DNA of 64,000 bases from Dehalococcoidia bacterium (GTDB lineage: Bacteria > Chloroflexota > Dehalococcoidia > Lucifugimonadales > UBA2985): assembly GCA_965218945.1 (NCBI GenBank), contig OZ244718.1:865139-929138 (forward strand). Reading direction: 5' to 3'. Positions 1 through 64,000 of the stretch are shown piece after piece. A program made the position numbers and the translations under genes. Positions within the stretch are counted from its first letter, which is position 1. Each line of letters opens with the position of its first letter. Under the pieces are notes generated by a model. That model searched no databases. It saw only the letters and a list, made by a program, of their open reading frames with translations, and was not told where the DNA came from.

Positions 1-874
1 GCACGTCCTGGAGATTGTGCCAACGGTTGAGGCCGGCCTCGGCAGGGCCGACCTGACTTGGAGCGACATCGACGCAATAGCCGTCACACACGGCCCGGGG
101 CTGGCTGGCGCACTCCTAGTGGGCGTGAACGCCGCAAAGGCCCTGGCTCTCGGGGCGGGACTGCCGCTGATAGGCGTCAACCACCTGGAGGGCCACATAT
201 ACGCCAACTGGCTGGAGGGCGCAGACCCGGAGAGCGAACCCGGCTTCCCTCTCCTCTGCCTCATAGCCTCCGGCGGGCACACAGACCTCATACTGATGGA
301 GGACCACGGGCGTTACAGCCTCCTGGGGCGCACCAGGGACGACGCCGCAGGCGAGGCCTTCGACAAGGCGGCGCGTATTCTTGGGCTGGGCTTCCCCGGC
401 GGCCCGGAGGTGCAGCGAGCCTCCCAGGGCGCAGCCGGCGAAGAGACGCTCCCTCGCGCCTGGCTGAGGGGGTCGCACGACTTCAGCTTCAGCGGCCTCA
501 AAACGGCCCTTCTGCACAAGGCCAGGGAGAAGGGATTGTACCCTCCGGTCGAGGACTCCGGCCCGGACCCTCATCTGGTAAGGGAGATGGCCGCCGCCTT
601 CCAACTGTCGGTGGCCGACGTCATGACCACCAAGACACTGAATGCGGCGCGGAAGCACAACGTCCGTGGGATTATGCTGGGCGGTGGCGTGGCCGCCAAC
701 TCCATGCTACGGTCTATGCTGAGGGAGAAGTCGCATCTGCCCCTGTTCATTCCGTCTCCCGCCCTCTGCACCGACAACGGCGCAATGATCGCGGCCTGCG
801 GCTACTTTCAGCAGGAGAGGGTAGGCGGCAACGGTTGGGACCTGGACGTGGAGCCGGGTCTGAAGCTGGGTTGA
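1..874 (+). CDS. tsaD: tRNA N6-adenosine threonylcarbamoyltransferase TsaD (Kae1/Gcp family), 5'-truncated by the window edge
   Basis: ORF 17..874 stays open to position 2 in the same frame. The translation carries TsaD hallmarks ([32 protein letters not shown]). Confidence 0.9.
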
Positions 875-920
875 TACGGGCGCGTCAGGCTACGGCAGAA
901 CACTCGGGCGGCGAGGCAGT

Positions 921-1757
921 CTATCCCTCCCTGGTGTCACCGACGGTCTCGGCGGCCTCTGTAGGACTAACCTCGGGTGACGGAATTACATCCGTCTTCC
1001 TGGTGGTCTCGCCCGCTTTTGTATCATCTCCCGGCCGCCGCCCTGACACGGGAACGTCTCTCTCCATGAACCACGTCTCATACTCCTCTGCCTTCGCCCC
1101 GTCACTGAGGCGAAGCTGGGCTATGGGAGTGTTTCTGTCCATGAACCACGTCTCGTACCAGAGTCCCGGGCCCCACAGCTGCCTGAAGGGCTTGCCCGGT
1201 CTTTCGATGTACTCCCTGTCACCGTGGCTGTCTCTGCCAATGTCGGTGGTAGGGGAGTACATGGCCTTCAGCTGGAAGAACCTGTTCACCAGGTCGTAGG
1301 CCTGCTCCGCGCCTCGACCCCGGTAGGGTATGCTCAGCTCCTGCTGGGTCGTTCGGAAGAGGATTGACCCCTCCTGGGATACGGAGATGTACTGGTATAA
1401 GTGGTGCATCGCCCCCAGGCCCAGCAGTGCCCCTAGCGCCCAGGACAGGGGGTGCCACTCGACGGCGATCAGGGCGGCTCCCGCCCCGGCCAGTAGCAGC
1501 GCCATGCGAAAAAGTCGTTTCGCGCTCCTCGGTCGGTGGGTTACCTCTGCGCCGTGGATGTCACCCAGGGAGAGGAAGGTCACTGCCAGGCCTCTCTTTG
1601 CCCTGGAGAGCCGGATGACCCTGCGATCCGTTAGCAGCAGGGTGTTCTTCTCCTTTGCCGCATCCGCGCCCGGGCCAGCCTTCTCTCCGAAGGCCATGTC
1701 CATGCCCTCGCCGGCCATCATGGGGAGGTCCTGGGGCGCTGCGCTCATTGAGCCCAT
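921..1757 (-). CDS. Hypothetical membrane protein with bPH-like segments flanking a TM hairpin and a C-terminal YETWFM(D/E)R repeat
   Basis: ORF 921..1949 trimmed to the internal ATG (MGSMSAAPQ) that follows the stop of the upstream gene at 1769. Two hydrophobic helices (LLLAGAGAALIAV, ALGALLGLGAM). No family recognised with certainty. Confidence 0.5.
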   Translation of the reverse strand: MGSMSAAPQDLPMMAGEGMDMAFGEKAGPGADAAKEKNTLLLTDRRVIRLSRAKRGLAVTFLSLGDIHGAEVTHRPRSAKRLFRMALLLAGAGAALIAVEWHPLSWALGALLGLGAMHHLYQYISVSQEGSILFRTTQQELSIPYRGRGAEQAYDLVNRFFQLKAMYSPTTDIGRDSHGDREYIERPGKPFRQLWGPGLWYETWFMDRNTPIAQLRLSDGAKAEEYETWFMERDVPVSGRRPGDDTKAGETTRKTDVIPSPEVSPTEAAETVGDTREG

Positions 1758-1768
1758 CCCGTCGTCTG

Positions 1769-3175
1769 TCAAGAGGTCTCTCGCCCGTCTTGGCCGCTCA
1801 GCAACCCGTACAGGTGAATCAGCCCCTGCTGTTTGCCGGCGGAGTTTATCGCGCGCCGTCCTTCCCCGGAGAGGCCCAATAACCCCTTCATCTCCCGGGT
1901 GACCTCGTTCTCCTGGCCCGGCGGGAATCTGCGGTACAGCTCCAGGCACCGCCTTCCCAAGCCAAGGTCTCCAAGGAGATGCGACCTGGCGTAGAAAAAG
2001 GGCAGCAGTACGTTGATGATTATTTCCCTGGCCCGGCTTCTCCCTATGAGGGCAGGCGTCCTGGTCTTGGCGTTGTGAGTGTCTGACAGTTGAGGCACGG
2101 ACCCATTATCCACCACCACTAACGCCCTCTCCAAGTCCACGGCTCTCCTACTCTGAAGCGTGTCCCCCAGACCTTCCAGCAGCCCGCCGTCCCGGTGTCT
2201 CCGTATCAGGGCGGCGGCGCCCGCCAGCCGGCGGGCGGGTCTGTTGTGAGGCCTCAGCCCGGCGTTGCTCCAAGTGCCGCTTGGGACAACAACCGGCGAT
2301 CCGGCAGCCCGCCAGACGGCCTCCATCTCCACGGAGCGACTCTCCTGCTCTGTGGTGGGTTGAAGGCCCAGGCTGAGCTGGTGGTGAAGCAGCCCGGCCG
2401 CCCCCCGGAGGATAGCCTCTAGGGCCGCGGTGTCCATTCCCGGTCCGGCCAGTTCCCTTAGACGACGCAGGGGAAGCCCTCTGGCCAGCAACTCCATAGG
2501 GGCGCTGTTCTGGCTGTACCCCAGCGCTTCCATAACGCCCGTGTACAGTTCTTCCTGCGCGTCTCCGACCCGGAGACGCTTTGTAAAGGCGCAGGCCGCG
2601 CCCAGGAACCGCTTCTCCCCGGCTTCCTCCAGCGCCTGCTCCAGCTCCCGCAAGGGAAGGGCGCTCAGGCGCTCCAGAGGAGCGACGACGCCTGGTTGCG
2701 GCATGAGTTGCTTTGGCGGTTCTCCCGTCTGCGTCAGGCTGTTCCCCTGGTCTCCCAGCATCACCTCCTGGACCTGCGTTCCCGGCTCCGGGGGTCTGCC
2801 TCCGCCGTGTAGGAAGAGGTGGAGAACCACCCGGTCGTAGCGAGGGTCTCCACGATGGCCGTGGCCGTCCCAGTCCCGACGCCTCAGGTGCACCTCCGTA
2901 TCTCCACGGATAAGGTCTCCCTCCTCGGTGATCAGCAGAGTGTCCCGAAAGTCCGGGCCGGCGTGGGGCATGGGCCTCCCCGGGTAGAGCACCCTGAGGT
3001 AGCGCCCCTCCGTGGTTACCACCGTCTTGATGGCGCCGCTGCGCCACCACTCCGATACCTGGACCTCCCGGATGTCCCTGCTCTTTAGCTTGTTCGTGTT
3101 CCCCTCCCTGTACGCTTTGTGTCTCTCTGCACGATGACCCTGCCGCTCCCCTCCTGTACTGTCACCGCGCCGCAA
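1769..3175 (-). CDS. DUF2851 family protein
   Basis: The N-terminal region (VSEWWRSG..TTEGRYLRVLYPGRPMPHAGPDFRD..GDTEVHLRRRDWDGHGH) matches the DUF2851 pattern. Start placed at the first in-frame TTG after the upstream XRE gene stop; the start is tentative. Confidence 0.65.
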   Translation of the reverse strand: MRRGDSTGGERQGHRAERHKAYREGNTNKLKSRDIREVQVSEWWRSGAIKTVVTTEGRYLRVLYPGRPMPHAGPDFRDTLLITEEGDLIRGDTEVHLRRRDWDGHGHRGDPRYDRVVLHLFLHGGGRPPEPGTQVQEVMLGDQGNSLTQTGEPPKQLMPQPGVVAPLERLSALPLRELEQALEEAGEKRFLGAACAFTKRLRVGDAQEELYTGVMEALGYSQNSAPMELLARGLPLRRLRELAGPGMDTAALEAILRGAAGLLHHQLSLGLQPTTEQESRSVEMEAVWRAAGSPVVVPSGTWSNAGLRPHNRPARRLAGAAALIRRHRDGGLLEGLGDTLQSRRAVDLERALVVVDNGSVPQLSDTHNAKTRTPALIGRSRAREIIINVLLPFFYARSHLLGDLGLGRRCLELYRRFPPGQENEVTREMKGLLGLSGEGRRAINSAGKQQGLIHLYGLLSGQDGRETS

Positions 3176-3197
3176 GCCCCTGAGCGACTCGCCCCGC

Positions 3198-3470
3198 TCA
3201 ACCCGTTCCGGTCTCTTCCTCGCTCTTGACCGGCTCCCCGGAGTTGTCCGTCTCGTACCTGAACCCCGCTCCATCCGCTATGATGTTCAGCATGGTGCGG
3301 GAGACGCCCCGGGGCCGGTACATGCCCCTCTCCCACTCGCTGATGGTCTGCTGGCGGGTGCCCAGCTCCTCCGACATCTGCTGCTGGGTGAGGCCCATGT
3401 GGTCCCTCAGAGCCTTCACCTTCTCGGCGTCCCACTGGTGGTTCGGCGCCCGCCTTTTCCTGTACTCCAT
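3198..3470 (-). CDS. XRE-family helix-turn-helix transcriptional regulator (90 aa)
   Basis: HTH_3-like core LRDHMGLTQQQMSEELGTRQQTISEWERG. Confidence 0.75.
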   Translation of the reverse strand: MEYRKRRAPNHQWDAEKVKALRDHMGLTQQQMSEELGTRQQTISEWERGMYRPRGVSRTMLNIIADGAGFRYETDNSGEPVKSEEETGTG

Positions 3471-3607
3471 ACCGATATTCTACACGCATTCGTGTAAAGC
3501 GCAACACCCAGGCTCTCCAGAATGCGCCCCTGCGCCTCAAACCATCTCTGCTGAGAGCGTATACACCTTGCCCTCCAGACCTGCTAATATAGTGCCGGAG
3601 GAGCATT

Positions 3608-4438
3608 ATGACCAGTCGAGAACAGAGAATAGGCCTTCTGGGGTGCGGGGCCATAGGCCGCGGCTTGGCCCTCGCAGTTGACGAGGGAAGAGTCCCGGGC
3701 GCGGTCCTGGTGGCCCTATTCGACCAGGACGAGAGCGCTGCACGGAGCCTGGCCCAACGGCTGAAGGGCAGTCCCAAGCCTGCGTCATCCTTCGACGACC
3801 TCGCGGCCTCCGAGGACGTGGACATGGTGGTTGAGGCTGCCTCCCAGGATGCTGTGCGCCGGTACGGAGAGGCCGCTCTCTCTCACGGCAAGGACCTGCT
3901 CATTATGAGCACGGGAGCCCTTCTGGACGGCGGGCTGCTTTCGAGGCTCGCGGCTCTGGCCGATGAGAAGGACTGCCGGGTGTTCGCGCCCTCCGGGGCC
4001 GTGGGCGGCATCGACGCCATTCGGGCGGCGCGGGACGAGCTGGAGGAGGTGACCCTCACCACCCGCAAACCTCCCGGCACCCTGGTCGACGTAACGGCTA
4101 CATCCCAGACTCCGGCCGAGGCGGTCACGTCTGCCCAGGTGGTCTTCGAGGGAAACGCCCTGGAAGCGGTGAAGCGCTTCCCCTTCAACATCAATGTAGC
4201 ATCAGTGCTCAGCCTGGCCGGGATAGGGCCGGAGCGGACCAAGGTGCGGATCATCGCCGATCCGGAGGCCCAGGGCAATATCCACGAGATATACGCGCGG
4301 GGCAGGAGCGGGACCCTCCGATTCACAATGGAGAACGTGCCACACCCGGACAATCCCATGACCAGCCATCTGGCGCTGCTGTCCGCCATCGAGACCCTGC
4401 GCAGGGCCTGCCAGGGAGGGATCAAAATCGGGGCGTAA
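3608..4438 (+). CDS. nadX: L-aspartate dehydrogenase
   Basis: N-terminal Rossmann motif IGLLGCGAIG, a C-terminal GNIHEI..NP.TS segment and a length of about 270 aa, all typical of NadX. Confidence 0.8.
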   Translation: MTSREQRIGLLGCGAIGRGLALAVDEGRVPGAVLVALFDQDESAARSLAQRLKGSPKPASSFDDLAASEDVDMVVEAASQDAVRRYGEAALSHGKDLLIMSTGALLDGGLLSRLAALADEKDCRVFAPSGAVGGIDAIRAARDELEEVTLTTRKPPGTLVDVTATSQTPAEAVTSAQVVFEGNALEAVKRFPFNINVASVLSLAGIGPERTKVRIIADPEAQGNIHEIYARGRSGTLRFTMENVPHPDNPMTSHLALLSAIETLRRACQGGIKIGA

Positions 4439-4444
4439 AGTGGA

Positions 4445-4750
4445 ACGGGCAAGTCCGCCTCTTGGAAGCTTCCAAACGGACAAGACCTTCACATAAACTC
4501 CTCCGAAGCTCCGCTCCATGTAATGGGTATGAAAAGGGGCCATTTTCATACCCTGACTTGCCCCTTGTAAGGGCCGCGTCTTTGTTGCGGAAGAAGACCT
4601 TTGAATAGCCCTTAGCGTCATCCCGCAAGAATTGCCCTCACCGTCATTCCTGCGGAGCAGGAATCTAAGAACGCTATCTGCAAGACTGCGACGCCTTGGA
4701 AGAAGGGCTTTAGATTCCCGTCCCCGTATCGGAGTACGGGGCGGGTCATG
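4445..4750. repeat. REP-like hairpin-repeat cluster (left part, interrupted by an IS)
   Basis: Contains gtcattcctgcgg(a)gcaggaatc and cccgtatcggagtacgggg hairpins. About 150 bp (4586..4735) is near-identical to 15826..15975. Confidence 0.7.
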
Positions 4751-6367
4751 TTGTTGGTCTACGATTAGGTCCGTAGTTAACGGTTCAGCGAAAATGTCCA
4801 TCCATGAAGGATGTGACATTGAAACAGCGAGAACTAGCGAGACTCCAAGTGCTTAACGACATTCTGGAATACCAGGTCCCCACTCCACAGGCTGCCGAGA
4901 TTCTCGGGGTAAGCGAGCGCCATACGAGGCGACTTTTAAATGCTTACCGCAGGGATGGAGCAGCCGCCCTGGCCCATGGAAACCGAGGGCGGCCGCCGCA
5001 TAATGCCGTCTTGGAATCCGAGGCTGCCGCAGTGGTGCGGCTGGCCAGCACCAAGTACGCTGGAACCAATCACACCCACCTAGCCGAGCTGCTTCGGGAA
5101 CGGGAGGGCATAAACCTGAGCCGCCCCACCGTGCGTCGCATCTTGGTCAAGGCCGGTGTCGGTAGTCCGCGCAGCCGCCGTTCCCAGCAGCACAGGGTGC
5201 GCCGGCAGCGAATGCCCCAGGAGGGAATGCTGGTGCAGGTGGACGGCAGCCACCATCGCTGGCTTGGGGAGGATGGTCCCAGGTTTGCCCTGCTACTGAC
5301 CGTAGACGACGCCACCGGCACCGTGCCCGCCGCAGTATTCTGCCAGGAGGAGGACACTCCAAGCTACTTCCTGCTCGTGGACAGGCTGATCAGGAGACAT
5401 GGAGTGCCTCTCGCAATTTACAGCGACCGGCACCCGGTCTTCAAATTCACCGGCGATATAGACCGTTACCCGGCAGGCCCTACTCAGTTTGCACGGGCTA
5501 TGGAGGAGCTGGGGGTCCGGCAGATCTTCGCCAGATCACCCCAAGCCAAGGGCAGGGTGGAGCGTGCTGCCGCCACATTCCAGGACCGGCTGGTAACCGA
5601 GCTGCGGCTGGCTGGGGCCGCCACTATCACTGAGGCCGATGAACTCCTGAATGACTTCCTGCCACGATTCAACGAGAAGTTTGGCGTACAGGCCGAGCAG
5701 GGGCATCATGCCTATCGTCTCTTGGAGCAGTCAGTGTCCCTCGATCAGATCCTGTGCTTCAAACACCGCCGCAAGGTGTCCAGGGACAACACCATCAAGT
5801 ACAGCCGGCGCATCCTGCAACTGCTACCCAGCAAGACTCGTCCTACTTACGCCGGGGTGCAAGTGGAGGTCCAAGAAGACCTGGAGGGTCAGCTCCTAGT
5901 GCAATACCAAGGGCGGACCATCCCTACACAGGAGGCTCCGCCACGCCCCGGTCTGGTGAGAGCAGCCGCTGTCTCCCACATGGAAGGCTCAGGAGTGGGC
6001 CATAGCGCCAACAACGCGGAAGGCCAATGGGATGCTTGCTTGGCTAGATTGGAAACAGGAGAGGTGGACCGGGACCTGCGGCCTCGCAAATCCAAGGCGC
6101 AACAACACAGAATGCCCACAGCTCGCCAGAGGACTCTATGGGAGAATGTGCAGCAGGCCAGGCTCAGGGGACTGTCCCTTCGGGCTATCGCTCGTGAGTT
6201 GGGTATCCACTGGAACACCGCCCGCAAGTACGCCTTGGCCAAAAGCCCGCCACTGAGAAGCATAAGTGGCACAACTGGGACACCAAAATCTGGGGAGGCA
6301 GAATTCGCCTAATCGGACATTTTCGCAGACCAATTGGGCGGACATTGTCGCTGGACATCAACACAAG
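4751..6367 (+). mobile_element. Insertion sequence, ISNCY-like (rve-type DDE transposase); ends approximate
   Basis: Single transposase ORF. Imperfect terminal inverted repeats with a perfect 12-bp core, gcgaaaatgtcc (4788..4799) against ggacattttcgc (6314..6325). Boundaries inferred by comparison with the uninterrupted paralogous repeat cluster at 15826..16025. Confidence 0.7.
4804..6312 (+). CDS. Transposase with N-terminal HTH and integrase-core (rve, DDE) domain, ISNCY-like
   Basis: N-terminus LKQRELARLQVLNDILEYQVPTPQAAEILGVSERHTRRLLNAYRRDGAAALAHGNRGRPPHN and a catalytic core (VQVDGSHH.., YSDRHPVF, ..AKGRVER) typical of this transposase group. Confidence 0.85.
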   Translation: MKDVTLKQRELARLQVLNDILEYQVPTPQAAEILGVSERHTRRLLNAYRRDGAAALAHGNRGRPPHNAVLESEAAAVVRLASTKYAGTNHTHLAELLREREGINLSRPTVRRILVKAGVGSPRSRRSQQHRVRRQRMPQEGMLVQVDGSHHRWLGEDGPRFALLLTVDDATGTVPAAVFCQEEDTPSYFLLVDRLIRRHGVPLAIYSDRHPVFKFTGDIDRYPAGPTQFARAMEELGVRQIFARSPQAKGRVERAAATFQDRLVTELRLAGAATITEADELLNDFLPRFNEKFGVQAEQGHHAYRLLEQSVSLDQILCFKHRRKVSRDNTIKYSRRILQLLPSKTRPTYAGVQVEVQEDLEGQLLVQYQGRTIPTQEAPPRPGLVRAAAVSHMEGSGVGHSANNAEGQWDACLARLETGEVDRDLRPRKSKAQQHRMPTARQRTLWENVQQARLRGLSLRAIARELGIHWNTARKYALAKSPPLRSISGTTGTPKSGEAEFA

Positions 6368-6499
6368 CTTCACGGGAATGACGGAGAAGATAGCCTCTTC
6401 TAAGAGATACACCGGAGTTATGCAAAGGTCTCTTTTCACGGGAATGACGGAGAAAATAGCCTCTTCCAGGAGGTACACCGGAGTTATTCAAACGTCTCC
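6368..6499. repeat. Two tandem 66-bp REP-like units (right part of the IS-interrupted cluster)
   Basis: ttcacgggaatgacggagaa(g/a)atagcctcttc..acaccggagttat.caaa.gtctc occurs twice with a 66-bp period. A third copy lies at 15956..16025. Confidence 0.7.
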
Positions 6500-6820
6500 G
6501 AAATCATGTCCTCGCACTTGATGCGGGGACATGAATCTGGAGCATTTCATCCGGGGAAACACAGCCTTGCGGGTAGCGCTCTAAGATCCTCACTTAACCG
6601 TGCTTCCTGTAGGAATGGTCGCGGGCGCGCCTCTTTTGGGAAGTGCCGGAGTCACGCAGAAGCCTCAATTTGCCGGGAGCTTGTAGCCACCCTGTAGTGT
6701 GTTGTCTCCAAGGCGTCGGCTGTTCTTGTTCCAAGCGCCGCCTGATGCACAGATTGGGCGAGGCATAGCAGCGCTGGAGTCGCCGCCTTGCCAATGCACG
6801 TAATCGCTTTGTACTTTGCC

Positions 6821-6886
6821 TCACAATATACGTGATACGTATCACAAGCAGGTGATTCCTATGGAAAGAGTGTGATATATCGCACA
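6821..6886. promoter_or_regulatory. Array of CRP/FNR-type half-sites, including a perfect 14-bp palindrome GTGATACGTATCAC and TGTGATATATCGCACA
   Basis: TCACA 6821, GTGA 6832, TCACA 6842, GTGA 6852, TGTGA 6871 and GCACA 6882. Two of the pairings fit TGTGA-N6-TCACA. Confidence 0.4.
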
Positions 6887-6889
6887 AAA

Positions 6890-6918
6890 TTGACATAATG
6901 TAATTCCTGTTGTATTCT
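6890..6918 (+). promoter_or_regulatory. Candidate sigma70-type promoter (TTGACA, 17-bp spacer, TATTCT)
   Basis: Hexamers read directly at 6890..6895 and 6913..6918. They lie about 210 nt upstream of the next CDS. Confidence 0.3.
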
Positions 6919-7129
6919 CTCCTTGATAGGCATTCGGCCATTGTGGGGCGTATGGGCTTCACGTATCGGAGAGAGGCTCGGATTGCCGGGATTAGTCGAT
7001 GGGACGGGGAGAAGATGGAGGGGCTCCCAAGAAGCAGGCGGGGCTGGATTGAACTCCGCCGGGAGGGGCCATTGGATGACTACGAAATAGCGTAGGCCTT
7101 GGGAATAGCTTTACTGGGAGGGTCTTACT

Positions 7130-7636
7130 ATGTCCGTCGTTAAACTGATAGGAGAAACCAGTCTCTTTGCATCGTTGGATGAGTCCAGGCTGAAGAGGGT
7201 GGCCGACATGGCCAGGGTGCAGTTCGTTCCCGCCGGAGCCGACGTGTTCCGGGAGGGTGATGCGCTGAGCGAGTTGTACCTTTTGGAACGCGGGTCCGTT
7301 AAGCTCACTATGGGCGTCAGGTTGTGGAGTGGAGACGCCACGCTGCGCTCCATAGTCTCCGTAATCGACCCCTACGGCACCTTTGGATGGTCTTCGTTGA
7401 TAGATCCCTACAGGGCTACTCTAAGCGCGGAGACCACAAGGGAATGCACAATGGTCAACATAGACGCCGCGGCGCTAAGAGAAGAGATGGACAGGGACTG
7501 CGAGTTCGGCTACTCAGTGATGACCGCGTTGTCCGGCCTCATAAGCGAAAGGCTTCGCCGCATACAGGGGACTTGGGCGTCCGCGAGGGCTGCGGACCTG
7601 TACACGGCGCCCCTCAAGCAGACCGTGTACAGCTAG
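7130..7636 (+). CDS. Cyclic-nucleotide-binding domain protein (no HTH domain, 168 aa)
   Basis: cNMP-binding pattern LFASLDESRLKRVADMARVQFVPAGADVFREGDALSELYLLERGSVKL. Too short to hold the Crp C-terminal HTH. Confidence 0.75.
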   Translation: MSVVKLIGETSLFASLDESRLKRVADMARVQFVPAGADVFREGDALSELYLLERGSVKLTMGVRLWSGDATLRSIVSVIDPYGTFGWSSLIDPYRATLSAETTRECTMVNIDAAALREEMDRDCEFGYSVMTALSGLISERLRRIQGTWASARAADLYTAPLKQTVYS

Positions 7637-7764
7637 TCCCGACCACCTGCGGCCTCCGCGTCGATGGAAATAGTTCCTCTCAAGGGATTCTCCGTTGCAG
7701 ATAGGCGCGGAGGCCGCAGGGTCAAATGGGGCCGTAGATTGGCCTGCCAGGTCCGTCCAGGGTT

Positions 7765-8112
7765 TTACCCGGTCACCATCCCCATGATGTTACCCTCCGG
7801 GTCGGTGAACATGGCCAGTGTGGCCGTGTCCGGGATCACTGTGGGGGGCAGAATAGTCTTGCCTCCCATGCCCTCCGCTTTGTCCAGGTACGCTTGGAGG
7901 TCGTCCACCTGCACGTACACCGTGACGCGCGTGGCCGATTCCTGCTCCTGTGCTATGCCTCCGTTTATTCCGTCCTCCGTCTGGGTGTCCACCAGGCCGT
8001 AATTCATCGGGTTGTTGGAGTCCACGTTCCACCCGAACAGGTCTGCGTAGAATTGTTGGAGCTTGGGGGCGTCCTTTCCTGTGATCTCCCAGTGTATAAC
8101 GGGATTGGGCAT
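7765..8112 (-). CDS. VOC (glyoxalase/bleomycin-resistance fold) family protein
   Basis: 115 aa. IHWEI..FYADLFGW near the N-terminus and ..FTDPEGNIMGM near the C-terminus are typical of this family. Confidence 0.8.
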   Translation of the reverse strand: MPNPVIHWEITGKDAPKLQQFYADLFGWNVDSNNPMNYGLVDTQTEDGINGGIAQEQESATRVTVYVQVDDLQAYLDKAEGMGGKTILPPTVIPDTATLAMFTDPEGNIMGMVTG

Positions 8113-8234
8113 ATCGAGTCTCCTTCCCTTAATTTTGCTGCGGATGCATTATGGCGCTGGGCCTCCTGGATTGAAACCCCTCTATGGGGGAGACCTTTTC
8201 GTAAGTCCAAGTGACTACTGTAAGAGGCGCGCAG

Positions 8235-8596
8235 CTGTCATTCTGAGGAGTGGAGCGACGAAGAATCCCAAACAAGCCATGTCTGCTGCGTTTATCCTGT
8301 CAAAAGAGTCTCACAGGCTATGCATAGAATTGGAGAGTCCCCGGGTGGGTAGACCTGAGTGTCGGCCGGTCGGAGGCCCTGGATTCTTCACTGCGTTCAG
8401 AATGACAAATCGGCTGTCATTCTGAGGAGTGGAGCGACGAAGAATCCCAAGCCATTGTGCGAATACTACGTATTCATACTGACCAACGAGACTCACAGGC
8501 TGTACATGGAATCGGAGAGTCCCGGGTGAGTAGACCTGAGCGCCGGCCGGCCGGAGGCTCTGGATTCTTCACGTAGTTTACCCTGAGAGTGCCGAA
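8235..8596. repeat. Two tandem MITE-like elements (about 179-bp period) with terminal inverted repeats tgtcattctga/tcagaa(t/c)gaca
   Basis: Unit 1 starts at 8235 and unit 2 at 8414. Each unit also carries the internal inverted pair gaagaatcc/ggattcttc, so each can fold into a long hairpin. Confidence 0.75.
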
Positions 8597-8648
8597 GGGT
8601 TCAGAACGACAAAGAGGAGCGGCCTTTCACAACCCGCCTTGTTCCACT

Positions 8649-9092
8649 CTACCCCGTCGGCCCGGCTATGCGGAACACCGTGTGCCGGGACGCCTCCAGG
8701 ATGAAGTCTTCAATGGGCGAGTCGGGGGTTGCGTTGAAAAAACGGCGGGTTATTGGCTCCTCCCAGACGTACCGCTTGAGCACACTGGCGCTCTTTACCG
8801 GGTCAAGCTCCTCCTCAACGGCGACGGTCTCCGTGCGGCGTCCCCTGGTCAGCGAGACCTCCCCGGCGGCCCGGGCGTTCTTCACCCACTGCCGCTCTCC
8901 GTAGGGGCACACCAGCCACCGCTGCCCCTGAAGATCCATCACGGAGACGGGCGTGGTCTGCATTCTCCCGCTCCTGCGCCCTCTGACCGTGAGCAGGTGG
9001 TACTTTCGAGGCGGCAATCCGAGCCTCACGTAGACCGTCACCATGCGGTTCAGAATTCGTCTGAGAAGGGTTATTCTGTATACTCTCGCCAT
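8649..9092 (-). CDS. Nitroreductase-family deazaflavin (F420)-dependent oxidoreductase-like protein (DUF385)
   Basis: LLTVRGRRSGRMQTTPVSV..WVKNARAAGEVSLTRG pattern. Confidence 0.65.
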   Translation of the reverse strand: MARVYRITLLRRILNRMVTVYVRLGLPPRKYHLLTVRGRRSGRMQTTPVSVMDLQGQRWLVCPYGERQWVKNARAAGEVSLTRGRRTETVAVEEELDPVKSASVLKRYVWEEPITRRFFNATPDSPIEDFILEASRHTVFRIAGPTG

Positions 9093-9324
9093 ATTTCGAT
9101 AACGTCCTGCTGATAGTTCATGTGGATGTGCGCTGCTCTGGATTATACCCCGCGTCGGCTGCTATGGAGCGTCAATTCTGTGGTTCACATGGATTACCTG
9201 CGGGTTTGGGGCAGGCCGCAGCTATGCTATAATCGACCCTAGAATGGCATGGGGTGGAATCTCTCCAAGCCTGCCCGCGAGGACGCGGGCCCGGATGCTA
9301 AACTAACCAGCGTGAGGGTATCAA

Positions 9325-10275
9325 ATGTTGCGTCGTGATGAACCGCCGATGGTGTTCTCAGGAAGTTCAAACCAGTCCCTGGCCTTGGACGTGAGCCGCT
9401 ACCTGAACATACCCAAGGGGGAGTCCAATGTGTTCAAGTTCAGCAACGACAACACCTTTGTCCAGTTCCAGGAGAATATACGGCAGCGGGACATATTCCT
9501 CATTCAGCCCTTCACCTACCCGGTCAACGATCACATTATGGAGCTGCTCATTATGATCGATGCCGCCAAGAGGGCCTCCGCGGGTCGCATCACCGCCGTT
9601 ACGCCGTACTACGCCTACGGGCGCACCGACAAGAAGGACCAGCCCAGGGTGCCCATCACGGCCCGTCTGGTTGCCGACCTCCTGAGTGTCGCCGGGGCAG
9701 ACCGCGTCCTGACCGTCGACCTGCACGCCGGCCAGATACAGGGCTTTTTCAACATTCCGGTGGACGAGCTCACCGCCCTGCCCATTCTGGCCCGCTACTT
9801 CCAGGACAAGGCCCTGGAGAACCTCGTGGTCGTGGCGGTGGACATCGGCATAAGCAAGCGGGCCAGGGATATGGCCGCCCGTTTGGGCGTCCCTCTGGCA
9901 ATCATTGAGAAGCGGCGTGTCGGCAACGCCGACAACGCCGAGAGCCTCAACATCATAGGAGACGTTGAGGGAATGAACGCCCTCACCTTCGACGACGAGA
10001 TCGACACCGCGGGCTCCCTGACCTCTGCCATAGAGGCGCTTCAAAAGGCCGGGGTGAAGGACATCTATTCCTGCTGCACCCACCTGGTTCTCTCCGGGCC
10101 AGGCGCAGACAGGATTGCCAACAGCCCCATCAAGGAGCTTGTTGCCACGGACACCCTACCCCTGCCGGAGGAGAAGCAGAACGGCAAAGTGACAGTGCTG
10201 TCGGTGGCGCCGCTCCTGGGGGAGGCCATCCGCAGGATTCACGAAGGCCTCTCAATAGGAGCCATGTTCGAATAG
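9325..10275 (+). CDS. prs: Ribose-phosphate pyrophosphokinase
   Basis: Full-length match to Prs motifs (VTPYYAYGRTDKKD, DLHAGQIQGFF, DDEIDTAGSL). Confidence 0.95.
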   Translation: MLRRDEPPMVFSGSSNQSLALDVSRYLNIPKGESNVFKFSNDNTFVQFQENIRQRDIFLIQPFTYPVNDHIMELLIMIDAAKRASAGRITAVTPYYAYGRTDKKDQPRVPITARLVADLLSVAGADRVLTVDLHAGQIQGFFNIPVDELTALPILARYFQDKALENLVVVAVDIGISKRARDMAARLGVPLAIIEKRRVGNADNAESLNIIGDVEGMNALTFDDEIDTAGSLTSAIEALQKAGVKDIYSCCTHLVLSGPGADRIANSPIKELVATDTLPLPEEKQNGKVTVLSVAPLLGEAIRRIHEGLSIGAMFE

Positions 10276-10290
10276 GAGATACCGTAGATA

Positions 10291-12888
<2,598 letters not shown>

Positions 12889-12904
12889 CCGGGACCGGTC
12901 TCTC

Positions 12905-13279
12905 ATGCCATCCGAAAACGACATCCAATCTCCTCTTCACACCGCCAAGAACCTGTACCTCATCACTACGGGCCGCAGCACGGGGCTGCCGCGTAGAGTG
13001 GAGTTGTGGTTCGCCTATGACGATGGCCGTATAAATCTTCTGGCGGGCTCTGCTCAAGACGACCGGCCGAACCACTGGTACAGAAACCTCCAGGCGAATC
13101 CGTCGGCGAGTGTAGAGATAGCGGGCGCGAGCCTCTCCGTCACCATGGAGGCTGTTGAAGACACGGAGACCGAAAGGGCTGCGATAGTCGAGTTATTTCT
13201 CGCCAAGTTCGGCTCTGAGATAGTGGAAAAATTCTATACCCGGGAGAGCCTTCTGCCGGTGCGGCTTAGGGTTGAGTAG
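12905..13279 (+). CDS. Nitroreductase/quinone-reductase family (DUF385, F420-type) protein
   Basis: Internal ATG of ORF 12608..13279, just after the secA stop. LYLITTGRSTGLPRRVELWF..HWYRNLQANPSASVEI pattern. Confidence 0.6.
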   Translation: MPSENDIQSPLHTAKNLYLITTGRSTGLPRRVELWFAYDDGRINLLAGSAQDDRPNHWYRNLQANPSASVEIAGASLSVTMEAVEDTETERAAIVELFLAKFGSEIVEKFYTRESLLPVRLRVE

Positions 13280-13299
13280 CCCACTTAGCGAATTGCCCG

Positions 13300-15027
13300 A
13301 TGAACAACGCCGAGATAGCCCAAATCTTCGAGAAGATAGCCGCTCTTCTGCAGCTTAAGGAGGAGTCGGTGTTCACGGTACGCGCCTACCAGCGGGCGGC
13401 GCGCACCATCGACCACCTGCCGGTGGAGTTGAGCCGGATGGTGCAGGATGGGGAGAACCTTCGGGAGATACCGGGCATTGGAGAGGCCATCTCTCAGAAA
13501 ATACAGGAGTTGGTCAAGACCGGCAACCTGGAATACTACGAGGGACTGAAGGGGGAGTTCCCGGAGGGCATCCTAACGCTTATGGACGTGCCTGGCATAG
13601 GCCCCAAGACGGCGCTCCGGATAAGCCTTGAACTTGGCATATCGACCGTCGATGCCCTGGAGCAGGCGATTTCAGACGGCAGGCTGGCGGCCTTGCCGCG
13701 CCTTGGAAAGAAGACGGCGGAGAACATTGCCCGCCACATTTCCTCCCTGCGCACCAAGGACACTCGCGTGCCCCTGGGCCGCGCTCTGCCGGTTTCGGAA
13801 GCCGTAGTCAACGCCCTCCGTGAGCGATGCCCGGGCATTCAGCAGATAGGCGTTGCCGGCAGCCTCAGGCGGTGGCAGGAGACCATCGGCGACATAGACA
13901 TAATGGGCACGTCCGAGCAGCCGGAAGAGGTGCTCAACGCCTTTGTGGAGCTTCCACTGGTGCAGGACGTCCTGGTGCACGGCCCCACCAAGGCAAGCGT
14001 CGTGGTGCACGGCGGCCTTCAGGTTGACCTGCGCATGGTGGACAACGCCGGCTTCGGCGCTTTAATCCAATACTTCACCGGTAGCCAGCAGCACAACATA
14101 CGCCTCCGGGACTACGCCCGCAAGATGGGTCTTTCCCTGAACGAGTACGGCATCACAAACATCGAGACTGGCGAAATAGAGAAATTCCCGGACGAGGACT
14201 CCTTCTACGCTCGGTTGGGTTTGCAGCCCATACCGCCGGAGCTGCGGGAAGGCCTCTGGGAGGTCGAGAGGGCCGCCCAGGGGACGCTGCCGGACCTGGT
14301 AACAGTGCAGGACATCAGGGGAGACCTGCACTGCCACACCAATGAAAGCGACGGTCGGGAGCCCCTCGCGGCTATGGTGGAGGCGGCGAGGAAGCGGGGC
14401 TATGAGTACGTCGCCATAACCGACCACTCCGCGGGCAGGGGCATAGCCAATGGCCTGAGCGAAGAGCGCCTGAGAAACCACATCGCCAACGTCCGGGCGC
14501 TGGACGCGAGCCTGCCCGACATCAGGGTGTTGACCGGCTCCGAGGTGGACATCAGGGCGGACGGCTCTCTGGACTACCCGGACGAGATTCTGGCGGAGCT
14601 AGACGTGGTAGTGGCCTCCGTTCATTCGGCTATGGGTCAGGAGCGGGACAGGATGACCGAGAGGGTGATCAGGGCAATGCGCAACCCCCACGTGAACATC
14701 GTCGGGCACCTGACCACGCGGCTTCTGGGCGAGAGGGAGCCAATAGACATAGACGTGGAGGCGGTCTTCCGGGCCGCCGCTGAGACGGGAACCGCTATGG
14801 AGATCAACGCCTCCCCGGAGAGGCTGGACCTCAAGGACACCCATGTCCTGAGGGCCAGGGAGCTGGGCGCGCCATTGGTCATCAGCACCGACTCCCATTC
14901 CCTGGAGCACATGGACAACATGCGCTTTGGCGTGGCCGTCGCTCGGAGGGGATGGTGCAGGGCAGGGGATATCGTGAACACCAGGCCTGTATCGGAGTTC
15001 CTCTCGTTCCTGGGGAGGAGGGCCTGA
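13300..15027 (+). CDS. polX: Family X DNA polymerase with C-terminal PHP domain (PolX)
   Basis: HhH motifs (IPGIGEAISQKI, VPGIGPKTAL), the pol-beta core GSLRRWQETIGDIDI and the PHP motifs DLHCHTNESDG and ..ISTDSH. Confidence 0.9.
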   Translation: MNNAEIAQIFEKIAALLQLKEESVFTVRAYQRAARTIDHLPVELSRMVQDGENLREIPGIGEAISQKIQELVKTGNLEYYEGLKGEFPEGILTLMDVPGIGPKTALRISLELGISTVDALEQAISDGRLAALPRLGKKTAENIARHISSLRTKDTRVPLGRALPVSEAVVNALRERCPGIQQIGVAGSLRRWQETIGDIDIMGTSEQPEEVLNAFVELPLVQDVLVHGPTKASVVVHGGLQVDLRMVDNAGFGALIQYFTGSQQHNIRLRDYARKMGLSLNEYGITNIETGEIEKFPDEDSFYARLGLQPIPPELREGLWEVERAAQGTLPDLVTVQDIRGDLHCHTNESDGREPLAAMVEAARKRGYEYVAITDHSAGRGIANGLSEERLRNHIANVRALDASLPDIRVLTGSEVDIRADGSLDYPDEILAELDVVVASVHSAMGQERDRMTERVIRAMRNPHVNIVGHLTTRLLGEREPIDIDVEAVFRAAAETGTAMEINASPERLDLKDTHVLRARELGAPLVISTDSHSLEHMDNMRFGVAVARRGWCRAGDIVNTRPVSEFLSFLGRRA

Positions 15028-15725
15028 TGGCGGACGCTGTGGACGGGCAGAGCAGGGGGCAGGAGATCCTCGGCGATCCCCAGGCTATACACCACTTGAA
15101 GAAGTCCATTGCAGAGGGCAGGGACTGGATCCAGGCGCTGCTGGAGTCGATGGCCCTGTGGACTACGCCTGAGGAGACCTTCCAGGGGCGTCGCAACAAG
15201 TACCTCCTGGACGGGGAGGCCTTCGACTGGCTGCTTCTGGCTGAACGCCTTCTGGCGGAGGTGGACGGCCTTGTGCCGGAGGAAGCCAAGAGAGAGTTGC
15301 TGTTCACCGGAGACGTCTCCGGGTCAGTCTCCGGCGAGGGGTTCAAGGACCTGCTGGGTCATCAGAAGTACAGCGCCTATTTGAACTACTGGTACGGGGT
15401 TGTCATCGAAGAGGCCGTTGTCCAGTGCGTGGAGGAGGAGGAGTGGAAGAGGATACACAGCGGAGGGGTACACTCGCCGTCGGGAGTCACCGACCTGGCC
15501 TTTCGCCGCGTCTACGGCCTCGATCAGGATACGCTCCTGAAACTTTTCCGTGAGAAGAAGGGCTACCCGGCAAGCGAGTCCATGACTCTGACCGAGATCA
15601 AGGAGTTCACCTACTGGCTGTTCAAGTATCGGTTGCAGAACAGCGAGGGCGCCAGAGTAGCCAGCGATACCCGCAAGGGAATCCTGTTCCTGGAGAAGAT
15701 GCGCCAGGAAGGGCGCGCCCGGTAG
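15027..15725 (+). CDS. Hypothetical acidic helical protein, start overlaps the polX stop (TGATG)
   Basis: ATG at 15027 shares one nucleotide with the polX TGA. No family recognised. Confidence 0.5.
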   Translation: MADAVDGQSRGQEILGDPQAIHHLKKSIAEGRDWIQALLESMALWTTPEETFQGRRNKYLLDGEAFDWLLLAERLLAEVDGLVPEEAKRELLFTGDVSGSVSGEGFKDLLGHQKYSAYLNYWYGVVIEEAVVQCVEEEEWKRIHSGGVHSPSGVTDLAFRRVYGLDQDTLLKLFREKKGYPASESMTLTEIKEFTYWLFKYRLQNSEGARVASDTRKGILFLEKMRQEGRAR

Positions 15726-15729
15726 GGCG

Positions 15730-16025
15730 GCCCTTATTCCTGCCACCGTCATTCCCGCCTCCGTATCAGGTACGGGGCAGGCTCCGAGCGGGAATCTAGG
15801 CGGGGTGGGGCGTGGACTCCCGTCTGCAGAGACCTTTGCATAACCCATAGCGTCATCCCGCAAGAATTGCCCCACCGTCATTCCTGCGGAAGCAGGAATC
15901 TAAAAACGCTGTCTGCAACGCTACGATGTCTTGGAAGAGGGGCCTTAGATTCCCGTTTTCACGGGAATGACGGAGAAGATAGCCCCTTCTAGGAGATACA
16001 CCGGAGTTATGCAAAGGTCTCCTCG
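15730..16025. repeat. REP-like hairpin-repeat cluster (uninterrupted paralogue of 4586..4750 plus 6368..6499)
   Basis: Hairpins gtcattcccgcc..gggaatc, gtcattcctgcggaagcaggaatc and cccgttttcacggg, followed by the 66-bp unit. Confidence 0.7.
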
Positions 16026-16185
16026 AAGGGGGAAGAGGCTTTGATGCCCGACAAATGAGTTGTTCAAAGCTCTCCTTCCGCAGGAATGGCTGATCTGATA
16101 GACCGCGGCCCCAATAAGCCAGTCACGTCTCAGGCCCACATTACATACATTACACTTCTATTAAAACTTGCCGCGCCACATCTCG

Positions 16186-16213
16186 TTGACTGGTCTCAAG
16201 GGAGTGATAGAAT
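16186..16213 (+). promoter_or_regulatory. Candidate promoter of valS (TTGACT, 16-bp spacer, extended -10 TGATAGAAT)
   Basis: Read directly from the sequence. It lies 50 nt upstream of the valS ATG. Confidence 0.35.
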
Positions 16214-16263
16214 AGGTACGTAATCGCATCCTTATCCCAGTAGTCGAGGCTGGTTCTTCAGAT

Positions 16264-19074
16264 ATGAGTCAAACAGAGCAGAACGCCACCGATATCCCCA
16301 AGGCGTACGACCCCGCAAGCGTGGAGCAGCGTCTCTACAAGTTCTGGACGGACGGGGGATTCTTCACGCCGAAGATGGACCCGTCCAAAGAACCCTTCGC
16401 CATCATTATGCCTCCACCCAACGTGACGGGAGAGCTGCATCTGGGCCACGCCCTGGTGGCTACTGTGGAAGACATAATGACCCGGTGGCATCGGATGAAG
16501 GGAGACCCGACGCTGTGGCTCCCCGGAGCCGACCACGCTGGCATAGCGACGCAGATGGTCGTGGAGCGTGCGCTGGCCCAGGAGGGGGTCACCAGGCAGG
16601 AGCTGGGAAGGGAGAAGTTCCTGGAGCGTGTTTGGCAGTGGGTCGATCTGTACGGCCATACCATAGACGAGCAGCAGAAGCGCCTGGGAGCTTCCTGCGA
16701 CTGGAGCCGGCGTCGGTTCACTTTGGACGAAGGCCCCAGCAGAGCGGTCCGCGCCACCTTCGGCAACCTGTTCGACAAGGGACTCATATACCGGGGAGAG
16801 CGGATAATCAACTGGTGTCCACGGTGTTCCACTGCCCTGTCGGACTTGGAGGTGGAGCACATTGAGGAGCAGTCCTTCCTCTACCATATCCGGTATCCCC
16901 TTGAGGAAGGCATAGGCCACGTAACTGTGGCCACCACACGCCCGGAGACCCTGCTGGGCGATACTGGCGTGGCCGTGAACCCGGACGACGAAAGATACGG
17001 CCACCTCAGCGGAAAGAGGGTGCTCCTTCCGGTGCTGAATCGCCCCCTTCCGGTCGTCGGCGATGAGGCAGTTGATCCCACTTTCGGCACTGGGGCGTTG
17101 AAGATTACACCCGGACACGATCCGGTGGACTTCGAGGTGGGCCAGCGACATGGCCTGCCCGTCATCACGGCTATGAACCTGGACGGCACCATGAACCGGG
17201 AGGCCGGCCCCTACGAAGGCATGGACAGGTTCGAGTGCCGTGAAGCTATACTGCGAGACTTGGAAGAGGATGGTCTGCTTGAGGCCATAGAGCCTTATGT
17301 CCACTCCGTAGGGCACTGTGACCGCTGCTCGGTGGCCGTAGAGCCTCTGGTGAGCAAGCAGTGGTTCGTCAGCGTGGAGAGCCTGGCAAAGCCGGCTATG
17401 GACGTTGTCCTGGACGGGCGGATAAAGATAATCCCCGATAGGTTCGCCAGGGTGTACCTCAACTGGATGGAGAATATTCGGGACTGGTGCATCAGCCGCC
17501 AGCTTTGGTGGGGGCATCGCATCCCGGCCTGGTACTGCCTCGATTGTTCCGGGGACAGCATACAGGTAGTCCTGGCAGAGTCGGATGGCGCTTCAAGCGG
17601 CACATACCGCTCCCTCAGGGATAGAGGCCTGCCCTGGGAGGAGATGGAAGCCGGGGCCAGCCACATCTTCGTGGACCTGGACGCAGCGCCCATCGTAGGC
17701 GTCGAAGCGCCGGGGGCGTGCCCCTCCTGCGGAAGCGGCGATCTTGTCCAGGACCCGGACGTGCTGGATACTTGGTTCTCATCGGCTCTGTGGCCCCACT
17801 CAACGCTGGGCTGGCCGGACGACTCCGAGGATTTCAGGTATTTCCATCCCACAACTGTGATGGAAACCGGATACGACATCCTCTTTTTCTGGGTGGCCAG
17901 GATGATCATGATGGGGCTGGAGAACACGGGTGACATACCCTTTCAGTACGTTTACCTTCATGGCCTCATCAGGGACGAGAATGGGGCCAAGATGAGCAAG
18001 ACCCGAGGCAACGTCACGGACCCCATCGATGCCTTGGAAGAGTACGGCGCAGACGCCCTTCGCTTCACCCTCATCACGGGCAACACCCCCGGCAACGACA
18101 TGCGCATCAACGCAGGCAAGCTGGGAGCAAGCAGGAACTTCGTGAACAAGGTGTGGAACGCCGCCAGGTACGTGCTCACAATCATCGACGAATCGCCGGC
18201 GCCGCAGGGCTGGCAGGCTCCCGCCACTGACCACAGGCAGGACCGGTGGATAGTCAGCCGGCTGAACAGGGTGGCGTCTCGCGTTCAGCGCTACATGGAG
18301 GAGTTCCAGTTCGGAGAGGCCCAAAGGGAGATACACGATTTCTTCTGGGGAGAGTTCTGCGACTGGTATATCGAGATGGCGAAGCTGAGACTGCGAACAG
18401 GAGAGGAGCCTTCTCCGCTACCCGTCCTTGTACACGTCTTGGAGAAGAGCCTCCGCCTGATGCACCCGTTTGTCCCATTTGTGACGGAGGAGATATGGCA
18501 GAGCCTCAAGGACCGTCTGCCGGAGAGAGACGATCTGCCGGAGGCCATCATAGTAGCGCCATACCCTTACCCGGAAACGGGCGTCCTCAACCAGGAGGCC
18601 GAAGAGGAGATAGACCTCCTGACGGGTATCGTCAGAGCGATACGAAACGTGCGTGCGGAGTTCAAGATACCTCACAGCCAACCCCTGCAGACCGTGGTAG
18701 AGCTGTCGGCGTCCAGCGCTGCCCTCGTGGAAGAGGCTCCGGCGATAAAGAGCTTGGCCAGAACGGAGCCTCTGCTGTTTCAGGAGGAGGGATCACCAAG
18801 ACCACCGGCGGACAAGACCGTGTCCGTGGTTCTCAATGGAGCGACGGTTCTCGTCCCGCTGGAGGGGCTGGTGGACACGGCCAGAGAGCGGAGCCGGTTG
18901 GAGCAGGAGTTTCAGGAGTGCCTTGAGAATCTCCAAAGGCTGTCCCAGAGGCTGAGCAACACTGAGTTCACTGGCAAAGCCCCTGCGGAGGTGGTGGAGC
19001 GGGAGAGGGGTAGACTGGAGGGCCTGGAGGAGCGCAGAGACCGCATCCAGGAGCTACTGTCGCAGTTGGGATAG
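16264..19074 (+). CDS. valS: Valine--tRNA ligase
   Basis: PPPNVTGELHLGHA (HIGH), KMSKTRGN (KMSKS) and a C-terminal coiled coil. Confidence 0.97.
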   Translation: MSQTEQNATDIPKAYDPASVEQRLYKFWTDGGFFTPKMDPSKEPFAIIMPPPNVTGELHLGHALVATVEDIMTRWHRMKGDPTLWLPGADHAGIATQMVVERALAQEGVTRQELGREKFLERVWQWVDLYGHTIDEQQKRLGASCDWSRRRFTLDEGPSRAVRATFGNLFDKGLIYRGERIINWCPRCSTALSDLEVEHIEEQSFLYHIRYPLEEGIGHVTVATTRPETLLGDTGVAVNPDDERYGHLSGKRVLLPVLNRPLPVVGDEAVDPTFGTGALKITPGHDPVDFEVGQRHGLPVITAMNLDGTMNREAGPYEGMDRFECREAILRDLEEDGLLEAIEPYVHSVGHCDRCSVAVEPLVSKQWFVSVESLAKPAMDVVLDGRIKIIPDRFARVYLNWMENIRDWCISRQLWWGHRIPAWYCLDCSGDSIQVVLAESDGASSGTYRSLRDRGLPWEEMEAGASHIFVDLDAAPIVGVEAPGACPSCGSGDLVQDPDVLDTWFSSALWPHSTLGWPDDSEDFRYFHPTTVMETGYDILFFWVARMIMMGLENTGDIPFQYVYLHGLIRDENGAKMSKTRGNVTDPIDALEEYGADALRFTLITGNTPGNDMRINAGKLGASRNFVNKVWNAARYVLTIIDESPAPQGWQAPATDHRQDRWIVSRLNRVASRVQRYMEEFQFGEAQREIHDFFWGEFCDWYIEMAKLRLRTGEEPSPLPVLVHVLEKSLRLMHPFVPFVTEEIWQSLKDRLPERDDLPEAIIVAPYPYPETGVLNQEAEEEIDLLTGIVRAIRNVRAEFKIPHSQPLQTVVELSASSAALVEEAPAIKSLARTEPLLFQEEGSPRPPADKTVSVVLNGATVLVPLEGLVDTARERSRLEQEFQECLENLQRLSQRLSNTEFTGKAPAEVVERERGRLEGLEERRDRIQELLSQLG

Positions 19075-19140
19075 GCCTTGGGGGGCTGCGCCTGCGATTG
19101 CCCAATGCCGACCTTCACGGGAATAGGGGAGAGGCCTTAA

Positions 19141-19222
19141 GCAGTGATTTGATTGTCATGCCCGTGCAGATGGGCCCGCCCCGTACCCGATACGGGGGCG
19201 GGAATGACAATCAAGTCACTGC
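19141..19222. repeat. Compound hairpin between convergent valS and the HEAT-repeat gene (18-bp outer stem enclosing REP-type hairpins)
   Basis: cagtgatttgattgtcat pairs with atgacaatcaagtcactg (17 of 18). The inner part holds gcccgtgcagatgggc and cccgccccgtacccgatacgggggcggg. Confidence 0.6.
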
Positions 19223-19244
19223 CCTGCGGTAATGGTCGGTGAAC

Positions 19245-20060
19245 TCAGCCGGGCCTTGCGAAGGGCTCGCCGTCCGGCTCCGTGTCACCGGCCTGCTCCG
19301 CCTGCTGAAGCCTCTTCCGGGCGCTGGTGGCGAAGGTCCGTACACCTGCGTCCGTGTCCTCGATCATTGAGGCCACCAGGCGCAGCGACTCGCCAAGCTC
19401 CAGCAGAGACCAGGCCGCGTTTCGCCTCACCCACGGCGTGGGGTCCGTCAGAGCCAGTGATAGAGCCGAGGCGCTCTCGTGGTCTCCCAGCGCTCCAAGG
19501 GCATAGGCGGCCGCGCCCCTGAGGTGCTCATCCGGGTCCCGCATGAACATACGGACGGGAGCCACCGCCGACGACTGGCCCAGTCGGTAGAGAGTCCGAA
19601 CAGCGCTCAGCCTCACCGCACGGCTTTCGTCCTCCAGTATTGGCACCACGTCCAGAGCCGACTCCGGGTCGCCGCGCTGGGCTATCGCGTGGAGGGACCA
19701 CGCCTTCGCCATAGGGTTGTCCCCCTGGAGGACTTTACGCAGCGCGCTGTTGGCCAGGCGGCTGTCAAAGCGGACCACGGCATCGGCGGCCTGCTGACGC
19801 ACCCATTGGTCTTCATCCCCCAGGACGTTGCAGATGGCGGTCAGGGTGCGGGCTTCCTGCAGTTCACCCAGTGCGAAGGCGGCCCAGCCGCGCACCCAGG
19901 CGGACTCGTCCGACAGGGCCTTCAGCAGGGCGTCTGCGGCGCGCTTCTCCTTTGCCTGGCCCAGGGAAAGGGCTGCGCAGCCCCGGGTGTACTCTGAGAT
20001 GTCTGAGCTCAGCTGACCAATGAGTGTGCGGGTGGAGACCCTGGATTCTGTGCGCTGCAT
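19245..20060 (-). CDS. HEAT-repeat (PBS-lyase-like) protein
   Basis: Repeated ..VR..AA.ALG.. units. Start chosen at the ATG preceded by GGAGG (MQRTES..). Confidence 0.75.
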   Translation of the reverse strand: MQRTESRVSTRTLIGQLSSDISEYTRGCAALSLGQAKEKRAADALLKALSDESAWVRGWAAFALGELQEARTLTAICNVLGDEDQWVRQQAADAVVRFDSRLANSALRKVLQGDNPMAKAWSLHAIAQRGDPESALDVVPILEDESRAVRLSAVRTLYRLGQSSAVAPVRMFMRDPDEHLRGAAAYALGALGDHESASALSLALTDPTPWVRRNAAWSLLELGESLRLVASMIEDTDAGVRTFATSARKRLQQAEQAGDTEPDGEPFARPG

Positions 20061-20609
20061 TAGACCTCCGTTTGTCCGGTCTGCCGGTCCTGTTTGATTT
20101 GCGCCGATGTACCGCTCGGCCAGCCTCTCTGAAGGTACGTACCTGCTGCCTGAAACACAGACACCATCCGGGGATAGAATGATTGGAATTCTATCACAAT
20201 GGTACAGGCGTCCGTTAATAATTTGGCATTTTCTACAGGTGTTGGGTATGGAGCGCTCCACCGCTCATATGGTTCGACAGGCTATGAGCGACAGCGAAGG
20301 GTCTGAAGTCCTTGCCTCCATTCCTTCTCTTCAATACTCGGACCAAGTTCTTGCTGAAGGGTTTTGGATTATTCGGCTGCGGCTCAGAGTGACATATTCC
20401 TATAATCGAAATACCCTGGACTGACTACCAATAGAGGTTGTGTCAGGTTCAATCCATCAGATAACTGGTATTCCCCGGGTCTGTTGATATTGGCGAACAG
20501 CGCCGCTCGTCAAGAGGTTGTCTCAGCATTGACACCCATATAGACCCCGCTATGATACCCGTATGAATCTATTGGCTATGGCGCCAATCAAAACTGGAAG
20601 GGAAAGAAA

Positions 20610-21749
20610 ATGACCCGTACACGCACGACAAGATACATAACCCTGTTGAGCATTGTCCTTGCGCTGGCCCTTACGGCGGCGCTCGCGGCCTGCGGCTCGG
20701 ACGAGCCGTCCGGCGTGACAGGCCCCGACCGGACCGCGTCCACGCCAGTGTCAGGGGCCGCGCCCACGGCCACCGTTGCGCCTGCACCTGCGACTGCGAC
20801 AGCGCGGCCCGCGGCCTCCGGCTCAAATGAGCCGTCCGGCGGGACAGGCCCCGACCGGACCGCGTCCACCCCAACGGAGACGCCGGCCTCCCCCGCACGG
20901 ACGCCTACCACGACAGGGTCAGGGGCCGCGCCCACTGCCACCGATGCGCCCGAACCTGTGGCTGCGATAGCGCGGCCGCTTCTTGGGCCGACCTCCGCCG
21001 AAACGGACCGGGAAGCGCTGGTTGCCTTCTACAACGCAACGGACGGTGAGAACTGGCAGCCTAACCACTACAACTGGCTGAGCGACGCTCCCCTCGGCGA
21101 ATGGTGGGGCGTCACCACCAACAACGACGGGCGCGTTACAGATCTGCGCCTTGGCCGCAACCAGTTGAGCGGGGAGATACCGGCGGAGCTGGGCAGCCTC
21201 TCCAATCTGGAAGTGCTGGACCTCAGCCGCAACCAGTTGAGCGGGGAGATACCGGCGTGGTTAGGCGGCCTCTCCAACCTTGAAAGGCTGGGCCTCTACG
21301 GCAACGACTTGAGCGGGGAGATACCGGCGGAGCTTGGCAGCCTCTCCAACCTGATACAGCTGCGTCTCGGCGGCAACGACTTGAGCGGGGAGATACCGGC
21401 GGAGCTTGGCAGCCTCTCCAACCTGAGAGAGCTGTACCTCAACGGCAACGACTTGAGCGGGGAGATACCGGCGGAGTTGGGCAGCCTCTCCAACCTGGCA
21501 TGGCTGTCCCTCGCCGGCAACAAGTTGAGCGGGGAGATACCGGCGGAGCTTGGCAGCCTCTCCAACCTGATGTGGCTGTACCTCAACGACAACGGCTTGA
21601 GCGGGGAGATACCGGCGGAGCTTGGCAGCCTTTCCAATCTGTCATCGCTGTACCTCAGCAACAACGAGTTGAGCGGGTGCGTGCCAAGCAGCCTGGAAGA
21701 CCAGTTGGACTTTAATTACTCTCTCCTTGGCGGCCTGCCCTTCTGCTGA
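20610..21749 (+). CDS. Lipoprotein with plant-specific-type leucine-rich repeats (7 full 24-aa LRRs plus a cap)
   Basis: Signal peptide with lipobox LAAC, a Pro/Thr/Ala-rich linker, an LRRNT_2-like DREALVAFYNATDGENW and repeats of N.LSGEIPAELGSLSNL. Confidence 0.85.
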   Translation: MTRTRTTRYITLLSIVLALALTAALAACGSDEPSGVTGPDRTASTPVSGAAPTATVAPAPATATARPAASGSNEPSGGTGPDRTASTPTETPASPARTPTTTGSGAAPTATDAPEPVAAIARPLLGPTSAETDREALVAFYNATDGENWQPNHYNWLSDAPLGEWWGVTTNNDGRVTDLRLGRNQLSGEIPAELGSLSNLEVLDLSRNQLSGEIPAWLGGLSNLERLGLYGNDLSGEIPAELGSLSNLIQLRLGGNDLSGEIPAELGSLSNLRELYLNGNDLSGEIPAELGSLSNLAWLSLAGNKLSGEIPAELGSLSNLMWLYLNDNGLSGEIPAELGSLSNLSSLYLSNNELSGCVPSSLEDQLDFNYSLLGGLPFC

Positions 21750-21847
21750 AGCCACGCGCCCTCAGCCGGGGACGGACGGCATATCGCCCAGGATGCGCTC
21801 ACGGCGCGTGTTGACTATGGCGCAAATAAAACTGGAAGGGAAAGAAA

Positions 21848-22993
21848 ATGACCCGTACACACACGACAAGATACGTGACCCTGTTAAGTATTGTCCTTGC
21901 GCTGGCCCTTACGGCAGCGCTCGCGGCCTGCGGCTCTGATGAGCCGTCCGGCGTGACAGGCCCCGACCGGACCGCGTCCACCCCAACGGAGACGCCGGCC
22001 TCCCCCGCACGGACGCCTACCACGCCAGGGTCAGGGGACGCGCCCACCGCCACCGATGCGCCTGTACCTGCGGCTGCGACAGCGCCGCCCGCGGCCTCCG
22101 GCTCCGTCGAAACGGACCGGGAAGCCCTGGTTGCCCTCTACAACGCAACGGGCGGTGAGAACTGGGACAAAAGCGCCAACTGGCTGAGCGACGCTCCCCT
22201 CGGCGAATGGGAGGGCGTCACCACTGACTTCGACGGGCGCGTTACAGAGCTGTCCCTCTTAGACAACGACTTGAGCGGGGAGATACCGGCGGAGCTGGGC
22301 AGCCTCGCCAGCCTGACAGAGCTGATCCTCAGCGACAACGATTTGAGCGGGGAGATACCGCCGGAGCTGGGCAACCTCTCCAGGCTGGGTTATCTGTACC
22401 TAGACGACAACGCCTTGAGCGGGGAGATACCGGCGGAGCTGGGCAGCCTCTCCAACCTGTCACGGCTGCTCCTCTGGGGCAACGCCTTGAGCGGGGAGAT
22501 ACCGGCGGAGCTGGGCAGCCTCTCCAACCTGAGAAGGCTGAACCTCTCAAGCAACGGCTTGAGCGGGGAGATACCGGCGGAGTTGGGCGGCCTCTCCAAC
22601 CTGACAATTCTGTACCTCAGCCGCAACGAGTTGAGCGGGGAGATACCTGCGGAGCTGGGCGACCTCTCCAACCTGAGAGAGCTGTACCTCATCGGCAACG
22701 AGTTGAGCGGGGAGATACCTGCGGAGCTGGGCAACCTCTCCAACCTGAGAGATCTGGCCCTCGAGGACAACGAGTTGAGCGGGGAGATACCGGCGGAGTT
22801 GGGCAGCCTTTCCAACCTGACAGATCTGGGCCTCAGCAACAACGACTTGAGCGGGGAGGTACCGGCGGAGCTGGGCAGCCTTTCCAATCTGTCATCGCTG
22901 TACCTCAGCCGCAACGAGTTGAGCGGGTGCGTGCCAAGCAGCCTGGAAGACCAGGTGACCTCCGAAGGCCTTGGCGACCTGCCCTTCTGCTGA
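21848..22993 (+). CDS. Lipoprotein with plant-specific-type leucine-rich repeats (9 full LRRs plus a cap), tandem paralogue
   Basis: Same architecture as the first copy. The N-terminus, 5' flank, C-terminus (..SGCVPSSLEDQ..LPFC) and 3' flank are near-identical to it. Confidence 0.85.
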   Translation: MTRTHTTRYVTLLSIVLALALTAALAACGSDEPSGVTGPDRTASTPTETPASPARTPTTPGSGDAPTATDAPVPAAATAPPAASGSVETDREALVALYNATGGENWDKSANWLSDAPLGEWEGVTTDFDGRVTELSLLDNDLSGEIPAELGSLASLTELILSDNDLSGEIPPELGNLSRLGYLYLDDNALSGEIPAELGSLSNLSRLLLWGNALSGEIPAELGSLSNLRRLNLSSNGLSGEIPAELGGLSNLTILYLSRNELSGEIPAELGDLSNLRELYLIGNELSGEIPAELGNLSNLRDLALEDNELSGEIPAELGSLSNLTDLGLSNNDLSGEVPAELGSLSNLSSLYLSRNELSGCVPSSLEDQVTSEGLGDLPFC

Positions 22994-23299
22994 AGCCACG
23001 CGCTCTCAGCCGGGGACGGACAGCATATCGCCTTGGAGGCGCTCACAGCGCTGGCGCATGGCGCTGCCCGCTCGCCGCATCAAGCCTTGTCCACGACTCC
23101 GATCGCGGGGCGCGGGCTCGGTCTATGAGCGGGATGGGAGTGGTATTCCAACCGACGTTGGCATAACCAACGCGTGTTGAGAATACCAATAATTTGACGG
23201 TCTGGCGGCAGAGCCTCTCGGCTGTTACAATGACAGCGCCTCGGAGCTACAGGAAACCGGGGCGCAAGATCAGATTTCAGTACTTCGAGGGGAGACGCC

Positions 23300-24145
23300 A
23301 TGACCACCGTGCAAGCGCAGGAGAAGTTTGTCACCGTCAACAACGTCAGGCTCCGATACCTGGACTGGGGGACAGAGGGTAAGCCGCCCATGATATGTCT
23401 CCACGGCCACAGCGGCCAGGCCCACATCTGGGATGAGTTCGCAGAGGCCATGTCCCCCTATTACCACGTCTACGCCTTTGATCAGCGCGGGCACGGCGGC
23501 AGCCAGTGGGCCGGAGACGGCTACGAAAGGGATCGATTCGTGGAGGACCTGGCCGCTCTTGTGGACTCCTTTGGCTTCGAAAAGGTTACCCTCGTTGGCC
23601 TGTCGATGGGAGGGTGGAACAGCATCCTGTACACTCCCGATCACCAGGACAAGGTTGAGAAGGTCATCCTGGTCGACATTGGCCCTGAGCCCAGCGAAGA
23701 GTCCCGGCAGCAGAGGGGCAGCCGCCCGCCAACGCCCCTGGAGTTTGACAGCTTCGACGAGGCCGTAGAATTGGCGCGCGCCGGCAACCCGTGGGCCACG
23801 GACGCCCGCTTGCGGAGGGATCTGCAGGACCGGATGAAGCAGCGGGACGACGGCAAGTGGACGTGGAAGGCTGACCCCCTGTTATTGACCGTGCCCCTCA
23901 GCGATATGGAGAGCCAGGAGGCCATCGACCGTTACTGGCGAAGCCTGGAGGCCATCCGCTGTCCCATCATGGAGGTGCGCGGCTTGGGAAGCCCTCTACT
24001 CTCCGATGACATCATAGAGCGTATGTGCAAGGCCAACCCTCTTTTCAGCAACGTGGACGTGGAGGACGCCGGCCACGTAGTGCCTGTGGACAAGCCGGAG
24101 GAGTTCATCCAGGTCACCCGCGGCTTCCTGGGGATAGGGGACTAG
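23300..24145 (+). CDS. Alpha/beta-fold hydrolase
   Basis: HGHSGQAH oxyanion region, nucleophile elbow GLSMGG and C-terminal DAGHVVPVD. Confidence 0.85.
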   Translation: MTTVQAQEKFVTVNNVRLRYLDWGTEGKPPMICLHGHSGQAHIWDEFAEAMSPYYHVYAFDQRGHGGSQWAGDGYERDRFVEDLAALVDSFGFEKVTLVGLSMGGWNSILYTPDHQDKVEKVILVDIGPEPSEESRQQRGSRPPTPLEFDSFDEAVELARAGNPWATDARLRRDLQDRMKQRDDGKWTWKADPLLLTVPLSDMESQEAIDRYWRSLEAIRCPIMEVRGLGSPLLSDDIIERMCKANPLFSNVDVEDAGHVVPVDKPEEFIQVTRGFLGIGD

Positions 24146-24237
24146 CCGGTTGCCATATGGGGGAGGTTAGTATGTGGAAAAGGCCCCGGCCTTGATGATT
24201 TCTTAAAAATGAGCGATAGACTCCCCGTCGAAACCCC

Positions 24238-24266
24238 TTGAAAATGCAAAAATGCCGTGCTAGACT
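24238..24266 (+). promoter_or_regulatory. Candidate promoter of the cytochrome oxidase operon (TTGAAA, 17-bp spacer, TAGACT)
   Basis: Read directly from the sequence. About 100 nt upstream of the ctaC GTG start. Confidence 0.3.
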
Positions 24267-24365
24267 ATGTGACGCTAAGCACAAGTGGCTTGTATCCGGC
24301 AGGGAATCGCCCGGCGTGTATATTCCTGTAATGGGTAATGGCTGACGAGTAAAAGGAACGCAAGA

Positions 24366-25472
24366 GTGACTTCTAAACATCGATCAGTAGTCTTGTTCGC
24401 TTCCTTAGTCGCAATCCTCGGCGTCGTCCTGCTGACGGGCTGCTACCCAAGCCATCCTCAGTCTACCTTCGATCCTCACGGCCCCGTTGCCGAGAGGCAG
24501 ATGCAGCTCTTCTGGATTATCTTCTGGGCGGCCACGTTCGTCATGATAGTGGTGGGTGGTTGGCTGCTCTACACCGTGTTCCGCTTCCGCCGGAGGCCCG
24601 GGCAGGGGATGCCGGAGCAGACCCACGGCAATATGCGCCTTGAGGTGGCTTGGACCATTGCCCCGGCCATAGTGCTGGCGGTGGTCGCTGTCCCAACCGT
24701 GGCGGCCCAGTTCTACGTATCCAACACGCCCTCCGGCAACAATCTGGAGATAAACATCACTGCCCACCAGTGGTGGTGGGAGATAGAATACCCCGACTCC
24801 GGTGTGAAGACGTCCAATGAGTTTCACGTCCCCGAGGATACGGTGGTTGAGGTCAACCTGACTTCAAGCGACGTTCTCCACAGCTTCTGGATTCCCAAGC
24901 TGGCCGGCAAGCTGGACATCATACCCGGCAAGAACCTCACCATGTGGTTCCAGGGGGACAACCCCGGCGAGTATTTCGGGCAGTGCGCCGAGTTCTGTGG
25001 CGAGTCCCACGCCTGGATGAGATTCCGCGTCATGGTGGATACCCAGGAGGAGTACGATGCGTGGACGCAGGCCCAGCTGGCCGACGCAGCTACGCCGGGC
25101 GAAGATTACGACGATATTCTGCCCAAGGCAGGACTGAATGTCTTCAGGACAAGTGGCTGCATCCTGTGTCATACAATCTCCGGTGTGGTGGAGTTGCCGG
25201 ACCGGGAAGTCCCCAACCGGGCTTACGAGACAAGGGAAGGCGTTCGGATCAGCAAGGGCCCCAACCTGACCCACATTGCCAGCAGAAGCACCATGGCCGC
25301 GGGTATCAGGGACTTGAATGCCGAAAACCTGAGAGAGTGGCTTGAAGACCCCAGTCAGATAAAGCCGGGCAACCTGATGGCCAGAGACGCGCCCGTGTAC
25401 TACGACCCGGATCAGGCTCTTACCGATACGGAAATCACCGAACTGGTGGCGTATCTCCTGAGCTTGGAGTGA
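24366..25472 (+). CDS. ctaC: Cytochrome c oxidase subunit II with fused C-terminal cytochrome c (caa3-type)
   Basis: CuA motif CAEFCGESHAWM and haem c motif CILCH. GTG start. Confidence 0.9.
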   Translation: MTSKHRSVVLFASLVAILGVVLLTGCYPSHPQSTFDPHGPVAERQMQLFWIIFWAATFVMIVVGGWLLYTVFRFRRRPGQGMPEQTHGNMRLEVAWTIAPAIVLAVVAVPTVAAQFYVSNTPSGNNLEINITAHQWWWEIEYPDSGVKTSNEFHVPEDTVVEVNLTSSDVLHSFWIPKLAGKLDIIPGKNLTMWFQGDNPGEYFGQCAEFCGESHAWMRFRVMVDTQEEYDAWTQAQLADAATPGEDYDDILPKAGLNVFRTSGCILCHTISGVVELPDREVPNRAYETREGVRISKGPNLTHIASRSTMAAGIRDLNAENLREWLEDPSQIKPGNLMARDAPVYYDPDQALTDTEITELVAYLLSLE

Positions 25473-25548
25473 AGCGAGTGACCCTGGTGATGTATAATGC
25501 TCTCAAACTACGGGCAGCGCCCGTAAACAAGAACCTCGGAGGCCTGAG

Positions 25549-27417
25549 ATGGCAACAACTATAGGAGTGCTTCAGAGACCCACCAGCACCACAGGGCTGT
25601 GGGGTTGGATAACAACCGTTGATCACAAGAAGATCGGGGCCCTGTACGGGGTGACCGCCTTCATTTTCTTCATGATTGGCGGCGTGGAAGCCACAATTAT
25701 GCGGCTTCAGTTGGCCCGGGCGGAGCACAGCCTGGTCAGCCCGGAAGTGTTCAGCCAGCTGTTCACGATGCACGCCCTCACGATGATATTCCTGGCCATA
25801 ATGCCACTCAGCGCAGCCTTCTTCAATCTTGTTGTGCCTTTGATGATCGGCGCTAGGGACGTGGCATTTCCGCGCCTCAACGCCTTCAGCTACTGGGTGT
25901 TCCTCTTCGGAGCCCTGCTGCTTCAGTCCGGGTGGTTCATGGGCGGCTCCCCGAACGCGGGCTGGTTTGCCTACGCTCCTTTGACGGGTCCTGGTGTCAA
26001 TCCCGGGGACGGCATGCAGTTCTATCTGCTGGGTCTGGCAGTCCTGGGTGTCTCATCCGTGGCCGCTGCCCTCAACTTCATTGTGACCATAATCAATATG
26101 AGGGCGCCCGGCATGACCATGATGCGGATGCCAGTCTTCATCTGGATGACGCTGGTCACCTCCTTCCTTCTGATAACAGCATTCCCGGTCATAACCGTCG
26201 GTCTTATCGAGCTCTTCTTCGACCGGGAGTTCGGCATGAACTTCTTCAACGTAAACGCCGGCGCCGACGTTGTGCTGTGGCAGCACCTCTTCTGGGTCTT
26301 CGGACACCCGGAGGTGTACATACTGATTCTCCCGGCAATGGGCATAGTATCGGAGGTACTGCCCACGTTCTCCCGCAAGCCCCTGTACGGCTATCCCGTA
26401 GTGGTCCTCTCCGGTATCACCATCGGGTTCATGGGCTGGGCCGTCTGGAGTCACCACATGTTCACCGTTGGCCTGGGTCCTGTCGCCAACTCCGTCTTTG
26501 CCCTGACGACGATGGCCATTGCCATACCCACTGGCATCAAGATATTCAACTGGATAGGCACAATGTGGGGAGGCTCAGTCAGGCTCAGCACCTCTATGCT
26601 GTTTGCCGTAGGATTCATCTTCGTGTTCATTATTGGGGGCCTGAGCGGCGTGATGCACTCCATAGCGCCCTCCGACGCTCAGCAGCAGGACACCTATTTC
26701 ATCGTAGCTCACATACACTACGTTCTGTTCGGGGGCAGCATATTCGCCGTATTCGCCGGCATATACTACTGGTTCCCCAAGGCCACCGGTAAACTGCTCA
26801 GTGAGAAGCTAGGCCAGCTCAGCTTCTGGGTTATGTTCGCAGGCTTCAACATCGCCTTCTTCCCTATGCACTTCCTGGGCATGGACGGGATGCCGCGGCG
26901 GCAGCCCACCTATGAGTCCAGCATGGGATGGGACCTGTGGAACCTTGTAGCCACGGGAGGATCCCTCATAATCGTTCTCTCCGTACTGATATTCCTGCAC
27001 AACTTTTTCTGGAGCGTTCGCAAGGGCGAGCCCGCCGGAAACGACCCCTGGGACGGCAGGACGCTGGAGTGGTCGATATCTTCGCCTCCGCCGGAGTACA
27101 ACTTCGCCACCATTCCAACCGTGCATGGCAGGGACGCCTTCTGGGATCAGAAGTATGCCAACGGCCACGCGGTCCCTCAGGGAGCCAGCGATGACGAGGA
27201 ACACGACTCGGATGAGGGCCACGGCATTCATATGCCCAGTCCATCGTACCTACCCCTGATCGCCGCCCTCGGCTTGGCCGTTGCAGGGTACGGAATGGTG
27301 CTACACCAGCCAGGCCAGTTACCGGGAGCCATTGTTGCGGTAGTGGGCGTGGTGATAACAATGTTCGGAGTTTATGGGTGGGCTATGGAGCCGGCCTCAG
27401 AGCCTAGCAACCACTGA
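25549..27417 (+). CDS. ctaD: Cytochrome c oxidase subunit I
   Basis: WFFGHPEVYILILP-type motif (LFWVFGHPEVYILILP), HHMFTVG and 12 or more TM helices. Confidence 0.97.
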   Translation: MATTIGVLQRPTSTTGLWGWITTVDHKKIGALYGVTAFIFFMIGGVEATIMRLQLARAEHSLVSPEVFSQLFTMHALTMIFLAIMPLSAAFFNLVVPLMIGARDVAFPRLNAFSYWVFLFGALLLQSGWFMGGSPNAGWFAYAPLTGPGVNPGDGMQFYLLGLAVLGVSSVAAALNFIVTIINMRAPGMTMMRMPVFIWMTLVTSFLLITAFPVITVGLIELFFDREFGMNFFNVNAGADVVLWQHLFWVFGHPEVYILILPAMGIVSEVLPTFSRKPLYGYPVVVLSGITIGFMGWAVWSHHMFTVGLGPVANSVFALTTMAIAIPTGIKIFNWIGTMWGGSVRLSTSMLFAVGFIFVFIIGGLSGVMHSIAPSDAQQQDTYFIVAHIHYVLFGGSIFAVFAGIYYWFPKATGKLLSEKLGQLSFWVMFAGFNIAFFPMHFLGMDGMPRRQPTYESSMGWDLWNLVATGGSLIIVLSVLIFLHNFFWSVRKGEPAGNDPWDGRTLEWSISSPPPEYNFATIPTVHGRDAFWDQKYANGHAVPQGASDDEEHDSDEGHGIHMPSPSYLPLIAALGLAVAGYGMVLHQPGQLPGAIVAVVGVVITMFGVYGWAMEPASEPSNH

Positions 27418-27444
27418 GAGACAGCCTGGAGGGAGACTAGCAAG

Positions 27445-28059
27445 TTGGAACACACCCCAGCCGTAGAGCACAGCCCGGAACACGAGACGACAACCGGTGT
27501 AGACCACCGGAAAATGCTCATTTGGGTCTTCCTGGGCTCGGAGTGCATGTTCTTTGGCTCTCTGATAGCCACCTATCTGATCTACTACGGCCAGAGCGTG
27601 AGCGGGCCGACCCCGGCCGATATTCTGGACATACCCACCACCACCGTAAGCACCTTTGTCCTGCTTATGAGCAGCTTTATGATGGTGATGGCATACTCCA
27701 ATATACGCAGGGGGAACGTAAGGAACTTCCGGATCTGGATACTATGCACCGCATTCCTGGGAGCTACCTTCCTGGGATTCCAGGTCTTCGAGTTCAGGGA
27801 GTTCGCCATTCACGGCCACCTTACGCCTCGAACCAACCTGTTTGGAAGCACCTTCTTCACCCTGACGGGCTTCCACGGCGCGCACGTAACCCTCGGAGTG
27901 GTCTGGCTTGTATCGCTATTCGGCTACTCCTTCAAGGGCGACCTCACTCCCCAGGAGGGTTTGAGCGTAGACATAGCCGCCCTGTACTGGCACTTTGTGG
28001 ACGTTGTCTGGATTGTGATATTCACTGTGATTTACCTGATAGGGGTGATCAACTCATGA
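27445..28059 (+). CDS. ctaE: Cytochrome c oxidase subunit III
   Basis: FFTLTGFHGAHVTLGV and YWHFVDVVWI motifs. Confidence 0.9.
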   Translation: MEHTPAVEHSPEHETTTGVDHRKMLIWVFLGSECMFFGSLIATYLIYYGQSVSGPTPADILDIPTTTVSTFVLLMSSFMMVMAYSNIRRGNVRNFRIWILCTAFLGATFLGFQVFEFREFAIHGHLTPRTNLFGSTFFTLTGFHGAHVTLGVVWLVSLFGYSFKGDLTPQEGLSVDIAALYWHFVDVVWIVIFTVIYLIGVINS

Positions 28060-28101
28060 GCGGGCGTCTCTTGGCAACCGTTGTATGTGAGGAGATGAGC
28101 T

Positions 28102-28902
28102 ATGTCGAGTAGAGCCCACGAGAGCGGCCATCCCACTCCGGTCACATACGCAAAAGTGGCGGCCTTGCTGGCTATTATCACCGCCATTGAGTTCATAATC
28201 TTCTACATTGAGGCCATTGAAAACGTTGTGGTCCCCATGTTCCTGATCCTCTCCGCCGTCAAGTTCGCGATGGTTTCGATGTTCTATATGCACCTGAAGT
28301 TCGACAGCAAGATCTTCTCCGGATTCTACGTGGGAGGGCTGATACTGGCTACGTCGGTCATAATGGCCTTGCTAGCCCTGTTTTCCATCGTATCCGGCGA
28401 AAGGATCGTTGTTGCGGTGGCCGAGGAGCCCGCGGCGGGCGACCACGCCACGGACACAACCAGCGCCGACGGGACGACTGCTACTGACGCCTCGGCCGGT
28501 CTGTCCTCGGATACCCAGGTCTCCGGCACTTTGTCGGCCGACGCCACGCATGAGATAGGGTCCGCCAGCAGCGACGAATTCCAGTTCACCATAGACTCCC
28601 TTACGGCAACATCCGGGGAAGAGGTTACGCTGAGGTTCACCAACAACGCCGTTACTCAGCAGCATAACTGGGTCATGGTGCAGGACGGGACCAAGGATGA
28701 GGTGGCCACCGGCGGACTGGTTGACCCGGTTAACTGGCTCAACGCCGATGACCCCAACGTGATAGCCAGCGTCCGGCTGCTAAACCCAGGTGAATCTGCC
28801 CAGGTCACGTTCACGGCCCCGGCCGCCGGCGCATACCAGTTCGTATGCACGTATCCGGGTCACAATGCGACAATGTTCGGGACCTTTGAGGTTGCCCCCT
28901 AG
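28102..28902 (+). CDS. Cytochrome c oxidase subunit IV (prokaryotic COX4 family) fused to a C-terminal azurin-like type-1 copper domain
   Basis: N-terminal 3-TM segment with KFAMVSMFYMHLKF. A Ser/Thr/Ala/Asp linker. A C-terminal domain that aligns by eye with azurin (QFTIDS.., QQHNWVMV, YQFVCTYPGHNATMFGTFEV), giving His, Cys, His and Met ligands. Confidence 0.8.
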   Translation: MSSRAHESGHPTPVTYAKVAALLAIITAIEFIIFYIEAIENVVVPMFLILSAVKFAMVSMFYMHLKFDSKIFSGFYVGGLILATSVIMALLALFSIVSGERIVVAVAEEPAAGDHATDTTSADGTTATDASAGLSSDTQVSGTLSADATHEIGSASSDEFQFTIDSLTATSGEEVTLRFTNNAVTQQHNWVMVQDGTKDEVATGGLVDPVNWLNADDPNVIASVRLLNPGESAQVTFTAPAAGAYQFVCTYPGHNATMFGTFEVAP

Positions 28903-28987
28903 CAGGCGCTAGGCCTCCATGTCTCCTCCCAGGCCCCCTACGGCGGGTTAGCTGGTGTATAATGGGTGAGGTCGCGGAGGCCCTGAG

Positions 28988-29863
28988 ATGTGGCATTTAG
29001 CTTCTGAAACAAAAGCGTCCATTTTCGCCCAGGCTAACCAGTATCAAGAGACATTTACCTGGTGGGAGTGGCACTGGCACACGGACCTCTACTCCGGCTT
29101 GTTTCTTTTCTCCGGGTTGTATTTGCTGTACATTGGTCCCCTTCGGGAGAGGCTGGTCTGGGACGACATGGAAAAGCCTTCTCGAAGGCAGGTGCTTTCC
29201 TTCATGACGGGCGTAGGAGTGATGCTGTTTGCCCTTGCCGGCCCCATTCACGAGCTCAGCGACAACTATCTCTTCAGTGCACACATGGTCCAGCACTCGC
29301 TGCTAACGCTGGTGGCGCCTCCACTGTTGCTGCTGGGGACTCCGGGATGGCTACTGAGGCCGCTGGTGAGCAACGGCGCAGTGCTGAGAGCAGGGCGTTT
29401 CGTCACCAAACCACTCATAGCCTTTCTCATCTTCAACGTCGTGCTCAACATGTGGCACTTCCCCGTCTTCTACGAGGGCGCTCTGCGGGAGCATCCCGTC
29501 CATATTCTGGAGCACCTCCTCTTCATGTCCGCCGCCGTGATAGCGTGGTGGCCCGTATTGAGCCCGCTGCCGGAGCTGCCCCGGATATCCTCTGCGGCCC
29601 AGATACTCTATCTGGTTGCCCTGTCCATCTCCCAAACACCGCTGTTTGCGGCTCTCACCTTCTCCAACGACGTAATGTACTCTTTCTATGAGAGTACGCC
29701 CAGGATTTGGAACATATCCCCGTTGGCAGATCAGCAGATGGGCGGGATAATAATGAAGGTTTCCTGGCTCTCCGTCTTCCTGCCGGCCATCTGCATCGTC
29801 TTTCTTAGATGGTTCTATAGAGAGGAGAGGGAGGGGCCCCAGGAGTTCCAGGCGACTTTGTAG
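28988..29863 (+). CDS. ctaG: Cytochrome c oxidase assembly factor CtaG (Caa3_CtaG family membrane protein)
   Basis: HMVQHSLLTLVAPPLLLLGTP and HILEHLLFMSAAVIAWWP motifs; polytopic. Confidence 0.8.
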   Translation: MWHLASETKASIFAQANQYQETFTWWEWHWHTDLYSGLFLFSGLYLLYIGPLRERLVWDDMEKPSRRQVLSFMTGVGVMLFALAGPIHELSDNYLFSAHMVQHSLLTLVAPPLLLLGTPGWLLRPLVSNGAVLRAGRFVTKPLIAFLIFNVVLNMWHFPVFYEGALREHPVHILEHLLFMSAAVIAWWPVLSPLPELPRISSAAQILYLVALSISQTPLFAALTFSNDVMYSFYESTPRIWNISPLADQQMGGIIMKVSWLSVFLPAICIVFLRWFYREEREGPQEFQATL

Positions 29864-29904
29864 TGAAAACCGGGCTAGAATAGGGGAGAGGCTAAAGTTA
29901 GCAT

Positions 29905-30861
29905 ATGGGCACAGGGCTGAAGCGTATTTTCCCGGCGATGGCCGTGGCTTCTCTGGTCACTGCACTGATGGCAGTGACAATGGGCGGAGTGGTGCGCGTC
30001 ACAGGCTCCGGCCTGGGCTGCCCGGACTGGCCTTTGTGCTACGGAAAAGTCATACCTCCCTGGGAGTTGACGTCCTGGCTGGAGTACATGCATCGCCTCT
30101 CGGCCGCCGTGGCCGGGGTTTTCACCTTCCTTATGGTCATGTCGGCTTTCTCCCGCTACGGAGCGCGGGGCGCCACAATGCACCTCGTGCTGCTGTCAGC
30201 TGTGCTTATTGTGATTCAGGCAGGATTCGGTGCATACACGGTCCTTTCGGAGCTGAGCCCCGGCGTGGCCCTGATACATACCGCCATCGCTACGAGCCTT
30301 GTGGGGGTGCTGGCGGTCGTAGTTGCCAGGACCGCCGTTCCCATGACTCCACGGTCGGCAGAGGTGGCCTTGGACAACCGATGGGACCGGTTCCGGCGGC
30401 TCATCTTGGCGCTGGCGGCCGTTGCCTTCATTGTGGTTCTTACCGGCGCATACGTGACCCGCACCGAAGGGGCTTCTCTGGCATGCACGTCGATTCCGTT
30501 GTGCGGAATATCGATAGGGGATATGGCGACCATCCACTGGATTCACATGGCCCACAGGGTTGCAGCCTTTCTGGTGGCTGTCCTGATGCTGGTGGCGATA
30601 ATTAGGGCGATGGGCGTCCGTCATTCCGGTGTTGTCCAGTTTACATGGCTGGCGGCCGGAGTGCTGGGCGTGCAGATAGCCCTTGGCCTCGGCAACGTGC
30701 TGCTTCGACTGCCAACGGAGATACGCGCGCTGCATCTGGTTGCAGCCATTCTCTTCTTTGCCGTTGCCATGTTGCTCGTAGGCAGGCTGTGGAACGGCGC
30801 CTCTGAAGTCGAGGAGCCTGTCATCGCTTCCGGCAGAGCAAACCTTGGAGTAGCTCGATGA
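29905..30861 (+). CDS. ctaA: Haem A synthase (COX15/CtaA)
   Basis: CPDWPLCYG motif, conserved HR pairs and 8 TM segments. Confidence 0.85.
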   Translation: MGTGLKRIFPAMAVASLVTALMAVTMGGVVRVTGSGLGCPDWPLCYGKVIPPWELTSWLEYMHRLSAAVAGVFTFLMVMSAFSRYGARGATMHLVLLSAVLIVIQAGFGAYTVLSELSPGVALIHTAIATSLVGVLAVVVARTAVPMTPRSAEVALDNRWDRFRRLILALAAVAFIVVLTGAYVTRTEGASLACTSIPLCGISIGDMATIHWIHMAHRVAAFLVAVLMLVAIIRAMGVRHSGVVQFTWLAAGVLGVQIALGLGNVLLRLPTEIRALHLVAAILFFAVAMLLVGRLWNGASEVEEPVIASGRANLGVAR

Positions 30862-31772
30862 ACACCTCCTTCCCACCCAGCGGGCCCGCTGTGGCGCTTT
30901 ACCCGCGCCTGCTTTCCACTGCCAGGGTGTATTTCCGACTCACCAAGCCCAGGATAGCCGTTCTACTCCTGATAAGCACGGCCGCCGGGATGCTGGCAGC
31001 CGGCGGTGGCACAGTCGCCTGGAGCACGGCCGGTATACTTCTGCTTGGCGGTTACCTGTGCTCCGGGGGCGCCGCCGCCTTGAACTGCTATCTGGACCGG
31101 GAGTTGGACATGGCCATGGAGCGGACTCGCCGCCGGCCTCTGCCTCTGGGGCAGGTCTCGCCGAGGAATGTGCTGGTCTTTAGCATCGCTATCAGCCTTC
31201 TCTCAATCCCGCTGTTTCTTCTGATAAGTCCTCTTGTAGCCGTTCTGGGGGCCGTGGCGTGGCTGTACTACGTGCTGCTCTACAGCGTCTACCTGAAGCG
31301 GCGGACGCACCAGAACGTCGTCGTTGGAGGCGCTGCCGGCGCATTTCCGCCAATGATTGGCTGGGTCGCCGTAACCGGCGGCATAGACCTGTCCGCCATC
31401 TTCCTGTTTCTCATAGTTTTCTTCTGGACCCCGCCCCACGCCTATGCCCTGATTCTGGTCTTCAAGGAGGACTACAGGAAGGCCAGCATACCCATGCTGC
31501 CGGTGGTGTTGGGTGACAGGGAGACGGGACGACAAATCTTCCTATACTCCATTCTGCTGGTCCTTCTGACGGCGCTGCCCGCGGTTCTGGGCCTGTTCGG
31601 GGCGCTTTACCTCGCGACGGCCGTTCTGCTGGGCATCCCCCAGGTGGCCCTCTCCATAAAGCTGTACCGCTCCCTTGAGAGGGTATGGGCAATGAGGCTG
31701 TTCAAATACTCGACCGTCTACCTGGCAGCCCTGTTCCTGGGCCTGGTCCTGGATCGCGCCTTTGTCGCTTGA
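30858..31772 (+). CDS. ctaB: Protohaem IX farnesyltransferase (haem O synthase)
   Basis: UbiA-family motifs (NCYLDRELDMAMERTRRRPL, FFWTPPHAYAL). ATGA overlap with ctaA. Confidence 0.9.
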   Translation: MNTSFPPSGPAVALYPRLLSTARVYFRLTKPRIAVLLLISTAAGMLAAGGGTVAWSTAGILLLGGYLCSGGAAALNCYLDRELDMAMERTRRRPLPLGQVSPRNVLVFSIAISLLSIPLFLLISPLVAVLGAVAWLYYVLLYSVYLKRRTHQNVVVGGAAGAFPPMIGWVAVTGGIDLSAIFLFLIVFFWTPPHAYALILVFKEDYRKASIPMLPVVLGDRETGRQIFLYSILLVLLTALPAVLGLFGALYLATAVLLGIPQVALSIKLYRSLERVWAMRLFKYSTVYLAALFLGLVLDRAFVA

Positions 31773-32406
31773 GCCGGGTATTCCGAGAGCGAAGCGGTGG
31801 CTGGCCGGTTTACTGTGTGTACTAGTCGTTGCGACTCTGGCCTGCAGCTCAGACGACCTGCCCGTATACTATGAGATGCCCTCCTTCTCTTTGACCGACC
31901 AGATGGGTCGCACGGTCACCGGAGACGACCTACGAGGCAGGGTCGTCCTGGCCAACTTCGTCTTCACCAACTGCACTGAGTTCTGCCCCGCGCTGACTCC
32001 CCGTATGGCGCAGGTGCAGCAGCGGCTGATGGAAGACGGCCTCCTGGGGAGCGAAGTGATGCTGCTCTCATTCACCGTAGATCCGGAATACGACTCTCCG
32101 GATGTCCTCCACGCTTACGCGACTACCCACGACGCCGACCACGACGCCTGGCGCTTCCTGACAGGCTCGCCCGAGGTGATGCAGCGCATCGTTACGGACG
32201 GCTTCAAACTAACATATACGGAGGTGCCCAAGAGCATAGAGCACCTGCACCCGGACGGCTCCGTTCATATCCATGATTACAACGTAGTCCACACTAACAG
32301 GTTGGCGCTTGTGGACGATGAAGGGCAGGTGAGGGCCTACTACGACGGGGCGGTTGACTGGGACATGGACCTGGTGCTGCGGGACATTCGCAAGCTGGTG
32401 GGATAG
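31762..32406 (+). CDS. SCO1/SenC-family copper chaperone (lipoprotein-like N-terminus)
   Basis: FVFTNCTEFCP (CxxxC) and a downstream His. TTG start overlapping the ctaB stop; the start is tentative. Confidence 0.8.
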   Translation: MSLEPGIPRAKRWLAGLLCVLVVATLACSSDDLPVYYEMPSFSLTDQMGRTVTGDDLRGRVVLANFVFTNCTEFCPALTPRMAQVQQRLMEDGLLGSEVMLLSFTVDPEYDSPDVLHAYATTHDADHDAWRFLTGSPEVMQRIVTDGFKLTYTEVPKSIEHLHPDGSVHIHDYNVVHTNRLALVDDEGQVRAYYDGAVDWDMDLVLRDIRKLVG

Positions 32407-32439
32407 GGATCTGTAGGGGTCTGAGGGAACTCATATCGA

Positions 32440-32468
32440 TTGACGATGCTCCTCCACGGAATTATACT
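32440..32468 (+). promoter_or_regulatory. Candidate promoter of dnaN (TTGACG, 17-bp spacer, TATACT)
   Basis: Read directly from the sequence. Confidence 0.35.
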
Positions 32469-32503
32469 TACTGGCAGTCTAATTTCTGTTCTAAAGGTGG
32501 GCC

Positions 32504-33637
32504 ATGAGGGTATCTTGTTTGCAGGAAAACCTTAATAGAGGACTGGCGATGATTAGCCGTGCGGTGGCCACTCGCACCACTCTGCCTATAACTCAGAACG
32601 TCCTCATGGAGACCGACCAGTCCAGACTCAAGCTGTCGGCTACCAATCTGGAACTGGCTATCACTACCTGGGTGGGGGCTATGGTCGAGGAGGAGGGCGC
32701 CATCACCATACCTGCGCGGCTCCTGTCCGACTTCGTCGGCTCGCTGCCCAACGAGAAAATAGACATGGAGTTGACTCCTCGACCCAAGGGAGTCCAATTC
32801 CGCTGCGCCCGCTTCCAAGCCCATATCAACGGCGCAGACGCCGAGGAGTTTCCACCCATCCCTACGGTAGAGGACGGTATGACCGTCCGAATAGACCCGC
32901 AGGTCCTGCGTACGGCCATCGGCCGTGTGGTCTTCGCCGCGGCCACGGAGGACACGAGACCGGTGCTTACAGGAATCAAGCTGGAGGCCTCGGAGCAGGT
33001 TCTCACCCTGGCGGGCGCGGACGGCTTCCGGCTGGCCGTATACAAGGCCCCTCTTCTGGAGCCTGTGTCGGAGGAGACCCACGCCATTGTTCCTGCCAGG
33101 ACCCTCCTTGAGCTGCATCGCCTGCTTGCGGACCAGGACGAGCCCGTGGACCTGGTGGTCACCCCCTCCAAGAGCCAGTTGCTGGTGCACCTGAAGGGAG
33201 TCGAGATAGTATCGCAGCTCATACAGGGCGCCTTCCCCAACTACGGCCAGCTCGTACCCCAAGGCTTCGGCACCAGAGCGGTTGTCGATTTACAGGAATT
33301 CAATCGAGCCGCCCGAGCAGCGTCCATATTCGCTCGGGACGGTGGTGGAATCGTGCGGCTCCAGATGCTCCCCGGGTCCGACGGCGAGGCCGGCAGGATG
33401 GTTATCACCTCCAAGGCGGAGGAGACTGGGGACAATGAGGGCGAGATCGACGCCAAAATAGAGGGCGATGAGGCCAAGATAGCATTTAGCAGCCGCTACC
33501 TGACGGACGTGCTGGGGGCTATGGAGCGCGGAGAGGTGGCGCTGGAGACTTCAACCCCTTCCAGCCCGGGGGTTATCAAGCCCGTGGGCAACGAGGACTA
33601 CGTCCACGTTGTAATGCCCATGTTCGTGCAGTGGTAG
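32504..33637 (+). CDS. dnaN: DNA polymerase III beta sliding clamp
   Basis: N-terminus ..L..L..ISRAVATRTTLPITQNVLMETDQSRLKLSATNLE and a length of 377 aa. Confidence 0.95.
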   Translation: MRVSCLQENLNRGLAMISRAVATRTTLPITQNVLMETDQSRLKLSATNLELAITTWVGAMVEEEGAITIPARLLSDFVGSLPNEKIDMELTPRPKGVQFRCARFQAHINGADAEEFPPIPTVEDGMTVRIDPQVLRTAIGRVVFAAATEDTRPVLTGIKLEASEQVLTLAGADGFRLAVYKAPLLEPVSEETHAIVPARTLLELHRLLADQDEPVDLVVTPSKSQLLVHLKGVEIVSQLIQGAFPNYGQLVPQGFGTRAVVDLQEFNRAARAASIFARDGGGIVRLQMLPGSDGEAGRMVITSKAEETGDNEGEIDAKIEGDEAKIAFSSRYLTDVLGAMERGEVALETSTPSSPGVIKPVGNEDYVHVVMPMFVQW

Positions 33638-33751
33638 CCGTCGCTGTAGATAACATCGACGCTACGCTAGGCCGAGCCGCTTTTACGCCAACTAATTTGG
33701 ATAAGAGTGCAGGACACCCCGCTCACACCCGCTTAGCAGGAGGAGGACACC

Positions 33752-34021
33752 TTGACAACCTCGGAGGATAGAGACAGGGTAACGAGGCTTGAGGTGGCCT
33801 ACGAGTTTGTCAAGGAAAACATGTCAACCCAAGCGGATGTTGCGCGCCTGGAAGGTCGCGTAGATGCCGTAGAAGCGCACTTGGAGGGTCGTATGGATGC
33901 CTTGGAAGAGCGCTTGGACGGGAAGATAGATGCCTTGGAGAACCGCCTCCTTCTGCGGTTTGTTGCCGTCGCCGTCGTAATGTCAAGTGTGATTATCGGG
34001 GTCCTTAAACTCTGGCCGTAG
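33752..34021 (+). CDS. Small coiled-coil protein with C-terminal TM anchor (hypothetical)
   Basis: Heptad-like repeats RLEGRVDAVEAHLEGRMDALEERLDGKIDALENRL followed by a hydrophobic tail. TTG start. Confidence 0.4.
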   Translation: MTTSEDRDRVTRLEVAYEFVKENMSTQADVARLEGRVDAVEAHLEGRMDALEERLDGKIDALENRLLLRFVAVAVVMSSVIIGVLKLWP

Positions 34022-34269
34022 CGGTTATTCAAGGTCTCGCTGGCAGGCGCCTTCCCCGTCTCTCCTAGCGCCGAGATGCATCTTTCTTGTGTGCAAGATT
34101 GTTCTTCCGTAACCTGCTTGTTACCATGTTGTAACGTGGTTGCAATTTCGCGATGATATGCTACTATCTCCACTCTATTGAGTTGGACACGGGGCGGGTG
34201 GTTGAGTACGTTGCCATGCGCAGGCGCGCCCTTGACCGGTTAAGGCCTTTTACGGAGAGCTAGAGAACT

Positions 34270-35649
34270 ATGTTGACGGACACATTTTCCGCAGATCACT
34301 CCATGAACGAGTGTATAGACTCGCATGGCGATGTACGACCCGTGTACCAGAGCCTGATGAATAACCTGGACAGGCTGGGCGTGGAGGAGATGCTGCGTCG
34401 CTGCCAGCAGGCCAGGGACCTCGCGACAAGGGACGCATTCACCTTTCGCCTGGACCCCAGAGAGTTCCGCACTGTGCCAATCGACTGGATTCCCAGGATC
34501 ATTCCCAAGGAGCACTGGGATAACATCGCTCAGGGCGTTGCGCAGCGCTTGAAAGCCATCAATCGCTTCATGCTTGAACTGTACTGTGGCGAGCAGAGCA
34601 TAGTCCCTGAAGACGTGCTCTTCTCCTGTCACCACTACAACCCGGAGCTGCAGGATTTTCGGCCTCCCAAGGACGTTTTCGTGCACATCTACGGCGTAGA
34701 CCTTGTTCACATGGGGGACGGCAACTACGTAATCCTGGAGGACAACCTGCGCATACCATCGGGCATTACCTACCAGATGAAGTCCACGGAGATAGGTCTT
34801 CAGGTCATGCCGGAGCTTTCGGAGGGCTACAACATAGTTCCCTACGACATAAAGGCCGCCTACCAGGAGATGTTCCTCTCTCTGTGTGACATGGACTCTC
34901 CCACGTGCGTACTGCTGACGGACAGCAAGTACGGAGCCGCCTTCTTCGAGCACCGCTACCTGTCCGAGCTGCTGGGGGTTGCCCTGGTTGAGGGCTCAGA
35001 CCTTTACGTCGGACATAACGGCCGGGTATGGTGCAGGTCGATGGACGGGGACTTTGAGGTGGACCTGATCTACCGGCGCGTAGAAGACCTGGACATGTTC
35101 GTGCCCGGGTTGACGGAAGCCTATCTTAACAATAAAGTAGTCTTGGTGAACGCGATGGGGACCGGCGCCTGCGACGACAAGCTGGTCTTTCTGTGGGTGC
35201 CGGACATGATAAAGACCTACCTGGGAGAGGACGCAATACTGGACCAGGCGGTCTCCTACGACCTGCGGTCGCCGACAGACCGGCAGTACGTCCTGCAGAA
35301 CCTGGACAACCTTGTGCTGAAGATCCGCCAGGGGTACGGAGGACTGGGAGTCTACATCATGCCGGATCTCGGGGTCACTTACAAAAGCCGTCTGGCCCGG
35401 CAGGTGATTGAGCAGCCCCAGACCTTCATAGCCCAGGAGACCCTTGACTTCTCGAAGCACGTGGTGTTCGATGAAGATAGCGGTCGGTTGCAGGAGAGGT
35501 ACGTAGACCTGAGGGTGTTTGCCACTCAGAACGGCAATGGCGAAGTTAGCGTGTTTCCGGGAGGTCTTACTCGTGTATCCCAGCCTTCCAGTCGGGTCAC
35601 CAATAACTCTTCAGGTGGGTCATGCAAGCCGAGCTGGGTAGTCACGTAG
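34270..35649 (+). CDS. Circularly permuted type-2 ATP-grasp protein (DUF404/DUF407)
   Basis: Length and motifs (FTFRLDPR..R.VPIDWIPRII, ..VLEDNLRIPSGI.Y.., PGGLTRV) typical of CP_ATPgrasp_2. Confidence 0.85.
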   Translation: MLTDTFSADHSMNECIDSHGDVRPVYQSLMNNLDRLGVEEMLRRCQQARDLATRDAFTFRLDPREFRTVPIDWIPRIIPKEHWDNIAQGVAQRLKAINRFMLELYCGEQSIVPEDVLFSCHHYNPELQDFRPPKDVFVHIYGVDLVHMGDGNYVILEDNLRIPSGITYQMKSTEIGLQVMPELSEGYNIVPYDIKAAYQEMFLSLCDMDSPTCVLLTDSKYGAAFFEHRYLSELLGVALVEGSDLYVGHNGRVWCRSMDGDFEVDLIYRRVEDLDMFVPGLTEAYLNNKVVLVNAMGTGACDDKLVFLWVPDMIKTYLGEDAILDQAVSYDLRSPTDRQYVLQNLDNLVLKIRQGYGGLGVYIMPDLGVTYKSRLARQVIEQPQTFIAQETLDFSKHVVFDEDSGRLQERYVDLRVFATQNGNGEVSVFPGGLTRVSQPSSRVTNNSSGGSCKPSWVVT

Positions 35650-36551
35650 GCAACAGCGTCGTACCGGTCCACTACGCCTACGTTGCCAGATACACCTACT
35701 CGGACGTGGTAGTCCAGAACGATAACTTTCTCAGGCTGTCCGCCTACTCTGATCACCGGCAGTGGGTGGAGAGCCGCGACATCCTGACCAACCCGGACGG
35801 CAGGAAGGTAGCCTACTCCGACCGGTTCGGCAACGTGGTGCATCGCGTGCGCATTATGGCTCCACACCAGCAATTGACAATCGCCTCAATAGGGGAGGTG
35901 TACCTGGAGCCTGCGACCCCACCGGTGGCAGATATGTTTCTATCCTCCATTGAACACAGACCGGATGCGTCCGAGTTCCTGGCGCCCTCTCCCCTGGTGG
36001 ACCCCGATACCGTGGCCGACGCGGCCAAGTCCTTGGCGGGCGATGCCGCCACACTGCTGGAGCTCATCCACAGGGTTGTCGCCTGGGTGAGGGTAAGGGT
36101 CAAGTACCAGAGAGGCAACACCTCGGTCAACACCACGGCATTTGACGTGCTGTCTTCCATGGAGGGCGTCTGCCAGGACAAGACCCACCTGGCGCTGGGC
36201 ATGATAAGGTCCCTGGGCGTGCCTGCGCGGTACGTGAGCGGACTGCTGACGCGCCAGGCCGGTGAGACCCACGCCTGGCTGGAGTTCCTTCATCCCGAGG
36301 CAGGCTGGTTGCCTGCCGACCCCACAAGGGGTATAGTCATTGAGATCGGGACTGACTACCTCAAGCTTGGGGTGGGACGTGACTATTCGGAGGCGCCACC
36401 CGTAACCGGGTCCTTCATCTCAAGAGGGTCGGGACATCTGGATGTTGCCACGGCGCAGGTCTACTTTGACAGGGAAACCATTTCCTTTGAGGACGCCCTG
36501 AGCCTCATAGAGACCAGTAACCCGTGGAAAGAGGTGCAGAACAGATGGTAG
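35622..36551 (+). CDS. Transglutaminase-family protein (Bact_transglu_N plus transglutaminase core)
   Basis: N-terminal HYAYVARYTYSD..DRFGN pattern, catalytic-core GVCQDKTHLALGMIRSLGVPARYVSG and ..HAWLE. Overlaps the upstream gene by 28 nt. Confidence 0.85.
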   Translation: MQAELGSHVGNSVVPVHYAYVARYTYSDVVVQNDNFLRLSAYSDHRQWVESRDILTNPDGRKVAYSDRFGNVVHRVRIMAPHQQLTIASIGEVYLEPATPPVADMFLSSIEHRPDASEFLAPSPLVDPDTVADAAKSLAGDAATLLELIHRVVAWVRVRVKYQRGNTSVNTTAFDVLSSMEGVCQDKTHLALGMIRSLGVPARYVSGLLTRQAGETHAWLEFLHPEAGWLPADPTRGIVIEIGTDYLKLGVGRDYSEAPPVTGSFISRGSGHLDVATAQVYFDRETISFEDALSLIETSNPWKEVQNRW

Positions 36552-37069
36552 AACCAAGAGCTCGGGCCTTCAACACAGACCGGTGGCTTACCGACTCCAG
36601 AGTGTACAACCTGATCTGGCTGGGACGCTGGCTGGAGCGGGCTGAGAACGTTACACGGGTTATCAACACCTTTGCCAGATCTGCAATGGACAACGGGGAT
36701 GACATCCACGCGCTCTCCGCGTCTCTGGTGAACGCTGTGAGGGTTCGCGGGATTAACATCGACGAACCAGACCACTCCCTGTCCCTGCTCCTGAAGTACC
36801 ACGAGCCGTCTTCCATATATCACAGTATGGCCACCGCCCGCAATAACGCCACCCAGGTAGGCACCGTGGAGCTCATCAGGGCTATATCCAACATCCTGGC
36901 GGAGATGGACGGAGTGCAGCTTCCCCTTGAGTCCACGGAAGACGCTTACAAACTCACCGAACACATCCTGGAAGGCCTGACCGAAGTCTACGGCGTAATA
37001 GAGGCCAACTGGTTCCACAGGGAGTCCCTGTCGGAAGAAGAGATGTACCGGAGGTTCGTGCAGCAGTAG
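36545..37069 (+). CDS. Alpha-E domain protein (DUF403), unusually short (174 aa)
   Basis: LGRWLERAENVTR matches the alpha-E signature LGRYLERAE. Start taken at the ATG in ATGGTAG that overlaps the transglutaminase stop, with AGAGGTG upstream. Confidence 0.7.
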   Translation: MVEPRARAFNTDRWLTDSRVYNLIWLGRWLERAENVTRVINTFARSAMDNGDDIHALSASLVNAVRVRGINIDEPDHSLSLLLKYHEPSSIYHSMATARNNATQVGTVELIRAISNILAEMDGVQLPLESTEDAYKLTEHILEGLTEVYGVIEANWFHRESLSEEEMYRRFVQQ

Positions 37070-37113
37070 TAACCACGTGGGTAATTGCGCGTCCTGGTGA
37101 GGGGGTTAAGGCA

Positions 37114-37902
37114 ATGTTACGAGATGGCCGTTGGGAGCTGGAATGTATGGAGGTGCTGGAGGACGTTTCCCCGGCTGACTGGATAGTGGAGCGGCTTTGG
37201 GCGCGTTCGGCTTCCGGTGTGCGAGTTGGTGAACTTATACCAGAGGGGTTTGAAGCCTACGCTCGCATCTTCCACCCTGCATATCGCGCCACCGAAGCTC
37301 CGGGGGTGGAGGAGAGAATTGCGTGGTATACCATAGCGAACTGGACGGGACAAACCGTACACCCTGAAATGCAGTTCAATCGCATTGCCAAGCTGCCGGA
37401 TGCCCCGGTGTACAATCACCCGGAATGGGGCACGCGGCCTAGTGTCGGATACTTGCCTGATGAGGAGTGTCTGTTGTTGACCCGCGTCCTCTCGTCATTT
37501 ACCTCAACTCCTGAAAGCTGTTACTTCTGCCTTTGGGAGGGATACGGTGGGATGAACGCCCATTACCGGAGAAATCCAAAGGTAAAGGCGGCCCGGGGAT
37601 GGGAATACTGGCTCTTTCGCGGTCCGATTCACGGCGCGCTTGGCGGGTTGCACCCAACCAGTGAGACCCCGAACATCTGGTGGCCCGAGGACCGGGCCTG
37701 GTGCGTTGTAACCCACGTGGACTTTTCGGAGACATTCGTAGGGGGCACGCAAGCCTGTATAGACCGTATTCTCGGATACTCTAACTGGAACTGGGGCAAC
37801 AACTCACGAATGAGATTCTCAGGCTTGGAGGCGCTTCAAATATCCCTGGATGCTCGTGTTGATATCAACGGAGATAACATCAATCCTGGGGTGGGGGTTT
37901 AG
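37114..37902 (+). CDS. Conserved hypothetical protein (actinobacterial-type, W/C-rich)
   Basis: Pattern IPEGFEAYARIFHP.., CYFCLWEGYGG, NIWWPEDRAWCVVTHVDFSETFVGG. No function known to me. Confidence 0.5.
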   Translation: MLRDGRWELECMEVLEDVSPADWIVERLWARSASGVRVGELIPEGFEAYARIFHPAYRATEAPGVEERIAWYTIANWTGQTVHPEMQFNRIAKLPDAPVYNHPEWGTRPSVGYLPDEECLLLTRVLSSFTSTPESCYFCLWEGYGGMNAHYRRNPKVKAARGWEYWLFRGPIHGALGGLHPTSETPNIWWPEDRAWCVVTHVDFSETFVGGTQACIDRILGYSNWNWGNNSRMRFSGLEALQISLDARVDINGDNINPGVGV

Positions 37903-38007
37903 CCGGGCGTCAAGCATATACTCCCCTACTCAAGGTCTCTAACTGGAGTGGGTTGAGACTTTGAAGATGTCAATGCTCACCGAACTAAGCCCGGCGGAGC
38001 GTTGACC

Positions 38008-38808
38008 CTACTGCGGGATAACCGTCAGCAGCACCTCGACCCTCACGTCGTCCTCAATACTTACAACGACCGAAGCAGTTGGGGGAGGGATGTCCAGTTG
38101 CTGCCATGTGAATGTCGTGCGTCCGAGTATGAACATCTCGCTGCCGTCGTCCCGAGCCTCAATTTCGAACTCCATCGGCACAGTAATACCGCGGATTTCC
38201 AGCGTGCCGCTAACGCTCGTCGTCACTGGCTCCCCTGAGGCTAGACCCTCGGGCAGCGGGCCGACGTCGGGTACAGTGAAGGTGGCGAACTGGTGGTCGC
38301 CGAACATCCTTGTCCTGACGTACCTGTCCCTGAACTCCTGGTCGCTGGACATCGAGTGCAGGTCTATCTGGATGACGGACTCCCTGCCGTCCAGGTGCAC
38401 CTCACCGGACAGGGTAGTGGTGCGCATTACTGCGTCGTTGGGTAGGGGCAGCCTCGCCAGCTGCTCCTCCACCGTGAACGTAGCCTCTGAGCCGCCGGAT
38501 ACAACGAAGGTGATTCCTTCGTACTCACCCATCTTTCTCATCGACGCCTCAGCCTCCGGTGTGGGCGAGGGCGCAGGCGTATCCTCCATCTTCGCCGTTG
38601 CCTCCGCGGGCTGGTCTGTGGGCGCGGCTGTCGGAGTGTTGTCCTGGGACGGCGTACTGGTGGGGGCTGACGTGGAGGTCGGCGCGGTGGTTGCAGTCGG
38701 GTCTTCGGAGCCGCCGCAGGCCGCCAGCAGCGCCAGGACTATGGATAGCGCAATCGCTCCAATGAGGAGCCTGTATCTAGTGGGCATAATCTGGACCGTC
38801 GCTTTCAA
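38008..38808 (-). CDS. YceI-family lipoprotein
   Basis: Lipobox LLAACGG, a low-complexity linker, then a YceI-like domain (..TFTVEEQL.., SGTLEIRGITVPMEFEIE). Confidence 0.8.
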   Translation of the reverse strand: MKATVQIMPTRYRLLIGAIALSIVLALLAACGGSEDPTATTAPTSTSAPTSTPSQDNTPTAAPTDQPAEATAKMEDTPAPSPTPEAEASMRKMGEYEGITFVVSGGSEATFTVEEQLARLPLPNDAVMRTTTLSGEVHLDGRESVIQIDLHSMSSDQEFRDRYVRTRMFGDHQFATFTVPDVGPLPEGLASGEPVTTSVSGTLEIRGITVPMEFEIEARDDGSEMFILGRTTFTWQQLDIPPPTASVVVSIEDDVRVEVLLTVIPQ

Positions 38809-38825
38809 TCAATTCAAATGTCTCC

Positions 38826-39380
38826 CTAGTCGGGAAGGGTGGAGTCAAGGATAACATAGGATGCGGTTCTTGGGGGCAGCTCCAGCCGGCCGCTCTCCTG
38901 GTCTCCCTGGCCGGCCAATGCGATTCCGAGGCCGATTGCCAGGAGCACGATGATAGCTGTCACCCTCCGGGGCAGTGATACCCTGGCGCGCAGGAGCAGC
39001 AGGGTCAAGGCCCCCGTCAGCCCGAAAACGATAGCCGCCAGCGGCACTATGTAGGAAGTCGAGCGCTCCATCTGCGTTTCGCCCGCCACGGCGGTGACGG
39101 CAACGAGGCCGAAAGCTAGTGTCATCGAAACGAGGAGGATAGCCGGACGGCGTCCGCGACCATCCAGCGCTCTCCAGAGCACTCCTGCGCCCAGGCCTAC
39201 GGCCAGCGCTCCCGCCATCACCGGCGCGCTGTTGAAGTAGGTGTCGGTGGGCGCTTCCAGTGGGAGGTTGGCGAGCACGGCCGCAACGGCTGCCACCGAC
39301 CCGGCAGTGAGGCCGGCCCGTAGTGGTGACATGCCTTCCTGTGGCTCAATGCTTCCTGGTCTATGCCTTACTTTGGGCAA
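38826..39380 (-). CDS. Hypothetical polytopic membrane protein
   Basis: Five or six hydrophobic helices. No family recognised. Confidence 0.45.
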   Translation of the reverse strand: MPKVRHRPGSIEPQEGMSPLRAGLTAGSVAAVAAVLANLPLEAPTDTYFNSAPVMAGALAVGLGAGVLWRALDGRGRRPAILLVSMTLAFGLVAVTAVAGETQMERSTSYIVPLAAIVFGLTGALTLLLLRARVSLPRRVTAIIVLLAIGLGIALAGQGDQESGRLELPPRTASYVILDSTLPD

Positions 39381-39579
39381 TATTCAGAAGACCTTTCTGG
39401 TGTCTCCAAGCTCATCCGGGCGCTTTCCTGCTATACTGGAATCGATTATAGCCTCGATGTACCGGACAGCGCCATTCTAGCACAGACACTACCTCGCTAG
39501 AGAAGGGCTAGTTGATAGACCATCCTACCGGTAGTAGACTATACCTATACTACACCAGGTGAAATTGAGAGCCGTTAAT

Positions 39580-40017
39580 ATGAACGAGGTACAGACCTCT
39601 CGCCCCAATCTTATGGCGGTCCTGGAAGACCGAGGCTACAGGTCTACGGCTCCCAGGCAGGCCATCGTCAATCTTCTTGAGCGGAAGCAGTCGGGCTTTA
39701 CTGTGGAGGAGATCAGCGAAGATCTTCCCTCGGTGGGGCGCGCAACGGTCTACAGGACCATTAAGCTGCTTTTGGGAGAGGGGGTTATCTGCAAGCTCGC
39801 TCTAATGGACGGCGCTCCAAAGTACAGCCTGTCCCGCAATGAGCACCATCACCATACCGTGTGCGTCAAGTGCGGCGAGGTTGGAGAGTTCCGAGCCGCG
39901 ACTGTCGAACGTCTGCTGCGCGCCATCGGCGGCGACATACAGGGCCAGGTCGTTGGTCACCGCATGGAGTTTTACATCAACTGCTACCAGTGCATCGCTG
40001 CCGACAAAGGCAGCTAG
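39580..40017 (+). CDS. Fur-family metalloregulator (Fur/Zur/PerR type)
   Basis: GRATVYRTIKLL winged helix, HHHHTVCVKCG and C-terminal CYQC. Start could instead be the GTG at 39559. Confidence 0.85.
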   Translation: MNEVQTSRPNLMAVLEDRGYRSTAPRQAIVNLLERKQSGFTVEEISEDLPSVGRATVYRTIKLLLGEGVICKLALMDGAPKYSLSRNEHHHHTVCVKCGEVGEFRAATVERLLRAIGGDIQGQVVGHRMEFYINCYQCIAADKGS

Positions 40018-40125
40018 CCGTCACCAAAGCTCTCCGTCTCTTCAGGCGTTTTCCGCAGCATCGCCGGACACGGCTTGCCGCAGAATCCCGCCAGGGTCGG
40101 TCTCAGCCGTCAACTTCACTTAGGT

Positions 40126-40455
40126 ATGCCAAAAAGATTGATAACGATTGCAGCTGCGTTGGCCCTGTTCGCGGCTGCTTGCGGTATAAGTGTGTCGGTG
40201 TCTGAGAGCGAGACCCTTGAGGTCGAAGTCGGCCCTGAGTTGGTGGACTGCGTAGGCGTGGGGCCAATGAAGTGCATGATTGTGGACGGAAACTTCTTCT
40301 ACGACCACATAGAGGGATTCGACTATGAAGAGGGGTATGTCTACAGACTGAGGATAGAGCAGTATGACGCCTGGCCGGGGCAGAAGGAGCCGCCGCAGGA
40401 CGCCTCCAGGTACGGCTACCGGCTGATTGAGGTTATAAGCAAGACACCCGCCTGA
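40126..40455 (+). CDS. DUF4377-like lipoprotein
   Basis: Lipobox FAAACG. Pattern CVGVGPMKCMIVDG..IEGFDYEEGYVYRLRIE. Confidence 0.65.
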   Translation: MPKRLITIAAALALFAAACGISVSVSESETLEVEVGPELVDCVGVGPMKCMIVDGNFFYDHIEGFDYEEGYVYRLRIEQYDAWPGQKEPPQDASRYGYRLIEVISKTPA

Positions 40456-40629
40456 AGCGGCGGATGAGGTCTCTTCATTGTGGGCGCGGTGTAGTCGTCC
40501 GGCAGTTTTGGTGGTAATATGGGGTAGCATTCCCTTAACCCACTATTCTGATTGTCGAATAGCGTCTGTGCGCACGGAGCGGCTAGGCCGGCTCATCTCG
40601 TGCAGTGGTAAATCGCAAAGGAGGGCGCC

Positions 40630-41451
40630 GTGGACTTCGAGATCCACTACACCGATCAGCAGCAGCAGTTTCGAGAGGCCCTGCGCGCCTGGCTGGAAGG
40701 CAACGCTCCCAAGGACATAGAAATCCCCACGGACGGCAGGCCTCTGGACAGGGAGACCCAGCAGACGCTGAGGGATTTCCGGTGCAAGCTGGGATCCAAG
40801 GGCTGGCTGGCGCCGTCCTGGCCCCTGGAGTGGGGCGGGGGCGGGATGCACCCGGCGTTGGAGGCGGTCTTCCTGGAGGAGATCAGACGCCTGAACCTTC
40901 CCTCAATTGGCAACACGCAGCGCTGGATACCCCCGTTGCTTGTCTGGGGCACCCCGGAGCAGAAAGAGCGGTACGTTCCACCCGCGTTGCGCGGCGAGAC
41001 TGTGGTATGGCAGCTCTTTGCCGAGTTGGAAACCGGCAGCGACCTGGCCTCAATAAAGACCCACGCCTTTCGTGAAGGAGGGGATTGGGTCATAAATGGA
41101 AGCAAGGCCTTTGTAATGGGCCGGTTTGACCCCGACTACCTTTGGACGCTGGCCGTCACCGATGTCACACGCCCTACCAAGCTGAATCTCGGCGTATTCA
41201 TGATAGACGCAAACCTGCCTGGCATTTCCGTCAGCACCCAGGACCTCCTCATGGGCAGCGACAGTCACATCGAATTGGACGATGTGCGTGTGCCTGCGGA
41301 CTGCCTAATTGGGCATCAGTACCAGGGATGGGAGATCGCCCAGACCACCATTGAAGGAGAGCGTGGAGGCTACGTCATCCTGAGCTCGGAGGAGGCGACC
41401 ATCAAGAGCGTCCAGGATTTCCTCAGGGATCAGGGCAGGAACCAGACGTAA
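40630..41451 (+). pseudogene. Acyl-CoA dehydrogenase-family gene lacking the C-terminal helical domain (probable truncated remnant)
   Basis: The N-terminal and middle beta domains are recognisable (..GWLAPSWPLEWGGGG.., ELETGSDLASIKT, WVINGSKAF). The protein is 273 aa against roughly 380-400 aa for the family, and the ORF runs into a REP cluster. Confidence 0.55.
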
Positions 41452-41469
41452 CCCTCTAGTCTAAGTCAC

Positions 41470-41600
41470 GCCCGTGACGACGGACATCCAATGCGTAAGT
41501 CGCAGTAGTGGAGCGTCTCTGGATTCCTGCTTCCGCAGGAATGGCGATGTGCTGGCGTTCCCGCTCATCCTGAGCTAGTCGAAGGAATTGAGCGGGCGGA
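41470..41600. repeat. REP-like hairpin cluster
   Basis: gtcacgcccgtgac, ggattcctgcttccgcaggaat and cccgctca..tgagcggg hairpins. Confidence 0.55.
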
Positions 41601-41651
41601 TGTCAACGTACGATCACTGTGAACTATAAGTAAGGCTGCGCCCCGGCACGC

Positions 41652-42614
41652 CTAGTCGAACCTTATGCGCGGGTCCAGCCAGGCGTACGAGATGTCCACC
41701 AGGATGTTGATTAGGATAATCCACATGGCGAAGAAGGTGACCACGGACTGCACTATGTTGTAGTCCCGGCTGTTCATCCCCGCCACCAGGTACTGGCCCA
41801 GCCCGGGCATCTGGAAGATGGTCTCCATTATCACAGAACCGCCGATGATAGCCGCTACGGAGAACCCGATTATTGTGACCACGGGCAGCATGGCGTTTCT
41901 CAACGCGTGGCGGTACGTCACAGCGGCGCCGCTCAACCCCTTGGCGTGGGCCGTCCTTATGTAGTCCTGTCGCAGCACCTCCAGCATGGAGGAGCGCAGC
42001 ATCCTGGCCTTTATCGCCGTGGAGCTGTATCCCACGATGACTGCGGGCCAGAACATCAGGCTCAGGTTGCCAAAGGGGTCATCGAAGATGCTCTTGTACT
42101 CCAGACGCGGGCTCCAGTCGAAGACGTACAGCCCCACCACCAGAAGCATGGTGGCTATCCAGAAGTTGGGTATGGAGAGGCCTCCAAGGGAAAACACCCT
42201 GCCAACGTAGTCGCTCCACGTGTCCTGTTTCAGCGCCATCAGTATCCCTACCGGGAACGCGATTGCGGTGGACAAGACCAAGCTTAGAATCCCCAACTCC
42301 ACTGTCACCGGGAGCTTTTGCTTGACATCCTCCCAGACGTTCCCTCCGTGGAAGTAGGACGTGCCCCAGTCGAAAGTCAGCATATCTCTCACCCAGACCA
42401 GGTACTGTATATGCAGGGGTCTGTGCAGCCCCAGGTTCTCCCGGATCCGCTCCAGCGCCTCCTCGTCGATGTCCTCGATGCCCTCGTCTCCCTGGGTGTA
42501 CACCATCATCGCAACGTCCCCGGGCGCTATCCGGAGGATGACGAAAATCAGAAGCGAAACCAGGAACGCGCTTAGCAGCCCCTGCAATAGTCGTTGTGCG
42601 ATGTATCTGTGCAT
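41652..42614 (-). CDS. ABC transporter permease, DppB/OppB type (solitary)
   Basis: MHRYIAQRLLQ..RIAPGD N-terminus and an EAA-loop region (YIRTAHAKGLS..V..HALRNA). ATG with GAAGGA RBS chosen over the upstream GTG. Confidence 0.85.
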   Translation of the reverse strand: MHRYIAQRLLQGLLSAFLVSLLIFVILRIAPGDVAMMVYTQGDEGIEDIDEEALERIRENLGLHRPLHIQYLVWVRDMLTFDWGTSYFHGGNVWEDVKQKLPVTVELGILSLVLSTAIAFPVGILMALKQDTWSDYVGRVFSLGGLSIPNFWIATMLLVVGLYVFDWSPRLEYKSIFDDPFGNLSLMFWPAVIVGYSSTAIKARMLRSSMLEVLRQDYIRTAHAKGLSGAAVTYRHALRNAMLPVVTIIGFSVAAIIGGSVIMETIFQMPGLGQYLVAGMNSRDYNIVQSVVTFFAMWIILINILVDISYAWLDPRIRFD

Positions 42615-42727
42615 AGCGTCCTTCTCTTGGATGTTGGACACTAGTTTACACTAGCCGGACGGGGTTTGCCAGATGGTCCCACTCCTCCCTTGGTGGCTTC
42701 CTGGTGGAGCGTATGTCTGGCGTCAGC

Positions 42728-42778
42728 CGCGTCTTCGCATAGACGCGAGTAGGGGGCGATTCGCGAATCGCCCCCTAC
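42728..42778. repeat. Two adjacent hairpins: cgcgtct-N6-agacgcg and the 30-bp perfect palindrome gtagggggcgattcgcgaatcgccccctac
   Basis: Read directly from the sequence. They lie between the leuA stop and the permease gene. The palindrome belongs to the family split by the IS at 58.4-60.1 kb. Confidence 0.6.
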
Positions 42779-42820
42779 GGTGGCTTGCTACAATCGGGCA
42801 GGGGAGAGCCTGCGCCCCCG

Positions 42821-44365
42821 CTATCTGATGGCTGCTATTGACTCCGGGACGCCCTCTATCGCCATGAGCTTGTTCAGGGCGTTGACGTAGGCCTTGGCGC
42901 TGGCGACTATGATGTCGGTGGAGGATCCCCGGCCGGTGTAGATCTTGTCGTCCCGCGCTATCCTGATGGTCACCTCTCCAAGGGCGTCCGTGCCCTCCGT
43001 GATTGAGCCAATGGAGAACTCCTGGAGGGTGTTGGGAACCTGGAGTATCCGGTTGATTGCGACGCAGACCGCGTCCACGGGGCCTGTGCCCGTGCCGGCG
43101 TCGGTGAGGACGCGGCCGTCCGGGTCGATGATGCGGACAGTGGCCGTGGCGATGTCGTGGTCGCCGCAGGAGACCTGGACGTGGTCCAGCCTGCAGATCT
43201 CAACCTCAGACCGTCGATGGTCGCTCATCAGCGCCTCCAGATCGCGGTCGTTGACCTCGCGCTTCTTGTCGGCCAGGTCCTTGAACTCCTGGAACACCGA
43301 ATTCAGGTCCTCCTGTGTGAGGTGGTACCCCAGCTCCTCCAGCCTCGCCCGGAGGCCGGCCCGGCCGCTCAGCTTGCCCAGCACCAGGGTGTTGCTGGGA
43401 ATGCCGACGGATCGGGGGTCCATAATCTCGAAGGTGGTGCGCTCCTTGAGGACGCCGTCCTGGTGAATGCCGGAGGCGTGGCGGAAGGCGTTCTGGCCGA
43501 CAATGGCCTTGTTGGCCTGCACCGCGAAGCCCGTGATGTCGCTAACCAGCCGGCTCGTGCGGTACAGCTGTGTCGTGTCGATGCCTATGTCAGCCCCGAA
43601 ATAGTCCTTCCGAGTCGACAGGCTCATGATGACCTCTTCAAGGGATGCGTTGCCGGCCCGCTCTCCTATGCCGTTGATGCAGCCCTCAACCTGCCGGGCG
43701 CCGACTTTGACGGCGGCGAGGCTGTTGGACACCGAAAGGCCCAGGTCGTTGTGGCAGTGGACCGAGAGCACCGCCTTGCCGATGTTTGGCACGTTGCTCT
43801 GGATGTCCACGAGCAGCCTGGCGAACTCCTCAGGTATGGCGTAGCCCACGGTGTCGGGTATGTTGACCGTCGTGGCGCCGGCTGTGATTGCGGCCTCCAG
43901 CAGCTGGTACAGGTACTCCGGCTGGGTGCGGGTTGCGTCCATCGGGGAGAACTCCACGTCGTCGCAGTACCTCTTGGCCCTCTCCACCGCGGCCACTGCC
44001 ATCTCCATGACCTCCTCCCGGTTCTTCCGGAGCTGGTGGAGGATCTGGATGTCTGAACTTGACAGGAATACGTGTATGCGAGGGTGTGCGGCGTCTTTGA
44101 GCGCCTCCGCCGCGCTGTCCACGTCCTCTGTGACGCATCTGGACAGGGAGCAGATGGTTGGCGTCCTGACCTCTCTTGCGATGGCCTGGACGGCCTGGAA
44201 GTCGCCGGGGGAGCTTGCTGCGAAACCCGCCTCAATTACGTCGACGCGCAGGCGCTCCAACTGCTTGGCAATTTCGACCTTCTCCTCGAGGGTCATGGCT
44301 GCTCCGGCGGCCTGCTCGCCGTCTCGCAGCGTTGTATCGAAGATTATCACCTTGTCTTCGGGCAT
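42821..44365 (-). CDS. leuA: 2-isopropylmalate synthase (citramalate synthase not excluded)
   Basis: [19 protein letters not shown] and a C-terminal LeuA-dimer regulatory domain. Located in the ilv-leu context. Confidence 0.88.
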
Positions 44366-44614
44366 TTGGGGTCACTCCTTTGTCTCTTCCCAGTGTGCTG
44401 GGGAACTCTGCTTGAGGATTGTGCGTGAGACTATCCCTGCTAAGGACGCGCGCGTCTTTACAGGGTAGGGACGCGCCAAAGTATCTGGGAGAAACTAAAG
44501 GACAACGCAGTCCGCCGAGACGACCATTGCCATAAGCCGTCCCTTCTGGCGAACTACGTGTGGTACCTCCGATGTAACCTTATTCGTAAACATAGCCGAC
44601 GCTATTCTAGCAGA

Positions 44615-45610
44615 CTAAGTCTCCTTAAGGAAACCCATCATATCCCGAAGGGTGCTGCCCACTCGCTCTATGGGGTGCTCCTTGTCCTGCTGGCGCAGGA
44701 CGTTGAACCGGGGGCGACCCTCGTCGTTCTCGGCGATCCACTCGCGGGCAAAGGAGCCGTTCTGGATGTCCTCCAGTATAAGCTTCATGTTCTGCTTCAC
44801 GTGGTCGTCTATGACACGCGGGCCCCGGCTGTAGTCGCCGTACTCCGCCGTGTCGCTGACGGAGTAGCGCATGTAGCCCAGGCCGCCCTGGTAAATGAGG
44901 TCAACGATGAGCTTCAGCTCGTGGAGGCACTCAAAGTATGCGGACTCAGGCTGATACCCGGCCTCCACCAAAGTCTCGAAGCCGGCCTTGATCAGAGCCG
45001 CGACTCCTCCGCAGAGAATGGTCTGTTCGCCGAAGAGGTCGGTCTCAGTCTCCTCTTTGAAGGTGGTGTCAAGCACTCCCGCCCGAGTGCAGCCGACCCC
45101 CTTGGCGTAGGCCAAGGCGTTTTCCCTCGCCTTGCCGGTTGCGTCCTGGTGTATGGCCAGCAGGCCAGGCACGCCTGAGCCGCGGGTGAATATCTCACGC
45201 ATACGGTGGCCGGGCGCCTTGGGCGCCACCATGGAAACGTCCACCTGCGGGGTGGGGATTATCTGCTGGTAGTGGATGTTGAAGCCGTGAGCGAACATGA
45301 GGGTCTTGCCCTCCTGAAGGTGCTGCTGGATGGACTCTCGATATATCCTGGACTGGAGGTGGTCCGGCGCCAGCATCATAATCATGTCCGCCTGCTGAGC
45401 TACTTCGGACACGGTGGCGACTCGGAGGCCGGCCTCCTCGGCCTTGGGCCAGCTGGAGCTGCCCTCGTACAGCCCAACCACGACATCGACGCCGCTGTCC
45501 TTGAGGCTCAGGGCGTGGGCGTGGCCCTGGCTCCCGTACCCGACGACCCCAACGATCTTGCCCTCAAGCAGAGAAAGGTCTGCATCATTTTCGTAGTAAA
45601 TATTGGCCAT
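44615..45610 (-). CDS. ilvC: Ketol-acid reductoisomerase
   Basis: [17 protein letters not shown] and the class I KARI length. Confidence 0.97.
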
Positions 45611-45632
45611 AGCCTATTGCCTCCTTATTACA

Positions 45633-46565
45633 TTACACTAGCCGATCATATTGAAGAGACACGGATTCAGTACCTTCAGACATCTCTGTCTGCCCATATT
45701 TGTGCTGAGGTTTTTCGAACAATGCGCGAGTCGTGGGGGTGTAGTTGGTTACAATAACTTCCCGGTTCAATACGCGTTCCTTTCCCCCTTTGGTGGTAAC
45801 CATACCGGAGGCTGATTGAATTGGAATAATGACATGGTCCTTGAAAAGTTCGCGTATTTCAGGAATATCGTAAGATGAGAGGAGCCATTTCCCACGGCAC
45901 TTTCGAAGGCGTTCTGCTAAGGTATAGTGGTCATCCCAAGAGCGCATGTTATGGGCATAATTTGCACCATTCCCTGGATACGGGGGGTCCAAGTAAAATA
46001 CAGTCCTGTCGCTGTCATACCGGTTGATGCACTCACTCCAGTCCAGATTTTCAATTATAACTGTGCTAAGGCGCTTGTGAACAGGTTCAAGCCGCGTGTG
46101 TAGGGTCTTCAAAGCACCTGCTAGCCTGTTGCCATGACCACCGTCACTTATACTGGTCTGGAACCTCGGATAATTGAGCTCTCCCCCCCATCCTGCCATA
46201 ATAATGTAGTAAAATCTGTGTGCGCGTTGGATCGGAGACAGACTTTCTGGGTTCGTCTGGGCTAGCCGTGTAAACTCAGCACGGGAGACTAGCTCCCATT
46301 TGAAGGACTCTATGAGTTCCTCGGGATTATCCCGAACAACTCTAAAAAAGTTGATTAGCTCTTGGTCAATGTCGTTTAAGACTTCAACGTCGCTTGGAGG
46401 TTTTCCAAATAAAACCCAAGCTGCCCCCGCAAAGGGTTCAACGTAGCAAGTATGAGGAGGTAGGAGCGGGATTATGTGCCGCCGCAGTCTAGATTTGCCC
46501 CCAACCCACTTGAAAGGACTGTTGACCATTCTAGCTTCTTTGGTGCGGGGTCGCCGTTGCTCCAT
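45633..46565 (-). CDS. Dam-like (D12 class) N6-adenine DNA methyltransferase
   Basis: FKWVGGKSRL, EPFAGAAWV and DPPYPG motifs. Start at the ATG preceded by GGAGGA. Confidence 0.9.
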   Translation of the reverse strand: MEQRRPRTKEARMVNSPFKWVGGKSRLRRHIIPLLPPHTCYVEPFAGAAWVLFGKPPSDVEVLNDIDQELINFFRVVRDNPEELIESFKWELVSRAEFTRLAQTNPESLSPIQRAHRFYYIIMAGWGGELNYPRFQTSISDGGHGNRLAGALKTLHTRLEPVHKRLSTVIIENLDWSECINRYDSDRTVFYLDPPYPGNGANYAHNMRSWDDHYTLAERLRKCRGKWLLSSYDIPEIRELFKDHVIIPIQSASGMVTTKGGKERVLNREVIVTNYTPTTRALFEKPQHKYGQTEMSEGTESVSLQYDRLV

Positions 46566-46594
46566 GTATCCTCCTCTTGGAATAAGAAGACGTT

Positions 46595-46613
46595 TTGTCT
46601 CTATTGGAGACAA
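46595..46613. promoter_or_regulatory. C-box-like operator palindrome TTGTCTC-N5-GAGACAA
   Basis: Perfect 7-bp arms, 10 nt upstream of the controller-protein ATG, between divergent M and C-R genes. Confidence 0.45.
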
Positions 46614-46622
46614 TAATAGTAT

Positions 46623-46883
46623 ATGAGCACTAGTATGTCAAGGGGTTATCAAGAGAATCTAGGGGTAAGTAGATTCGGAGAGAAGCTCAAATCCCTCAGA
46701 ACCCAGAGTGGCATGACTCTGCAAGAAGTGGCTATAGCACTCGGCCACTCCGCTCACGGCTACATAAGTGAGCTAGAGGCGGGCAAAAAACAGCCAACCA
46801 TTGTACTGGTTCTCAGAGTAGCCAGGTTGTTTGACGTGACGACTGACGAGCTTCTACGGGATGATCTTGAGTTGAGGAAATAA
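46623..46883 (+). CDS. XRE-family HTH protein, probable R-M controller (C) protein
   Basis: 86 aa with HTH_3 core LRTQSGMTLQEVAIALGHSAHGYISELEAGKKQP. Position directly upstream of the putative endonuclease and divergent from the MTase. Confidence 0.65.
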   Translation: MSTSMSRGYQENLGVSRFGEKLKSLRTQSGMTLQEVAIALGHSAHGYISELEAGKKQPTIVLVLRVARLFDVTTDELLRDDLELRK

Positions 46884-46886
46884 GTA

Positions 46887-47708
46887 GTGACAAGGGGCAA
46901 TAACACTATTGAAAGGCCATTCGCTCACCGCGATCCCACAGAAGGCGAACTGGAACTGTTTCGGTTGCTATTGAACACGTTTCAAGACGGGTCGGGTCAG
47001 CTTACAGTGAATTCAGGAACCCTTCCAGGATGGCGCGACTTTGAGAGAACAATAGCGGAGATTACAGGAGGAATTGCTCCTGAGAACAAAGGTATATTCG
47101 ACGTCCTGGTCCCTGACGCTAATCCGCCGGCTCAATATGTTGGGCTTTCCGGCAAGATGCGAAAGGAATTGAGCAGGATAGACAGGGATGGGAGAGTGAC
47201 GATCGAGCTCTCCAACTCAGCACGGAAAATGTGGGAGGCCTTGGGTGATTATGAGATAACGGCGTTAGATTACAAGGGGCGAGCAATAGAGGTCGGTACT
47301 ATCCTAGTGAACCTAGTTGAGAAGTGGCATAGTGCTGCCTCTACCTACAAGGGACATGCTGTGGATATTGCGAGAAGCAGTTACTTGGCGCTCATGTGGC
47401 ATCAGGGCACAGTGAGATACCAGTTGTTCAAGTTTCCGCTTGTGCTCCCAGATCCATCCGAGCTTAACTGGTATTTCACTACCTCAGGTAAGGGACACTT
47501 GAACGGAGATGACTCCTCAGGCGGACGCGTGTTCGAGTGGTACGGCGAATCCGGGGGACAACTCAAATACTACCCTCTCAGCACAGGCGCGGCCTGGAAA
47601 TCACCAGTGTTTGACCTCGAGCAGGTTCCAGTCGAGGCCAACAAACCTCTGACGGAGAAAGCACAGGCTTATTATCCCGAACTATGGAGGGCGGCCGTCT
47701 CGTCTTAG
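46887..47708 (+). CDS. Putative type II restriction endonuclease (family not recognised)
   Basis: Assignment rests on gene context only (C gene 3 nt upstream, Dam-like MTase adjacent, AT-richer cassette). GTG start with GAGGAAA RBS. Possible PD-(D/E)xK-like FDVLV..IELSNSARK, weak. Confidence 0.45.
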   Translation: MTRGNNTIERPFAHRDPTEGELELFRLLLNTFQDGSGQLTVNSGTLPGWRDFERTIAEITGGIAPENKGIFDVLVPDANPPAQYVGLSGKMRKELSRIDRDGRVTIELSNSARKMWEALGDYEITALDYKGRAIEVGTILVNLVEKWHSAASTYKGHAVDIARSSYLALMWHQGTVRYQLFKFPLVLPDPSELNWYFTTSGKGHLNGDDSSGGRVFEWYGESGGQLKYYPLSTGAAWKSPVFDLEQVPVEANKPLTEKAQAYYPELWRAAVSS

Positions 47709-47713
47709 CTCTC

Positions 47714-48274
47714 TTAATCTCTGCCGTTGGACCTGCCGTTGCTGCGAGCAGGCCGGTTGCCATTTTCCATAGCCAGGGACTTGGTCATGCCGCGCATGAG
47801 GCCAACGCGACCCGTTCGCATGACCTCTCGTATGCCGAATGGCTTCAGTATTCGTATCAGCGAGTCAACCTTGTCCTCGTCTCCCGTCACCTCCAGGATC
47901 ACGGAGTCCGGCGATACGTCCACCACGCTTGAGCGGAATATCTCCGCCAGCTGTAGTATCTCCGGGCGGGTGGAGGCGGTGGTGCGCACCTTTATCAGCG
48001 CCAGTTCCCGTACCACCACGTCCTCCTGGGATATGTCCGACACCTTGACCACGTCTATCAGCTTGTAGAGCTGCTTGGTTACCTGGTCAACGGTAGCCTC
48101 GTCCCCGTCCACAACGAAGGTCATACGGGAGAAGCCGTTGGTCTCGCTGTGACCCACGGCGAGGCTGGTTATGTTGAACCCGCGCCGTCGGAACATACTC
48201 GCGACCCGGTTGAGGACGCCGGGTTTGTCCTGCACCAGCGCTACAATGGTGTGCTGTACCGTGTCTGTTGTCAT
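47714..48274 (-). CDS. ilvN: Acetolactate synthase small (regulatory) subunit
   Basis: ACT-domain N-terminus HTIVALVQDKPGVLNRVASMFRRRGFNI. Confidence 0.93.
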   Translation of the reverse strand: MTTDTVQHTIVALVQDKPGVLNRVASMFRRRGFNITSLAVGHSETNGFSRMTFVVDGDEATVDQVTKQLYKLIDVVKVSDISQEDVVVRELALIKVRTTASTRPEILQLAEIFRSSVVDVSPDSVILEVTGDEDKVDSLIRILKPFGIREVMRTGRVGLMRGMTKSLAMENGNRPARSNGRSNGRD

Positions 48275-49962
48275 CTCATCTCCCTTGCGAATGGCTCCTC
48301 CATCAGCTCTGCTACGGTCTCTCCGGGAGGAATCATCGGGTATACGTTCTCCTCATCCTCTACAATGAAGTCCACCAAGACGGGTCCGGGATGGGCCATC
48401 GCCGCTCGTATGGCCTCGATGGACTCCTCTCGACGGTTCACACGTATGCCGAGCATCCCGAAGGCCTCCGCCAGCTTCACGAAGTCCGGGTTTCCGGTGT
48501 AGTGGGTGGAGAAGTAGTCCTTCTGATAGAATATCTCCTGCCACTGACGCACCATGCCCAGATAGCCGTTGTTGAATATGGCGAACTTAACCGGAATGTT
48601 GTTCTCCACAATGGTAGCCAGCTCGCACATGGTCATCTGGAATCCGCCGTCTCCGCATATCGACCAGACCACCCTGTCGGGCTGGCCCACCTGGGCGCCC
48701 ATAGCCGCCGGCACCTCGAACCCCATCGATCCAAGCCCGCCGGACGTGATGAAGGAGTTGGCCTCCGTGCAGGCGTAGTGCTGCGCCGCCCACATCTGGT
48801 GCTGCCCCACGCCGGTCACCACAATGGCGCTCCCCTCAGTGGCCTCGCGCAGGTCGCGGACAACGTACTGGGGGAGCAGCTTGTCCGTCTCCCGGATGCG
48901 CAGTGAGGGATGTTCCTGCTTGAGCTCATCGATGCGCTTGAGCCATTCGGGGTGAGTGGCCGGCTGAACGATCTGGTTCATCTGTCGCAGCACTCTCGCC
49001 AGGTCTCCCACAATGGGCACGTCGGCGTGGACGTTTTTGTCGATCTCCGCCGGGTCTATGTCCACGTGAATCACCTTGGCGTTGGGAGCGAAGGCGCTGA
49101 TCTTGCCAGTAATCCGGTCGTCGAACCGCATACCCAGGCCGATAACCAGGTCCGCTTCGTCGATTGCCAGGCTGGCGTAGGCGACGCCGTGCATCCCGGG
49201 CATACCCACAAAGAGCATGTGGTCGTCAGGGAAGGAACTCCGTCCCAGCAGGGTGGTGATGACCGGAATCTGGGCCTTCTCGGCCAGCTCCCTCAGCTCG
49301 TCGTAGCCCCGGGAGATGATGACGCCGTGGCCCGCCAGAATCACGGGCCTCTTGGCCTCGGCGATGAGCTGCGCAGCCCTCTTGACCTGGGCGGGATGGC
49401 CGTCCATAACGGGCTTGTAACCCGGCAGGTCGACGCTATCCGGGTAGTGGAACTCCGCCGTTTCCGTGAAAACGTCCTTGGGGATGTCCACCAGGACCGG
49501 GCCGGGCCTGCCGGTGTTGGCGATGTAGAAGGCCTCCTTGATAGCCTCGGCAATCTCGCTTGCATTCATCACCAGGTAGTTGTGCTTGGTGACGGGCAGG
49601 GTAATGCCGGTCACGTCCGTCTCCTGGAAGGCGTCCTTGCCGATGGCCGCCCTGGACACCTGGCCGGTGATGGCCACCATTGGCACCGAGTCCATCTGGG
49701 CCGTCGTTATTCCGGTGACCAGGTTGGTCGCCCCCGGTCCGGAGGTTGCCATGCACACGCCCACCTTGCCGGTCACCCGGGCGTAGCCATCGGCCGCCAT
49801 AGATGCGCCCTCTTCGTGGCGCGTCAGGATGTGCCTGATCTGGGGGTAGTAGAACATCGTCTGGTACAGAGGAAGGATCGCTCCTCCCGGTATACCGAAC
49901 ACGACTTCCACGCCCTCCTTGATGAGGCTCTCGCAGACTATCTGTCCTCCCGTTAGTTTCAT
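48271..49962 (-). CDS. ilvB: Acetolactate synthase large subunit
   Basis: ThDP motif GGLGSMGFEVPAAMGA..GDGGFQM and the N-terminus GGQIVCESLIKEGVEVVFGIPGGA. Confidence 0.97.
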   Translation of the reverse strand: MKLTGGQIVCESLIKEGVEVVFGIPGGAILPLYQTMFYYPQIRHILTRHEEGASMAADGYARVTGKVGVCMATSGPGATNLVTGITTAQMDSVPMVAITGQVSRAAIGKDAFQETDVTGITLPVTKHNYLVMNASEIAEAIKEAFYIANTGRPGPVLVDIPKDVFTETAEFHYPDSVDLPGYKPVMDGHPAQVKRAAQLIAEAKRPVILAGHGVIISRGYDELRELAEKAQIPVITTLLGRSSFPDDHMLFVGMPGMHGVAYASLAIDEADLVIGLGMRFDDRITGKISAFAPNAKVIHVDIDPAEIDKNVHADVPIVGDLARVLRQMNQIVQPATHPEWLKRIDELKQEHPSLRIRETDKLLPQYVVRDLREATEGSAIVVTGVGQHQMWAAQHYACTEANSFITSGGLGSMGFEVPAAMGAQVGQPDRVVWSICGDGGFQMTMCELATIVENNIPVKFAIFNNGYLGMVRQWQEIFYQKDYFSTHYTGNPDFVKLAEAFGMLGIRVNRREESIEAIRAAMAHPGPVLVDFIVEDEENVYPMIPPGETVAELMEEPFAREMR

Positions 49963-49974
49963 GTCAGTTCACCT

Positions 49975-50295
49975 CCGTCCGGCGCTTTTGAATCAAAAAA
50001 TAAATCCCGCCCCAAAGGGACGGGAGCAATTCCCGCGGTACCACCCTTTTTCCCCGGCTAGCCGGGACGCTCTGGCAGGGCGCCAACACGCCCTCGTCCT
50101 TGATAACGGGAGACGACCCCGGTCAGTTCTACTTGCCCCGACTGGCGGGACTTTCTTCTGGCGGCTCGGGAGCTACCTTCGGGGGGTCGTTCCACGTCTG
50201 CTTCCACCGTACCAGACTCGCTGGATGGATGTGTCCCCCTTACTCCTCTCCGTCCTGGCCTTTGCCCCCTCTAACGCACATAGCTTTAGAGTTAA
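49975..50295 (-). promoter_or_regulatory. T-box riboswitch leader of the ilvBN operon
   Basis: The minus strand reads AAAAAGGGTGGTACCGCGGGAA (T-box core at 50034..50046), followed by a terminator hairpin and a U-run. The candidate specifier context GAA-CUG-A (50123..50129) is tentative. Confidence 0.75.
49995..50026 (-). terminator. Intrinsic terminator of the T-box leader
   Basis: The minus strand reads TCCCGTCCC-TTT-GGGGCGGGA followed by TTTATTTTTT. Confidence 0.7.
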
Positions 50296-50299
50296 GTTC

Positions 50300-50328
50300 A
50301 CGCTATCACAATCATGTGTGTGTGTCAA
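50300..50328 (-). promoter_or_regulatory. Candidate promoter of the T-box leader (TTGACA, 17-bp spacer, TAGCGT on the minus strand)
   Basis: Read directly from the sequence. Confidence 0.35.
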
Positions 50329-50590
50329 CAGCAGGGAGCGGATTCAAGTGGTAGCAGAGACAACCGACAAAGGGTAGTTCGCGAACCGCCCTTACAGGGA
50401 TGGCTTGCCGTTGCCATGCCAGTGCGGACGGGCATCCAGGAGGTGTGGAGGTGGTCGCTCGTGCGTTCGAGGTTGATTCTGTCATAGTCGTCGTGATAAC
50501 ATCTCGCGCCGTGGAACAGTGGCAACTGGTGATGGGACTCCTGGCATGGCTCCCGCTAAACCCAACAACCAGGCTCTGAGGTGGAAAAGC

Positions 50591-50944
50591 TTGACTCCCA
50601 AGCAGTCAATACAAACGGTGCTAGCGAACTACGCCAACTTCAAAGGACGGGCGCGCCGGTCGGAATACTGGTGGTTCTTTCTGTTTGTCAATGTAACGTT
50701 GGTCGTCCTGAACTTCGTTGCCGCACTTATCACAGATGTCTTGATAGTTTTCTTTGTGGTATTTGGGCTGACTTTGCTCTTGCCCTCGCTGGCAGTGACT
50801 GCCCGGCGCTTGCACGACACCAACCGTTCCGGTCGGTGGATGCTGTTGGTTTTTGTCCCTGTCGTTGGCTGGATAGTGATGCTCGTGCTGTTCGCCCTTT
50901 CCGGCGCCAGCGGCCCAAACCGCTATGGGCCTGAGCCGCTCTAG
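50591..50944 (+). CDS. DUF805 family membrane protein
   Basis: FKGRARRSEYWWF, RRLHDTNRSG.W and GPNRYGPEP. TTG start chosen by alignment with the paralogue's start and an upstream GAGGTGG. Confidence 0.8.
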   Translation: MTPKQSIQTVLANYANFKGRARRSEYWWFFLFVNVTLVVLNFVAALITDVLIVFFVVFGLTLLLPSLAVTARRLHDTNRSGRWMLLVFVPVVGWIVMLVLFALSGASGPNRYGPEPL

Positions 50945-51200
50945 AGTATTCACGATTAGCCCAGCTGTTAGCGTTACTGGTTCAGGGCCACTCCCGACGT
51001 CTCTGCTCACCACGCGTGGGGTACGGAGCGCCGTCGTCATGCCCGTGCAGCCGGGCTGGATGTGGTTGCCCGTGGGTTCGAGGTTGAATCTGCAATAGTC
51101 GTCGTGATACCATCTCTAGTAGTGGAGCAGTGGCAACAGGTGATGGGACTCTTGGCATGGCTCCCGCCAAATCAAGAAACAGGCACTGAGGGGGAATAGT

Positions 51201-51554
51201 ATGACTCCAATGCAGTCAGTTCAAACGGTTATAGGGAACTACGCCAACTTCAATGGACGGGCGCGCCGGTCTGAATACTGGTGGTTCGTTCTGTTTGTCA
51301 ATGTGTTGGTCTCGGCCTTGCTCTTCCTTGGTTTACTTGTCTCAGAACTCCTTTTCATCATTCTTGCGATATTTGCGTTGGCCGTGATAGTGCCCTCGCT
51401 GGCAGTGACGGTCAGGCGCTTGCACGACACCAATCGCTCCGGTTGGTGGATACTGGTCAATCTAATCCCCTATGTTGGCGGGTTAGTGCTGCTCGTGCTG
51501 TGCGCTTTTGCGGGCACCAGCGGCCCAAACCGCTATGGGGATGAGCCTCTCTAG
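51201..51554 (+). CDS. DUF805 family membrane protein (tandem paralogue)
   Basis: Same motifs as the first copy (FNGRARRSEYWWF, RRLHDTNRSGWW, GPNRYGDEP). Confidence 0.85.
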   Translation: MTPMQSVQTVIGNYANFNGRARRSEYWWFVLFVNVLVSALLFLGLLVSELLFIILAIFALAVIVPSLAVTVRRLHDTNRSGWWILVNLIPYVGGLVLLVLCAFAGTSGPNRYGDEPL

Positions 51555-51817
51555 AGTATGCGGAATTCGCTCGGCTATTAGTGCGACAGATTCAGGTCCA
51601 ACCCCGACATTCCTGCTGACCGCAGGTGGTGTATGGGACGCGGTCGTCATTCCCTTGCAGGCTTGCCTCGTACTGCAATAGGGGCCGGGCATCCGGGAGT
51701 GGCGGTTTAGGTTGGCAGTGCAGGGCAGACCAGCGCCCTTTCAGTCGTTCTACCTTTGACAATTCATAGGGAACTTGGTAACTTCATTCCCACAAATACG
51801 ACCTCTGGAGGCGCGTC

Positions 51818-53134
51818 TTGGATCGCAGTCTGGACCGGGTTGAAATGGACAAAATCGTCTCGCTGTGCAAGCGCAGGGGCTTCATCTTCCAGTCCAGCGA
51901 GATCTACGGTGGCCTCGCTTCCACGTACGACTACGGTCCCCTGGGCGTTGAGATGAAGCGCAACATCCGGGACTCCTGGTGGAAGCGATTCATCCAGGAC
52001 AGGGACGACATGGTTGGCCTGGATGCCGCCATCCTCATGCATCCCCAGGTGTGGGTCGCCTCCGGCCACGCCGAGACTTTCACCGACCCGCTGGTCGAGT
52101 GCAGGGCCTGTCACCATCGATTCCGCGCCGATCACCTGGAGTCGGACGCCTGCCCCGACTGCGGCGGCAGCCTCACGGATCCTCGCAACTTCAACCTCAT
52201 GTTCAAGACCTTCATAGGTCCGGTGGAGGACACCGCGTCCCAGGCCTACTTGCGCCCGGAGACGGCCCAGGGTATCTTCGTCAACTTCCAGAACGTCCTG
52301 GTCGCCACCCGCAAGCGCCTTCCCTTTGGCATCGGGCAGATTGGCAAGTCCTTCCGCAACGAGATCACGACGGGCAACTTCACCTTTCGCACCCGCGAGT
52401 TCGAGCAGATGGAGATTGAGTTCTTCGTCAAGCCCGGCACGGACCAAGAGTGGCACCAGCGATGGATGGACGACTTCATGGCCTGGTTCACAGACCTGGG
52501 CATTCGACCCGACAGGCTTCGACTGCGACCGCACACCGACGAGGAGCTTTCCCACTACTCCAAGGCCACCTCCGACATCGAGTACAACTTTGCCTGGGGC
52601 TGGGGCGAGCTGATGGGCATCGCCAACCGCACCGACTTCGACCTGAAGGCCCACTCTCAGCATAGCGGCGTGCGGCTGGACTACTTTGACGACGAGACCA
52701 ACGAGCACATTGTGCCCTACGTTGTGGAGCCGGCCCTGGGCGTAGACCGCGCCCTGCTCCTCTTCCTCTTTGACGCCTACGACGAGGAGACCGTTGAGGG
52801 CGACACCCGCGTGGTGCTCCACCTGCACCCGGCCATCGCCCCGGTGAAGGTGGCCGTGCTGCCCCTGAGCCGCAACGAGAGGCTTGTCCCCAAGGCCCGC
52901 GAGGTGTACGACATGGTTCGAAAGAGCTTTGTGTCCCAGTACGACGACGCCCAGTCCATAGGCCGGCGCTACCGCCGCCAGGACGAGATCGGCACGCCGC
53001 TGGCCGTGACGGTGGACTTCAAGACCATCGAAGAGGACAACGCCGTCACCATCCGAGACCGCGACACCATGCAACAGACCCGCGTCCCCATCCCGGAGCT
53101 CCTGGAGGCGCTGTCGGAGAGGCTGGCAGGGTAG
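51818..53134 (+). CDS. glyQS: Glycine--tRNA ligase (dimeric GlyQS type)
   Basis: IVSLCKRRGFIFQSSEIYGG, YLRPETAQGIF and FRNEITTGNFTFRTREFEQME. TTG start with GGAGG 7 nt upstream; the ATG at 51845 is an alternative. Confidence 0.95.
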   Translation: MDRSLDRVEMDKIVSLCKRRGFIFQSSEIYGGLASTYDYGPLGVEMKRNIRDSWWKRFIQDRDDMVGLDAAILMHPQVWVASGHAETFTDPLVECRACHHRFRADHLESDACPDCGGSLTDPRNFNLMFKTFIGPVEDTASQAYLRPETAQGIFVNFQNVLVATRKRLPFGIGQIGKSFRNEITTGNFTFRTREFEQMEIEFFVKPGTDQEWHQRWMDDFMAWFTDLGIRPDRLRLRPHTDEELSHYSKATSDIEYNFAWGWGELMGIANRTDFDLKAHSQHSGVRLDYFDDETNEHIVPYVVEPALGVDRALLLFLFDAYDEETVEGDTRVVLHLHPAIAPVKVAVLPLSRNERLVPKAREVYDMVRKSFVSQYDDAQSIGRRYRRQDEIGTPLAVTVDFKTIEEDNAVTIRDRDTMQQTRVPIPELLEALSERLAG

Positions 53135-53146
53135 GGGAGAGCAGAG

Positions 53147-53398
53147 GTGGCTGTCCGTCTCACGTTCCACGCCAGACAAAAGATGCTAGAGCGTGGAACT
53201 ACGGAGGACGAGGTTGTTGAATCTGTGCAAAGCGCCTCGTGGGAACAAGCGGACTTGGGACGCCTGCAATGCTTCATGGACTTTTCATTTGACGCCCTTT
53301 GGTATGGTCATCACTACCAGACCAAGCAAGTCAATCCGATATTCGTTGAAGAAGGCGCCGACATTGTAATAGTCACTGTGTACGTGTACTATTTCTGA
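53147..53398 (+). CDS. DUF4258 domain protein (toxin-like)
   Basis: 83 aa. Pattern LTFHARQKMLERGTTEDEV..IVIVTVY. Confidence 0.7.
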   Translation: MAVRLTFHARQKMLERGTTEDEVVESVQSASWEQADLGRLQCFMDFSFDALWYGHHYQTKQVNPIFVEEGADIVIVTVYVYYF

Positions 53399-53409
53399 GG
53401 GAGGGAGCC

Positions 53410-53628
53410 ATGAAAATCACATACGATCCTGAGGTAGACGCTCTAAGCATAAGATTCCAGAGCGGAACCATGACCTCAAAGCATCCCTCGGAAGGCGTGG
53501 CGCTGGACTACGACGCGGAGGGCCGCCTTACGGCCATTGAGATACTGGATGCCAGCCGGCACTTTGGAGACCTGGTAGCCATCCGGCAGATGACGTTTGA
53601 AGAATTGGGCGTCAAGCAACCTTCCTGA
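53410..53628 (+). CDS. DUF2283 domain protein (antitoxin-like partner)
   Basis: MKITYDPEVDALSIRF..VALDYDAEGRLTAIEILDAS pattern. Confidence 0.8.
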   Translation: MKITYDPEVDALSIRFQSGTMTSKHPSEGVALDYDAEGRLTAIEILDASRHFGDLVAIRQMTFEELGVKQPS

Positions 53629-53631
53629 AGC

Positions 53632-53688
53632 CGTGTCCCCATCCCGGAGTTGCTGGCCACGCTAACTACGCGGCTGGTGAGGTAGGGG
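53632..53688 (+). repeat. Diverged duplicate of the last 17 codons plus stop of glyQS
   Basis: Ungapped hand alignment with 53081..53137 gives 42 of 57 identities. Translation is RVPIPELLATLTTRLVR* against RVPIPELLEALSERLAG*. Confidence 0.65.
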
Positions 53689-53799
53689 TGAAGCCGACGA
53701 TCCTGTCTCCTCACGCTCGGCGAAATGATGTCGAGAGGGGTGAATTGATTGCTTCACTGACATTGTGACGACTGGCACATATTCTTGACGTAATGTATA

Positions 53800-54756
53800 A
53801 TGCGCTCACAGTTTCTGCTTGGAGCGTGGTCTTTGGAATTGGACAAGATCCACCAAGGCGACTGTCTGGAAGTCCTCCCCCAACTTCCTGAGAATTCTAT
53901 AGACCTCATCTTCACCTCGCCCCCATACGCCGACAATCGCAAGAAGCCTTACAAGGGCGTACCCATTAGGGAGTACGTTGATTGGTTTCTGCCAAGGTCC
54001 GAAGAATTCTTCCGTGTCCTAAAACCGGACGGCTCTTTTGTGCTGAACATCAAGGAGAGAGCAGTCAATGGGGAGCGTCAAACCTACGTCCTTGAGTTGA
54101 TACTGGCTTTGAAAGAGCAAGGGTGGCTCTGGACGGAGGAGTACATCTGGCACAAGAAGAATTCGTATCCGGGCAAATGGCCGAATCGCTTCAGGGACGC
54201 ATGGGAACGTTGCCTTCATTTTACCAAGTCCAAGCGCTTCAAAATGTTTCAAGAGTCCGTAATGGTACCTATGGGTGAATGGAGGGACAAGAGGTTAGCT
54301 AAGCTGAGCAATGCCGACCAAGTTCGGCATGAATCCAATGCGGCAAGTGGGCTCGGAAGGAAAGTTGCGAATTGGGTTGGTAGGGAAAAAGCATACCCGA
54401 CGAACGTTCTCCATCTTGCCACGCAATGTTCCAACAGAAATCACAGTGCTACGTTCCCCAAAGAGCTACCCAAGTGGTTCATACGTTTGCTGTCAATGGA
54501 GGGAGATACAGTTTTGGACCCATTTATCGGTTCCGGCACAACCGCACTGGCAAGCCTTGAGACAAATAGGCACTACATTGGCATTGAGTTAGATAAGCAG
54601 TACTACTCATTGGCTTCTAGTGCGATAGCTGCCGAGAAGATGACAACTACTTACAGCCCCAGGCTACTTGAATTGCCAGATTTGAACGGACATATGGATA
54701 AAGAGGGTTTCCCCTTGAATCAAGAAGAGGTTAGATGGCTTGGCCACCAACACTAA
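53800..54756 (+). CDS. Beta-class DNA methyltransferase (N6-adenine or N4-cytosine; N6_N4_Mtase-type)
   Basis: Motif IV DLIFTSPPY precedes motif I DPFIGSGTTALAS. The true start may be the TTG at 53833, because a TATAAT box overlaps the ATG at 53800. Confidence 0.85.
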   Translation: MRSQFLLGAWSLELDKIHQGDCLEVLPQLPENSIDLIFTSPPYADNRKKPYKGVPIREYVDWFLPRSEEFFRVLKPDGSFVLNIKERAVNGERQTYVLELILALKEQGWLWTEEYIWHKKNSYPGKWPNRFRDAWERCLHFTKSKRFKMFQESVMVPMGEWRDKRLAKLSNADQVRHESNAASGLGRKVANWVGREKAYPTNVLHLATQCSNRNHSATFPKELPKWFIRLLSMEGDTVLDPFIGSGTTALASLETNRHYIGIELDKQYYSLASSAIAAEKMTTTYSPRLLELPDLNGHMDKEGFPLNQEEVRWLGHQH

Positions 54757-56734
54757 GAGTCTAGGTCTGCAATTCGAAAACCAAGTCAGAGGCAGCCTCA
54801 AGAGGATAGGCTTTGAGGATGTAGATGGAGGACCCACTTTCAAAATTGGTGGCTTCCAAGTTGATGCCTGCGGTGGATGGGATGATGTATTACTAATAGT
54901 CGAGTGTACGCAGTCTAACAATTCAAGTGCATCCATTCATGATCTAATTTCTGAAGTCAGAGGGAAGCAATCAGCTATACGGCGAGGATTCAGGAAGTTA
55001 GAAAAGTATCAGCACTACAATAGGTTTGAGTTTGCCATTGCCACAAAGAACATTTCATATACAGAAGGCGATAAAGCGATCTCTCGTCAGAATCCCCGTG
55101 TACATCTGATAGATTCTCAAACGCTAGAGTACTACCAACGTCTCACGACTCTAATTGGTCGGGGGTCGTTGTTCAATCTGCTTGGCGAACTTGGAGTCGA
55201 ACCTCAGGACCTGAGTCTGCCCAGAGTACCTGCATTTCGCGTAGTACTAGCAAAGAATGTGCCGGGCTACCTATTCTGGTGCCAGCCTCATCAACTCCTT
55301 CAAACAGCTTATGTTGCTCGACGTGAATCAGGGCGAGAGAAGTATTACCAACGCATGCTTAATTCCCAGCGGTTGTCGAAGATAGGTGAGTTTATTCAAA
55401 AAGGTAACATATTCCCTAACAACATCATCGTAGCATTTGATAAGAAACCCGTATTTCGCAAGAAGCCAAACTATGAGAATACGTGGCCTCCTTGGGTTGA
55501 GTTTGGGGAACTGGTATTTCCAAAGAGCTACAGGTCCTGCTGGGTTATAGATGGCCAACATAGGTTGTACAGCTTTGGGAAGTTAGACCCGAATCCACAA
55601 GGGCCAAAGCTAGCTGTTTTCGCATTTGAACCCATATCAGAAAGAGATCAGGCGAATTTCTTTATTCAGATTAACAAAGAGCAACAACCGGTATCACCAG
55701 ACCTGATTTGGGATTTAGAGGGCGAAATGAGCCCTGAAACGCCTAGGGGCCGGATATCCAATTGTGTTAAACATTTGAACTCTCTGGGACCTCTGGAAGA
55801 GAAGATATATCTTCCCTTATCGGGAGAGCGCAAACGTGGACAGTTGAAAATGTCTGGTGTGTGCCAGGACCTTGATGATACGGGCCTTCTAAGAGATCGC
55901 ACCAGATTTATGAACCAGACTCAGACTAATCCTCTTGCATATCGAAGTAACCAAGATGCTATTCCAAGGAGAGTTGCAACGGCATTAGCCGCATACTTCA
56001 AGAAAATAGAAGGTCGTTCTTCCCCAGATCTATGGACTGGTATCTACACAAAGCCTGGAGGAATAACTGTTGCTCTAAATGTCTATGAGCAAATCCTGAT
56101 TCGTGTGGGCCAAATACCATCAGATGGTCAACTGGACACTTATGTAGAAGCCCTTACGAATGTCGTGAGTGATATTGCACCGACGCAAGATGATGTACGG
56201 AGACTCATTAGGGAGCAACTTACCAGCTATGCCCAGAGGCGTCTGTTCTCGGGGGAGATTCTAACCGGAATGCAGTCGGCGCTTACTGATTACGAATTCG
56301 CTAAAGTCAGGACCCAGGCAGCCGAACCTCTCACCAATAGGCTAGCAAAGTTTGAACGGAGATTGTCAGAGTTTGTCACCGACCGCCTAAGTATAGCCTC
56401 CATCGGTGATCTGAAACAAAGGGCTCCCGAACAAACTTGGAAAAGGGTTAATCAAAGATTGGATAACCTTAAGAAAGAGAACCCGCAAGCGGCTCTTCAC
56501 GAGGCATTTACTCTGGGCGAGGTCAGAGAATTGCTGGAACGTGCTGACAACGCACCAATATTGATGCCTTTACTTACGAACTCGTCGGATGGTTTTGGAG
56601 ACGAGCAAGCCGTAATTGCAGCATTGAATGGGATCACTCGCGCTCGGAATCCGATTGCTCATGGCCGTAGTATGCTAAATCGTAAGCTTACCATTGCATA
56701 CTTAGAAACTTTCGAGCGTCTAGTGGGTTCTTAG
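54740..56734 (+). CDS. DGQHR-domain (DndB/ParB-like) protein with an N-terminal restriction-endonuclease-like module and a C-terminal HEPN-like (RNPIAH) module
   Basis: Central YQRMLNSQRLSKIGEFI..FPNNIIVAF..WVIDGQHRLYSF..QINKEQQPVSP. N-terminal FQVDACGG..LLIVECTQS. C-terminal ..LNGITRARNPIAHGR. TTG start overlaps the MTase gene by 17 nt. Confidence 0.8.
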   Translation: MATNTKSLGLQFENQVRGSLKRIGFEDVDGGPTFKIGGFQVDACGGWDDVLLIVECTQSNNSSASIHDLISEVRGKQSAIRRGFRKLEKYQHYNRFEFAIATKNISYTEGDKAISRQNPRVHLIDSQTLEYYQRLTTLIGRGSLFNLLGELGVEPQDLSLPRVPAFRVVLAKNVPGYLFWCQPHQLLQTAYVARRESGREKYYQRMLNSQRLSKIGEFIQKGNIFPNNIIVAFDKKPVFRKKPNYENTWPPWVEFGELVFPKSYRSCWVIDGQHRLYSFGKLDPNPQGPKLAVFAFEPISERDQANFFIQINKEQQPVSPDLIWDLEGEMSPETPRGRISNCVKHLNSLGPLEEKIYLPLSGERKRGQLKMSGVCQDLDDTGLLRDRTRFMNQTQTNPLAYRSNQDAIPRRVATALAAYFKKIEGRSSPDLWTGIYTKPGGITVALNVYEQILIRVGQIPSDGQLDTYVEALTNVVSDIAPTQDDVRRLIREQLTSYAQRRLFSGEILTGMQSALTDYEFAKVRTQAAEPLTNRLAKFERRLSEFVTDRLSIASIGDLKQRAPEQTWKRVNQRLDNLKKENPQAALHEAFTLGEVRELLERADNAPILMPLLTNSSDGFGDEQAVIAALNGITRARNPIAHGRSMLNRKLTIAYLETFERLVGS

Positions 56735-56805
56735 TCAGAGGGCTCCTCCTCTGATATACTCGCGCCATGCGCATTCTCCACCCCGATAGACCCCGGAGGC
56801 ACACC

Positions 56806-57048
56806 ATGATCCGCGAATACATAGACGCGGCGATGGCCAAGGCTGAATACGAAATCCTGAGCGATGACGGCTCCTTCTATGGAGAGATCCCGGGGTTCCA
56901 GGGCGTCTACTCCAACGCAGATACACTTGAGGAGTGCCGCAAGGTGTTGGAAGAGGTGCTGGAGGAGTGGCTGTTGCTGCGCATAACCCTGGACTTTGAC
57001 ATTCCTGTTGTGGACGGCCTTGGCCTAAAGTTTAGGCAAAGCGCCTGA
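56806..57048 (+). CDS. HicB-family antitoxin-like protein (N-terminal HicB fold only, no HicA nearby)
   Basis: Pattern YEILSDDGSFYGEIPGFQGVYSNADTLEECRKVLEEVLEEWL. ATG preceded by GGAGG. The ORF is also open in frame from the duplicated sbcD start at 56767. Confidence 0.72.
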   Translation: MIREYIDAAMAKAEYEILSDDGSFYGEIPGFQGVYSNADTLEECRKVLEEVLEEWLLLRITLDFDIPVVDGLGLKFRQSA

Positions 57049-57056
57049 ATCGCGCC

Positions 57057-58292
57057 ATGCGCATTCTCCACTTTTCGGACGTGCATATAGGCGTCGAGAG
57101 CTACGGCTCCACCGACCCGGACACCGGCCTCAGCACGCGTCTCATGGACTTCCTCGCCACCTTCGGTGAGGTGGTGGACTTCGCACTGGGCAACTCCGTT
57201 GACCTCGTGCTCTTTGCCGGCGACGCCTACAAGAGCCGCGACCCGTCGCAGACCCACCAGCGGGAGTTCGCTAGGCGCATAGCCCGCCTATCCCGGGAGG
57301 GCGTGCCCGTCTTCCTGCTGGTGGGCAACCACGATTTGCCGCACATCGCCAGCCGGGCCACGGCCCTGGACATCTTTCCAACGCTCTCAGTCCCCAACGT
57401 CACCATCGGCGACCGCCTGGACACCTACATCGTTCACACCGCCGCCGGCCCGTTGCAGGTCGTCGCGCTGCCCTGGATACGTCGCAGCGCCTTCCTGGCC
57501 AGGGAGGAGACCCGCAGCCTCACCATCGACGAGATAAACCGGCAGCTGGAGGAGCGGGTCACCACCATGCTGACCTGGCAGATAGAAGGCCTTGACCCCG
57601 CCATCCCCGCGGTCCTGACCGCCCACGTCTCTCTGAACACCGCCAAGACAAGCTCGGAGCAGTCCATGCTCCTGGGCAGAGACCCCGTCCTGATGCAGAG
57701 CGCCCTTGCCCGGCCTGAGCTGGACTACGTTGCTCTGGGCCACATCCACAAGCGCCAGACGCTCTCTCAGAATCCCCACATGGTCTACTCAGGCAGCCTG
57801 GAGCGCATAGACTTTGGCGAAGAGAACGACGACAAGGGCTTCTGCGTCATCGATCTGGACACGACCGCGCCTCGGGGTCAGCGTCTTGTCGACTTTCGAT
57901 TTCAGCCCGTCAATGCCAGGCGCTTCCTCACCATAGAGGTCGCGGTCGACGCTGACGAAGACCCCACGCAGGAGACGATCAAGGCCATCGCCCGCAGGCA
58001 CGTCGCCGACGCCATAGTCAGGGTGAAGATTACCATGCCCCAGGAGGTGGAGGCGCAGCTGCGGGAGAGCGAGGTGCGGGACGCGCTGGCGTCGGCCCAC
58101 TTCGTCGCGCCCATAGTCCGGGACGTGACCAGGGAGCGACGCACGAGGCTGGGGGGCGCTTCGGTGGAGGGATTGTCGCCGCAGGAGGCGCTGCGACTGT
58201 ACCTGGAGACGACGAAGGCGCCAGCGGAGAGGGCGCAGGTGCTTCTGAGCTATGCGGAGCGTCTCATTAATGAGGAGGCGGAGGAAGGGTAG
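57057..58292 (+). CDS. sbcD: SbcD/Mre11-family DNA repair exonuclease
   Basis: MRILHFSDVHIG, GDAYKS, GNHD and GHIH metallophosphoesterase motifs. Confidence 0.85.
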   Translation: MRILHFSDVHIGVESYGSTDPDTGLSTRLMDFLATFGEVVDFALGNSVDLVLFAGDAYKSRDPSQTHQREFARRIARLSREGVPVFLLVGNHDLPHIASRATALDIFPTLSVPNVTIGDRLDTYIVHTAAGPLQVVALPWIRRSAFLAREETRSLTIDEINRQLEERVTTMLTWQIEGLDPAIPAVLTAHVSLNTAKTSSEQSMLLGRDPVLMQSALARPELDYVALGHIHKRQTLSQNPHMVYSGSLERIDFGEENDDKGFCVIDLDTTAPRGQRLVDFRFQPVNARRFLTIEVAVDADEDPTQETIKAIARRHVADAIVRVKITMPQEVEAQLRESEVRDALASAHFVAPIVRDVTRERRTRLGGASVEGLSPQEALRLYLETTKAPAERAQVLLSYAERLINEEAEEG

Positions 58293-58444
58293 GCTTTCCG
58301 TCGCTCCCGTGAAAACGGGAGCCCTTTCCGCCTCCTCTGGATACCCGTCTGCACGGGTATGACGAAACATGCATCGCTCCCGTGCAGACGGGAGCCCACG
58401 CCCCACCACCCCTGGATGCCCGTCGTCACGGGCATGACGAAAAT
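58293..58444. repeat. REP-like cluster of cccgt-N-acggg hairpins
   Basis: ctcccgtgaaaacgggag, atacccgtctgcacgggtat, ctcccgtgcagacgggag and atgcccgtcgtcacgggcat. Confidence 0.6.
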
Positions 58445-58460
58445 GTAGGGGCGGTTCGCG

Positions 58461-60113
58461 GAGCTTGTCTCACAGGTCTGGTTGGGGGATAAGGAAGATG
58501 GTCCGGCTGGGTAAGGCAAGAGGGTATGCGCCAAATGTAGGTATAACAGCCCACGGTGGGCTGAGTTTGCTCTTTGGAATATGCTTGGTCCGGGCCCCCC
58601 TGTTCCGTATACCCCGGTCAGCCCACGCCTTCCACAGGGTGCGCAGGTTGAAGGCCACCCCCAGCAGCGACCACTCGGCCGACACGTTCTGAAGACCCCG
58701 CAAAAGGAACCTCCGCACTCCCAACTGCTCCTTGATAATCCCGAAGACCGGCTCTACGAGGCCCTTCCTGCGCCTGTAGCTCTCCTTGGCCCGGTGCGTG
58801 AGCATCAACTCTCTGTGACGACGCAGTGCCCCTTCATGGGGACCCGCTTCAATGGCTCGCCCGTGACGACCATCTACTGTGCACACCCCAAAGGCAGGAC
58901 ACCTCCGACACACCTTCCCAGAGGAGCGGTACAGACGCATCAGCACCCCTCGCGTGCTCTTCATCCGCGTGAACCGCAGACGCTCCCCATGGGGACACTC
59001 GTAGCTGTCCCTCTCCTCGTCGTAGATGAACCGGTCCTTGTGGTAAGGGTGCGAAAGCGCTCGTTGCTGCGACTCCGGCATCATCACCTGCTGCCCCCTT
59101 ACTTCGCCTTCCTCCAGGTTGCTCCCCGAATGATAGCCTGCATCCGCCAACGTCACCTCAGCCCTGACACCCGTCGTCTCCTCCGCCACCTCCAGCATCG
59201 GAACCAACTGCGAGTGGTCGTTGGGGGCGGTCGTCACCGCCACCGCCGTTATCAACATACCCTTAGTCCCCGCTTCGCTCTCCGTGGGCGACACCATCGC
59301 CTGGGCGTTGTACCCAGGGCCTATCCTCTCTCGCCCCTTCATCAGCCGAGCGTCCCCGTCGGTGAGGTTCACCCGGTTGGAACCCTCATCCTCCTCAAGC
59401 TCCTTCATCGCTCTACGCACCCGCTCTCTCAACTCCATCTTCTCCGACAACTCCGGCGGCATCTGTGCCGGTCCGCCTTCCCCTCCACCCTCGTTCTGAG
59501 CCTCCATATCCTCTATGGCCTTCTCCACCCGCTCCAGCAATCGCCTCAGACCTTCCGCATCCAGGGTCCTGTCCCCACTGGCGTTCGCCCACACCTTCGT
59601 GCCGTCCACCGCCTGCAGGGCCAACTCCACCAGTTCCAGACTCACAGCCGTCTTCACCGTTCGCTTAAGCAGCCTCCGCATCTCCTGCCGATTTCCCTTG
59701 TAGAACCGCCACAGGGTGTTGTGGTCCGGACACTGTCGCCCGCTCAGCCACAGAAAGGGTATCTGTTCCCGACACGCTGCCTCCAGCTTCCGACTCGAAC
59801 GCACCCCTCGCATGAATCCGTACAGCCACGCCCCAAGAAGCGCCCTGGGATGATAGGACGGCGCTCCCATCAAACCCCCATCCACGTCAATCCCCATTTC
59901 CAACCACTCCTCACGACTCAAGCCGTCCACGAACTCCGCTACAAATCGCACCGGATGGTCTGCCGGCGCCAACTCATCAAGACTGGGAGGCAGTATCCAA
60001 GATTGCTCTCGACCCATCGGACGCAGTGGCATATCTTTAGTCCTCCAGCGGCGGTTGTCACTTCCAACTATACCCTAACTTATTACACCCCGCCTGACTT
60101 CTGAGACAAGCTC
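58461..60113 (-). mobile_element. IS1182-like insertion sequence (minimal extent; the maximal extent including the 28-bp perfect inverted repeat is 58445..60129)
   Basis: Perfect inverted repeat gtaggggcggttcgcggagcttgtctca (58445..58472) against its complement at 60102..60129. The outer 16 bp on each side may be a split host palindrome. Confidence 0.85.
58470..60032 (-). CDS. IS1182-family (DUF772 N-terminus plus DDE) transposase
   Basis: N-terminus LPPSLDELAPADHPVRFV..YHPRALLGAWLYGFMRGVRSSRKLE and a DDE region ..AVDGTKV.., LTDGDARLMK, ADAGY. Confidence 0.9.
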   Translation of the reverse strand: MPLRPMGREQSWILPPSLDELAPADHPVRFVAEFVDGLSREEWLEMGIDVDGGLMGAPSYHPRALLGAWLYGFMRGVRSSRKLEAACREQIPFLWLSGRQCPDHNTLWRFYKGNRQEMRRLLKRTVKTAVSLELVELALQAVDGTKVWANASGDRTLDAEGLRRLLERVEKAIEDMEAQNEGGGEGGPAQMPPELSEKMELRERVRRAMKELEEDEGSNRVNLTDGDARLMKGRERIGPGYNAQAMVSPTESEAGTKGMLITAVAVTTAPNDHSQLVPMLEVAEETTGVRAEVTLADAGYHSGSNLEEGEVRGQQVMMPESQQRALSHPYHKDRFIYDEERDSYECPHGERLRFTRMKSTRGVLMRLYRSSGKVCRRCPAFGVCTVDGRHGRAIEAGPHEGALRRHRELMLTHRAKESYRRRKGLVEPVFGIIKEQLGVRRFLLRGLQNVSAEWSLLGVAFNLRTLWKAWADRGIRNRGARTKHIPKSKLSPPWAVIPTFGAYPLALPSRTIFLIPQPDL

Positions 60114-60171
60114 CGCGAACCGCCCCTACGTGGTTCCAGATGCCGTCTGCGCGGAAGTGCCATTGTCATCC

Positions 60172-60224
60172 TTGACACCCTATACGGCCTCTGTTAGCAT
60201 GGATACATCGTATTACGATGTATC
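60172..60224 (+). promoter_or_regulatory. Candidate promoter (TTGACA, 17-bp spacer, TAGCAT) overlapped at the predicted start site by a 23-bp perfect palindrome gATACATCGTAtTACGATGTATc
   Basis: Hexamers at 60172..60177 and 60195..60200. The palindrome at 60202..60224 was read directly from the sequence. Confidence 0.4.
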
Positions 60225-60307
60225 GAAACCAGAAGCAACGGCACTCTGGCCAGACCACTCGGCTGGCCCTTGGCGTCGCAGTCTCTGACGGCAGAAGGGA
60301 GCAAACT

Positions 60308-61357
60308 GTGGAGGCCCAGGGGAACCGCATCGACACAACTCCCGCTATTCTGCGCAAGTACCTGGACGGGGTTGAGGAGGCGCTGGACGAGTTGCTGTCT
60401 CCCAACAACCCGGACATGTCCACCATTCTCAAGTACCACATGGGCTGGGTCGACGAAAGCGGGAATCCCACTCCCCTGAGCCAGGGGAAGCGGCTGCGTC
60501 CCTCCCTCTGCATGTTCGCCTGCGAGGCCGTGGGCGGACTGCCGGAGCAAGCCCTCCCGGTCGCCGCGGCGCTGGAGCTTGTCCACAACTTCTCCCTCAT
60601 CCACGACGACATCCAGGACGGCGACCTGCAGCGCCACCATCGACCCACAGTGTGGGCGGTCTGGGGCAGGCCCAAGGCGCTCCAGGCCGGAAACGTGATG
60701 CGGGTCCTGGCCGACCTGGGCGTTCAGCGACTTGTCGGAGAGAGGCTCGCGCCGGACGTGGTGGCCGGGTGCAGCCGTGCGCTGAGCAACGCCTATCTGG
60801 AGATGATAGAGGGGCAGTACCTGGACATGGACTTCGAGGGCCGGACGGACATAGATACCGCCAGCTATCTGGAGATGGTTGCACGGAAGACTGGTGCGCT
60901 GATTCGTTGCTCGATGCACATGGGGTCTCTGGTGGGCAGCGGCAGTGCCGAGACCGTACAGGCGATGTCGCGGTGCGGCCGCTATCTGGGACTGGCATTT
61001 CAGATAAGGGACGACTACCTGGGCGTATGGGGCTATGAAGAGGAGACGGGGAAGCCGATAGGGAACGACCTGCGGAGGAAGAAGAACTCTCTGCCTCTGG
61101 TGTACGCCCTGGAGAAGGCCGGCAGCGCGGAGAGGGAGCATATACAGTCCATCTACGCCAAGGACGAGGTGGACGACAGGGACGTCGCCTCAATGATGGA
61201 CGTGCTGGAGCAGTTGGGAGTCTCGAGCTACGTTCAGATGCTTGCTCAGAAGCAGGCCGATCTGGCGCAAGAGGCTCTGGAGAGCGTACCGACCACGGAG
61301 CGCGCCAGGGAGGAGATGCAGGAGCTTGTGGAGTTCCTTTTGACTCGCCAGCGCTAG
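60308..61357 (+). CDS. Polyprenyl diphosphate synthase (FPP/GGPP synthase family)
   Basis: FARM LIHDDIQDGD and SARM FQIRDDYLG. GTG start with AAGGGAG RBS preferred over the ATG at 60218, which lies inside the palindrome. Confidence 0.85.
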   Translation: MEAQGNRIDTTPAILRKYLDGVEEALDELLSPNNPDMSTILKYHMGWVDESGNPTPLSQGKRLRPSLCMFACEAVGGLPEQALPVAAALELVHNFSLIHDDIQDGDLQRHHRPTVWAVWGRPKALQAGNVMRVLADLGVQRLVGERLAPDVVAGCSRALSNAYLEMIEGQYLDMDFEGRTDIDTASYLEMVARKTGALIRCSMHMGSLVGSGSAETVQAMSRCGRYLGLAFQIRDDYLGVWGYEEETGKPIGNDLRRKKNSLPLVYALEKAGSAEREHIQSIYAKDEVDDRDVASMMDVLEQLGVSSYVQMLAQKQADLAQEALESVPTTERAREEMQELVEFLLTRQR

Positions 61358-61509
61358 GCGGTCGTCCTCGCATGGTCTGCCCGGATGTGGCGTCGATGTG
61401 TGGAATCGTGCATAACCTGGATGGAGATGTTGCAAAACGTACATCGTTATGCTAGGGTACAATACTATAGCTGCGGTATACCAGCTTTGGCAAGGAGACT
61501 GAGAGGGCA

Positions 61510-61953
61510 ATGAAAGCGAATACCTACTGTATCAAGATGGAGACAACAAAAGCGCCGGAGTTCGTGGATATCACGGACGGGATTTGCCGGTACGTCAAGG
61601 ATTCTGAGGTGCAAAACGGCTTTGCCGTAGTGTACTCAAAGCACACGACCGCTGCTATAAGAATCAACGAGAACGAACCCCTGCTCCTGAACGACATGAC
61701 GGAGTTCCTGGAGAGGGTGGCGTCCCGCAACGGCCACTACCAGCACAACGACTTCTCCATCAGAACGGTGAATATGACCGAGGACGAGTGTCCCAACGGT
61801 CACGCTCATTGCCAGCATCTCTTGCTTGGGACCAGCGAGAACATACCCATAGTGAACGGTCAGCTCCAGTTGGGGACGTGGCAGAGGGTATTTCTAATAG
61901 AGTTGGATATGCCTCGGCCCAGGGAGGTCTTGGTCCAGATACTGGGCGAATGA
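61510..61953 (+). CDS. YjbQ/UPF0047-family protein (secondary thiamine-phosphate synthase-like)
   Basis: Pattern GFAVVYSKHTTAAIRINENE..NGHAHCQHLLLG.S..IP..NG.L.LGTWQ. Confidence 0.85.
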   Translation: MKANTYCIKMETTKAPEFVDITDGICRYVKDSEVQNGFAVVYSKHTTAAIRINENEPLLLNDMTEFLERVASRNGHYQHNDFSIRTVNMTEDECPNGHAHCQHLLLGTSENIPIVNGQLQLGTWQRVFLIELDMPRPREVLVQILGE

Positions 61954-61965
61954 CGAAAGGGCGAC

Positions 61966-62853
61966 ATGGACTCCCTTATAGCGGGCGCTCGCGGCAAGTG
62001 GAGCGTGGAGCAATCGTATGAGTATTGTCGAAAGCTCGCCAAGTCTCACTACGAGAACTTCACCGTCGCCTCGTGGTTCCTTCCCAGGGAGAAACGGCCT
62101 CACGTCTACGCTATATACGCCTTCTGCCGCTTTGTAGACGACCTGGGGGATGAGTCCCCCGGAGACCGCCTGGGCCTTCTGGACTGGTGGGAGAATGAGC
62201 TTCGCAGCTGCTACTCATCTACGCCGACACATCCCATTGCGGTTGCGCTGCGGGAGACGATCCACCGCTTCGAGATTCCCCAGGAGCCGTTCCTGAAGCT
62301 CGTAGAGGCCAACCGTATGGACCAGAAGGTCAGTCGCCACGCCACCTACGATGACCTGCTGCGCTACTGCGACCACTCCGCCAATCCGGTCGGCCACCTG
62401 TTCCTCTATCTGTTCGGGTACCGTGACGAGGAGAGGCAGCGCCTGTCCGACGCCACATGTACGGCGCTCCAGCTGACCAACTTCTGGCAGGACGTGCGCC
62501 GCGACCTGGACATGGGCCGCGTTTATATTCCCCAGGAGGATATGGAGCGCTTCGGGTACACGGAGGAAAAGCTGCACGCCGGGGTGGTCGACGACTCCTT
62601 CAGGGACCTGATGCGCTTCCAGGTGGACCGCGCCAGAGTCCTCTTCGACCAAGGCGCTGAGCTGGTGGATACGGTGGAGGGAGCCGTGCGTTTGGACATA
62701 GCCCTATTTACCCTGGGTGGTCTGCACATCCTGAAGGCGATTGAGCGCCGGAGATACGACGTTCTCAGCAGCCGCCCAACCCTGTCCAAGATCGCCAGGG
62801 CATGGCTTGTCGCAAGGACGGCTGCCGGACTGAAGCTGAAGAGAAAAATCTGA
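61966..62853 (+). CDS. hpnC: Squalene/phytoene synthase family protein, HpnC-like (hydroxysqualene synthase)
   Basis: YENFTVASWFLP..YAFCRFVDDLGDE. First of two paralogues followed by an FAD oxidase, as in hpnCDE. Confidence 0.7.
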   Translation: MDSLIAGARGKWSVEQSYEYCRKLAKSHYENFTVASWFLPREKRPHVYAIYAFCRFVDDLGDESPGDRLGLLDWWENELRSCYSSTPTHPIAVALRETIHRFEIPQEPFLKLVEANRMDQKVSRHATYDDLLRYCDHSANPVGHLFLYLFGYRDEERQRLSDATCTALQLTNFWQDVRRDLDMGRVYIPQEDMERFGYTEEKLHAGVVDDSFRDLMRFQVDRARVLFDQGAELVDTVEGAVRLDIALFTLGGLHILKAIERRRYDVLSSRPTLSKIARAWLVARTAAGLKLKRKI

Positions 62854-62883
62854 ACATCCCGCCATTGGGATCGGGAGACGTTC

Positions 62884-63756
62884 ATGGCCAGTGAGCTGGA
62901 CCAAGCGTACGAGTATTGTCGTAGACTCACCAAGGAGCGCGCCAAGAACTTCTACTACGCCTTCATTACCCTGCCTGCTATTAAGCGAAGGGCTATCTAC
63001 GCCGTCTACGCCTTCTGCCGGCTGTGTGACGACGCCACGGACGACTTCATTGAGGTGGAGGAGAAGATGCGGCTGGTGGCCGAGCAGCGAGCACTGCTTG
63101 CCCGCGCCTGTGCCGGCGAGCCTGAGGGACAGGTGTATGTTGCTCTGGAGGATACCATAAACACCTATAGCTTACCGATGGAGTATCTGGAAGAGGTGAT
63201 CAACGGTGTTGAGATGGATATCTCCAAATCGCGCTACTCTACCTTTGAGGAGCTGAGGGAGTACTGCTATCGCGTGGCTTCGTCGGTGGGGCTGATCTGC
63301 ATCGAGATATTCGGATACAATGCCCCCGGCGCAAGAGAGCACGCGGTTGACCTTGGTCTGGCAATGCAACTCACCAACATCCTCCGGGACGTGGAGGAGG
63401 ATATGGAGCGGGACAGGCTGTACATACCCCAGGAGGAGTTGGCTCGCTTTGGCTGCTCGGAAGAGGACATCTTCCTGGGAAGGGTTGACGACGGCTTCAG
63501 AGACCTCATGAGGTTTCAGGTGGAGCGCGCTCGGGAGTACTTCGTGAAGGGCAAGCAGCTTCTGCCTATGCTGTCGCCCAGGTCCAGGGCCTGCCCGGCA
63601 GTGCTTCACGGCACGTACAGCCGGCTGCTGGACCGCATAGAGGCATCCGACTATAACGTTTTTGGCAGGAGGGTGAGCCTCAGCACCCGCGAGAAGCTTG
63701 TGCTTATGGCGAGGCTATGGGCGAATGGAATAGCGGCAAGGGCCTCGGGAAGGTAG
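62884..63756 (+). CDS. hpnD: Squalene/phytoene synthase family protein, HpnD-like (presqualene diphosphate synthase)
   Basis: KNFYYAFITLP..YAFCRLCDDATD, with a second Asp-rich segment NILRDVEEDMERDRLYIP. Confidence 0.7.
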   Translation: MASELDQAYEYCRRLTKERAKNFYYAFITLPAIKRRAIYAVYAFCRLCDDATDDFIEVEEKMRLVAEQRALLARACAGEPEGQVYVALEDTINTYSLPMEYLEEVINGVEMDISKSRYSTFEELREYCYRVASSVGLICIEIFGYNAPGAREHAVDLGLAMQLTNILRDVEEDMERDRLYIPQEELARFGCSEEDIFLGRVDDGFRDLMRFQVERAREYFVKGKQLLPMLSPRSRACPAVLHGTYSRLLDRIEASDYNVFGRRVSLSTREKLVLMARLWANGIAARASGR

Positions 63757-64000
63757 TAGTTGTCGGCGGAGGGCTGGCGGGTATGGCCGCCGCCTGCGAC
63801 CTCGCCGACCGCGGCCATCCGGTGGTCCTGATGGAGAAGAGACCCTTCCTTGGCGGCAGGGCGTTCTCCTTTCCTGAGCCAGACACCGGCCAGGAGATAG
63901 ACAACGGCCAGCACGTCTTTCTGGGCTGCTGCACGGCCTACATGGACTTCCTGGAGAAGCTGGGGGCGTTGGACAATACCCACATCCCTCCGAGGCTGGA
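63717..64000 (+). CDS. hpnE: FAD-dependent amine-oxidase-type oxidoreductase, HpnE-like, 3'-truncated by the window edge
   Basis: The frame stays open to the window end. Dinucleotide-binding motif VVVVGGGLAGMAAACDLADRGHPVVLMEKRPFLGGR. The ATG at 63717 overlaps hpnD; the start is tentative. Confidence 0.65.
   Translation, partial: MGEWNSGKGLGKVVVVGGGLAGMAAACDLADRGHPVVLMEKRPFLGGRAFSFPEPDTGQEIDNGQHVFLGCCTAYMDFLEKLGALDNTHIPPRL

Follow-up and report, generated by a model that had tools for sequence, protein, structure and literature searches.

A methyltransferase gene coupled to a PD-(D/E)xK, DGQHR and HEPN-like protein: a candidate restriction-modification-type module from Dehalococcoidia

Within a 64,000-nucleotide stretch of the genome of a Dehalococcoidia bacterium (assembly GCA_965218945.1, contig OZ244718.1; hereafter the window), a DNA methyltransferase gene runs directly into an ORF for a 664-aa protein, and the question raised by this locus is what the two products do together. 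The original prediction had taken the pair for a self-contained, modification-linked defence system of an undescribed kind. The locus comprises the following genes and signals:

53772..53801, plus strand: promoter-like site CTGGCA-18 nt-TATAAT just 5' of the MTase (consensus scan, 10/12 matches)
53800..54756, plus strand: DNA methyltransferase (MTase) gene, 318 aa
53833, plus strand: alternative MTase start, TTG, with GGAG at 53821-53824
54727..54756, plus strand: coupling junction, with GAGG at 54727-54730, TTG at 54740 and the MTase stop TAA
54740..56734, plus strand: large effector ORF, 664 aa, TTG start
56735..56754, plus strand: hairpin 3' of the effector stop, 7-bp stem, 6-nt loop, no T-run

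Reading the sequence directly recovers both predicted ORFs, a 17-nt overlap between the MTase stop (TAA 54754-54756) and the effector TTG start, and a GAGG that ends 9 nt 5' of that TTG, i.e. the two genes are translationally coupled. The block is also AT-richer than its surroundings, as had been claimed, with a GC content of 0.45-0.50 over 53750-56750 against 0.55-0.65 in both flanks, and a mean of 0.473 (∼47%) for the cassette against 0.592 for the entire window (the flanks are also given as 58-62%). The signals at either end are less convincing. Promoter-like sites in this region do not exceed the shuffled expectation in number, and the CTGGCA/TATAAT site is only a lead. The hairpin predicted to close the block does exist, but the evidence for it is weak (z-score of –1.83, with 11/200 shuffles folding equally well) and its left arm is not kept in the closest relative (89% identity); together with the missing T-run this led us to reject it as a terminator, and it probably has no such function. 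The neighbours are toxin-antitoxin-like, as expected: on the upstream side DUF2283 and a weak DUF4258 match, on the downstream side a gene of UPF0150/HicB-like type. No dnd, dpd or ssp genes are present in the window region examined, again in line with the original prediction. The locus is not a defence island but an islet amid housekeeping genes.

The MTase matches PF01555 (E = 1.5e-44), the family anticipated for it, as well as the PADLOC model MTase_II (1.2e-51), and the order of its motifs, TSPPY (motif IV) before DPFIGSG (motif I, FxGxG), is that of a beta-class enzyme. Its best solved homologue is the N4-cytosine MTase M.PvuII (1boo, E = 4.4e-31 over residues 16-286), followed by other N4-cytosine MTases, and TSPPY is found in the window MTase and in the six clade partner MTases that were aligned; the enzyme is therefore predicted to be, and probably is, an N4-cytosine MTase. 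Its true start may be TTG 53833, because every homologue aligns from residue 12 only.

The 664-aa protein was predicted to consist of a nuclease-like, a DGQHR and a HEPN-like module, and all three are recovered, with a further helical region between the latter two:

54740..55204, plus strand: PD-(D/E)xK (Mrr/Hjc-like) nuclease fold, residues 1-155, with E13, D42 and E55-C56-T57
55217..55795, plus strand: DGQHR (ParB/Srx-fold) domain, residues 160-352, with YQR 203-205, DGQHR 271-275 and FxxxN 308-312
55796..56326, plus strand: helical region, residues 353-529 (AF2 secondary structure)
56327..56731, plus strand: HEPN-like four-helix domain, residues 530-664, with R636-N-P-I-A-H641

Foldseek assigns the N-terminus to the restriction-endonuclease fold, with a probability of 1.0 for AF1548 (1y88), Can2 (7bdv) and VC1899 (1xmx) and of 0.9 for McrC, XisH and Hje. 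In profile searches Mrr_cat was matched by 6/26 members and Hjc by 4/26, while an alignment profile of the N-terminus returned a marginal Hjc match alone from the PDB sequences (E = 0.78) and the REase_II model gave no match to the effector in the PADLOC and profile searches. The E/D/E residues align with those of P. furiosus Hjc (1gef), and the archaeal Hjc/Mrr nucleases share both the fold and the E...D...E-x-K spacing, although here the fold is one domain of a far larger protein with Thr in place of the Lys in the clade, and we saw no sign of Holliday-junction substrates. Over 75 relatives E13 is conserved in 62, D42 in 74 and E55 in 69, and at position 57 Lys is found in 50 relatives, Thr in 16 and Arg in six. 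The window protein carries Thr, leaving the canonical D...(D/E)-x-K triad incomplete (D42...E55-C-T57, where the family majority has E-C-K); judged from these residues its DNase may be attenuated, or another basic residue may be used in place of Lys. The remark in the original prediction that no classical REase is present undersells the N-terminus, which is itself an Mrr/Hjc-like REase fold, albeit with Thr for the catalytic Lys, and the simplest reading is consequently an unusual restriction-modification (R-M) system and not a new principle.

The centre of the effector matches TIGR03187, as had been expected, with 109.4 bits against a cut-off of 58.85, and its YQR, DGQHR and FxxxN motifs are invariant in 75/75 relatives. 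Foldseek matched the domain to the ParB-like PadC with a probability of 0.97-0.98 and also to Srx, and SspE was among the weak matches of the effector. The effector is an equivalog neither of DndB (PF14072/TIGR03233; 24.7 versus a cut-off of 29.1 for PF14072) nor of DpdB (NF041060; 53.3 versus 300), and Pfam and PADLOC gave no match to DUF262, DUF1524 or HNH. In longer relatives TIGR03187 extends across the region equivalent to residues 353-529, the N-terminal part of which continues the DGQHR/DndB-type domain; the region could not be assigned to a domain of its own. A DndB-like protein binds ATP and GTP in vitro (bioRxiv 10.1101/2025.10.10.680097).

At the C-terminus the Rx4H of the ARNPIAH sequence is kept in ∼97% of relatives (R636 in 73/75, H641 in 72/75). 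The AF2 model of this domain (pLDDT 92.6) places it where the third long helix ends, preceded by an insert of short helices. [quoted passage not shown] The Swt1-like HEPN that had been predicted is borne out at the family level, where one relative (L006) scores 28.5 bits for HEPN_Swt1 against a cut-off of 27.5, a homologue on the Novosphingobium aromaticivorans plasmid pNL1, which has the same core, matches HEPN_Swt1, and weaker Swt1/Abi_2 matches of other relatives range from 8e-4 to 2e-2. It is not borne out by the window effector's own score, as its best HEPN match (HEPN_MAE_28990, E = 0.012) falls below every Pfam HEPN cut-off. Searches of the PDB were uninformative for this domain: Foldseek with the isolated domain returned generic helical bundles and no HEPN structure, its alignment profile found no match among the PDB sequences, and phmmer with the whole effector gave nothing useful. 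Together, profiles and model support a Swt1/Abi2-type HEPN at the level of the family.

Clustered at 50% identity with E ≤ 1e-30, the effector family comprises 784 clusters across bacteria and archaea, with hosts among Dehalococcoidia, DPANN and other archaea, CPR bacteria and many Proteobacteria. We surveyed 78 genome loci and, within the window protein's clade, 11 independent members (42-67% identity). The predicted pairing is conserved, as a PF01555 MTase lies directly upstream on the same strand in 11/11 clade members examined. Across the survey a DNA MTase is found ≤500 bp away at 41/78 loci and within 3 kb at five more, and those within 500 bp belong to four mutually unrelated, non-homologous families, namely Dam-like PF02086 (33 loci), PF01555 (four), MT-A70 PF05063 (three) and C5 PF00145 (one); most of the PF02086 genes overlap the effector stop by a few nucleotides. 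The remaining ∼30 loci (∼40%) are without an adjacent MTase and fall mostly in a branch of 35-40% identity from archaea, CPR bacteria and Planctomycetes, where 108 neighbouring proteins revealed neither a dominant family nor an alternative conserved partner. Some relatives bear an N-terminal EVE or HARE-HTH domain on the same core. The cassette has a GC content of 0.45-0.51 against flanks of 0.56-0.67 in six other genomes of the clade and occupies differing genomic contexts; several diverged genomes have it upstream of sbcD. A small upstream ORF was considered as a conserved third component and rejected, as the relatives' small ORFs are non-homologous except for one pair. Phage carriage was likewise rejected: IMG/VR (2.9 million contigs) holds about six full-length-like relatives of ≤28% identity, and two matches in phage records cover the DGQHR domain alone.

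We hold, with modest confidence in the reading as a whole and the import of the cassette included, that the pair is a horizontally acquired R-M-type self/non-self module. The beta-class MTase, probably an N4-cytosine enzyme, would mark host DNA and thereby protect it, and the 664-aa protein, made from the same mRNA, would be the restriction effector. Its DGQHR ParB-fold domain would bind nucleotide and act as a nucleotide-dependent DNA-binding switch or clamp that engages DNA and gates the enzyme, the N-terminal PD-(D/E)xK domain would cut unmarked DNA, and the HEPN domain would provide a second, RNA-directed effector, either as an abortive-infection back-up or as a regulator of the enzyme. 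We favour this reading because the family partners with four unrelated MTase families, because PF01555 pairing is strict within the clade, because the cassette has foreign GC in every clade host compared and because the residues of all three motif sets are conserved over the 75 relatives. The EVE and HARE-HTH fusions are in keeping with a protein that checks how DNA is modified, and the R-M-type reading gains further from the fact that, where HEPN domains occur in R-M contexts, their fusion partner is the nuclease or ATPase subunit rather than the methylase (PMC3710099). It is weakened by the Thr for Lys exchange in the window effector and 16/75 relatives, by the loci that have no adjacent MTase, by the sub-threshold HEPN score of the window protein and the lack of a HEPN match in Foldseek, and by the unlinked histories of the two genes.

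These histories cut both ways. In 46/55 pairs conservation is higher for the MTase (56-94% identity) than for the effector (38-67%), and R-M pairs usually show such a faster-diverging effector, which favours the R-M-type reading. However, the two sets of identities are uncorrelated (Spearman 0.18, p = 0.2), and two loci (L086 and L121) that are 97% identical in flanks and MTase carry effectors of only 38% identity, a pattern repeated by a second pair (L084 and L123, effectors 47% identical). Near-identical genomes thus have the same methylase but exchanged effector genes, so that co-inheritance of nuclease and methylase fails, and this swapping together with the uncorrelated identities is difficult to square with a sequence-specific REase, which would need to match its MTase. 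Furthermore, two IS insertions interrupt the MTase of the closest relative (L001), yet its effector retains an intact ORF with all motifs. This both weakens the R-M-type reading and indicates that the effector is not obviously lethal without its MTase, although polar loss of effector expression could be the explanation.

Tentatively, and with some doubt, we also consider that the family could form a distinct class of modification-linked immunity, in which a ParB-fold, nucleotide-switched DNase and a HEPN RNase combine restriction and abortive infection in one protein that reads the mark generically rather than by recognition sequence. Generic reading would account for the compatibility of a single core with four methylase families (and possibly a radical-SAM module). 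It would also account for the swapping of divergent effector alleles under an unchanged methylase, which an arms race with phage inhibitors would be expected to produce.

The swapped alleles and the intact effector of L001 would also suit a sensor-effector or abortive-infection module only loosely linked to methylation, i.e. a stand-alone NTP-gated DNase/RNase triggered by a feature of invading DNA or by infection, with the MTase as a tuning accessory or as an independent resident beside which effector alleles are replaced. The ∼30/78 relatives without an adjacent MTase point the same way, as do the solitary EVE-fused variants, which resemble modification-dependent (Type IV-like) enzymes, and the HEPN domain, which is typical of abortive-infection and toxin-antitoxin effectors (PMC3710099). 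We nevertheless regard such a module as unlikely, given that pairing holds in all clade members with genes that overlap or are closely spaced, that four unrelated MTase families beside the same core, often with 4-nt overlaps, argue for functional dependence, and that the MTase shares the foreign GC of the rest of the cassette.

Very improbable, in our view, is a regulator or helper that controls or assists the methylase without attacking foreign nucleic acid. The idea draws on the sole characterised DGQHR proteins, DndB, an ATP-modulated dnd repressor, and DpdB, an ATPase that aids base insertion (PMC4507180; PMC12839542), both of whose models the effector centre matches. Yet these matches stay far under the equivalog cut-offs, and as dnd, dpd and ssp genes are absent nearby as well, membership of such a cluster was rejected; moreover, a regulator would have no need of a nuclease domain on either side with its catalytic residues conserved, and effector and MTase assort independently. 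The prospects are similarly slim for a selfish addiction cassette acting mainly through post-segregational killing with little defence benefit, since, despite the foreign composition, the housekeeping context, the toxin-antitoxin-like neighbours and the precedent that R-M pairs can act as addiction modules, an effector that outlasts its MTase in L001 is the opposite of addiction, the sbcD-linked position in diverged genomes suggests stable residence, and the reading is in any case compatible with a defence role.

Measured against known systems, the R-M-type module preferred here resembles Type II R-M with a beta-class N4-cytosine methylase (such as PvuII) in its two-gene operon, its PF01555 TSPPY methylase and its PD-(D/E)xK, faster-evolving partner. 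It differs in that this partner is a 664-aa protein with added DGQHR and HEPN domains and Thr for Lys, matches no REase_II model and assorts independently of the MTase. DndB and DpdB share the central DGQHR ParB fold with its QR, DGQHR and FxxxN motifs, and DndB has been described as ParB-like plus HEPN (Makarova et al. 2013, PMC3632139), but the window effector reaches neither equivalog score, has an extra N-terminal nuclease domain and is partnered by a methylase, where DndB and DpdB go with a sulfur or deazaguanine pathway and its dnd or dpd genes. GmrSD, BrxU and SspE likewise combine a ParB/Srx NTP-binding domain and a DGQ(Q/H)R motif with a fused DNA nuclease that acts by modification state (PMC4619093). 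In contrast to their C-terminal HNH/DUF1524, the PD-(D/E)xK domain here is N-terminal and a HEPN is added, and coupling to a methylase implies that modification protects rather than triggers. PADLOC-DB 2.0 and NCBIfam 2026 assign the pair to no named system, so the claim of an undescribed architecture stands in this respect. It does not stand for the domain fusions, which were catalogued in 2013: comparative genomics recorded R-M-linked fusions of DGQHR/COG1479 domains with PD-(D/E)xK and HEPN (PMC3632139), and a Swt1-like HEPN fused to 'ParB (Saro_3948)' is a computational catalogue entry with neither an experiment nor a named system (PMC3710099). The fusions of Anantharaman et al. 2013 share the Swt1-like HEPN, the active Rx4H, the ParB-fold fusion and the R-M linkage, but an N-terminal nuclease and the swapping of MTase partners are not described there. 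Experimental work on the PD-(D/E)xK-DGQHR-HEPN architecture was not found in the literature on DGQHR, HEPN plus DndB, DndB-like proteins or MADS.

If the R-M-type reading is true, the family would be a widespread branch of restriction-modification in which a single effector combines DNA cutting, an NTP switch and an RNase, the modification module is interchangeable and the effector gene can be replaced independently of the methylase. It would put to experiment the 2013 prediction that restriction enzymes carry fused HEPN domains for suicide as a back-up. Because cultured hosts carry family members, with the Dam-linked version in Stenotrophomonas daejeonensis, several Mesorhizobium species and Lysobacter cavernae and a relative without an adjacent methylase in Rhizobium leguminosarum, the idea is directly testable by experiment, and it would give a function to many proteins annotated merely as 'DGQHR domain-containing protein'.

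The cassette comprises two genes, which ORF calling places at the positions of the original prediction:

53800..54756, + strand, methylase (MTase) ORF, 318 aa
54740..56734, + strand, effector ORF, 664 aa, TTG start

Reading the sequence directly, the MTase stop codon (TAA, 54754-54756) lies beyond the effector TTG at 54740, giving an overlap of 17 nt, and a GAGG stands ahead of this TTG at 54727-54730, so that both signs on which a coupled junction had been claimed are present. The composition profile likewise bears out the AT-richer block, as GC is 0.45-0.50 across it compared with 0.55-0.65 on both sides (means of 0.473 for the cassette and 0.592 for the whole window). A second AT-richer stretch appears in the same profile at 46000-47500 (0.48-0.51 versus about 0.6). 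The proposed terminal hairpin does exist 3′ of the effector stop, but it is a weak one: its 7-bp stem has no T-run, its folding is equalled in 11/200 shuffles (z-score -1.83), and its left arm is not conserved in L001, the locus of the closest relative (OZ253588.1, a Dehalococcoidia MAG with an 89% identical effector). At the other end, the true MTase start may be TTG 53833 instead of ATG 53800; a GGAG lies 8 nt ahead of the TTG, all alignments with MTase homologues begin only at residue 12, and a TATAAT-like hexamer overlaps the ATG.

The MTase matches PF01555 (E=1.5e-44), the family expected for it, as well as the PADLOC Type II MTase models, and the order of its motifs, motif IV (TSPPY) followed by motif I (FIGSG), is that of the beta class. 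Over the full length, the best solved homologue is the N4-cytosine MTase M.PvuII (E=4.4e-31), after which further N4-cytosine enzymes and then the adenine enzymes CcrM, MboIIA and RsrI are ranked. Since a Ser in (S/D/N)PPY is typical of N4-cytosine enzymes, the predicted product of the MTase is m4C.

The effector was modelled with AlphaFold2 using 37 homologues as input (mean pLDDT 87). Its N-terminal ∼150 residues match PD-(D/E)xK proteins in the PDB with Foldseek probabilities of 0.9-1.0, namely AF1548, the nuclease domains of Can2 and VC1899/Card1, McrC, XisH and the Holliday resolvase Hje, in agreement with the restriction-endonuclease fold that had been proposed. At the sequence level, Mrr_cat is matched by 6/26 and Hjc by 4/26 of the family's N-terminal segments, and the E, D and E-x-K of P. 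furiosus Hjc align to E13, D42 and E55-C-T57 of the effector. Conservation, counted over 75 relatives drawn from all branches, is as follows:

E13, kept in 62/75
D42, kept in 74/75
E55, kept in 69/75
DGQHR, YQR and FxxxN, kept in 75/75
R636, kept in 73/75
H641, kept in 72/75

Position 57 is Lys in 50, Thr in 16 (the window included) and Arg in 6 relatives. The centre of the effector matches the ParB-like PadC and sulfiredoxin by Foldseek, and scores 109.4 bits (cut-off 58.85) with TIGR03187 (DGQHR), the model anticipated for this region. With the DndB and DpdB equivalog models the effector scores far under the cut-offs, and a DndB-like regulatory role is among the less likely explanations of the cassette.

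The C-terminal 135 residues form a confident part of the model (pLDDT 92.6), in which the third long helix ends in R636-x4-H641 and is separated from the second by inserted short helices, the same layout as described for HEPN domains by Anantharaman et al. (PMC3710099). One relative's C-terminus matches HEPN_Swt1 (28.5 bits, curated cut-off 27.5) and those of other relatives give weak matches to the Swt1, Abi_2/AbiD and RiboL-PSP HEPN models, whereas the window effector's own C-terminus reaches E=0.012 at best against HEPN models and a Foldseek search of this domain against the PDB found no HEPN structure. The proposed HEPN identity is therefore well supported at the level of the family but proven for the window protein by no single test.

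The effector family is large, with 459 matches in a 90%-identity database, 784 clusters at 50% identity (E<=1e-30) and >516 loci among GTDB species genomes, and its hosts are Dehalococcoidia (the closest), Thermoplasmata, DPANN archaea, CPR bacteria and many Proteobacteria. ORFs were called in 78 effector loci and the adjoining genes classified, which gave the following methylases within 500 bp of the effector:

Dam-like (PF02086), 33 loci
PF01555, 4 loci
MT-A70 (PF05063), 3 loci
C5 (PF00145), 1 locus
any of these four families, 41 of the 78 loci

Most of the Dam-like genes follow the effector, overlapping its stop by a few nt, and at five further loci an MTase is found within 3 kb. Association of a single conserved partner with methylases that are not homologous to one another classically marks that partner as the restriction component of an R-M system. 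In the window's clade (42-67% identity) the proposed pairing holds throughout, with a PF01555 gene directly upstream in 11/11 independent members examined (the window and the relatives' loci L002, L003, P0004, P0011, P0031, P0056, P0025, P0032, P0045 and P0050). TSPPY is present in the six partner MTases aligned, and in those six genomes the cassette lies 10-17 GC points under its flanks.

On balance we lean towards reading the cassette as an R-M-type module. Its main rival, a sensor-effector that works on its own and is only loosely dependent on methylation, we regard as possible but rather unlikely. A purely selfish addiction role is also less likely. The R-M reading is complicated by ∼30 of the 78 loci, mostly from the 35-40% identity branch, which have neither an adjacent MTase nor another dominant neighbour, and by L001 (3686-7996), where the effector ORF and its motifs are intact downstream of a methylase that two IS elements (DDE_Tnp_1_6 and DDE_Tnp_1_4) have split in three. 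EVE or HARE-HTH domains, which are associated with the reading or recognition of modified DNA, form the N-termini on the same core in P0080, P0075, L013, L020 (about 830 aa) and L011 (766 aa). Different neighbours, namely a small DGQHR protein, a B12-binding-type radical-SAM protein and an HSP90/GHKL-like ATPase, occur at L093 (N. aromaticivorans pNL1, NC_009426.1), L094 (Agrobacterium plasmid NZ_CP072139.1), L034, L060, L065 and L072. This set corresponds to no named family in NCBIfam or PADLOC and may be an unnamed DNA-modification module standing in for the methylase.

A third complication is that the methylase and effector have separate histories. Between L086 and L121 both flanks are 96-97% and most of the MTase is 97% identical at the nucleotide level, while the effector genes, with no similarity at this level, encode proteins that are only 38% identical; for L084 and L123 the flanks and MTase are 89-92% and the effectors 47% identical. 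The break points of these replacements fall on or close to gene borders. Such allele exchange would not be expected of a sequence-specific REase bound to match its MTase. Because effector alleles are exchanged beside a near-constant MTase, and MTase identity does not correlate with effector identity (Spearman 0.18, p=0.2, 55 pairs), the data suggest either that all effector alleles accept the same mark or that the effector reads modification generically under diversifying selection.

Flanking the cassette are a class II aminoacyl-tRNA synthetase gene (51818..53134) and sbcD (57057..58292), with small genes of the TA-like kind claimed for its neighbourhood inserted on both sides, and an IS element and housekeeping genes beyond; the locus forms an islet rather than a defence island. 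Between the synthetase and methylase genes are:

53147-53398, DUF4258 gene (weak match, E=4.5e-4)
53410-53628, DUF2283 gene (E=5.8e-16)

This pair is missing in L001, where the methylase directly follows the synthetase. On the sbcD side, a perfect 22-nt direct repeat, TCGCGCCATGCGCATTCTCCAC, at 56760-56781 and 57050-57071 flanks a 290-nt segment containing a HicB/UPF0150-like gene, an insert also missing in L001. The repeat includes the sbcD start codon and first five codons, and therefore the start annotated for the HicB-like ORF (MRILH...) is a duplicated sbcD start; its true start is probably Met14. In six genomes of diverged Dehalococcoidia (the window, L001, L084, L086, L121 and L123) the cassette directly precedes sbcD (Metallophos). 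The SbcD proteins of these genomes share only 51-81% identity, and in this position the cassette still has a GC content 10-17 points under that of its host. It may have resided there for long without amelioration, or may have been replaced repeatedly at a hot spot. Directly after sbcD the window carries an IS transposase (58470-60032, - strand, DDE_Tnp_1_6 + DUF772), part of which has 76% nucleotide identity to an IS disrupting the L001 methylase. Tandem genes also occur in the surroundings, for paralogous DUF805 membrane proteins (50519-50944 and 51201-51554) and for squalene/phytoene synthases (61966-62853 and 62884-63756), the latter after a polyprenyl synthetase gene (60218-61357).

PADLOC-DB 2.0 and NCBIfam 2026 match the effector by domain only (DpdB, ZorD Mrr-like nuclease, CARF_PDDEXK, AbiD and PDC-M34B) and assign it to no system, in line with the original prediction, and literature searches found no experimental study of its architecture. 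The domain-fusion principle is not new, having been catalogued in 2013 for DGQHR/COG1479 fused to PD-(D/E)xK, HNH and HEPN and linked to R-M (PMC3632139), and for ParB fused to a Swt1-like HEPN, as in Saro_3948 (PMC3710099). Working as an R-M-type module, the cassette would mark self DNA by means of the methylase, the ParB-fold domain of the effector would engage DNA in a nucleotide-dependent manner (a DndB-like protein binds ATP and GTP in vitro; bioRxiv 10.1101/2025.10.10.680097), and the PD-(D/E)xK domain would cut unmarked DNA. The HEPN domain would serve as an RNase back-up or in regulation, in line with a general proposal made for HEPN-REase fusions (PMC3710099). The cassette is of above-average interest because it represents a widespread family, and because of the pattern of effector swapping.
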